The translations under genes and the position numbers were made by a program. A stretch of DNA of 51,765 nucleotides, the filler included, from Sphacelaria rigidula (Eukaryota), in assembly GCA_964200075.2 (NCBI GenBank). It is 4 parts of 4 records of this genome, joined end to end, with 100 filler letters (N's around TTAATTAATTAA, not from the genome) between each part and the next. Parts side by side here need not be neighbours in the genome. Positions count along the whole stretch, not along the records: positions 12,968 to 25,834 come from CAXNAA020003349.1; 3 more parts are not named here. One strand, written 5' to 3'. Shown piece after piece: positions 1 to 51,765 of this stretch (the first letter of the stretch is position 1; the number at the start of each line of letters is the position of its first letter). The notes under the pieces were generated by a model. The model did not search any database. It was not told the DNA's origin and saw nothing but the letters and a program-made list of their open reading frames with translations.

Positions 1-95
1 GAGGAGTAGCAACGCTGCTCCAACGCAAAAGGGATGCGTGGTCAATGGTCAAACAACTAAGGCAAGCAACACATGAGAACGCCCCCCCCCCCTTT
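1..95 (+). mobile_element. 3' end of a non-LTR retrotransposon ORF (RSSNAAPTQKGCVVNGQTTKASNT*)
   Basis: Frame from base 2 ends at TGA 74-76, then a C-run. From memory it resembles the C-terminus of a common brown-algal LINE ORF, probably the family at 39640-41700. Not verified by search. Confidence 0.55.
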
Positions 96-653
96 TCAAC
101 ACGGTCAAGAATAGCTCTAAGGCATTTCCCCTGATATTAGCTTGTTCTGTGGAACACCCACAACCTTAAACGTAGGTAATGCACTTACAGACTAAGCGGG
201 GGGCGAGGCGATGCTGTACAACCCCCCGCCCCCCCCAGCCTCTCAATCGTTGGACGACTCTGACTTTCTATTTTCTATTCCTTTCCTGCTGGGCATTCGT
301 GAAATGAAACCAAGTTGAACACACGTTCGCACTGGCAAGCATGGACACGTACATGGACTCATACAATGGGTGGCACATCTACCACTGCCGGCAAAACCCT
401 CCCCACCCCCCTTTCATGCGGCCTAATATAAGCATTTTGCTTCTTAGTCCCCTTTCTCCCTCTTCTGTCTTTCTCTCTGAGTACAGCTAGTGTTTGTGTC
501 ACGCCCCTGAAAGAGCTGGCGGGCGAGCGTACGCGCTCACATGTTGCGGTCCACAAATAGCTCGTTCGCCACCTGACTTCGCGGCATTGTTTTTTTTGCA
601 CGACCTCGTTAACTCAAGCCCTGGCAGGGGCCTGGTGTATTTTCTTATTCATA

Positions 654-1035
654 ATCGGTCGTCTCGGTGGCTCAGTTGGTAACGTCGAATCGTTTTGACG
701 GTTGGGTTGTAGGTTCGAATCTCGGTGCAGTCACACAATCTGGGACTTTTTTTTTTTCTCGTACAATGCCCAACAGTGGAGAGCGACTTCGTCGTGGGTA
801 CATATTTTTTAGACTTCACGGTCGACGAGGGAAAGGGACTGCTGAACCCCTCTCGCGATGAAAAGTGAAGCAAGCACCGCAGAAGGAACGTGGGGTAGTG
901 AAACATGATGAAAAATAACTATTGTGTTGGCCTTCCTCCTGTGTGACACCTGCTGATGCACCCACATATACCGAAAGAGGTAGACTAGCGTCCAGCTGGG
1001 ATGACAACACACAACACACACGATAACACACAATC
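654..1035 (+). mobile_element. tRNA-derived SINE, copy 1
   Basis: A box TGGCTCAGTTGG 668-679, B box GGTTCGAATCT 712-722, body homologous to the copies at 18088 and 38184, CA-rich tail, and AATCGGT direct repeat at 653-659 and 1032-1038. Confidence 0.8.
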
Positions 1036-1276
1036 GGTAATATATCTCAATCCTTCGGGAACCCTCCCCTCCCGTCCCCGCTCCAGACGCCTCATCATTT
1101 CAAGCGCTGACAGAGTAGAAAAGTCGGGAAAAAAAATACCGATAACAACCATTTTCACGGCGGAAGGCCACACATGAATCCACCCACATACGTCATGCTC
1201 GCACCAAAAATGTCGCTCCGGTGCAGTCGGATTAGTTTCATCGAATGAAGGGACGCAACGGGTCAAGTACGTTCAC

Positions 1277-1311
1277 CTTTGTGTACAGAGCAAAGACCAG
1301 CACCGCGGCCT
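1277..1311 (-). CDS. Possible internal exon ((E)AAVLVFALYTK) of a minus-strand gene
   Basis: CAG acceptor, AAG|GTGAAC donor, open hydrophobic frame. No homology recognised. Confidence 0.25.
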
Positions 1312-2796
1312 CTGAATCTCATACAACAAAAATCAGCACCATGCGTATATTTTCTATATATTTAGTCCCGTGTGGCACTGCGGCACACATTTATATAGGT
1401 GACGCATCCCACCGGAGTATTGTTGTGCTCCAGGCCCGAGGTCGTACCCACCCAACACTTGGCAAGCGCGCTAAGCCACGTCACAGAAACAACGTAGTAC
1501 GGCCAGGCACACAGAAATCCACTCACCACACGTGAAAGGATTGAGGTGCGATACAGTATTTACGCGATTCACCGCAAGTTGGAAGCGGTCGCGGGTCTGA
1601 AAACACGCCTTTGGCAAAATAGTGGTCCTTGGAAGCTGCAAACAATCAACCACATGTTGTTGATTAAACAGCACCTCGAGTTCAGCACTTTTCCATTGCC
1701 AGTACCAAAAGGGTTAACCTGGACTTTTTTCCCGGGTTTCCTTTTTTCGTTCCTCCTCTATTCCTTGCCCTTTTTTCTCCCTTTCGCCCACATTTTTCGA
1801 GGTTCCTGTAGCGAGCATTGCCGTTTATTCAGCGTGAGTACATTTATCTTGTGATCGCGGTTGGATATGCCGCCTATCGAAACATGTGTGACAGAACACA
1901 TCGATCACTTTACACATTGGTAAAACGCCAACTTGAAAGCTCTCTAAACCAACGACTTTGCAGCAGCTACGGGACCTGACGCATCCTTAGACGAATATTC
2001 CTTTTTTACATCATTTCTGTTGGTTGTGGGGTGGTTATCAAGTCATCCACGTCTGGCATACGGAGTGGTTGACAGCTTCATTGGACTCGGAGCAAAGATG
2101 TGCATCGTTTTTTAGTTGTCGAGACTCGATCGCTACAACAACCAGAAAAATCGAACCGATGCGGTGGGTTAAAAAAACAGGCAGGCTATCATGCGGCTGA
2201 GTTTCAGAGTTATGTTCAAACCTCGTTCCACCCCGCAGAACGGAGGAAGGGTTTAGGAAACGGCCACTCGACCGAACGAGTTACTACTGCAGCTAATGTC
2301 GCTGCTCTATGCTGGTTGAATGGAGGCGACTTTACTCTTCATCTATACGATTATACTGTACATAGTGTGTCATGTTGTACAGTACAGCACCACTTTTTGT
2401 TGTTCTCCAATGCATGGTACCGCGTATGGGCACAAACGAGCTGACAGTGAACCCTGATCCTTAGGCTGTGTGTTACGGAGACCAAGAAGAAGAAGCGAGA
2501 AAAGAAACAAGCGTCCACGAGCAGCATGTTGATTGATCCCCCGGCGGGTTTATGGTTAGGAGAACTAACCAACGTGCTGCGTTTGGATGCCTGTCCCTTT
2601 TCCCGCTTCTTTTTTTGGTCTCGATAAGACACGGTCTGAAACTCTAACCGTATTGATAGTGAAACGCGGTGTAACCTTGGTGCAACCCTGGAGATGGGGC
2701 GTAGACGAAACTTCCACCTGCTGCACAGAATTACGCCAACGATACTGTACCATGTGACGCGTTTCGAAGTTGCTTGTCACGAGAAATAAAAAATAG

Positions 2797-2949
2797 CATA
2801 CCCTGGACAAAAGAATACACGGTCAAAAAATGTACTGCGTACAGTATGGAATCTATTGTCTATTGCTCCATTGTCTATTGCAATAGACAATAGATTCCAT
2901 ACTGTACGCAGTACATTTTTTGACCGTGTTTTCTATTGTCCAGGGTATG
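2797..2949. mobile_element. hAT-like foldback MITE (terminus CATACCCTGGACAA)
   Basis: Near-perfect palindrome with arms of about 70 bp. 8-bp flanks AAAAATAG/AAAAATAA match 7/8. Same family as 43770 and 35492. Confidence 0.85.
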
Positions 2950-3518
2950 AAAAATAACAGAAGGCCACGGAGCAGGTGATATACAGTACAGGAGTACAAG
3001 ACTCGTCAATACTGTGTCGCCTTCGATCAATTACCCGGCAGTACTGATTTCGAGAGAAAACGAGTACGAGTACGAGTATTGGGGCGCTGCGGCTTGGGGG
3101 GATATATGGCGTTTCGGGTCGTTCCGTCAAACTCCCATGTATGTTGCCATCCCACGACCAATGCGAGACGCGTTTGGCGATCGTAGAGCCCGGGTGCATA
3201 CATACTGCGGCCTTGATTTCTGCATCCTAGGGCTCGGGAACAAAGTTGAGCATGGAAGCCAAAAGCGTCAGCATGTACCGGAGCGCTGTGATTTTGAAGG
3301 CATTCCTCTTTAACATCTGGATTGACTGTGCTCACCTGAACTGACTGTTGTTTGTTACGAAGTACTGTACTTGTGACAGACAGTCCTCCAATGTTCAACA
3401 TCAATAGAGCAAACACTATGGGCCAAACACAGCAACATCAAACGACCAACGACTGCCTTGAGCACCCTGAAGCTAACACTCCACTACTACACCATGTTTA
3501 TCACAAAATGCATATTAC

Positions 3519-3728
3519 CTGAACAACGGCACTTGCATCCTCCTGCTCCCACCCTCTCACAGCACGAGTGCCCGAGACACCAACGCTAGATGCCGAAAGC
3601 CCGTAGCTCGCAGCTTTCACGGACACGCCCCCTCTTTTTCTTCGAGAATAGCCATATTCTTGACCATCGCTTTCATCATAGGGCAACGAAACAGAGGCAA
3701 AGGGTAGATCGCCATGACCCGCCATAGC
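3519..3728 (-). CDS. Putative exon of unknown minus-strand gene (AMAGHGDLPF...ASAVVQ)
   Basis: 70 open codons ending at a CAG|GTAATA donor; in phase with the upstream exon 3768-3821. Confidence 0.4.
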
Positions 3729-3767
3729 CTCCCCAAGTCCAGAGATGGTCAGTACTCAAGCTCTTAC

Positions 3768-3821
3768 CTTGTGCCGCGGCGAGGTGAAGGTGCCTTGCTT
3801 CCAACGTTCTGCGCTTGACAT
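3768..3821 (-). CDS. Putative first exon (MSSAERWKQGTFTSPRHK)
   Basis: ATG at 3821, strong AAG|GTAAGA donor, divergent from the gene starting at 4464. Confidence 0.4.
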
Positions 3822-4463
3822 GTTGTCATTATTTAGAAAAATATTTTTCCCTTTTGGTTATTTTCCTTGACACAATCTTCATGCTATTTATTTCGGGAAC
3901 TTGGGGAATATGGGAGTAAGCCTCACACATTCCATGATATTAATGCACATATATACCCAAAAAAAATGTTTATACATATAAATTTGCATATCTCTACGAA
4001 GGTGGAGTGTTTTCGTCGTCTCAAGGTCGAACGAATGGAGTTGTTCTCATATGACCACGGGTCTGAACGTGGGACATTATCCCCAACGCGTATCCTTCTG
4101 TGTTCTTGAGCTGTCAACATCGGCAGCTGTCAGCAATATACAAAGCCTTACTCCACGCCGACTGGGGCAGAAATACCCGTAACACAATCTTGCCCCCGCT
4201 CCGGTTTTCCCATAGCCTCCAAGAACTCTATTGTGTCAGTGCAGTGTAAAGCGCGGCAGTGAACTCTCGAGATACTTTGCAGCGTGACGCAGCAGGGGCG
4301 GTACTACTGACTCCTGCCTACAACTTTCAGTTCCCACACAGAGATCCTTCAGAGAATCGGCTCATAAATTACCCAGTTCCCACCGCCGGACTGGGGTGTA
4401 GGCTGTTGCTTGTGGGAGTCGGGGGAGGGGGTGGGACTTTGGCAATAGATCAGGAGTGTGGGG

Positions 4464-4543
4464 ATGAAGAAGTCCACGCGGCATGCCGTCACTTTGTTGC
4501 TACTGCAGGCGCAGGCGGCGGCGTTTTATGGATCGGCACCCGG
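4464..4543 (+). CDS. Exon 1 of putative plastid-targeted protein: signal peptide MKKSTRHAVTLLLLQAQAAAF-YGSAP
   Basis: Basic N-terminus, hydrophobic core, AAA-F cleavage motif (stramenopile ASAFAP type). Canonical GG|GTGAGT phase-2 donor matches the phase of exon 7663. Confidence 0.65.
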
Positions 4544-5959
4544 GTGAGTTTTCTGTATCTCAACTGTTTTCTCAAGTGCGTCGGGAACGGCTGTTGCGCT
4601 ACTTCCTTCACGGAGTATGTTCCTCTATGTCGGCGCAACAGTTGGTGTGCACAGATACTGGAAGGATGTGTCTTGAACTGCAATGTTCGTGCTTGGGTCT
4701 TATTGGAACGATGTCTCGCGTGGGACTATTATGTGTCCAGGGGGGCATCTTTCAGAGACAAGCCATACGAGGAATCAGCAAAGTGCGTTCAGAATGCGTC
4801 GTGGTACATGATACGCGCAGTCACTGTACGAACACAGGTAAACACCTTGTGTGCAAGTGGTCAGAAGGTTCCGGCGAACGGGCACAGCAAATGAGCCAAG
4901 CTACTTGCGTCAAACCTGTGACCCTGTTATGTACATGATGCGGCAGCGTGCGGCTTGCGGATTACTGGCACTCTGAGAGTCCAGTGGACGAAGTCGCACA
5001 CGCTGTCACCCAAGTACCACAGGCTACCTGCGAAAACGCCCGCAGAGCGCGGGCCGGATGCACATGTTTTCATGTAATGTGTGATGACGTCAACGGTCGG
5101 GGTACGGGCGTCCGGTGTGCACAATCGAGCCATCCCCACAGGAGTCAGTCTCCGGCACTCCTGCACTGTATCATTGAAGGAGTTGAAAATTTGTTAAGCC
5201 CACCGCTCGACAACTGTCACTGTACCCTTGTTTGCCGAAATATGGTAGTCAATCACCTGTTTGGTTCCTAAATTTAAATTTGAGGGTACAACGATACAGC
5301 GCAGTACGCACTATACAACGGTTCAGTACACTGAACCACTGCACACTTCAAGGACTATTAGGCTGTGTCTTGTCAATTTGTTTTCGACTCGAAAACGTAC
5401 GGTGGAAATAAATTTGCTCGTACCTGATACGTCCACGGCATTCATGTTCTCAATCATGTGAGAAAATTAGCAGCGTGGACGAATCAAGAACGAGCGAATT
5501 CGATTCGACCGCACGTTTTCGACCCGAAAACAATTTGATGAGACACAGTCTGACATGGCCTTAGAGTACTCGCAACTTGCAGAAACCCCGCAAAGATTGC
5601 AGTTGAGGTGACAGTTGGAGATCTAAACGGGCGCATCTCTTGCCAGGCGAGGGGGATTTCGCAATGCCATCCTATATCTTAACCGCTTGCGCCGTTATGC
5701 AACTAAACACATCAAATTACTTCCTACCTTCCCGTCATGATGGATCGAATTTGGGCTCTAGCCCATCGACTTTGCTAACCTGGAAGATGGCGATGTTGTA
5801 GGCAAGGAAAGCCGCAGCAGGACAGTCAATTGGACGCTTGATAGGTTTCGATTTTCCTTTTGTACTGACGGGTAGGGTCGCAGCGACTTACGCCCATTAC
5901 TATAGATACTGCTTTCTCGGAGACCTCACAATTTTTCAGGCTTTTCGGACTTCCGGCCA

Positions 5960-6135
5960 CTTTATATTCGAAGAAAAAATCTTGTCAAGAATGCATTTTT
6001 CGCCCTTCCTCGTCATTTTTCGCCCGCTAAGAGGTCTAGGCGGACGTTGGTACATTGAAATGACTCGCTCTACTTGTTGGACCATTCCAGAGCACCTTTG
6101 CGTTTCCCGTAGGTCTCAGTTTTATTTTTAGCCCA
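5960..6135. mobile_element. Divergent relative of the left arm of the 9032-9508 MITE
   Basis: ctaggcggacgttgg...aatgactcgctctac...ttccagagcacc...cagtttt aligns with 9117-9204. Confidence 0.5.
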
Positions 6136-7662
6136 ACTTGCATTGTCAACAACAAACGGTCCAGTTATTAAAAAAAAAAACTGGCTGTTTTTTTCGTATT
6201 TTTTTGTAACTCGACCGTCTTTTTATAAAAGAGGCGTTTGGCTGTTCGCCGAATGTTTTGCTTGAAGGGGAACATGAAGAAGTGGCGCAATGATGCCTAA
6301 AGTGGTGCGCGCCTGTCACAGTGCAGGCCTAAGGCACAAGCACACATCAATTTCCGATCTCGCTATCCCACGATAGATGATGCACAAAGCGAGCTGCAGC
6401 TCTTGATCGATTGAGTGCGGCGTTGTTGGCTGGGGTCAAAATCGGTTCAAAATTGAATGAGACGTGATGCTTTATGTCAGACGAGGCGCCGTGCTACGCG
6501 CCCGTGAAGAATAAACGGTTGCGTCGTGAGAAATCTTTTTGGTAGGCACACGGCTGCGCGCCTATACCGATACCGAACGGGTTGGCGTGAAACAAAACTG
6601 CGATGTGCAGCAGATGAGCAAGAGCTAGCGCTAGGTGCGACGTGCTTATGCTGCAGGGGGGGAGGTGCGCATGTTTGTTTGGGCTTGAGTGATACCGCGA
6701 TGGCCCCCCCCGCCCCAGAAATAGCTGGTTTGAGGCGGCAAAATCTTCGTGTGAACCAAAATGACAAGAAACCGAGTACACCAAGCAGGTGGGACCTCCC
6801 ACGCTTGGGAGCGCTTTCGACAATTTCGTCCGTATGATGCGTTTTGTGCAGTCTGAAAACAGCCATGATGTGCTGTATGGCGACTCTCTTCGTGACAGTT
6901 CTGGAGATGGTTTGGGGAGGGGCTATCGCGGCATTTTGTTCGCTCGTTTGTGTAGGCGTGACATGTTCCAGTAACGGTTCTTGTGGCGCCTCTTGAATTA
7001 ACGCCTATTTTGGACTTCATCCAGGGCCGAAAGAAACACTCTTCCAGCAAAATGCGCGCGTGGTTTTTTCGTAAAAAATCTAAACTTTGTCGTTATGGAC
7101 AAGGAAAGTTTGTCATTTGTCACGCAGGCTTTTTTGTTGTTATATTTCTTGTGCGGCGCAGACACGGCCTGAACCCGTCAACCGCGACGCTTTTGGCTTT
7201 TTGCCGCAGGAGAAATCGTATACAAAACTCAAAACACTCCTCTCTCTTTATTTTTCTCTCTCACTCTCTCTCTTCTATCTTTCCTTGTGTTTCACTCGGC
7301 TGTGTTGGCTATCTCCTTGATTGCCTATCTTGATTTTTTTCCAAGTTCCCTCACGTGAGTGTTCGGTTTATCAGCATTGGGTACGTCTATCTAGTTGGGA
7401 CCACGACCGAATTCCCAGCGGATCCGCAGATGTGCGATAATCAAGTAGTCAATTTGCCGCCTACAACGGGGACCCCAAGGTCCCTTGACACCCTGAGAAT
7501 ATCGTAGTGACACGTCAGACGTGTTCAAAATTCATTTGTGCATTACAGGCTTGTGTTTGCATTCTAAGTTCGAATTCGTTCGCCCTGCTCCCTCCCCTTG
7601 CCCGCTCTCCCCCGCGCGCACGCCTCCTCATCCGGTGCATCCGGTGTGTGCTCGCGTCTCAG

Positions 7663-8057
7663 CCAAAGGCGACCGCGGGTACCGACGCCAATACCAACCA
7701 CAAGCGCATTACTGCGCGGTCAATCAAAAGGGAGATGTGTTATAGACCGCATACACTCCCATGGCAGCAACAAGAGCAGTAATAGACGGAGAAGGAGTAG
7801 GTCATCATCCACGACAGCGTTACAGGGATGGTTCGACAATTTCGGAAGCAGTGGCAGCGGCGGCGGCAACGATAAAGACAGGGGCGGGGGGAAGTCGAAC
7901 GGTGCTAAAAAGTATTCCGGTAGTGGCAGCAGTAATCGTGGGGGAGGACAAGGAGGGAGCAAAAATCGCCCAAATCCTCCAGGGAAACCAAAAAGCATGT
8001 TCGGAACAGTCGGCAGCGGTGTCGGCGGAGGGAGCGGTAGCAAAAAATCTAAAACAG
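7663..8057 (+). CDS. Exon 2 of putative plastid-targeted protein (transit-peptide-like region then Gly/Ser/Lys-rich segment)
   Basis: TCTCAG acceptor, Arg/Ser-rich stretch ending STTALQ-GWFDNF (typical transit/mature junction), ACAG|GTGAAC phase-1 donor. Confidence 0.65.
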
Positions 8058-8285
8058 GTGAACCCCCCTCCATGTGCTCGAGATGTATATAGTATCAGTA
8101 GGTTGTGTCAAGTTATCGTGTTGACTTGCACGGTCGTTCAACTTTTGCTGAGGTCTCAGTATCCGCTACAACTTGCCCCGAAATGGACTACTTCATTGAG
8201 CCTTCCCGGAAGCACGGCTGTGTACTTGCTGCCCGTCTAATGAACACACGTGTTGACAGAGCCCGTGAATGGTGACGACACACAG

Positions 8286-8332
8286 CAATTGAGAAAAGGA
8301 CGAGGATGTCAGATTTGGAATCACAGCTACAG
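8286..8332 (+). CDS. Probable exon 3 (AIEKRTRMSDLESQLQ)
   Basis: CACAG acceptor in phase 1, CAG|GTAGCT donor, coiled-coil-like peptide. An alternative acceptor exists at 8260. Later exons were not resolved. Confidence 0.45.
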
Positions 8333-9031
8333 GTAGCTTTTCCCTGCATTCAAAATATGCTTTCTACAGCTTTTTTTTTTTTTTCCGTGGAGGATTTGCT
8401 CCCTACAGCCCTTGCGAGGTCAGAAACTCTTGAACGAAAATCTCGACACAATTCCACACGGAAAGACAACAGTTGATGGGTAAGACATCAGTTTGGCATT
8501 TGGTGAAGATCGAATAAAAAACCACGTGGTGCTTCTTCCGCGCGCCGCGCGCGCCGCCGTCAAAGTTTCATGGATTCGCCCCGGGTTATGAATCAAACGG
8601 TCTTTCGTTGGGTTCTTGGCTTCAAAAAAGAGCAGATGTACCCCAAAGATAGACACACGTTCAACGTCTTATCTCCTCACACGAGGTAAACTCTCCGTTG
8701 ACTTCACCAACCCCTCCCCCGTAACCCTAACCCTCAACCCTAACGAGATCGTCATGTGAACCTTGTTTCTTGTTTCCTCTCAAGACTATCGTACCCACCC
8801 CTTATCCTACAGTCGGTGGTAGGGGGGATTTACAGTTGTTTCCAGTCTACCTGTACTCAGATGTACTTCAGCCCTTCTCTCACACATGCGCACCTGACAT
8901 TTTTCTTGATCGCTTGGCTGTGGTCCGCAGGATAGAGCAGGCGATGATACACCCGGGCCTTGTTCCATGTGATGTCGAACAGTGGCAGTAAATGAGTAGA
9001 TTTTGCCGGTGCCCATCACGACCCAAGATTA

Positions 9032-9508
9032 GGCCGCTCCTTATGATAGACAACAAAAAAAAGCTGAAAAAGTGCTTTTTTCGAGCTTTTACATCGTTTT
9101 ACGCCCCGAAAGACATCTAGGCGGAGTTTGACACCTTGGAATGACTTGTTCTAATAGTTGAGGCGGTTCCAGGACACCTTCTCGTTTTCCGGTGGCCGCA
9201 GTTTTATTTCGGTCAAACAAGATTTTTTGTCCAAGAACGGTGAAAAAACAGTAAGATCTAGAAAAATTGCCTTTTTCTCTAGACATGACTGTTTTTTACC
9301 GTTCTTGGACGAAAATTCTTGTTTGGCTAAACTTGAAAACTGCGGCCACCGGAAAACGAGAAGATGTCCTGGAACCCCCTCAAGTAGTAAAGCAAGTCAT
9401 TCCAAGGTATCAAACTCCGCCTAGCTGTCTTTTGAGGCGTAAACGACGTGAAAGCTCCAAAAAGGCACTTTTCCAGATTTTTATTCTTGTCCATTGTAAG
9501 GAGCGGCC
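9032..9508. mobile_element. PIF/Harbinger (Tourist-like) foldback MITE
   Basis: TIR GGCCGCTCCTTA / TAAGGAGCGGCC, imperfect arms of about 175 bp, TTA on both sides (9029-9031, 9509-9511). Confidence 0.85.
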
Positions 9509-10232
9509 TTATTAGGGGGTAAAAAGTGCTCACAAGTTTTCAGCAGCACATCGCAATTCTGAGCTTGTAGAACCTTGGTTCAAATAGCAAAATTTCGTGT
9601 TGTGGCGATTAGTCTTTACTACTGTACGTCGATGATATTGATCGATTGGCTGGTTGATTCAACTGTCGCGTGGAAAAGGGTCTGCCACGAAACCAGCGGT
9701 GGTCATTAGATACAAGATGCACCTACGGATCGAGGCGGATGGACGACAAAACTCGCTACTGCAGGAAATCTCTAGAAACGGAGGGAAAATTGAAAACGAA
9801 GAAGTATACGTGAAGCGAACTGACAACCGACTTCGGACCACACAGGGCTACCTTTTCCGGAATCCCATACTTTGGCTACATTATGACGACACCTCTCTTG
9901 GAGTGGATTGTGATAAGGCCAGACAGTCCATCAGTCAACCCAGTCATTATCCAGAGGTCGGATTCTGGTCTCCGAGAGTATACACATACATATTGTACTT
10001 CATTTTCACGCCAAACATGTACCAAAATTCTTTGCCGATCTGGGCTATACTTTGCTTCTGCATAACTATCATGGTTACTCTTGTCAAACAAGCAAGAGTC
10101 AAAAGGATATTACTCACTACGTGAGGCTCTGTCGTTCACGGAGTACAAGGCGTTGGCCATGGGGTCCGCGAGACTGTGAAGGACCGACAAGCGTCGGCCG
10201 TAGCCTGCCAAGAGATGAGGAGAGGTATCAAC

Positions 10233-10375
10233 CAGGGTTGCACAGCGGATATCGATAATCGATACGATTTCGATAAATATCGGCGATATGCCATATCGAT
10301 ATCGGAGCGTGAAAAACCGATGTATGTGATATATATCAATATCGAATATTAATATTGAATATCGATACGCTCGAT
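10233..10375. mobile_element. ATCGAT-rich MITE fragment beginning CAGGGTTGCA; related opposite end at 12690-12834 (TGCAACTCTG)
   Basis: Dense TATCGATA subterminal motifs and hAT-like termini. No TSD found. Confidence 0.45.
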
Positions 10376-11248
10376 GTTTTTGTTTATTTTTCGTCACATT
10401 AACTCAATTTCTCGAAACCGTCGTCACAGTAAACGCAGGGGGTGTGGAATTTCTCGAACGGCAGACCCCCAGTTGAAATGCAACCCTGCCCCCCCCCCCT
10501 CCCCCCCATCCCTCACTCCACAATGTCCCCTTCACACACCACAAACCGCTAATGCCTCGTGGGTTTAAGGTTTAGTGATATGATTCAGCGGGGGTGTTTA
10601 CCAACGGCAACATACGGGTGGCGTGGCGGAGTAGATATGAGGTCACGATCAATGCAGAGTTGCAGATAACAGTAGAAAACAACTGTCCTTCGGAGTGTGA
10701 AGAGATGGTACTGTCGCTTCGCCTTTCCTTCATGTTTGACGAGTGTTGGATTTATTTTCCCCTCCGTCCATTAGTCTGGACATTCTAATTGTTTCAAGCT
10801 TAGTGTTATTTCTTCTAGGTTGGTGACATACATATATATATATATATATTTGGCTGACATAAAAATATATATTTTTTGGCATCCAAGAATGAAAACTTGA
10901 CGCATGCTGCCGAAGTTTCCTGTCATTGGTAGTGAAGAACGTTGAAAAAAAAGAGCTCGCATCGAAGTTTGTGCATGTTCGAGGTTTTGACACCTCTTCC
11001 TTTTCTGATGAATGTGCTGAGTCGAGGTATGCGCTCATTCGATGGAAACACACGGAATGTGACCGTAGACATGAAAACAGTATCATCAATACCACACGCG
11101 GCCCGCTGTGATCAACTACCTCTTGCACGACGAAACATATCCGCCAGACAGCTGTATCACCGCATGTCACCGCTGCTATGATGTGAATTTGCACACTACC
11201 CTACACTACCCGCTGCTGTACATCATGTGTGCACTACTGTCCACTGGA

Positions 11249-12631
11249 AACTACCGTAGGTTGCTTGAGATACCACACCCTGAGGAGCGATTTTCAAAGC
11301 TCGATTACTTTTTCTCGACTGGATGGTTGCAACGCCGCCTATTTAAGCCCTGGCATCGCTTCTGGTGAGGAGTACAGGCTGGGCCAGCCTAGAAGCGGAT
11401 TTGTACTTTGCAGGCGAAGTCGCAATTTTTTTCTTGGAGTTGGAGAGTGAAATTTGGTATGGACAATCAACAGGGCATGAAGAAAAGCTGTCTGTGAGGT
11501 CCCGACGATTTTTTTTTCGTGAGTTAAGGGTATTTTACTAAGACCTCAAAACTGATTGTTGCCCTTAATTCACGAAAACAAAATCGTCGGGACTTCACAG
11601 ACAGCTTTTCTTCATGCCCTGTTGATTGTCCATACCAGATTTCACTTTCCAACTCCAAGAAAAAAACTGCGAATTTACCTTTGAAAAACCGGGCCGGTGG
11701 AAATTCGAAACAGTATTTTACAGGCCGTTCATCGGCCCACGTTTGGTGTTTGTGGGTCGAAACTTTGTGCGGGACCTCGCTAGGTCGTGATGAACCAAGA
11801 AAAATGGGTGAGGTTGGGTTTTATTTTGTTTTTCACTGATTGAGGGCGTTTTAGTATGGTAACGATCATTTTTCTACGAGAACGCCCGAACCTCTCATGA
11901 AAAAAAAAATGAAGGCCCATTTTTTTTACTTAGCATACCTCTGTTGTTCTCCATGCCAAGTTTCAAATCACAATTCTAAAAATTGAGCTGAAAAGTTGAG
12001 ATAAGGCCCAAGAGCAATGTTCATTTCTCCTCAAAACCCCCCTAAAAACACGAAAAAAAATGGAAAAAAAACGAAGAAGGAAAAAAAAGGTTTTGATTTC
12101 ATTATGCACTAGCGGTTCTCCATACCAAATTTCATAGCACAACTCTCAAAAGCTGCGACGCGATATCCAGATTTAGGTCATCTAGTGCCTCTGCTCGTAA
12201 TATACTGATTTTAGTGTGGAACCTTATGTGCGCCATACCTCGAGGTAGATAACGAATTAGGTGAAAGTGAGGGTATCTATCGTCTCCCCGTGCTCCAGGG
12301 AAGGTCCATACCAAAAATCGACATCATCCGCTCGATCGATCGTTCGGGGTTTCATATACATTTTAGTGCGGGCGCTATCTCCGCGACGTATAGGAAGTGC
12401 TATACATGGGGTTTACTCGACGAGAAACAAAATGGCCCAGATTTTTGAGCACATGGGCACCTTCCCCTTGATTGGACGATTAATACGATATGCGGATCAC
12501 GGCCCAACTCGTCTGTGTCGTTGAGATATCGCTTTGAGAGCTTTAATCCGTTCTTAGGCTGGCCCAGCTCGTAAGTGAGCTTTGAAAATCTGTCGAGGGG
12601 ATGTGGTTTTCTCAAGTGACCTACAATAGTG
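11249..12631. mobile_element. About 1.4-kb non-autonomous TIR element, CACTA-like, with internal hairpin
   Basis: 11249-11400 is inverted to 12545-12631. The right end is TAGTG (reverse complement CACTA), the left AACTA. Internal inverted arms of about 110 bp at 11420-11530/11561-11672. Relatives at 34960-37705 (inverted) and 47830-47975. No TSD seen. Confidence 0.6.
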
Positions 12632-12867
12632 AGTGAGGGTGTCAGTATGCCAGTGTACTGCTCGGTCTTGTACACTGCGGCCATACCAAAACAGCCGTAT
12701 CGTATCGAATATCGATACTCGATACGTATCGTGTCATTTTCGGAATATCGACAAAAATATCGGTATCGGCCGTTGTGGTTCGATATTCTAAGAATATCTA
12801 TCGAACTTTATTCTCGGTCCGATATGCAACTCTGGCAGACGCTAAAAGAACTATACAAGGAGGAGGG

Positions 12868-12967
12868 NNNNNNNNNNNNNNNNNNNNNNNNNNNNNNNNN
12901 NNNNNNNNNNNTTAATTAATTAANNNNNNNNNNNNNNNNNNNNNNNNNNNNNNNNNNNNNNNNNNNN
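12868..12967. other. Artificial contig linker N44-TTAATTAATTAA-N44 (also 25835-25934 and 38801-38900)
   Basis: Three identical 100-nt structures with stops in all six frames. Confidence 0.95.
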
Positions 12968-13052
12968 TGGATGAGATAAGGGGCTCCTAACAATTCCAAT
13001 CTCAGAAATTATTTCTGTACCCCTACCGTAGCATCACTCATGACAGTCACTA

Positions 13053-13500
13053 CGATTTGAAGGATGTGGAGATTCGGTGGAAATTGGGCTTGGAATCCGT
13101 ATGTTCAATTTCGGAACAGTTTGAAAGGCGCTGATTGGTCGAGACACATTTTTGTCCATAGCGCCACCGATATAGCCTTGAAAGAAAAATCCGGCTATGT
13201 CACCCTCTCCGTCTATTCATTGCGGTCAGTATGATACCATGTATGCGACTATTGGGTGCGTATTGCAGAAGGCATTGCTGATGATATATATATATATATA
13301 TTTTTTTTTTCCGTGAACCAGCCTGTACGTGGACCAGGTTAGCAGGTGAGGAATATTGAATACTATTCATTATATACTTCATTCGGATTCGCCGACAGAG
13401 AACATCTAACAATGTTCTCGTGAGATTGAGGGTGAAAAACTGTCAACTAGTGACTGAATCCTTTCAGTTCCGAAATGCCCCTCCACGAGGCCCGTTATGA
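13053..13500. repeat. Repeat of about 450 bp, inverted relative to 18590-18994
   Basis: The reverse complement of 13161-13283 aligns clearly to 18780-18901, with patchier similarity beyond. Outer ends TA|CGATTTGAAG and CTTCAGGTCG|TA. Confidence 0.65.
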
Positions 13501-14439
13501 GATGGTGGCGAGGACGTTTCGTCTGCTCGTGAGAAGACGTCTTGCCACTAGGTGGCAGGACTGTCGTTGTACGACTGTTACCGTCCCTGAATTGTATCGT
13601 AAAACCCCACTACAGGGCTACACTGTCTTGTGACCCGCACATGGTTCATGACGAGCATCAGGCCGAATATGGTGCTTGCTGGTGATCTCCCATAACGTAG
13701 CCATGTAGCGGCGAACGACTATCCTCTAACAGGCTCCCCAGATGTTAGCAGGCCGTGGTAGCTCAAGGTTCAAGCTGCGACAGGCGAAAACCAACTCCGC
13801 TCGCGCGCGAGAGTGAGCTACAACCTGGGAAGTACTCTGAAACCAGGTCGACGTGTGGCAACCCAGGTTCCAGTCCGAACATTCCACATTATTGGGGCCT
13901 CTTCGATGATTCCAACCTAAACTCTGTACAACAGCCTCCGCCTCCACAACAATCGGGTGAAGAGACCGAGTTCCTTACTACTAACTGAAGGAAAACAGAA
14001 AAAAATCATCTACTTCGTCCGGGGCCGACTAATAGAGTGCGGCACCTCTTGTTGCGTTTCTGGCGCATATTTTACCAGCTCTCTGTACCCTGTGGCTGTA
14101 CAGCAAATATCAACTCTGAACACGAATTACACTGCTGAAGCTAAGAATGATCATTTCGTCCTTCACGCACGGCGGAAGAGTTTCACCATCGCCGAGACCA
14201 TGTTGCCTGTACTTAGTTCATACAAAGAGGAGCAGGATGAAAGTATAGCAGTAGCCCGTGAAGACAACACAGAAGTACTCTCGACTGACTAGTTGGGGTA
14301 GCCTCCAACCGTCAAAAACTTTCTTCTGGACATCGAATCCCACTGCCCTAACGTCAGCTACTAGGCCTGCGCGAGGCACGCCCCAACTTCAACTGCACGG
14401 GGTAGATAAGCTACAAACGTCAGGTGCGGCAAACAAGAA

Positions 14440-15696
14440 GGTTTCGGCACCGCATGTTAAATTGTCTACTCGAAGCGACCCCCGAACTCCTGACATCGAC
14501 AGCCACAGGGACGCAGGTGACGCCACACTCTCGATCGGCTGGTCGAAGTGGTTTCCGAATGTCAGCTGCTACAAGTAGAGTTCATGCTCGGTAGAATGAA
14601 GTTGCCCCATTTCTCTTTTGTTGTAGACACCGAATCCCGCATCCTCAATGGAGACAGTTCTCCTCGTGTGCGCAGAACGCGTTTTTTCAAATAGGCGCCA
14701 ATTTGACGTCTGGCAACGCACACTTTGCCAAAGGAACACGTGGCACCCCCCTCGCCCGATGGTTCTCGGTATGCCTTCGTTGGGGTGAGGGTTAAGATGA
14801 GGGTTAGGGCCACAATTATTCTTAATCATAAATTTTCGATAACGTTCTTCACCCTATCAAGTCGTATGCTAACCTTGCTGCCACAGCCAAGCAGACCATG
14901 CCACACCCTTCATCAGCTGGTTGAATTGTTCTCCGAACGCCAGCTGCTGCAGTCACGCAGGCAATGATACACGTCAATCAGCTGATTGACGCCATATCTG
15001 GACGTCAGCTGCTGCAGCAACGCAGGTTATGCCACACCCTCAATCGGCGTAACGAAGGCATATCCGAACGCTAGCTGCTGCAGTCACGCAGGCCATGATA
15101 GACCTCGATCGGTTGGTCGAAGCCATATCCCAACGTCAGCTGCTACAGCCAAGCTGACCATGCCACACTCTTCATCAGATGGTTGAAGTGTTCTCCGAAT
15201 ACCAGCTGCTGCAGTCACGTAGGCGATGACACACCTCAATCTGCTGGTTCAAGTATTCTACGAACGCCTGTTGCTGCAGTCACGCAGGCCATATTAAACA
15301 TCGATCGACTGATTGAAGCCCTATCCCAAGGTGTGCTGCCACAGCAACGCAGGTCATGCCACATCCCCGATCGGCTGCTTGAAGGAAGATTCGAACGTCA
15401 GCTGCTGCAGCGACGTAGACCCATGCGACACTATCGATCGGCTGGTTGAATGTATCTCCAAACATCAGCTGCTGGAGGGTCACAGGCAACGCCACATACT
15501 CAATCGGCTGGTTGAATGAACCTTCAAAGTTCAGCTGCTGGAGCAACGCAGGCTAGGCCACTCCTTGAATTGGCTGGTTGAAGAATTCTCCGAACGTCAG
15601 CTGCTGCACAGACGCAGGCCATGCTAACCTCTCAATCGCCAAATCATCGCCTCGGCCAAACATTAGCTGCTGCAGCGATGCAGGCCACGGCACACC
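14440..15696 (-). pseudogene. Degenerate continuation of the FNIP array (about 13 units with stops and frameshifts), split by an insertion at about 14577-14870
   Basis: 66-bp periodicity and FNQPI..WPA.LQQL.FG translations continue past the TAG at 15697, with many TAG/TGA/TAA codons and 1-nt indels. Confidence 0.85.
14577..14870. mobile_element. About 290-bp insertion in the dead FNIP array, carrying TTAGGG-like motifs
   Basis: Interrupts the 66-bp repeat, has weakly inverted ends, and contains ggggtgagggttaagatgagggttaggg at about 14782-14809. Confidence 0.5.
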
Positions 15697-17121
15697 CTAA
15701 ATCGGTTGGTTGTAGTCTCCAAAAGTCAGCCTCTGCAGCGAGGCAGGCCATGTCACTCTCTCGATCGGCGCATCGAAGGAAAATCCGAACGTCAGCTGCT
15801 GCAGCGACACAGGCCATGCCACATCCTCGATCGGCTGGTTGAAGTAACCTCCGAACGTCAGCTGCTGCAGCGACGCAGGCCATGCCACACCCTCGATCGG
15901 CTGGTTGAACGATCTTCCGAACGTCAGCTGCTGCAGCGACACAGGCCATGCCACACCCTCGATCGGTGCATTGAAGAAATGTCCGAACGTCAGCTGCTGC
16001 AGCGACGCAGGCCATGCCACATCCTCGATCGGCTGGTTGAACAACGCTCCGAACGTCAGCTGGCGCAGCGATGCAGGCCATACCACACCCTCGATCGGCG
16101 CATCGAACAATTCTCCGAACGTCAGCTGCTGCAGCGACACAGGCCATGCCACACCCTCGATCGGCTGGTTGAACAACGCTCCGAACGTCAGCTGCTGCAG
16201 CGACGCAGGCCATGCCACAGGCTCGATCGGCGCATCGAAGGAAAATCCGAACGTCAGCTGCTGCAGCGACACAGGCCATGCCACACCCTCGATCGGCTGG
16301 TTGAAATAACCTCCGAACGTCAGCTGCTGCAGCGACTCAGGCCATGCCACATCCTCGATCGGCTGGTTGAATTCTGCACCGAACGTCAGCTGCTGCAGCG
16401 ATGTAGGCCATGCCACATCCTCGATCGGCTGGTTGAACGATCTTCCGAAGGTCAGCTGCTGCAGCGACGCAGGCCATGCCACAGCCTCGATCGGCTGGTT
16501 GAAGTACTCTCCGAACGTCAGCTGCTGCAGCGACGTAGGCCAGGATACACCCTCGATCGGCTGGTTAAAGCAATCTCCGAACGTCAGCTGCTGCAGAGAC
16601 GCAGGCCACACCACTCTCGAAATGGGTTGATTAAACTTTGCCAGTGCATCTCTGTCCCAGAAAACAATTTTCCCGAGTTGCGGGGGCCAGACCACACTGT
16701 CCAGACTACGATTGAACATGCTGTGAAAGTACACGCCTCGTACATTAGCCAAGACGTTGGTCCTGCAAGACATGAAAGCTGCGTCAGCACTCGGCATCCA
16801 CAGAACGCTACGTACTCGTAGCAATGGCACTCGAGTTGCATCGGTGCGGCCCTTGGATCCAGCTATCAGAGTCGGAAATTGTTCGGTAGCATCCGTCCAT
16901 AGCCTGCGCGGTGTAGATCTCCCACATGTCATACGCAGGGCGCATAGACTGCGACAAGCGATACAGAGCTGTAGTGAAGCCAGCTGTAACTGTTTCATCG
17001 GCATATACGGCTCACCCGAGGAGGAAGTCTGGTTGAGGGCTGTGGTGAAGGCCTCCAGACAAAGGTTGTTGCCTGACACAAGAGTATGAAACGAATACGT
17101 TACGCGTTTAGCTCCGATCAT
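15697..17121 (-). CDS. FNIP-repeat (LRR-like solenoid) protein, apparently intronless, about 474 aa
   Basis: 14 tandem 22-aa units FNQPIEGVAWPASLQQLTFGxx (15697-16635) after a unique N-terminal region. The start codon is uncertain. Confidence 0.9.
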   Translation of the reverse strand: MIGAKRVTYSFHTLVSGNNLCLEAFTTALNQTSSSGEPYMPMKQLQLASLQLCIACRSLCALRMTCGRSTPRRLWTDATEQFPTLIAGSKGRTDATRVPLLRVRSVLWMPSADAAFMSCRTNVLANVRGVYFHSMFNRSLDSVVWPPQLGKIVFWDRDALAKFNQPISRVVWPASLQQLTFGDCFNQPIEGVSWPTSLQQLTFGEYFNQPIEAVAWPASLQQLTFGRSFNQPIEDVAWPTSLQQLTFGAEFNQPIEDVAWPESLQQLTFGGYFNQPIEGVAWPVSLQQLTFGFSFDAPIEPVAWPASLQQLTFGALFNQPIEGVAWPVSLQQLTFGELFDAPIEGVVWPASLRQLTFGALFNQPIEDVAWPASLQQLTFGHFFNAPIEGVAWPVSLQQLTFGRSFNQPIEGVAWPASLQQLTFGGYFNQPIEDVAWPVSLQQLTFGFSFDAPIERVTWPASLQRLTFGDYNQPI

Positions 17122-18087
17122 CAAGCAGCGTACACGTGGAACTTATCGCACGCTAATTACACAACCTAGGCCTGTACATAGCCTGCACGCCCAGCGAAGA
17201 AATCGGAATACACTAAATTGCGAAAACGCGACAGCAAGGAAGACCCAATCGCGAGCGTTCCTGAGCTCGTTTCCGTCGCAAGTTCCTGGCGGGAAAGTGA
17301 TGATGGAGAATCATCGTCGGATGATTTCCGACTAGTCTACGGTGACAACTCGTATCACGTCATGTCACCACGAATTGTTTATAGGAGGTGAGGTAGAATC
17401 GGAGCGTTGAGTTCGCGGTTTGTGTAGCCCCTCCATATCGAACTTGCGCACTTTGTCTACGATTGTATGCGCATTGGTACGCCAGTCGACCACAAACCGC
17501 AATATAAACGAAACTACCACGCGGGGAATCATTTGCACTCGAACATACCACAATATACTAAGCTGTAGGTCTCGTACATTAGTGTCAACTATATACGCCA
17601 CAATCGTGATGCGATGAAAGTGTTCCACTCCTTGTCGAGACCATTCTCACCTGCCGCGTCCACGCCGACATCAGAGACGACGCGCCGAATAACTTTGGAC
17701 CCGCCGGCAGCTGAAACTGTGCCACGAGCACGCACCATCGTTCAGCACTTCACGCCAACAACTCTATGCGGCCGGTCACGGTGCGTTGGGCACACGTAGA
17801 AACCCTCTCGTGATGGTTATCACTCGTGCACACCTGAGATCGGACATGTGAGAAACGACATCGTGTGGGTGAATCTCGGTCACGACACCATTCACAGGAG
17901 AGCACATGACACTCAAAGTGGTACATCCTCCAACCGCCGTGGTCAGCGTAGAACGACATGATACTCGCTACGCCAACGAGCGGAGGGCGGCCTCCAGCGC
18001 ATGTTGGTATCATGCAAAACGTCACGCAGCTAGTGGCATTACCTACCCTTCAACCAGGTGTGGAAGGAGTGATCACCTGTGTGGGGG

Positions 18088-18486
18088 TCCGTCGCCCCAG
18101 TGGTTCAGTTGGTGACCTCGAAACTTCCTGGCGGTTGAGACGTGGGTTCGAATCTAAGTGAAGTCACGCGACCTGGGATTCTTTCTCACATCATGCTCGA
18201 CAGTAGAGAGACTGTGTCGTTTGTACACAAAGTTTGATCTCACAGTCGACGAGGGAAAAGGATCACGGAATCCTTCCCGCGATAACAAAAGCAAGGCGAG
18301 TACCGCAGAGGAAGGTGGACTACCGGAAGGAAATACAAAACTAAAAAGCTCCCGCGTTGACTTTCCTCCTGAGTGACCCCCGGCTGATGCGCTCACATAT
18401 GCCGAGTTGTGTAGAGCGACATTTAGATCAGACGTGATGACCACACACACACGCACACATACACAACACACATCAAACAGCACACA
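18088..18486 (+). mobile_element. tRNA-derived SINE, copy 2
   Basis: A box TGGTTCAGTTGG 18101-18112, B box GGTTCGAATCT 18145-18155, colinear with copy 1, CA-rich tail. Confidence 0.8.
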
Positions 18487-18589
18487 CCAGAGTTTCGACA
18501 GGACATCAGTATCGCCGATTAGCAACTGCGTCAGTGGCGCTAATGGTATTGATCACGGAATTTTCATCTTTTCCCGATTCGTGTTCCAG

Positions 18590-18994
18590 ATAGCGTGCTG
18601 CCTGGAGGAAAAATTACAGTCGTACAGAACTGGAGCACTCTAGTGTGCATCACGCTGTTCTCTTCTTCTCAACGCAAAGCAAACTCGCATCAGCACGATG
18701 CCACAAGGCTGAAATCGTGGTGGGGTACAAAATATTGCTTCTGACACGCCGGTTCATGCTCATCACCAAACGCTGTGCTATCAGCATATGCCTCCAGCAA
18801 TACCTGCCCAATAGTCGCATACATGACATCACACTGACCGCCATGGCCAACTGAATAGGGTGACGTAGCCGAATTTTTGTTCAAGGCCATGAGGGTGGCG
18901 GTTGACGTAGCCCAACTGAATAGGTCGATCGATCAGAGGCCTTCAGGTTGTTTCCCACCATAAAATATGCCCGATCTTCACATGCTTCAGGTCG
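18590..18994. repeat. Inverted partner of 13053-13500
   Basis: Shared cccaatagtcgcatacatg and agggtgac.tagccg blocks in opposite orientation. Confidence 0.65.
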
Positions 18995-19309
18995 TACAGT
19001 AGTAACCGGCATGAGGTCATATATCAAAAAGACAAAACAGATTTGAAAACGGTTACTACTGTTTCAGTTACTCCCAGCAACCGTGGTACCTCGTTTCTGT
19101 GGGTCCTTGGCGTCGTCGGACTTCCCTGACGATAGGCACTATAGACTCGAAAGACCTGACGGTCTCTCTCATGTGTATGTCGCGGAAGAGCTCAGACCGC
19201 TCTCAGATTTGGCAGTTCGGTAGGTATTATTGGTGCTACCCATGAATAAGGCATTGCTGAAAATACTTCAAATGAAATGATGCGTCCAGAGGGTATCCAA
19301 GGGACATTT

Positions 19310-19651
19310 CACACTCTGGACAATACAATATGCTTTCAATATATGTTAGTCGATCATATTGAAATTTTGCGATATATTGCCGGCGTAATATATATATATA
19401 TATATATATATTGGTACCCTTGGACTGCACACGTATTGCGCGCCCAATATATATTGATGTCGTGTGACTGCATACATATTGTCCCATCAATATATATATA
19501 TATTGGGGCAGCGTGGGCGACAGCATATTTCAAGACCAATATATTATTGGGGTCGCATTGGTGAGAACATATTGACCGGTCGATATATAGTGGGTCTACG
19601 TGGATGCCAATGTATTGGCCGGTCAATATATATATTGGATATTAAGAGTAT
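19310..19651. mobile_element. hAT-like family member with CAATATATATATTG-type internal repeats
   Basis: Starts CACACTCTGGACAAT, the reverse complement of the end at 37245-37259. The right end is degenerate. Confidence 0.5.
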
Positions 19652-19763
19652 GGTGTACGTTTTGAGAAAGATCCAAAGATGCGATGGACGCCGGAGCCCG
19701 TGCAGCTTGGGAAAAGCGTCGCGTGCATCAATACGGAGAGTTGTCGAATGCGTATGACATATA

Positions 19764-19873
19764 CTATTCTTATTCATTATGTTTGTCCGCATTCCGCGTC
19801 TCTGGGCGCAGGTGCAACAATCACCGGGCCTGACAGCGCACCATTCCTCCGAAGTCCGACGCACCAGCGGCCA
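19764..19873 (+). repeat. About 110-bp direct repeat; second copy at 25724-25834 runs into the gap
   Basis: cattatgtttgtccgcatt...gcgcaccattcctccgaagtccgacgcaccagc is shared. Confidence 0.85.
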
Positions 19874-20002
19874 GTATTTGAATCTTCCGTTTCTCTGTGA
19901 CGTTCAACATCTCCCGTGCATCTTTGAGGAATTTTCCCTATATCCACACCTTCCCGTTTCACTTCGCGGAATTTGCCCATTTCTCCGCGGAATTTACTCT
20001 GG

Positions 20003-20740
20003 GACCAGTGACTCCCCTAGCCACCCTAATCTCTACTCGGAATTACCGCAACCTGTTTCCGTGTAACTCTTCACTTCTCTCTCTTCCTGGGGATTTCACG
20101 CGCGGGACCTCCAACAACACCGGTGACGCGCCGAGCCGTTCGACTTTTCCCTCATGAAAATCTAACGCACCTTATTTCCCCGGCACCAGTGACTTACTCC
20201 TCACCCGTCAATCCGACGGAACCTGCACGTCTCTCAGATCCCCCCCCCTCCAGTGACACAGAATCTGTCACTTTTCCGTGTAACTCTTCACCTCTCTCTC
20301 CTCCTGGAGTCTTCACGCGCGGGAACTCCAACAACACCAGTGACGCACCGAGCCGTTTGACTTTTCCCTCATGAAAGTCTAACGCACGTTATTTTCCCGG
20401 CACCAGTGACTTACTCCTCACCCGTCAATCCCACGGAACCTGCTGGCTTCCCCGTACCAGTGACGTGGACCAATGACTTCCCTAGCCACCATAATCTGAC
20501 ATTTCCCTTCTCGGAATTACCGCAACCTATTTCCGTGGCATCTTTTCATATCTTTTCCCTCCTTTGGATTGAACGCGCGGAACCCCCGACACCAGTGACG
20601 CGCCGAGCCGTTAGACTTTTCCCTCATTAAAATCTAACGCACCTTATTTCCCCGGAACCAGTGACCTACTCTTCACCCGCCAATGCAACGGAACCTCTAT
20701 GTCTCTCCGGTGCCAGTGACGTTCACAGCCGTTTGACATA
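20003..20740. repeat. Three imperfect tandem units of about 217-255 bp rich in CCAGTGAC
   Basis: gagccgtt.gacttttccctcat.aaa.tctaacgcac recurs near 20132, 20350 and 20605. Confidence 0.8.
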
Positions 20741-20959
20741 GTGGCTTTGGCGCTGGTCAGTTTCACCAGTCACTCCGAAATCTGTGAGTGTGGCTTCTCG
20801 GCTTTTGCGTAGTCGGATTGCCGTGGTCAGTGGAAGTGCCCGACACCGGGCACGTTGACAACGATTACTTCTGCACATCTTATCAGTCGCCTACCTGCTG
20901 TACTGATGTGTATGACTGTATATGACCCATGATGAACAACCGCCGCGGTTAAACAGCTA

Positions 20960-21970
20960 AACCCTTTGACGGCGGAGCCAGTCATCTGTTGAATCGACAT
21001 CAATTTCACCTGAAAATGTATGCTTGATTGCGATGACCGATGCTTGCAGTCAAAGGGTCAACCCTTTGACCGCGAGGTTAGGTCACCTGCTGAATCGGCA
21101 TCAATTTCACTGGGAAACGTCTTATGATCCAGATGGACTACCCGCATCGCGGTCTGAGGGTTAACCCTGTGACTGTAGTCAGACAGCCGTGGTCGGCGAT
21201 GGTGCGCGACGCCACGCATGTTGACAATAATCTCTTCTGCACACCATTTCAGTCACTTACTTGCTGTACCGCTTTGTATGACTGTATATGACCCGTGAAC
21301 AACCGCCGCGGTCACGCGGTTAACCCTTTGACGGCGAGAGTAGGTCCTCTGTTGAATTGGCATCAATTTCACCTGAAAAAGTATTCTTGATTCCGATAAC
21401 CGACCCGGTCACCAGCTGAATCACGATAAATTTCCCTGGGGAAAGTATGCGTGATCCAGATGGACTACCCGCATCGCAGTCTGAGGGTCAACCCTTTGAC
21501 CGTCAGGGTAGGCCATCTGGGCCATTGACGATTCAATAAATGATCTATTATATGTGGTAGCGGTCACAGCATCAGATTATTTCCCATTATTATTAACCCT
21601 TTGGGGACCGGATTCTCAGAAGCATGCGGTTTGCACGCAGCGGCCTTTTTGTGAATCAGCAACGTTTTTACTTGAAAACGAGTGAAAATGATGCCGATTC
21701 ACAAAAAGGCCCCTGAGTGCAAACTCTACATTTTTCTGGGGATCCGGTCCCGAAAGAGTTGGCCCTTTGACGGCGAGGGTAGGTCAGCTGCTGAATTGGC
21801 ATCAATTTCACTTGAAAAAGTATGCGTTATCCAGATGGACTACCCGCATCGCGGTCTAAGGGTTAACCCTTAGACCGCGAGGGTAGTCCATATCTGGATC
21901 ATGCATACTTTTTTCAAGTGAGATTGATGGCGACTCAACAAATGACCTACCCTCGCCGTCGAAGGGTTAA
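20960..21970. mobile_element. Cluster of about 100-bp piggyBac-like MITEs joined at TTAA, plus a different TTAA-CCCTTT MITE (21596-21758)
   Basis: Units CCCTTTGAC(C/G)GCGA...TCGCGGTC(T/A)(A/G)AGGG bounded by TTAA/TCAA. Inverted pair 21763-21862 and 21867-21966 shares TTAA 21863-21866. Confidence 0.75.
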
Positions 21971-22700
21971 CACGACACATGCACCAGCACACTACTCGTA
22001 TCAACGTTTTCGTGATTCTGAGAGTAGAGCGCTGATTGAGAGCAGATTTGATCAGTCGCTTCAAACTAGCCAATTATTCATTCCGTGTGTGTGTGATGTT
22101 CTTTCCCTCCATCACTGGCGTGTGCTTACAGCTGCACGTCGATATCCTACTCAGGGATGTCATGGGCCTCAGTGCCAAGCTACTACAGAAGGCATTTTGG
22201 ACCTCGTGTACGGGCATTTCAGAACTGATACGAAGAATTCACTGGTGACCGGTTTTCACTCTCAATCGCATCCTCTAATCTCAATATCACGAAAACACTG
22301 TTTCGTATATCCACGCATCTATATCCGAGCGCACCGAGCAAGCCATGACCACTGCGCTCTTGGGGACAGTAAAAAAGTCGTACAGTGAGATGAAGCAAAA
22401 ATGGCACAGTACTACAGTACACACGCAGTTGCAAATAGTGTAGTGGTGTACTATGTTCGAACATCTAATTGCCAGAGAATGAAATTTGTTGCGTTGAATT
22501 AAATGATGTAATCCACTAGTCGTTTTCTGCGTCACGAAGGATGTTTTGTTTTTTCAAGTACCCGGGAGAGGCTGTGATTTGGTGCCGAATACATGGAGCA
22601 TACCTTTCGATATATGTACAAGGAGTTCAGCCACGTACCAAAGCTTGAACGGAATCGTTCAATCGTTTGACCGCGAGGGTAGGTCGGTCATCTGGCTGTG

Positions 22701-23101
22701 ATAACATGTTTGCCAGATTCAGAACGAATTTTGCTTTCGGAACGGGAGGTTTTTCGTTATTTATAACAACGAGGCGGTCTAATCGCCCGGAACGGCCGTC
22801 ACCCCCCTGAAAGCCCGTGATCTGAAGGGAGTTGAGCTCAATCAGATTTAAAATTGCGGTGGTGCCTTACGTGAGATACGGCTGAAATGTGCATTTGTTT
22901 CCCCCCCTAATTTGGACACATTTTCCCTTATAACTCTGTACTGACCATGTCTATTTCAAATATTCTCGCACCACAATTCCCGTCAGATAACGGGCTTTCA
23001 GCGGGGTGACGGTCGTTTCGGACAATCCGACCGCGTTGGTGTCAATCACGGAAAGCCTTCCGTTCCGGAAAAAAACCCAACTAATATCACAAACATGTTA
23101 T
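22701..23101. mobile_element. About 400-bp foldback MITE nested in another copy of the 100-bp piggyBac-like unit (22666-23175)
   Basis: Ends ATAACATGTTTG/CAAACATGTTAT, long imperfect arms, and flanks that rejoin into the 100-bp unit. Confidence 0.7.
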
Positions 23102-26100
23102 TCTATGTTTTCATTTTCCAAGTTAATTTGATGCTGATCAAACACATGACCTATCTATGCTCGTGGTCAAAGGTTTGATATTGGGAACAGGTGGAGTACT
23201 GTAGATCGTTCTACAGTAACTGTTGTTACTCGTGACGGCGTTTGGCGTGATTATTCCTCTGAAGATGGAGCGAATCCTTTGCGGAATTTGTACTTGGTGG
23301 TGTTTGCTTCCGCCTCAGATGTTTCCGACCGTTTGTTTGGATGGTGGGTGCTGTTGCGAGATGTGCATCGTCTTTGGCACCGTCTTTGGCACTGAAGAAA
23401 CTCTGGTGATACTGTGATGGTATATGACTGAGGGATTGAATTAAAACTAGTTTCCTTGTGGATATGCAGATGGTCCCCAGAAACGACCAGCGGGTCTGGA
23501 AGGATTCTAGTCGAATGTGTGTTTGTCTTACTGCCGCCGCGGGTTGAGGGTGAAAGGATTGTACCCGAATGGCTGCGTGTACCTGCCGCTACTACAGCTT
23601 TTGATTGGCTTGGGGTACAGTGCGTCACGGGGAGTCGTATTTATATGACAAGATTGTATGCGTAGCTAGGAGCTTTTGAGGGTAATCGTGTGCCTCATCG
23701 CCCAGGCGAGGCACTTGCGTTCCACCTCAGCGAAGGCCCTACTGTAGACGATTCACAAGAAGAACATCAGCTTTTCATCTATTCTGCGCAAGGTCAACCT
23801 GTGGCGAGCCGTGACAAGCTAACAACACGAGTGAGTCACGAGTAACATAATTTCCTTATATCACAGTGGTGTTTCCTTTTCAAAAGGAGCTCAGTGCTTA
23901 CTTTCAACCGCAGCAGTCTACTGTCGACGACTGCCCTTGTATGAGAAAAACATACGGTTTGAGTTACGAGCCGAAAACAGGATCAGTGAGCCACATACTC
24001 TCCCATCTTGGGTCGTGGCTTGCTTTGCTAGCAATTACGTCGCAATAATACAAGAAGAAGCAAAACTGTACTGTATTGGCATGTAACTGATGTGCGGTAG
24101 TAATGGGTCACGAAATTTCATCAGAGGTATCAACATAATTTCTTCAAAAAAGCCGTACGTAGTGCTAATACAACTTGCTAGGCGATTCAGCGCCATTTCC
24201 CCCCAGGGAACAAAAGTAGCACGAGTAGTTCGAGGCTTTGCCGATTGTCACATTTCGAGAAGTCTTTCAGTGCTTTTCCGAGAGGGTTCCAGCGCCTTTT
24301 CCCACCTTTTCGTACGTCCACTTTGACTTATAGCCGATAAGTTTAGCCTTTTTTGGTCACTTGCGAAACCGTTTTCGTGGACTGGTCGACAAATTATTCA
24401 CCCGGCCAAAAGTCGAACCGGGCGCACGAAAGTTCGAAAACGTGGGCCATAATCCTCCCAGAGAGTACAGTGGCAATTCTTCATGAGGTGGCATAATCCA
24501 CCGAACCACGGATGCCAGCGGAAATCGTCACTGAATCATGAAACAGGCTTTTTTGGAGAGATTGTTCGTTGGACACGAGCAAGCAGCTTCATACGATTCA
24601 CCCATCCCTCGCTTCCATGCCAAGCAACGACCCCGTGAAGTGAACAAGATTATATTGCCTGCACGTGTATGTCGGTCCGAGCTAGAATCAATATAATCTT
24701 CTCGACCTCCCTGTGAAACGGCGAGGCAGTCGGAAAGGCCACGGTGCCATTGACCGGTAGCTATGCACTAGAACTATCCATCAAAATAGAGCGTTTCGGG
24801 GGAAACAAATTCTGAGCGTAGTGCAGAATGGAAGCGTTAAAACTTCACTTCATATTGGAAGATGATATGACGTGGCTTGACGTGGATTTTTTCGGTCGCA
24901 GTGATCAGCCGCAGGTTCTACCTACTCATGAATACTTCGAAAACAGACGTATGGACCAATGCGCATCGGTACAGGGGAGGTACGATAGCGCACCAACTGC
25001 ATTGTTGAAATTGCTACGGTCACCACACAGTGCTGCTACTGCGAGGAGTCAAGGTATATTCCAGTGCGGTGCAGTAGAGTACAGTGCAATGCAAGCTCGA
25101 TAGTAGACTACCGCGGCACAAATGGATCAAAGTGGGGTATGTACTGTAGCAGACAGTAGCTACAGAGGAGCATATGACTGTACAAGTAGTACGGTGCACA
25201 AGTGCATTGCAGTGGTAATTACAGTACGTCCAACTGAATAACAGGGCAAGCCGCAAGGACCCGACGTCGCACCATGGTGTCACCCTAAATCACGGCAGGC
25301 TTCGCTGGATTCATCAGCAGTACAGCACTGCCTCTGTGTAATTTCTCAACGTTTTTTTATTTTTATTTTGAGGAGTTAAGCAGACCATGACTCTGAAACA
25401 GATGAATGCCCTATACTTAAATCAAGTTGCGCACGTCAATGCACATGTTACCCCGCGGGCGCGGAGCCCTGCTGGCAGGTAACTTTTGCAACTAGATGGG
25501 GTTCATTTTTTTCGCTGGCAGGTTGTCTTATTTCGCTTGCACGGGCAGTTCTACGCCCGCTGTGCGATCGCCAACCCACAGGCATCCTCTTTTTAGGATC
25601 CCATTTTTACATTGGAATATCGGATCATCTGCAAATTATAGGTTCAGCACCGAATACTCCACAGTATCCTTAGCCTTGGGAAACGCTCCATTGAGCGGGG
25701 GCGCGAAGCGCAAAAACCCTTGCACTATTCTTAGTCATTATGTTTGTCCGCATTGCGCGTCTCTCGACGTAGGTGCAACAATCACGGGGCCTGAGAGCGC
25801 ACCATTCCTCCGAAGTCCGACGCACCAGCTGCCANNNNNNNNNNNNNNNNNNNNNNNNNNNNNNNNNNNNNNNNNNNNTTAATTAATTAANNNNNNNNNN
25901 NNNNNNNNNNNNNNNNNNNNNNNNNNNNNNNNNNCCACCACCACGATGGGAGGGGGGGAGAGCGCCCCCCCCCCCCCCCCCCAGGAAAATGGCCAGTTTG
26001 AGGAGGCAAGATCTCCATGTAAACCAAGATGACAAAAGCCGAGCATACCCGGCAGCTGAGAACTCCCGTGCTTGGGATTTATTTCGCCAGTGCCGCTCAT

Positions 26101-26842
26101 ATGAGGGGCTTCATGAAGTCTGAAACCAGCTCATGCGCTGCATGTTTTTTTTTGGGGGGGGCTATCGCGACATCGCTCCACGCTATTTGAAAAAATGAAG
26201 GCGGTGCGTGACTTTTTTTCGTGGATTGAGCATCGTTTTTTCATGTTTGAATGAAAATTGAAGCTATGCCCATCCTGGGGGTCAGCTTGCCGACGGTATA
26301 GAGGGTGAGGGTACATCGATTGATCAAGTTCCGGTGACCTGTGTATGTGGACGTTTACTGCGTTCAGGGGTCATCGGCGGGACTCCAACCAACGATGCAT
26401 TCCCGACGAGCGTCCATCACTGGCTGATCATGGTGTGGTGGAGTGGGAAACGATCACAGTTTGGGTATCATGTCTTCCCTGTTTCTGGCCATTTGCCGGC
26501 GCGATTTGTGTTGTTTTGTTCCAATCCCACTCGCGTTTTGCGTTGTTTTGTTCAATTGTAAATGTCACTCGCAGTTTCTGCCGTTTTATTCTAATCTCAC
26601 GAGCAACTTGAAAGACATGTCAAGCACACCAAAGTCTAGCAACATGGTGGCGCTTCAGAGCCACCGCACCAGCACTACCCACCAGAAGCCAATATATCAC
26701 CCCGAAGAGAAAATGACGACAAAGGCATCCACGAATGCGTCAGTCTGGAATGCCAGAGAAGGTACCATCAAAAGGATCGACATCGTACACATCACCACCA
26801 TGAGCACCACCACTGCCGTCACTGCCATCACGGTTTAGCCTA

Positions 26843-27613
26843 TTTGGTGCACAAAAAAGGATACACCCTGGTGCTTTTGGAACAAAAAGAGGTAACACAT
26901 TCTTCCCTTTGGGGCGCGGCGCTGCACCCGGGCCGAACACCTCGAAAACACGTTCCAGCGTCTCAGCTCCACACCCAAGGTGTCTGTCCGGCCGGAATGC
27001 CCGACCATTTCTTTTCATTTTCACAAGTGTTACTACAATAATTTGTACTGCGGAGCCGAAAATGAGAGGCTTTGAGAGTACCCTTTTTTGCAAACAAACT
27101 AGGAGGGTACACCATACCATCCGCTAAAATTAAATCCATCATCCCTTACCCTTTTTTGTTCACCTGTTGAACCTTTGTTGTGAAGTGGTGACTGTACCGC
27201 AGGCTCAGAAGAAGGTATGCCGAGCAGTCACAACCATGATCATTTCGGTTAAATTACATTTCACCAAAAAAGGCCGGAGCCCAACGACCAAGAGAGTGTA
27301 GCCCCCTGCTAGTTGGCTCGAGGGCCCGGAAGATCCAACGATGCATATATATGGGGCGTTTGTGTGCCGGAGCTCACGAAGATCCAACGAACATTTGTGA
27401 ACATCTTGCTGACATATTGTAACACTTGTGAAAATGAGAAGAAATGGTTGGGCATCCCGCCCAGACAGACACCTTGGGCGTGGGGCTGAGGCGCTTGAAC
27501 GTGTTTTCGAGGTGTCCAGCCCGCGTGCAGCGCCGCGCCCCAAAGCGGAAAATGCGCTACCTTTTTTTGGTTCCAAAAGCACCAGCGTGTACCCTTTTTG
27601 TATATTACCGAAG
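26843..27613. mobile_element. About 770-bp MITE with TIRs of about 200 bp
   Basis: 26845-27040 is the reverse complement of 27415-27610, with TA on both flanks. Confidence 0.8.
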
Positions 27614-28429
27614 TATTTAAGAGGTCTTTCATCGGTAAATGAACACGGGATTTTACATATTGGGGATGGATTTTTTATTGAGGATGAACCTAGCGAAGCT
27701 TCATACGCTTCAAATATTCGAAAAAGAAATGCAAATTCATTCTCCGCCCGTGATGTGTGGTCTCATTCATCTTGATTAAAGTCCATCTGAAATTCGTAAA
27801 ATTCGGGGGTTTTATACCGAACCATGTCGTCCTCCGGTCATTCCGGAACAAAAAGCGTTACTATTTATCAAAGCCCACTGAAAACACAGGATATTTCGAA
27901 TCGCGGGTGTTTTTCTTTTCAGGGATGAACGAGGCCGCACATCATGGCCGGAGAGTGCGTTTGTACTTCTTATTCGAATATTTCGATGCCTATGAAGCTG
28001 CCCAAGGTTCATCCTCAACAAAAAATACACCCCCCCCATTTGTAAAATCCCGTGTTAATACCTTTCCGGACCATACCAGAGTGTTCAACACAAGGCTTGA
28101 TCACCTGCCGAACTATACGGAATGTTCGATTAAAATCCAGTTTTGGTTCAGTATGCTAACCTGAGCCCTCGGATGTTCATGAATACCCTGAGGAACACAT
28201 CCGGAAATTGCCTGGTTTTAGGCGGCAACGCAAGCGGTATCCAAAACAGTCCAGTGAGTCGGATATTTTCACGTTCACGAAAGCCACATTGCTGCATAAT
28301 ACACTAAAAATGTGGTAACAACCCTTCTGTCGACGACAAAAAAATGCCGTGGAAAAAGCACATATATGAGGACGTCGTAAGCGCTTGCTGCTCGAAACGA
28401 GTATTATTTCGATCGTGTGATGGTTGTCG

Positions 28430-28683
28430 AGTGATGCTACGGTAGGGGTACACAAATAATTTCTGAGGTTAGAATTGTTAGGAGCCCTTTATCTCATCCA
28501 AAACACGACCTGTGAAAATATGCGAGAGTACGCCAATATTACTATTTTTCCAATGTGCTGGGGATATCCCGAATGAATTTGCAAACGAGGATGCCCTGAC
28601 CCATATTCTTGTGCGTCTAGAATCCTTAGGAGCCCCTGAACCAGACCGAATTTCGCGAAAAAAGTGCACCCGTACCGTAGCAT
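28430..28683. mobile_element. MITE with ATGCTACGGTAGGGGTACAC / GTGCACCCGTACCGTAGCAT ends; relatives at 12968-13040 (inverted) and 50175-50453
   Basis: Inverted termini; 28430-28500 is the reverse complement of 12968-13039. Confidence 0.7.
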
Positions 28684-29885
28684 TGCTCTGTCTGTTTGTC
28701 AGCGATCAAACTACGATCAAGCAAACAAGCCAAAACGGGTGATCCATGGCATTGGAGTGTCATGCACCCCGTTACGGACTGCATGTTGCAGGGGGGGGGG
28801 GGGGGTCATGATCTTGTATGCCGTAGTCATTATACATTTGACCTCGCATCCCGACAAAGCTAAGACAGAGCACGCCGAATTTTCGCCCGATCAGACTCGG
28901 AATCACCAAGCGCGAAGCGACGTGATGTGTTTGGCGGGTTGCATGAGGGGTGAACTGCATCCTGCCAAGATTGTTCGGCCCGAAGCGCACTGGTCATATA
29001 ATCTTTCATTTGGATGACAGCCTTCAATAAGCTGCTTCATTTTTTGGTATCGTCACTACTTCCAGCGACAGCTACGGACTACACACAGCCTCATGGGTGT
29101 AGCAGGGGAAGGGGACGAGGGGTGAAGATCGGGTCAACTGGGTACACCGTGGTCTGTATGGAGAGCGTCGCGAAGTCGTATTCGAACCCTTCGTCCGAAA
29201 CGCCTCCCCAGAAAGGCAGCACAGACACAATTTTTAGACATCCTACGGAGTCAAGAATTTGATGAGGTTTCCTGGTTCATGTGTATATTTTTATCATCAC
29301 GGAGGCCCTTCAACACTAATATTCAACCTCGAACAAGGGTCTGTCGAGAGAATTTTTTCGGACACGAAGGCCTCCCCCCCCCCCCCCCCTGGGAGGACAT
29401 TTTTTCGAAATTTGTCATGATATTTTACATTTTTTTTGTGTGATTTTTTTGTACTTTTTGTTGAAATAAATTGATCGACATCTCACGTCTGGCGGGCTTC
29501 GCGAGGTTTGTATATTGTATTAGCTTCTGCTCCTTGCCCGCTCTGTCCCGATGACCTCGGATCCCGGCAACGCTCACACACATCAATGTACATAACACGA
29601 GTTATATTTTGTTCGGAATGCTCCATCCTGCTGGAGGTCGTCCGTTAAGGCGGAACTCGGATCGTATATGCTTGTGTCCAGCAGCAGCAGCAGCAGCAGC
29701 CACCGTCCAGGCAACGTTGCCGTTCTCCGAGTATGTGTTTGACCGCACTAACGAGAACATAATAAGCCCCTTGAGCTCTGGAACGGAAGCGTAGTCGACC
29801 ATTGCTCCTCTGAACGAACTGTACCGTATCGCTCGAAACGCGTGGGATCGGTCCGCTCAACATCGCCTGTTCTACAGGGTAAGTA

Positions 29886-30106
29886 CTCGTAATTGCGCGA
29901 GTCATCGCCCGCCCCCCTGGACCGAATTTCAAAGCTCGATTACTCCATGACGAAGAGGGTGCCAATACCAAATGACGCGTTTTCGGACAGCTATCGACTA
30001 GATCTTTCCATCGTCACCCTTTTCAGAACTGATGCTCTTCTTGTTGTGGAGTAATCGACCTTTGAAATTCGGTCCAGGGGGTGTGCAATGATGCGCACAT
30101 TTACGG
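29886..30106. mobile_element. Tc1/mariner-type MITE
   Basis: Arms cccctggaccgaatttcaaag.tcgattactcca and its reverse complement, CCGTAA-like termini, TA flanks. Confidence 0.75.
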
Positions 30107-31082
30107 TAATACACACGATTCCGCATCATCAGGATTTCACCTCGTAAGACCATCATTCAAATTATCACCGACGGGCTTCTCGAGGAATACTCCATCTAGG
30201 AACGGGTATGAAAGATCATGATGTCGCCGAAAACGGCACTGACTGTGGTTCGTGCTTTCATTTCATCAAAGTTCATTTATGGTAACATTTTTGAAAACAC
30301 GCTCCAACGTTTTTGCTGCCCACTCTCGATACCACCGTTGCGCCCAAGCTTGATAGATCAAATCCCCCTCCCGACAAGCCTGCTGCCCGGTGACCAATAA
30401 ATGAAAACGCCCTTCTTCGCATTATCGCAGTAATCCATGGCAGCACACAGACGGTACATACACACCGTCTAGATCTGCAAGCGAAAAAAGAAAAGCAAAT
30501 CACGATATATAAAAATTCACATTGTATATGCGTTCCAGGGTAGCCCAGAAGCAACGGACTGCCACACGAGACACTCGCTCAACACGTTCGTGTCTGACAC
30601 CTCTTTCCCCCCTACGCCCCTCTCCCCCCTAGTTCATAAAGACGACGTCACGCTCTTGAAAAAGTTCAGAGACCAAGTCTGAATCCCGCTAGACAGTCCT
30701 TTCGCACATGAAAGTACGTGTTTCACTCAAACAGGGGTTACCATAGGCGCTGGGGTGTTTGTTTCCACAAGAGCAGGCGCTGCTGCGGTGGTTTTTATCG
30801 ATCGCTGAGGACGCGATGTGACGAACGGGAGTCAAAGTTTTATATCTTTGGTGGTGCAGTACAACAGAAGATAAGATTGTTGTGACGCTCGACGATCAAC
30901 AGTACGAGCGACGCCCACTTTGAAAAACGCTTGGAAGTATCGATGGCGATCATTTGGCCTCCCGAGTTGCGCCCTTGATCTCACTAGACTAACTGACAGA
31001 ACAACCTCGTGCCCCCCCCCCCACCCCCCNNNNNNNNNNTCTCCCCCCTCTCCCCCCCCCCTTCATCCCCAACCCCAGGCCC

Positions 31083-31114
<32 letters not shown>

Positions 31115-32601
31115 TCTCTCGCACCAACAGCAAGCACATGTGGCCCGAAAGCAGTTGCCATGAGTCATCATCCACTCCTGCGTTCGAGATACATACTATC
31201 ATACACGCACATACACACGACACAAAAACGCGAGATAAAGCGAATAATCCTGTACAACATACGTTGACCGCGAAAATATATATATCCTATTGATAGCAAG
31301 AAAAAGACATTGATGAGAAAAACACACACACCCACGCACCACTACCACGCATCTCATGTTGTGTTGTCGACCGATACACATTGCGTCGACCGCGCAATCT
31401 CCGTTTGCCACTATACTGAAGTGGTTTTGGATGATGACTCCTAGCAGATCACACCGCACTGTACTTACTGTACACCGTCATACACCGCGGGGTCAACCCA
31501 ACCAACGTGCATTCAACAGTCCACGCCCCGAGGGGGAGCATGCGAAGAAGGACTATTTGCCTGCACCATTGACAACTCTCTCTAGCGACAAGCAACACTC
31601 AGCAAGAGTTGAGCACATGCCAAGCAGAGCGAGTTGCTCCTAAGCAAAGTCGCCCTGTCATTTCTCCAGATATACTTGCTAAACACCTCAAGATCTCAAA
31701 ATTCCCCCTGTTACCCCATATCCTTCAAGTCCTCCCTTCGTGTCGCCTTCCCAGACTAGCTGCAGGCACCACCAACGTCTGCAACAAAGAATGTGCTTGG
31801 ATAGAAGACGACTCTTCCTTGCCGAGAGATTTGCCATGCCACAAGGAACCTGCAAGCGAAAGCCCGGCGGCTGGATTGCATCCAATACTCGCTTTCGCCG
31901 CCCAGAATCAACGTGTGTCGAGTGTGTTCATCCCCTTTGGGCGTCCATAGATCGACATTTACGGATGATAGCCGTTCATGAAGTAAACGCGATGCCAAAC
32001 GTATCCATACGGGCACACACGGGGTTCTTGAGGGGTCAAGGCAGCCCGCGCGCGCACTGGGGATGGAAGATACACCATACGCGCGGTAGTCGTGTGAGGC
32101 CTATGGCGCAACGTCAAGTTGATTTTATCGCATAATGTTGCCAGGCTCTTCGAAACACCTGGTGCTCCAAAACTACCCGCGGATGAACGAACGCGAGCGC
32201 GCCCCCGCCCCCCGCGGCCCTGAATATTTCGCCATTCTCCCTTTCATGCAAGGTGGAGGCGCGCGGACAACTACCCTTGACAAACACCGTGCGCTACCGA
32301 CACGTGGCCGCCATGTCAATCCTTTTCACCGGTGAACAAACACCCAAAATGAGCGCCGTGGCGTGTGGAATAATCAACAGAAGATGACCAACACACACCC
32401 TACAACACACTGCACACCGCACACTGCACACGTGCACATAGTATACGCACACACACCACATGAAGGCATCGCCGTAACCCTCTGCTTCCAACCGCGCGAT
32501 GCCCGCAAAAATTAGGCGCGGGACAAAATTAAGAACGCGAGATCACTCAAGAGCTCTCACCGTTTCCGCAACACAACACACTGTCCGCCCTTCCTCCCCC
32601 G

Positions 32602-32970
32602 CTACGCAACGCTGCGAAGCTTGGGTGCAGACCCCGCAGCCGGCAGTCCCGGTGAAGGCTTCGGAAGCAGAGCAGATGACGACATTGTTGCTGTTGTTGT
32701 TGAAGACGGATTCACTTCGCCATCGCCATCTTTGCTGTAACCGTACCGGTGATCACCAGTGTTGTCGTTGCTGCTACTATTCCCGTTCGGCAGGTCGTCT
32801 ATACTGTTGCAGACGGTACTACGGGCCGTCGCCCTCGCTTCGTTGTCTTCGCTTCCGCTACCCCCGCTGTTTGCTCCGCCATTGAAAATTGGGTTGCAAG
32901 CGCCGCTGGAAACAGAGGCGCCGCGATCAGCACTACCGCCTCGAAGTGCAATGGCGACCGGTGTTCTCAC
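32602..32970 (-). CDS. Putative terminal exon (low-complexity Ser/Gly/Asn) of an unknown gene
   Basis: CCTCAG acceptor, 122 open codons to TAG, in phase with exon 33243-33453. Confidence 0.5.
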   Translation of the reverse strand: MRTPVAIALRGGSADRGASVSSGACNPIFNGGANSGGSGSEDNEARATARSTVCNSIDDLPNGNSSSNDNTGDHRYGYSKDGDGEVNPSSTTTATMSSSALLPKPSPGLPAAGSAPKLRSVA

Positions 32971-33242
32971 CTGAGGCAATCCAACGGCGACACAAAGGCG
33001 GGAAACCTGCGTGAAATACTATACTGTACTGTTAGGGGTGCAAATCGGGAGGGGGGTGTTAGCCTCGGAGTTTTGTCAGGCCGTTCGACGGAATTTTATC
33101 GACCATAGACAGTTCATCCTCGTTTCCTTTGTTCCATGTGGATACACTTGATTAAACGCATCATCATTAGGACGAGCAAACCGTGCGTTCAAGCGACATC
33201 CTCCCTGTTCAGGCGCCACATACACGTCCACACCACTGACAC

Positions 33243-33453
33243 GCTTTGCAAGATGACTTCCCTTCTTTTCAACTCTTCTTGCGTTCGCTCAAACTCTGCA
33301 AAAAAAAACCTTTTTGCCGCCTCATGTGCCGAGTGTGGGACGTTCCCGGAAAGCGAAGTCATCAGAACATGCACTGTGATTTCAAGGTCACAACGCAAAA
33401 ACAGCGCTCGAATCGCACTTGTGATCGACGAGATCGTCTCTGATTTAGCCGGC
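33243..33453 (-). CDS. Putative internal exon (PAKSETISSITSAIRALF...EELKRREVILQS)
   Basis: TAG acceptor, helical-looking peptide, weak GTGTCA donor. Confidence 0.5.
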
Positions 33454-33879
33454 CTATCCAAGGACTCTCCCCAACAAACCGCACCGTCCCCGACAAGATT
33501 GAATGACAAGAAATACATGCAGACGGGACGGTGGAGGCGAGAAGGGAGGAGAGGTCTTAGCCGCAGAAACTTTTTCCGGTTCCATGAAGTATTTCCGTGC
33601 GTAATGCACTCCGACAAGTTAGTAACAGAGAAGCATTACTGCATGTATACCCAGTCGCTCTGGGGACCCACGTAAGAGAGCGTGGCGTGTAGTGGAACAG
33701 ACAACACCATGGTGACTGTCTTGTGCTCATCTCCTTCTTGATTATGCAGAGTCCACCTTTACCGCCACATGTGGCCTGCCGGCTGTACATCATATCTGCG
33801 CTTCTACTTGTATGAGGCTTCAGTGTTGTGTTCACATATACTGAATTGGCATGATTTGACTCGAAATATGAAGGGGACC

Positions 33880-34700
33880 CAGATTGCCCACCGTGGACGC
33901 CCAAGGGTTCACGTACATAGCTGCGTGCAGGACGAGTTCACACTCTCCAAGGGTTTCTTGCAATCTGGTCCATGGTGATGCCCATAGATGATGGGAGCAG
34001 TTGGAAGGAACGCACGTAGGGAGACAAAGAAGACAACACTCTGCTGAACTGGACTGGACTGCATTGTACTTTTATGCCTTGTTCGGCTTTGCCCATCTGT
34101 ATATAACCACCTTCAGGGCGAGTCATCGGTTGTTCATTGGCATAATTTTTGACTCGAAAGATGATTGCAAGACCCACATTGTGGAGGTCCAAGGGTTCAA
34201 TTCCAGAGCTGGGGGCAGGACGAGTTCCCGCTCTCAAAAGTGTTTTTGTTATCTGGTCCACATGGTAATGGCCATAGACAGTGGGAGCAATAGGAAGGAA
34301 CGCAGGGAGGGCGGGAGACAAGACAACACTCTCCTGAACTGTACTGTTTTACCTCGTGCTGAATTGTCCTGTGTTGTATTGCGCCTTGTTCGGCTTTGCC
34401 CATCTATATACTGTCACCTTCAGAGAGAGTAATCTGTTGTGCATTGGCATAGTTTTTACTACTTGGAAGATGAATGCAAGACCCGGGTGACCCGCAATAG
34501 AGGCGCATAGGTTCAACGCTTTTCAAAGATTTCGTGTAATCTGATCATTTGTGGTGCCTATCGAAGAAGGGAAGGAAAGCAGCAGGGGGAGAGATAAGAC
34601 AATACTGCACTGTACTGTCTGTACAACTCAGCTTTTGTACTGCGTTGTACTGCTGTTGTACTCTCTGTTTCAATTTGGCTCTGTCTTTAGTCACCCCTGG
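33880..34700. repeat. Three diverged tandem units, 288-bp period
   Basis: Homologous acceptor positions at 33964, 34252 and 34540; the motif ggaagga..gca...ggg.ga..agacaa.act recurs. Confidence 0.7.
33917..33964 (-). CDS. Putative 48-nt exon (LQETLGECELVLHAAM)
   Basis: CAG acceptor and GTACGT donor; phase 2-2 joins exon 33453 in frame. Confidence 0.45.
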
Positions 34701-34959
34701 GGTCGGCATCTGCCTCGTACGTAGTAATCTTCATTTGAATAATGAATAATCAATACGCTCATGATGAATGCACCTGCGGCAGAGTGTGTGATCTGCGCAG
34801 AGGGCCTTCCGGGGTTTTCTTGGAACCGACCGGACGGATCCTTTGTTTCTGACTGGCTAGCTTGACTTCTCCATAAGGAAGAGCCAGGACACTTTTGGGG
34901 GGAAAACCCTATATGTTTTGTGAGCGAGTCGCATCCCTAACTGCAGTACCAATACCGGG

Positions 34960-37705
34960 TGCGAGCTGGGCCAGCCTAAAAACGGATCAAAGATCTAAAA
35001 GCAATATCTCATCGACACAGACGAGTTGGACCATGATCCGCATATCGCATCAATCGTCTAACCAAGGGGAAGGTGCCCATCTCCATAAAAGTTTGGACCC
35101 ATATTTTCTCTTTGATTAAACTCCATGTCTAGTAATTCCTATACCTAACGGAGATGGCGTCCATGCATTGTACCGAAGTTCTAAATCTGGATGTCGCGTC
35201 TCAGTTTTTGAGAGTTCCATGAAATTTCGTATGGTGAACTGCTAGTGAATAATAAAATAAACAGCGTATTACTCTTTTTCATTTGTATTTTTATTTTTTA
35301 GTGTCTTTAGTGGGGGTTTTGAGGAGAAATTATCATGGCTCTTAGACCTTATCTCAATATTTTAGCTCAATTTTTAGAATTGTGATTTGAAAATTAGCAT
35401 GGAGAACCACGGAGGTGTGCCGAATAAAAAAAAAAGGGGCGTTTTTTTTTTTTTCCTATAAAGATTAGGGCGTTCTTGTAAAGAAATAGTCCACACCCCG
35501 GACAATATTGGCATCTATTGCGATAGCAATAAAATCTACTGCAGTAGATGCCAACACTGTCGTCCGTAATGGCCATCGATCGGTAATTTTCTCCTTCTAT
35601 TGTCGTTGGCAATGTCTATAGATAAACCGGTTTCCCACATTTTTGTCCGGGCAGCAGTCTGTTGTAGCCCGACAACCAAAACTATTGCGGCCGACCAAAT
35701 GCAGCGATCGATAGCTCTCCAAATCTAATGTTGACGGCAATGGCTATCGATAGACCGCGTGCCAAATCTACTGATGATGATGATGGCTTTTGACAGATTG
35801 TATACCAAATCTATTGATGACGGCAATAGCTATTGATAGAGTGCGTATACCATCTATGCATGGCAATGAATAACGAAAGATATATATCAGAATCTACTGT
35901 GGTATACAGCACCTACCGATAGATATTATCTGACATCTATTGTCACAGCTACATGCAACATACTACGTATAGAACATATTATACTCCGTGAAGGTACGGT
36001 AAAGGAGACGCAGGTGGGCATGTAGTGGGTATATAATGATACTACTTGTCAAAATATGGCATCACGTTTCTACAGTCTTGTAACGCTCGTATTTTGTAGG
36101 AATCCGTAATACGTGTTTTTTGTCGTTGGTATGGTGTTGGTATTTGTGGTTGTCCCTCTGATGGACATGAGCGCTTACAGCACTTTTGCGTGCGTGGGTG
36201 AGATGTGCTTATACCCTGGACAATAGACTATCCGAAGTAGAACATTGGCGCTGCGATAGCCCCGAAAAATTGACTGCCAATATTCTTTGTCAGTCATGAA
36301 CGACTGGCATCAATGTCTATCTAAAGCTATTGTAGGCGACATTAGATTCGGGACAAGGGACGGAATGTATCATTGCCGTGACAATGGAGGGGCCAAGTTG
36401 TCTATCGATACACTTTATTTGTTGCAATAGGCTCCGAATTGCGGCCATCAATGTCTATTGCTTACCACAAGAGGATCTGCCGCGCGGCCACCAATACATT
36501 TTGGTGGTCACAATGGGATATCAATTGCGTCCACCAATGTCTATTGAGTGTCACGGTAGAACCTGAATCGCAACTACCAATGTCTACCGCTCGTTACAAT
36601 GTAATCTGAATCGCGGCCACCGATATCTATTGCTGACGACAAGAGTAGCTGAACGGCGTCGATCACTATCGCTATGTATGCACACATTTCGTATCGTTAG
36701 CGTCACTGGCCATCGATAGGTGCTTCCGGGAACAACTGATTGTTGACAGCAATGCCCATATCGATACCAAAAAATGCTTTGTTGGCCGCAGAGGCTACCG
36801 ATAGACGGCTCACCAATTTAATGATGACGGTACGAGTAATAGGTATTGACAGATGGCTCACCTAACCTACTGATGACGGCAATGACTATCGATGGATGGC
36901 TCACCAAACCTATTGATAACGGCAATGACTATCGATGGATGGCTCACCAACCCTATTGATAACGGCAATGACTGTCGATGGATGGCTCACCAACCCTATT
37001 GATAACGGCAATGACTATCGATACATACATCCCAGAATCTATTGCGGTACACGATGTCCATCGATGGCGAGTAATCGTATCTACTGTAATTGCCCTCGGC
37101 TATCGATCGACTATTGCAAAATCTAATGTTGTCCTTTGCAACACGTATCAACAGATGTCTTTCACCATCTATCGTGTTCGATTATATATATCGATAATTT
37201 TTGCCCCATGTCTATTGCTGAAGCAATGGACTATTATTGTTTCCATTGTCCAGAGTGTGAAATGGCCTTCACCATACTAGAACGCCCTAAACCAGTGAAA
37301 AAAATGAAGGAAAAAAACTGGCCGACTGAGTTTTGTTGATTATGCCTTAGAAAGCGCCCACGCAAAATTTCAATACACGAACACCAAACGTGGGCCGGTA
37401 ATTGGCCTGCGGAATACTGTTCCGAATTTATACCGACCCGGTTTCTAAAGGCCCATGCTCCGGCCAATATACAGAGTTGGAGCGTAAAATTTGGTATGGA
37501 CAAGAAAAAATTACGTCGGTACCATTTTTTTTTTGTTCCATGAGTTAGGGGCAATAATCAGTTTTCAGGTATCAGTAAAATGCCCTCAACTCTGGAAAAC
37601 AAGAAAAAACTTTTGGTACCGAGGTCTTTGTTTTCATGCCCTATGTATTGTTCATACGTACCAAATTTTACGCTCCAACTCTAAATATTGGCCGGAGCAT
37701 GGGCC
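34960..37705. mobile_element. Inverted relative of the 11249-12631 element, split by the 35492-37259 insertion
   Basis: 34963-35100 aligns to the reverse complement of 12425-12570, 35300-35400 to that of 11951-12050, and the hairpin 37449-37705 resembles 11420-11672. Confidence 0.65.
35492..37259. mobile_element. 1.77-kb non-coding hAT-like element with an internal 43-bp tandem array (36800-37022)
   Basis: Ends CACACCCCGGACAAT/ATTGTCCAGAGTGTG, flanks AAATAGTC/AAATGGCC (6/8), 43-bp units at 36848, 36891, 36934 and 36977. Confidence 0.7.
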
Positions 37706-37848
37706 TGCAAACATGAAATCCGCCTCGAGGCCGGCCCAGCTCATGTGGAGTCGCTGTTGTTCCAGCAGGCTTCTCAAATGAGTTGTTCAAGTGCTTCGGC
37801 GACGACAGCGTCTTGTAGGAAGCGTTTTCGCCACTTGTATCGTGTGCC

Positions 37849-37931
37849 GCGCCCCGGTGGTGTAACGGTCCGACTGTCGCCATTAGGGTGGAGAGAACGG
37901 GGGTTTGATTCCCGATACGTTGGGTTTTTTC
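37849..37931 (+). ncRNA. tRNA-like head (second SINE family or tRNA pseudogene)
   Basis: A box TGGTGTAACGG 37858-37868, B-box-like GGTTTGATTCC 37902-37912, then a T-run. The cloverleaf is incomplete. Confidence 0.5.
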
Positions 37932-38183
37932 TCGTTACATATGATTTCCACCGTGGAAAGCGTGAGAACGTGAGTGAACAAAGTAGTCGACTAGGTTTGT
38001 GTGGCGTTAGTTGACGCGGTGCGGGAGTGCTGACCCGATCCGCGAGACCAAAATGAAAGGCACGTGCCGGGGGAGAGATGGGTTGGTCCCTTGATACCAC
38101 GGACTCATGCCGAGGAAGGGGAAGGGTTCAAAGTGCGACAAGAAAAAATAATAGTGCTGTGCAATGAAAACTTGCGCGTTATA

Positions 38184-38562
38184 GCCGGCTGCCCCGGTGG
38201 CTCGATTTGGTTACCTCGAAGCCTTGTGACGGTTGGGACGACGGGTTCGAATCTCGGTGAAGTCATACGATCTGCGAATATTCTTCACATCATGCTCAAC
38301 AGTGGAGAGCGACTATCTATATCTAGGCCGTGGGTACACAAAGTTCGACTTCACGGTTGATGAGGGAAACGGATGGCCGAACAATTCTCGCGATAAGAAG
38401 TAAGGCAAGTACTGCGGAAGAAAGATGGAGTACTAAAATAACACAAAAAAAAAACTCCTGTGATGAACCCTCTCCTGTGTGACCCCAGCTGATGCGCCCA
38501 CATATACCGAAAGTTATGGACTGGAGTCCAGAATAGATGGGAAAGCACGCACAACACACACA
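38184..38562 (+). mobile_element. tRNA-derived SINE, copy 3
   Basis: B box GGTTCGAATCT 38244-38254, colinear with copies 1 and 2, CA-rich tail. Confidence 0.8.
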
Positions 38563-38644
38563 TGACTATTTGTATGCTTTGTGAGGGTTTAAATTTTGAC
38601 AGTTGAATACTTTCGTCCGATCCTGGCCATCCAAAAAATTCACC

Positions 38645-38733
38645 ATTACTATTACTATTACTATTACTATTACTATTACTATTACTATTACTATTACTAT
38701 TACTATTACTATTACTATTACTATTACTATTAC

Positions 38734-38800
<67 letters not shown>
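38645..38800. repeat. (ATTACT)n/(ATT)n microsatellite at a contig end
   Basis: Read directly. Confidence 0.95.
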
Positions 38801-39639
38801 NNNNNNNNNNNNNNNNNNNNNNNNNNNNNNNNNNNNNNNNNNNNTTAATTAATTAANNNNNNNNNNNNNNNNNNNNNNNNNNNNNNNNNNNNNNNNNNNN
38901 AGAAAAAAGTTGACCGCTGGTCCAAGGGGTATCCACGCAACGATTACCCCACCCCACGTGTCTGGGCGGCATGTACCTGGGTTGCAACGCTGAAAACAAA
39001 GCTCAGGGATTGATTCGTACGAGTCGAATCAGTCATACTAAAACCACGTAATTTCCAGACGAATCATTATTTGTCCGACCCTTGGAGTGTTGTGAGTTGA
39101 CTAGAGCTTCGGGACCGAGGCGGAATGGGGAGGAGGGAAGGACAGGGTTAGAATCACGCAATTTTTTCTGTGCGATACAATTCGACAGTACAGCGCAGTC
39201 GGTTGTGCTGCTTGCTGCATGTTTTTAGAACCTTGTCGCCACTTCACCGATACCCTGCGCCTGAAACACTAGGCTCGAACTCCAAAACCTTGCTTGTAGT
39301 TAGACCTGCAGCATTCGAAGAAACGAGAGGGGAGGGGGAGAGGGGGGTTACTTCTCTCGAGCCTGCCCCATGTTTTTTTGAGCGGACGATGGAAGAGGAG
39401 ATATGTCTGAGAAGTGTATCAGTGGAATATTTGTTCCATATTTCCGTTCTTGTTGAAAGAGTAGCTTTGATATCGCTTCTGTGCCTTCTCTAGTGCTTGT
39501 GCTTAGAATATTGGCTTATCAGAGATGGATTGCTGTGTGTTGTTTTGACGTTTTTGTCTCATGGCGGGATCGTGCACATGAAGCACACTTTTTTTTATAG
39601 GAGCTGAGTACTGGCGCAGCCAGCCCGTATGCTGGGTCC

Positions 39640-41700
39640 TACTGTCTAAGGCATCAAAACGATCTCATGCCACTTTCGTTTACTTCCCGCATTTCCCCCT
39701 CTAGCGCGTCCCGTTCCTCGTATAGCTCACATACTGCCACAATCTGACCTCTAGTCTCTACTGCTTTGCCACTAGAGCAGTTCTGTGTATCTTCTTCCTC
39801 CTCCACTCGACTACTTTTGTATATCTTTCTTCTTTCTGGAAGGTCCAGGTCACCCACCCGAAATTGCGCTTCCAATTTTTTTGTGGGGTCTATTGAGCCA
39901 TGCAGGTATGTTTCATCCCTACCCCCCCCCCTTCAAACCCCCGTATATCTTCAGGTGCTTTTTCTCTCCTGCTTTCCGTTTCAGCGCCCTATTCCCCCGT
40001 ATTTCTACGATGTCCCTTACTTTCGTCTTTTACCCGCCACATCCACCCGTGGACATTTTCTCATCGAGTTTTCCTTACATCTCCTTCCATTCTTCCTCGC
40101 CTACGCTACCCCACCTTTCTCCAGCCTTCCATTTCGTCACTTTCTTCCATACAGCCTTATGAACCATGATTGGCAATCTCCTTCTTGGCGTGTTCCTCAC
40201 GCTTCATTGCCATTTCAGTTTTCTCGTGTCTCTGGTTGTTTGGAGTGGGCCCATTCCCAATTCTGCTCTCGATGCTGATTAATCGGTCGTTTTTGAGTAT
40301 CCAAGTACTTTCGCGGCTACCATCATCTGTACTGTTTCCAGCTTCTTCACAGACTTCGCGTTTTCCCCCACTTACTTTTCCTGCGTATTCCGTCTTTCGC
40401 ACAATCACATTCATGAGAGTACATATACTAATCCTAGTATCTATGTGCGAGTCTCTTAGGACCACGTCTATCCTGCCTATCTATGCCTTACCCCTTTCTA
40501 TTTTTTATTCATGTGTGCATCCCAAGAACAGCTTTTTGAGATCTTTACGCCAAGGAATGTATACTGCTCTACGATCGGCAGTTCCTCTTCTCCCCACTTT
40601 CATTTGAGCCCTACCGATTTTTTCTTGTCTTTGTTACAGACAAGTACCGCGCATTCGTTGACCTTCGTTGTCACTCTACATCTTCTAGTTCATTCTAGCG
40701 CCCTCTCTGCTTTCTTCTCTTGTGGTGTTTCTGAAATCCCCACGAGATCATTCGCGAACGTCAATCCCGATACCGTATCTTCCCCCACCTTGACTCCTTG
40801 CTCTGCTGCTTCTGTTGCTATTATCAGGTCATCAAAAACTTTGAATAAACTAGATCACAACATACATCCTTGTGCAAATCCTTGTAAAACATTAGAATAT
40901 GTCGATAGCTCCCTTCCCAGCGTCATAGCACTGTTGACACATTCTGTTTTTGCTTCACCATTCTCCATATCTTTCCTCTGATCCCAGTTTCCCGCAACTT
41001 TTTCCACAACCCATTTCTCCATACTATGTCGAAGATCTTTTATACGTCCAGAAAGAAATAGTACGTTTTCAGCCCTCAGAAGTAACAGTACGTTGTCAGC
41101 CTGGCGTCTTTCCTACCTTGAATAGTCGTACCTAATGTATTGACATGGTCTACGCAACTACGGTTTGGTCTGAAACCTGCTTGCCCCTCACTGATTGTTC
41201 TTTCTTATTTAGCATTCTTCCTACTCCATCATTCAGGATCTTACAGAGTGTTTTCCCTACGGTGCTCAGTGGCGTCATCCCTCTGTCATTCCCTGGGACA
41301 GCCTTGTCTCCTTCCTTGAAAGGGTCTACTACTATTCCTTCCCTTCACTTCTTTGGTGCGTGCTCGTTTCCCCGTATCTGATTATTCAGCATAAGCATCA
41401 TGGTAATAATTCTCTCCCCCGTGCTTGAGAAATTCGTTCACTATTTCGTCTGCCCCTGCTGCCTTTCTGTCCTTGAGTTTTAGCTACGCACTCTTTTACT
41501 AGCTGTAGTGTGAATTTTCTCTGCAATTCTTTCGGGCCATCAATTCCCCGCTTTGTTGCCTCTACATTTTCCTCTGCCCACGCGTTGATTTCTCTCTCGA
41601 ATTCCACGTCGAACCTCTTACTGCTTGCTGGCAACCCCAGGCTACGGTAGTACTCTGCTAGATATCCCCCCCCCCCTTCGAACTATAACTATTTTACCGT
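39640..41700 (-). mobile_element. Decayed non-LTR retrotransposon (LINE) reverse transcriptase fragment
   Basis: Minus strand reads YFFLDV*KIFDIVWRNGLW, QGFAQGCML*, LTFANDLV (FADD motif mutated) and a degenerate C-terminal Cys/His region. Multiple stops and frameshifts. Confidence 0.9.
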
Positions 41701-42330
41701 TCTGTGCTCTTAGGGTGGCCATCCCCTCGTCTGTTTCTCCTGCCAGTGTGCCTATCTCGTGGAGAGGATGCACCCATGATCATGCATGCCATAGTCATAA
41801 GACCGCTCGTGGAGAGGGGGAGAGGTTAAACAAAATAAAAGAGCGAGAGCAAAACACGAGATGCGTACCGTAGTACACGCAATACACCATCATCTGTTGC
41901 ATGTTACGAGTATGTATCCCTGTGTATGTATGACAATGTCGTTCTCTGGTTCCTACTGTATTGTGAGAATCCCATCACTCTCCTTTTCATCTGGGAGTAA
42001 ATGTGTGGTGCGTTTTTACCGGTCTTTAGCTGCTTTCTTTTTTTTCTTTATTTCCATTCCTGCTTTTTCTTTTTTTCTTCATCCCTTAACTTTTCTCCTC
42101 GTTCCTTGTGCTTTTCTCCTTCTTTTCCCTCCTTTTCCCTCCTTTTCCCTTCTTTTCCCTTATTTTGTCCCGTTCCCGTTCCCCCCCCCCCCCCCCTTTT
42201 CCCCCCCGCGTTCCCTGTGTTTTTTTGTTTTTTTTCGTGTTTGCCATTCCCTTTTTTCGCTTGCGTTTTCTTCTCTTTTACCCTGCCCCACGTCCTGCCT
42301 CCCCGCCTCCCCTCTGATGTCGGCCGGCAG

Positions 42331-42416
42331 AGCTATACTACGACAGAGGCAATCATTACGAATTTTCTTCCGTCGTTCGAGAGCTTGACACAGCGGGTAC
42401 TCTCATGGGGAATCGA
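42331..42416 (+). CDS. VPS26: Retromer subunit Vps26, internal exon (ELYYDRGNHYEFSSVVRELDTAGTLMGNR)
   Basis: GCAG acceptor, GTGAGC donor, conserved Vps26 segment. Upstream exons were not found in this contig. Confidence 0.9.
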
Positions 42417-42424
42417 GTGAGCGC

Positions 42425-42830
42425 TCTTCTCATTGGCTGATTGGCTGATTGATGGCTTGATTGATTTAATTGATTGATGGCTTGCTTGAAAGATCGGTTG
42501 GGTAAGTTCGATTGAATTGATGCGATATGACGTATAGGGATTCATTGGTTGAGGTCCCAGCCGTGTCCATAAGATACATGCACAACGTTTTATTATGCTT
42601 TAATTACCCATCCATTTGTTTGTTCATTGATCCATCGATTCATCGATTCACCCGTTCATCCCTTCATTGATTCATCATTCGGTGAGTTGGTTGTTTGATT
42701 GGTTGATTGATTCATTGATCGACTCATTCATTGATCGATTCATTCATTCATTCATTCATTGGTGGGTTGGCGGGTTGGTTGATTGGTTGATTGGTGAGTT
42801 GGTTGATTGATCGAATGGTTGGTTTTGTGA
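42425..42830. repeat. Degenerate (ATTG)/(ATTC)/(TTGG) tetranucleotide tract
   Basis: Read directly. Confidence 0.75.
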
Positions 42831-43071
42831 GTTTCACAAGATGGTAAACGCAGCTACCATTACTATGCAGTTAATCAACGAAGGGAGCACTCTGTAGCAC
42901 GTTCGCTCTACACACACTGTGTGCTCATGCTGCAACCGCTGTTTTCTCAATGCGCAGCTGCGTGCCGCGTGGGACCCATTATAAAAAACCCATACGCTGA
43001 ATATCGCCCCCTGAATAACATCCCTAGATGATGGCTGGCTTTTCGGCTACTTTTGGCACCATGACAGTATC

Positions 43072-43380
43072 TAGGGTTGTGTATCGGCACCGATAGATAC
43101 ATTTGACACTGCTACCGATCGATACGTCTATGTATTGTACCGAACATCGAATAATCGGGCCGACAGCCCGATCGATAGTTTGGGGGGAAGGGGTATCATT
43201 CAGTTTGGGCCAATTTTGGTAAGAAATGCAACGAAAGTGCACCAACGTTTTTGCCTCCGACGGCCAGCTCGCTGCGCGCACCGATGATTTTACGATGCAT
43301 GCCGATATGTTTTCGGTATATCGGCTTCGACGATCTCCGATATATAATATGGTGTTTATTCCTACCGACATTCAAGCCTA
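43072..43380. mobile_element. 309-bp TIR element with 5-bp flanking direct repeat GTATC
   Basis: TAGGGTTGTGTATCGGCA versus the reverse-complemented right end TAGGCTTGAATGTCGGTA; GTATC at 43067-43071 and 43381-43385. Confidence 0.55.
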
Positions 43381-43653
43381 GTATCTACAGTGCGTCAGCA
43401 GGATTCGTTGCGTGCCACACCCTAACTAGCACCCGTGGATGGTAATTTTTCCGGTCTGTAATCATTTATCGCCCCCCGGATGTTGAAACGTGTCACACAC
43501 AGTATTGCGTATGCAAGTGACCGGCGAGGGCGAATACACCATTGACGAAAAAAAATGTTTGATATCGCTGCAGTAGACACGTGAGATGTCGATATTTTCT
43601 CGAACTGTACCCTTCCCTGTCTGCGCTCGCTTACAGCGTGGTGTACGTACCTA

Positions 43654-43657
<4 letters not shown>

Positions 43658-43731
<74 letters not shown>
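43658..43731. repeat. (GT)n microsatellite
   Basis: Read directly. Confidence 0.95.
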
Positions 43732-43735
<4 letters not shown>

Positions 43736-43769
43736 TTGTGGCCTTTCTTTTTTTTCTTTCCCATCACTG

Positions 43770-43919
43770 CATACCCTGGATAACGACGGTAGGTTACGTC
43801 GTCGAAACGTGTACTGTGTACAGTATCGACTATTGCGTCTATTGCAATAGACAAGAGGTTCAATACTGTGCGCGGCTCATATTTTTACAGTGGAATGTAT
43901 TGTTATGATACAGGGCGTG
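43770..43919. mobile_element. hAT-like MITE, diverged copy of 2797-2949
   Basis: Starts CATACCCTGGA, ends CAGGGCGTG, perfect 8-bp TSD CATCACTG (43762-43769, 43920-43927). Confidence 0.85.
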
Positions 43920-46072
43920 CATCACTGCATGATTGACTTGAGTGTCGCACATTAACTGATCATTATCCACAAGAGATATTCAGTCATGGTCATTGTCCAC
44001 AAGATAAAATGTACCCAAGGTAAACAAAACAGAATCAGTCGCTGAAGGAGAAGGGAAAACAGGAGAAGTAAACAATAATTTATGTATATATATGTGAGTA
44101 TGCAACAAATGGCGTAAACTGAAGAAAGAGAAAAGACGACCATACAAAAAACAAGCAAAGCACAAAAAGCAAAGAAAAGGAAGGTGAGCGAACAGAAAAA
44201 GGGAAAAGAAGGGGGAAGGAAAATGGTCTGTCTGGATGAAAGATAATGAAAGAAGGCTGAAATAGAAGCGGCCGGCTCCCGGCATGGCTTCAGGTGAGAG
44301 AGGCCGTGCGGAATTTTTTGTAACGTATATCACGCGGTGTTTTGCTTCAAGGGTCGGGGTGGGTTCCCCGTGGAATGTGAAGTGACCAGTGATGTTTGTC
44401 ACGCCACTATGATTTTTCGGATGTACGGTCGTCAAGCTTCAGTACATGCGTTGCACACAATACTTGTACGAGCTGCGCCAGCCAAGAGTCCTTCTCGGGG
44501 GATGAACAGTTCTTCACGGCCTATTCTTAGGGGTCAGAAGCTGACAATTTAACACGAGATATATACCATCAATACCCGGGGATCGTACGTTGCAAGAAGA
44601 ACAACAAGAACAGTTTTTCTTAGAACCGGCAAGGAAATATGACACAGAATCGATGCTTACATGACTTCAACGAGAAAAATAAAATGTTTTTCGAACGTAC
44701 TGTTGAGCACCGCACGCACTCATTCGTGCATCCCAGCACCCCACACGCCCACACACGTGGACGGGCCTCAGCTGCCTGAGGCGATCACAAGATCCCTACC
44801 TCGATTTTGTCGTGAATTGGCGCATGGCTTCACGTACGCTGCTGGAACTTGTGTCTTCCGGCTGAGAACTAAATCTCTAGTCGATACTTGTCAAGCACAA
44901 TTGGTGTTGTTGTTGAGATTATTATTCTTAGCACAGTATTAATATCATGAGTATTTTTTTTATAAGTATCATTAGTTTTATTGCTACTAAAATGGTATTA
45001 TTTTCAGCATGTCCGTCACATTAGCTCGATCTCTCGAACCTGTGGTTACAAATTGCGAGGAGCATACCATCCGTACATCCTCAAAGACCAAAAAAACCCG
45101 ATAGAGGATAGCTGGAGAATAAAAATGTCGACACGAAACAAACGTACGTACACTGTTGTGAAAAAATCCGTAAAAGACCGATGGCATCACAGGAAACCTG
45201 ATGGAAGCTAAAAGCTGAACAGATTCCTGGCGTGCGACCTCCATGACTACCTCGTCACCCGTTAGTGTGTCTACTGATGTTATAGATAGCAGAGCAGAAT
45301 CCCGTCCATTGTGAAGGCCAAGGTTGAGCCTCCATGTCGATCCAAGCGATATACTGTGAATATTGTCTACCTCAGCCTCCTTTCCCCCTTCCCCCCCCCC
45401 CCCATGCCCCCCTCCCCGACACATATGAAATAACGTGTCTGACTCAAGACACGTTTACACGGCAGACACATACATGGCAAGTCCTTACGGTGCCTTTTGT
45501 CACGACAGCGCAGTCAGTATCGTATCGTGAAGGTTGTAGGTCATTCACCACGGATGATCGTCCATATCTATGGGTCATCCCACGGGAGGGGTTGCAGATT
45601 CAGACCCAGGTGTTTGTCATCGAGGGACTTCTGAAGTTGGGCTACACGAGAGTATGGGTCACATTCCCGGTTTGAAAGTTCATTTGAATTATCCCTAGCC
45701 CACGGGAATGCTAATGGTAGCGTGTTCCCACATGTTTCATGACTCGTTTCTTGGAATGAGCTGAAGGCTCCTATCAATTCAAGCTCGGCAAAAATATTCA
45801 CCGCTACCCTACTGAGGCACCGAGCGCTCCTATCTATCCACGAGTATATATGTGTGTGTTTTTCTGTAATCGATTAAGTCGTCCACGGATTGATCGTTGC
45901 TAGGTCTTTGATGGCTGGCTTTCGCCTTGTTTTCTGTAGTTGTGCACGGTTGTTTTTTTCCTCAATATTTGGGGAAGGGTTCAATTTCTGATTCTTGATG
46001 ATGAAATTTCATCCACGGTTGGCATGGCTTGTCATATCCATGAGGATGTTTTCATCGCCTCTCAATTATTCC

Positions 46073-46089
46073 TGCTTGCTTGCTTTCTC

Positions 46090-46156
<67 letters not shown>

Positions 46157-46166
46157 TACTTGCTTA
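46073..46166. repeat. (GCTT)n/(ACTT)n microsatellite
   Basis: Read directly. Confidence 0.95.
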
Positions 46167-46747
46167 CCCTGTCCAGTGCAGACGAGAAAATTATCAACAG
46201 CTATGCTGCGCATCCAATATATTATGTACCCCTATGTCCGAATGTATTAGGACCGTTTGAGTCTTAATGTGCATATATGTATATCGCAGTTTACCGAAAT
46301 GTTTTCGGTGCGAAGTTTTGCGCTGGGTACGTGATTATTACGATCATGGAAACGGTCCTCATATTTTCGGATATCCCAACCGTCCCTACGTTTTCGGACG
46401 GAGTGGTGTGTGTGGATGTATTGAACTATTACAGAGATCGTTTCTACACGGCGTGAAGTCCTAGGCTGTGCGGTACAGTGTGCATAGTTTCAAAGTTGTT
46501 GTAGCTTCCGAGTATCCCCACATGATTTTTTTTTACGTTCTCTTTTTTACCACTGTCACTACAGTATATATAGTGAATTGATTTATCATCATGTTTTGTG
46601 TTTTTTTGTGATTTTCTCTCCGATTAACCACGTTACTTCACTTTTTCCTTCTTCGTTTTCTTGTTTTTTATCTCTCTCCACTGCCGGTGTCCGAAAACCA
46701 CGTGCGCGCGTTCGTCTGTGTATGTATATGCACGCGCACGCACACAG

Positions 46748-46900
46748 CAATATCGCTTTGATTTCCAGTCAGCGGAGAAGCCGTATGAGTCGTACAGCGG
46801 ACTAAACGTACGGCTGCGCTACTTTATCCGCGTGACCATATCGGTTCGAGGAAGGAATGTCTCGAGAGAGACCGACTTCGTCGTGCAGAACATAGAGCCG
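46748..46900 (+). CDS. VPS26: Vps26 internal exon (QYRFDFQSAEKPYESYSGLNVRLRYFIRVT...QNIEP)
   Basis: EKPYESY.G.NVRLRYF motif, ACAG/GTACGT sites, phase 0-0. Confidence 0.93.
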
Positions 46901-46919
46901 GTACGTGCTTGAAACAAAT

Positions 46920-47090
46920 ATGTGTTGTTTTGTTGTGCTTTTTCCCTTCTCTTTTTTTTCGTTTTTTTTTTGTGCTTGTTTTTTCGCTTTATCTTTATAT
47001 TCCCATTCGGAATTCTTCGCATTTTCCTTTGTATACGTTTTTTCCCCTGTTTTTTCTTTTTTTTTTTGTCGAGTTTTTTCCGTTTTGGTT

Positions 47091-47121
<31 letters not shown>

Positions 47122-47135
47122 CTTTCTTTTTTTTT

Positions 47136-47182
<47 letters not shown>

Positions 47183-47265
47183 CCGTTTTGGTTGCCTTTT
47201 TTTTTTTTTTCTCTTCGTATTTTCCTCCTCGTTTTTTGTTTTTCCATCCTGTTTTTCGTTTTTTG
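46920..47265. repeat. T-rich low-complexity intronic tract
   Basis: Read directly. Confidence 0.9.
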
Positions 47266-48217
47266 TCTAATCTCCCAGCCTGGAAGCGATCTGTAGGTGG
47301 CAGGCATATTCAATTCTCAATGTTAAGAGTTGCACTTACACTTTTAGTTCGGAGAAATTGCAACCATTAGGGCGACTGCGGAGCTTTGATATATATATAT
47401 ATATACATACATTTTTTTCATGAGTTTCGGGCAAAAGCAATTCCCCTTTTTCACTAAAACTTTCCTTGCTCATGAGAAAAAAAAAAGGACTTCAGCGTCC
47501 CAAAATGTTTTCTTCTTCTTTTGTCCTAGCGATCCTCCATCCCAGATTTGAAAGGGCAACTCTCGAGGTTGAAGCAAGATTCCAGATGTAATGCATTTCG
47601 TGCCACTGCTTGTAGTGTATTGAGTTCAGTATCGGATAACTTGCGCCATAGCTCTGGATAAATAGCGACTGAGGTGAGTGTGAGGGTGTTGATTGTTTCC
47701 CCGTGCCCAAGGGCATGTTCACCCCAAAAATCATCATCATCCGCAGTACATATCGTTCGGGGTTTCGTGCATACTTGAGTATGGGGATATCTCCGCATGT
47801 TATGGTATTACCTGACAAGGCGTTTAATCAACAGGGGAAAATTTGTTTGTTTGGGGGAGATGGTCATGTTCCCCTTGATTGGACGATGAAGATAACATGT
47901 GCAGATCACGCCCTAATTCTCCGGTGTCGATGAGATGGCTGTGGGAGCTTGAAACCGTTTTTAGGCTGACCCGTGTGAGTGTTTCGTATTTTATTCTTTC
48001 TTTCGGCTGTTTGCGTAAACGTTGTATAATTTCTTTCTTCCAGGTTTTGTCCATGTATATAATAGTGCTGGACACGTGTTTCTCAAGAGCATAATGGTTG
48101 TCGAAGTGGTGTATGTGTGGGAGAGAGAGGGGGCTGCCTTGTTTTTTCCGCCCTGCTATTTTTTTTTGTCCACCCGTCTCACTCCCCCCCCTCTCTTCGG
48201 CCCCGCGATCTGAGCAG

Positions 48218-48331
48218 GAGCCCAATGCGCTTGATTCCCTCAAGATGGAGGTGGGAATAGAGGATTGCTTGCACATTGAATTCGAGTACGACAAGTCGGC
48301 TTACCACCTTCAGGATGTGGTCATTGGGAAG
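48218..48331 (+). CDS. VPS26: Vps26 internal exon ([38 protein letters not shown])
   Basis: Signature [26 protein letters not shown] sites. Confidence 0.97.
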
Positions 48332-48337
48332 GTGCAG

Positions 48338-48506
48338 TTATTGTTATTATCGTTGTTATCGTTAGCTATTGTTATTGTTTTTGTTTTTGTTGATGTTATC
48401 GTTATCATTGTTTTTATTATTGTTGATGTTATCGTTATTATCATTACTATTGCTATTGTTATTGTTATTGTTATTATTGTTGGAATCGTCATCATGAGGA
48501 GTAGCG

Positions 48507-48551
<45 letters not shown>

Positions 48552-48770
48552 TCCAATATTAGTCGTATTATTATTATTTCTAGTTTTAGTATTTCGTATT
48601 GTTAGTATTATAAGTATTATTTCACCATTAACATTATTGTTATTGTTAGTACAAGTATTTTAGTATCATCGTAATTACTAGTAGTATTACTTTTGTTATC
48701 ATTACAATATGTTGTTTCAGTGTTATTTTTTATTGATATTATTTTTGCTACTGCTGTTACTATTACTATC
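48338..48770. repeat. (TTA/TTG/GTA)n degenerate trinucleotide tract in a Vps26 intron
   Basis: Read directly. Confidence 0.85.
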
Positions 48771-48873
48771 ATTTCCACACGTTAGCCCGATCTCTCGAAC
48801 CCGTAATGGCCTGCCTAAATTAACATACGCGCGTGCATTCATATATACGCACATTTTTACGTGTGTGGTGCAG

Positions 48874-49018
48874 ATCTACTTTTTGCTGGTGCGAATCAAG
48901 ATCAAGCACATGGAAATGGCTATCATCAGGAGAGAAACGGCCGGCTCGGGGTCGAACCAGTACAACGAGAGCGAAACAATCGTGAAATACGAGGTCATGG
49001 ATGGGGCACCGGCCAAAG
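48874..49018 (+). CDS. VPS26: Vps26 internal exon (IYFLLVRIKIKHMEMAIIRRE...YEVMDGAPAKG); gene continues beyond the window
   Basis: Signatures IYFLLVRIKIKHME and YE.MDGAP, GCAG/GTGAGG sites. Confidence 0.97.
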
Positions 49019-50499
49019 GTGAGGGCTCATGAACGAGTGTCGTACGAGTAGGTGAGAGTAGGTGAGGGCCCGCACCATCCCCACGGACTATGAACAGTTC
49101 AAAATAGTGCTAGATGTATTGGCGGAGGGATGCATTCAGCGGCCATTTCACACAGGACCCATACATGGGGATGATTTGGTAGTGAAATATAGTATTTGCG
49201 CGGAGCGCCATTATGATCAGCCGAAGAAGTATAACATGGGGCATGTCCTGTTTCACTGTCTGTACTGCAGCACAAACACACTCACGTCCGGTCTCATGTG
49301 TGCTGTAGCTATCACTGCTCTGTGGTGTGTCTAGACCTTGCGAAGACGGTTTGTTGGTCTCCGTTGAGATTGCTTGAGGTGCTGTATGGCTGTGTTTGTC
49401 TCGCTCTGTAAAATATAGTATATATCGGGACGCAGTGCGGTATACACACCATGGTATAAACTGTCTGTTGAAAAATTGATGTTACCGGGACCCATCACTC
49501 GCGCGATATCGAACATGGCTGGATAAAGACACACAACCAGCGCCGGTATACACTGCTCGACCAGCTGGGCCAGACCCCGTGCTCCGATGAAAGGAGCAAC
49601 GCACAGCACAGTGCGGGTATACTGCACCGCCATGGTACTGCTTGCACCCGTCAGTATGGCTGCTGCCGCTGGCATCGACGCCAGCGCTCGCGGTCACGGA
49701 AAGACACAACCAGCCATAGTAAGATGGGATATACCGATACACACGAGCATCGCAATGACCCACTGTAGCGGCAATGTACCACTCGCTGTCTGCTTGTCTG
49801 CTTGCAGCTCCGTTTCACAACTGCTGCTCTATCCGTCCCGGCGTACACTAGAGGTGCGACTCGAATCTACGAGCCAATCACAAGCATTCTTCACTACATG
49901 GTTCACTACGAAGGTCGCATTTCATTGGCGCTAGATTCCGTCGATTCCTCACCGAAGGGTCTCTGATTGGTTGATTTTCACATTTCACTACAAAAATCTA
50001 TCCCCATGTATGGGCGTTGTGCCGGCCATTTCTCTATCTGTCTTCATTAACAAAAGGCTCTCATTTAGGGAGATCGATGTTCTCGTGCCAACTGGCACTA
50101 GAAACACGCAAGGCTGTGTTCTGTTTACATGGGGTATACTCGGAAGTGGGGGATTTTGGTCATCATACAAGTCATGAGTGATGCTGCGGTAGGGGTTGCA
50201 CTTTTTGAGCGAAAAGATTTTGTCGGGGCTGCTCAGGGTGTTGGACGGGACATTTGGTGAATCGTCATCATTTTTACTTGAAAAAAACTGAAAATGATGC
50301 TGATTCACGAAAAGGCCCCTGCGTGCAAACACCATGTTTCTTGGGGTCCGGTCGGTCCCCAGAGATTTGGGTTGTGTACAGTGAGCCCCATATGTTTGTG
50401 CTCCAACAAGAAGGAGGGTCCCAGACACGCAAAAAAGTGCAATCCGTACCGTAAAATTGCTTTAAAAAACCGAAGCGAAATGTCTAGCGGACATTCCGG

Positions 50500-50942
50500 T
50501 CCGGTCCGGCAGGGTATCGGGCCTTATTTCGAACAAGCCGGTATGGTTGGGAAGGATATTTCCCGACTAACTGCCTCGTTTGCACGGCCGGGGTTTCCCG
50601 AATGTTTAGCCGATATACCCTACAGAACACATTCTTGCAATATTTCTAGGTTGTGTCCTGTAGGGTACCGGTATGAGAATCCTACACAACTTACAGAACA
50701 TGTCGGGTACGAGATGAAGGCTGTGCAGGAACCCTTGCCCGCAACCGGGTATTTCTACCACAGTGAACCCGTATCTCGGGTAGGGATTGACGTTTCGTAC
50801 GGATCTTACAGAACTGTCGGGCACCGGTATGAGGGCAGGCTTACAGAACTCACGGAACCGCGGTATTGGTGAATGGGTATTGGTGATACACGCGTAAATA
50901 CGCGGGTGTACAGCGAATCGTACCCTACAGAACCCAACCTTG
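50500..50942. mobile_element. MITE(s) with AGGTTG.GT.CTGTAGGGTAC termini and TACAGAAC/CGGGTA internal motifs
   Basis: 50646-50668 is inverted to 50920-50942; another end lies near 50615-50637. Confidence 0.65.
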
Positions 50943-51765
50943 AAAACGCTCGTCGAAAACTCTGAGATCTCGCTGATGCCACAACTGACCCTATTAAAAA
51001 TGAGTGTTTTTATTGGAAACAAATGAGATCGCGCGCTTTTGCTCTGGCAAATGAATGAATGTCCAACATCTGAAATTAATTACTGTGTTCATATCAGCTG
51101 GAGTCTGTGCATTGGGGTCCGGGACGATTAGCTTACTAATAGCAATCCACATGAGAGATGGAGAAAATGATTACGTGATTTTCATATTTTTTCTCGCGAA
51201 AGATTTACTGTCAGAAGCCAGGGACCAGTCAGTTGTAGAGTACCAGGTTGTCGTGCCTTTTTTTATTTTATTACAAGATCGATGCAGGGTGTACTATGTA
51301 TGGTGTGCACAGCATGACACTAAAAAAGTCCACATACAAATGATCATTTCAACGAAAACCAAGTTCGGGAAGCCAATCATTTTCCTCTATAAAATCGGTT
51401 GAAGACAGTGTTTGCAGGTTGCCTGTTACTTCTGTCGCGTCCTACTTGTTTCTCTTGCTTTTGGTTCTGTTGTTGTTGTTGTTGTTGTTGTTGTACCCCC
51501 ATGGTACTGCACATATGACCACTTCCTGCAATGCTCACCGGTACGTTGTATACCACCCCTCCCCTGAATCACACCTCAGGGTGATGTCTTTCCGGCTATA
51601 CGTTTGCACCACGTCGGTGCATATATTGTACTACGGCTTCAAGGTCCGTGGTAGTTTCACGCTCGTCATGTTCGAAATCTTATCAATCATGCCTCGAGCA
51701 CTTTGTCTCTGAAGTTACATTATTCTATGTACCTGTCAAAGCATGTGAGTACTGTTCTTGCCCCC

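Follow-up and report, generated by a model that had tools for sequence, protein, structure and literature searches.

A spliced FNIP-repeat gene of the brown alga Sphacelaria rigidula with homogenised units and a variable two-codon slot

The window analysed here, a stretch of 51,765 nucleotides of Sphacelaria rigidula DNA, contains a gene for a protein of the FNIP family on its minus strand; no other FNIP locus was found within these 51.8 kb. The open reading frame at 15697-17124 includes 13 full 66-bp units and a shortened 14th. The features of the locus are the following:

17651..17738, minus strand: coding exon 1, 29 codons plus one base (MVRARG...), from X5/X7 contigs and translation
17073..17650, minus strand: intron of 578 bases, GT..AG, from the contig joint 17071->17650
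16603..17072, minus strand: N-terminal head, from alignments A1 and A2 and the AF2 model
15745..16602, minus strand: 13 homogenised 66-bp FGxxFN units, nhmmer 67-77 bits each and Pfam FNIP
15682..15744, minus strand: unit 14, 63 bp and one codon shorter, nhmmer 34 bits (diverged)
14893..15681, minus strand: twelve decayed units (15-26), nhmmer 23-62 bits, per-unit translation and TRF
14520..14580, minus strand: isolated decayed unit, 312 bases past the array, nhmmer and translation

The exon structure was derived from contigs of several sequencing runs. X5 and X7, which come from one study, and X8 and X9 are presumed to be RNA runs, none of them being on record as RNA. Contigs of X5 and X7 extend over 17650-17838 and connect from there to 17071, and one contig in each of these runs carries the joint that skips 578 bases (CT..AC, cut +1). 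In the DNA runs X3 and X4 no contig has this joint, and the contigs run through the intron. The X5 and X7 contigs that span the joint show 0 differences from the locus, a comparison which covers the unique 5' part only. The transcribed first exon reaches about 17838 and contains the ATG at 17736-17738 (minus strand), with an in-frame TGA two codons upstream; a further 5' exon probably exists. Splicing gives a coding sequence of 1464 nt for 487 amino acids plus stop, with coherent start codon and frame. The gene had been described as intronless, which applies to the array, as it sits wholly in one exon, but not to the gene. It is transcribed, if X5 and X7 are RNA as presumed, which is no proof that a protein is made or that it has a function.

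The head consists of a family-specific two-helix region (16798-17070) with the motifs LQLASL..C..CR, P and RVP, followed by irregular first solenoid turns. AF2 places the helices at residues 3-17 and 25-41, followed by strands. In an alignment of 18 sequences (A2) L28, C36, C39, R40, P54 and P82 are invariant, and the presence of the conserved motif LQLASL..C..CR ... P ... RVP.LR assigns the gene to the brown-alga head-plus-FNIP subfamily. A phmmer search with the head yielded 172 representative clusters at E<=1e-3, and at least two FGxxFN motifs were present in 41 of the 53 new head matches of at least 220 aa. No signal peptide-like stretch was seen, the top 15-residue hydropathy in the first 50 residues being 0.79.

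That the repeats form an FNIP solenoid, as originally predicted, was confirmed by sequence and structure comparisons. Pfam FNIP (PF05725) matches in 13 stretches with 304.9 bits against a gathering cutoff of 21 (E 7.5e-93), and the best PDB sequence matches are 6NYR (1e-124) and 7ZAL (4e-67). The AF2 model (pLDDT 90.9, pTM 0.86) shows strands at 'QLT' that recur every 22 residues, and its top Foldseek matches are 6nyr_A (9.4e-21, TMq 0.66) and 7zal (1.5e-18). The protein is thus predicted to adopt the curved solenoid fold of these two structures. The unit consensus is ASLQQLTFGxxFNQPIExVxWP, and all 13 full units fit the consensus of the Crov539 (WP) sub-class, LxxLxFGxxFNQPIExVxWPxx. Proteins of Scytosiphon, Ectocarpus, Pylaiella, Hapterophycus and Ascophyllum are the best matches (45-54% identity), and the brown-alga relatives agree with this gene both in the head and in the WP type of their units. 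In the JGI metagenomes no close orthologue was detected; among 19 loci the highest identities are 41-50%.

Within the reading frame LTFG occurs 14 times at a strict spacing of 22 residues. The two residues that follow it, codons 10-11 of each unit, read DC, EY, RS, AE, GY, FS, AL, EL, AL, HF, RS, GY, FS and DY, exactly the series of slots that the original prediction had listed. The model places this slot 3-4 residues after the strand. Secondary variation is limited to a few sites, as had been stated: behind the E stand G (6), D (4), A, P and R (1 each), behind WP stand A (6), V (4), T (2) and E (1), and a third site reads NQ nine times, DA three times and NA once. Two other statements were correct in part only. 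Near identity of 14 units of 66 bp applies to 13 of them, unit 14 having 63 bp, and the array continues beyond it with the twelve decayed units; slots said to recur with the same codons do so for RS, FS and AL, whereas GY is encoded once with TAT and once with TAC, a single synonymous change.

On the DNA level, variability among the 22 codons is highest at the two slot codons (2.72 and 2.35 bits, the next codon having 1.89). The 13 units contain 10 distinct slot hexamers, compared to 1-7 distinct forms for codon pairs lying clear of the slot, and the units share a DNA identity of 0.90 outside but 0.38 inside the slot. Across the family, for which 858 units were compared, positions 10 and 11 again vary most (4.05 and 3.90 bits). 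This gene shows no variation at the concave-face positions proper (QQ and T), which do vary in the family. With a homogenisation of 0.86 (median 0.52) the array ranks highest of the 105 proteins with at least five units, i.e., 104 relatives and this gene. The same DNA pattern was found in two of ten distinct unrelated metagenome FNIP arrays (L007 and L008).

Substitution rates were compared between the units, which are paralogous copies within one gene and not orthologues. The slot has a pN of 0.62 and a dN of 1.31, and for the 15 framework codons dS is 0.081 and dN 0.007. Slot diversity therefore lies far above the neutral yardstick given by the backbone dS, as the original prediction had implied. 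As the slot's own dS (1.27) is as saturated as its dN, the statement that the slot changes faster than neutral depends on the framework being used as yardstick. The framework variants themselves are five synonymous to one non-synonymous, the sites available for each being 11 and 34 (P = 0.004). Two prolines have codons fixed by position, CCG in 13/13 units at one and CCT in 13/13 at the other, a pattern that suggests common descent of the units and not a codon bias. None of the 13 full units contains an indel.

The reading frame ends at a TAG (15697-15699) within unit 14, at the position of a GAG in the other units; this stop codon and the number of units are taken from one assembly. Unit 14 also lacks the second F of the FGxxFN motif. 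Downstream of the stop, units 15-26 contain stops and frameshifts and have lengths of 63-66; this tract is either former coding sequence that is now dead or 3' UTR. TRF detected the array independently with a period of 66 (26.3 copies over 14877-16608; periods 65, 66 and 196). When unit 14, units 15-26 and the isolated unit are taken together, 10/14 have in-register stops and 9/14 a length other than 66. Alignment with the relatives shows that their C-terminal cap is missing from the ORF, and nothing cap-like was found in the window, where 0/75 tblastn HSPs start in the cap part. Of the end structures typical for FGxxFN LRR proteins the N-terminal irregular turns are thus present, while the C-cap is absent from ORF and window. 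This absence bears on the completeness of the copy and not on its descent; the product may be unstable or inactive for lack of the cap. The decayed tail was also considered as donor or ancestor of the active slots and was rejected, as the four near-matches between them are no closer than chance (P = 0.47, column shuffling).

These observations raise the question whether the gene is dying, i.e., whether the stop in unit 14 is inactivating, the transcript a remnant, and the homogenised block still free of decay only because of its young age. The missing C-cap and the twelve dead units directly behind the stop would fit this explanation, and FNIP pseudogenes are on record in Ectocarpus according to the available part of PMC2373305. 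Moreover, 26 slot codons without a stop would be expected by chance with a probability of about 0.29. However, the excess of synonymous framework variants and the complete lack of indels in 13 units argue against this, and a framework dS of 0.08 is not that of a very young block. A neutral young block would also leave saturated slots beside near-identical flanks unexplained, and two runs presumed to be RNA contain contigs of the gene, which is spliced. We regard a dying gene as rather unlikely.

The copying of whole units, which had been proposed from the recurring slots, was supported: 4 of the 91 slot pairs are identical, compared to 0.62 expected from 858 family units (P = 0.0055). This result also bears on a second alternative, in which the slot diversity is old and not currently selected, with conversion tracts that stop at the 6-base heterology and homogenise the other 60 bases. 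Diverse slots would have pre-existed, as the slot is the most variable site family-wide, and its own dS equals its dN. For each of the slots RS, GY and AL, position 18 holds G in one case and D in another, which implies tracts or mutations shorter than a unit. However, the four identical pairs show that whole slots are copied, so that tracts can cross the slot and without selection the slots should drift to uniformity. In addition, the lack of likeness between active and dead-tail slot hexamers means that no old identities were traced. Old diversity preserved via short conversion tracts would produce the same picture; we consider it improbable.

The best explanation, to which we assign a probability of roughly 60%, is that the locus is a transcribed and spliced brown-alga FNIP member under concerted evolution, with slots selected to be diverse and a product that is a binding scaffold truncated by the stop. 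The predicted 487-residue product consists of the helical head and about 14 turns of curved solenoid. As it has no enzymatic or signalling domain, a cytosolic binding scaffold is most likely. Unequal crossing-over or gene conversion within the array would keep the 13 central units near-identical, with the framework codons under purifying selection, while the FG-xx-FN pair on the rim of the concave face would stay diverse between successive turns, with selection for a particular binding edge as the most likely cause. On this reading an early stop, the one in unit 14, has severed the older remainder of the array together with the family C-cap, and this remainder is now decaying. Family membership, anatomy, the DNA contrast, the copying of units and the splicing are shown by the observations above, while selection on the slot, binding as the function and a cytosolic location are inferred from them.

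A more far-reaching version, which we consider doubtful, sees in the brown-alga head-plus-FNIP proteins a germline intracellular repertoire, in which the six slot bases are rewritten and the other 60 kept identical to form a rim code against viruses or parasites. It would call for a dedicated or strongly selected rewriting, perhaps by short-tract templated exchange among the hundred-odd paralogues. If true, the rim of a solenoid would carry a code of two residues per turn against viruses or other intracellular parasites, and the pattern of L007 and L008, which are unrelated AT-rich arrays, would mark a general and lineage-independent evolution of the fold.

The original prediction had also suggested a role in pathogen sensing, and this was not borne out by the domain searches. 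No signalling module was found in the gene, and the head matches no Pfam family. Among 65 members of the family Pfam detects FNIP in 65/65 and nothing else consistently, with no F-box family at E<=1. The head profile had no match among PDB sequences at E<=10. An isolated model of the head, which is poor (pLDDT 69), gave no Foldseek match and only generic helix-hairpin matches in VIA-align (Z<=5.1). The Atlas neighbours of the head are giant-virus LRR clusters with an F-box in 16-37% of members, at scores <=0.90. For 79 longer relatives, mostly from dinoflagellates and dictyostelids, neither NB-ARC nor TIR is among the listed Pfam annotations.

We consider it very unlikely that the gene encodes a receptor for immune or antiviral defence in which donor units are exchanged to diversify the slots, either through germline shuffling with paralogues or through somatic VLR-like assembly. 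In favour of it, brown algae have a large family that evolves fast, with 121 FNIP proteins in Saccharina japonica (PMC4421812, in the part available) and 104 brown-alga members from an Ectocarpus search (PMC9525666). Many other contigs of the same runs have the same unit backbone with other slot letters, and the slot stripe lies on the binding rim. However, besides the outcome of the domain searches, there is only one FNIP locus in the window, nothing marks the dead tail as a donor, and a comparison of the unique part between contigs of different samples and the locus gave 0 differences.

An origin of the gene from an integrated giant-virus element instead of the alga's own gene set is highly improbable, because the published trees that place brown-alga FNIP repeats nearest CroV (PMC4421812, available part), the description of the domain as putatively virus-derived in the accessible text of a 2026 preprint (10.64898/2026.04.27.720984) and the giant-virus LRR neighbours of the head are opposed by a spliceosomal intron in the gene, by 0/39 matches to a viral family among the other window ORFs of at least 130 aa, where only a Vps26 exon was found, and by an ORF density as low as in an algal chromosome.

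The preferred reading of a selected binding scaffold can be compared with several known systems. Closest are the FGxxFN LRR proteins Crov539 (PDB 7ZAL) and Crov588 (PDB 6NYR) of Cafeteria roenbergensis virus, which share the 22-residue units, the near identity of repeats within a protein and the xx pair as most variable site (PMC9525666). In contrast to them the alga gene is cellular and intron-bearing, has a family-specific helical head, and its concave-face positions are uniform (Q, Q, T), a feature which also sets it apart from classical LRR receptors. Crov539 dimerises via a swapped C-cap, whereas the alga protein has no C-cap due to the early stop. From other brown-alga FNIP proteins this gene differs by being truncated and cap-less with a dead array behind it. 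The mimivirus and megavirus F-box + FNIP proteins, which L007 and L008 resemble, likewise have an N-terminal helical head followed by FGxxFN units, but in the brown-alga head no F-box could be demonstrated by Pfam, PDB, Foldseek and VIA comparisons.

The VLRs of lamprey and hagfish have in common with this gene a constant LRR scaffold, diversity at ligand-facing positions and copied units. VLR diversity arises by somatic assembly, for which flanking cassettes are used, and its place is on the concave strands. Here, the window contains no cassette bank, the diversity is restricted to the rim and, to the extent observed, germline, and the protein is predicted not to be secreted. TALE repeats also are near-identical tandem units with two variable residues each, maintained by recombination at the DNA level. 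They have a helical fold with a 34-residue unit, and one unit reads one DNA base. The fold is thus a different one, and nothing in this gene suggests a periodic ligand. Among brown-alga repeats, those of the Ectocarpus candidate receptors of the LRR-ROCO and the NB-ARC-TPR type likewise show diversifying selection and unit shuffling, as far as described in the available parts of PMC3341825 and PMC11378527, but they are joined to GTPase or NB-ARC modules which are absent here. According to the accessible text of Zambounis et al. (PMC3341825) each of those repeats is its own exon; as the array here lies within one exon, the mechanism differs.

For the FNIP family the variable FGxx pair on a constant scaffold is already in print. 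Huyton et al. (PMC9525666, 2022) described the two residues between FG and FN as the most variable ones, located on the rim of the concave face, and both drew and limited the comparison with VLRs. The locus is therefore a known kind of system and not a new one. PMC5753266 does not mention positive selection, gene conversion or homogenisation, and literature searches found no work that links 'FNIP repeat' with 'concerted evolution', nor FNIP together with terms for selection.

Brown algae have one of the largest FNIP families, which is among their largest orthogroups in the available part of the preprint 10.64898/2026.04.27.720984. The locus provides a clean example on the DNA level of framework codons frozen by recombination next to two saturated rim codons per unit. 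It also represents a member between function and decay, spliced and, on the presumption made for X5 and X7, transcribed, yet shortened with a dead array behind. It could therefore serve as test case for the relation of the rim pair to specificity, for a cap-less solenoid as working protein and for a role of the family in alga-virus interactions.

With regard to slot composition, Y, F and L make up 10/28 slot residues compared to a fraction of 0.148 in the family (P = 0.005). After removal of copies they make up 7/20 (P = 0.02), and for all hydrophobic residues P is 0.066, so a hydrophobic stripe along the slots is suggestive only.

The minus-strand ORF at 15697..17124 carries the LTFG motif 14 times with a spacing of exactly 22 residues. 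When re-read from this ORF, the two variable residues between FG and FN of each unit (codons 10-11, here called the slot) gave the same 14 pairs in the same order as the original prediction: DC, EY, RS, AE, GY, FS, AL, EL, AL, HF, RS, GY, FS and DY for units 1-14. The array was recovered independently by TRF with a period of 66. Its identity as FNIP repeat was borne out by Pfam (PF05725, E 7.5e-93; score 304.9 bits, gathering cutoff 21) and by Foldseek, which ranked the CroV FGxxFN proteins Crov588 (6NYR, E 9.4e-21) and Crov539 (7ZAL, E 1.5e-18) ahead of ordinary LRR proteins; a PDB sequence search agreed with this ranking of the two. The claim of 14 units of 66 bp holds for units 1-13, but unit 14 is one codon shorter and contains a stop, TAG replacing the GAG found in other units. 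The units are located as follows:

15745-16602, minus strand: units 1-13, consensus ASLQQLTFGxxFNQPIExVxWP
14893-15681, minus strand: twelve further units, 3' of unit 14
14520-14580, minus strand: isolated unit beyond the array

Among the 22 codons the slot codons are the most variable (2.72 and 2.35 bits, third-ranked codon 1.89), and unit-to-unit DNA identity is 0.38 within the slot versus 0.90 elsewhere. Across 13 units 10 distinct slot hexamers occur, compared to 1-7 for codon pairs clear of the slot, and positions 4, 5, 7 and 17 are invariant. The two prolines are codon-fixed by position (CCG in 13/13 at one, CCT in 13/13 at the other), and therefore the uniformity of the units reflects common descent or conversion rather than codon preference.

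Substitutions between units of the array were counted by the Nei-Gojobori method. The slot shows a pN of 0.62 and a saturated dN of 1.31, whereas the 15 conserved framework codons have a dN of 0.007 and a dS of 0.081; for units compared within one gene, slot dN is thus far above framework dS, in line with the original prediction. The secondary sites (positions 1, 13, 14, 18 and 20) have a dN of 0.415. Framework variants are 5 synonymous to 1 non-synonymous, where about 1 : 3 is expected from the sites (P = 0.004). Saturated slots beside a framework dS of 0.08 cannot be reconciled with a neutral history. Either the slots were driven apart, or old slots were shielded while their flanks were homogenised. 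Identical slots make up 4 of the 91 unit pairs, compared to an expectation of 0.62 based on 858 family units (P = 0.0055), as RS, GY, FS and AL occur twice each. That slots recur with the same codons is exact for RS, FS and AL, but the two GY slots are one synonymous base apart. Sharing a slot does not make two units identical at other sites: RS, GY and AL are each found with G and with D at position 18. Copying of units therefore came along with, or before, changes that spanned less than one unit. Because whole slots do get copied, selection of some kind that keeps the slots diverse is the simpler account.

The homogenised block stops sharply, with nhmmer scores of 67-77 bits for units 1-13, 34 for unit 14 and 23-62 beyond. 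When unit 14, the twelve tail units and the isolated unit are taken together, 10 of 14 contain in-register stops and 9 of 14 deviate from the 66-base length. TRF finds a super-period of 196 bases within this dead tail, which was copied or underwent conversion in blocks of three units. A stop-bearing variant, GCGTGACTGCAG for GCGTCGCTGCAG, is common to several dead units at 14893-15420. The shared stop variant and the super-period show that the tail had a separate copying history. In relatives the protein has a conserved C-terminal cap; this cap is absent from the ORF and has left no trace anywhere in the 51.8-kb window. The lack of the cap and the presence of the dead tail would fit a gene that is not functional; in favour of a working gene are the mainly synonymous framework variants, the lack of any indel across units 1-13 and a transcript that is spliced, the runs concerned being putatively RNA.

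The gene had been described as intronless. However, contigs of the sequencing runs X5 and X7 (RNA by guess, both from one study) match with 0 differences over 16560-17071, skip 578 bases and resume at 17650-17838, and on the minus strand the missing segment is bounded by GT..AG; yet the whole array lies within one exon. Contigs of the DNA-like runs X3 and X4 cross the skipped piece unbroken, and the joint is present in 0 of them. X5 and X7 have no coverage in the bins over 17112-17594 and 17871-18077, whereas X3 and X4 cover 30/30 bins. In the spliced frame an ATG at 17736-17738 closely follows an in-frame stop, giving a CDS of 1464 nt and 487 residues. An X5 contig extends 70 letters past 17838 and an AG is found at 17834-17835, so an additional 5' exon is likely. 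Just upstream of the 5' exon, 18078-18215 and 18354-18422 look like a high-copy dispersed repeat, with a summed contig depth of up to 10,586 (X3) and 25,596 (X4) and about 15-30 in the flanks. At 16560-16628 hundreds of other contigs of the same runs stack on one FNIP unit, mostly with 90-95% likeness, and many differ in the slot letters; the unit backbone is therefore common to many other loci of the organism.

The exon-2 product, modelled by AF2 on a 65-sequence alignment, reached a pLDDT of 90.9 and a pTM of 0.86. Helices at 3-17 and 25-41 and a few irregular turns are followed by one strand per 22 residues at 'QLT', with the slot 3-4 residues past each strand. Exposure of the slot is probable and rests on the crystal structures of the relatives, 6NYR and 7ZAL. 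With numbering mapped from these, x2, x3 and x5 on the concave face do not differ between units (Q, Q and T, respectively) and variation occurs at the rim only.

The best matches are unnamed proteins from Scytosiphon, Ectocarpus, Hapterophycus, Pylaiella and Ascophyllum (45-54% identity), and Symbiodiniaceae are also found. Relatives share the head ..CL.A...LQLASL..C.ACR...TP..L...RVPRLRARxVxW and WP-type units. A search of 1.84 billion proteins with the head only gave 172 representative clusters at E<=1e-3. Of 53 new head matches of at least 220 aa, 41 contain at least two FGxxFN motifs, and the remaining 12 mostly continue into frameshifted-looking repeat sequence or have fewer pattern matches. 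In 858 units from the 120 relatives listed, positions 10 and 11 again rank first in variability (4.05 and 3.90 bits), followed by 20, 17, 5, 1, 7 and 18. For homogenisation the gene ranks first of 105 proteins with at least five units (104 relatives and the gene itself), at 0.86 versus a median of 0.52.

Relatives were present in 19 metagenome loci, 11 of them with at least six units; L004 and L005 gave the same figures, leaving 10 distinct arrays. Framework pS is saturated (0.53-0.83) in 8 of these. The pattern of the gene is repeated in L007 (framework pS 0.04, slot pN 0.57) and L008 (0.25 and 0.61):

L007, 1902-2402: AT-rich (GC 0.23), 63-base IP-type FNIP units, near-identical except for the slot codons
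L008, 2108-2860: AT-rich (GC 0.30), 63-base IP-type FNIP units, near-identical except for the slot codons

The closest overall relative, P0252 (eukaryote, 1870 aa, 55% identity, 99% coverage), has 23 units with a framework identity of 0.74 and recurring slots (YD five times). With L007, L008 and P0252 taken into account, the contrast between slot and framework is not peculiar to this locus but recurs among young FNIP arrays. PKD and tyrosinase families are also included in the P0252 gene model, which may be a merged one. By eye, the N-terminal heads before the L007 and L008 arrays are F-box-like.

For the head of the gene, no consistent Pfam family beyond FNIP or LRR was found across 65 members and no PDB relatives by profile search; folded alone it gave a poor model (pLDDT 69) with generic hairpin matches only. 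A possible F-box in the head is suggested by Atlas neighbours and giant-virus F-box/FNIP proteins. Longer relatives, chiefly from dinoflagellates and dictyostelids, have assorted fusions, with neither NB-ARC nor TIR among their listed Pfam annotations. The predicted product has no leader peptide and is most likely a putative cytosolic binding scaffold in which the rim pair contributes specificity.

The idea of a variable pair is not new at the protein level. In proteins of CroV, mavirus and Dictyostelium, variability peaks at the xx pair; an HMM search gave 104 sequences of one brown alga, WP type for the most part, and the family was said to recall VLRs without equalling them (Huyton 2022, PMC9525666). 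Further sources mention 121 FNIP proteins in Saccharina (Ye et al., PMC4421812), an Ectocarpus FNIP pseudogene (Delaroque and Boland, PMC2373305) and FNIP among the largest brown-alga orthogroups (2026 preprint, 10.64898/2026.04.27.720984). No literature pairing 'FNIP repeat' with 'concerted evolution' was found, and therefore the contrast at the DNA level may be unreported so far.

The remaining window is of eukaryotic build with sparse ORFs and common microsatellites, and a Vps26 exon is the sole recognisable piece among 39 other ORFs of at least 130 aa:

48095-48562, plus strand: ORF with the Vps26 exon (PF03643, E 1.9e-17)
35719-37067: 43-base tandem repeat, 95% matches over 36852-37022, 86-base super-period
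38645-38798, 43658-43731, 46073-46165 and 47050-47263: long microsatellites or low complexity, (ATTACT)x26, (GT)x37, (TGCT)x23 and a T-rich block

Paired 44-base N runs with 12 bases between them are found at 12868-12967, 25835-25934 and 38801-38900; with their even period of 12,966-12,967 they look like a masking or scaffolding artefact and not like biology. A further N run of 10 bases is located at 31030-31039.
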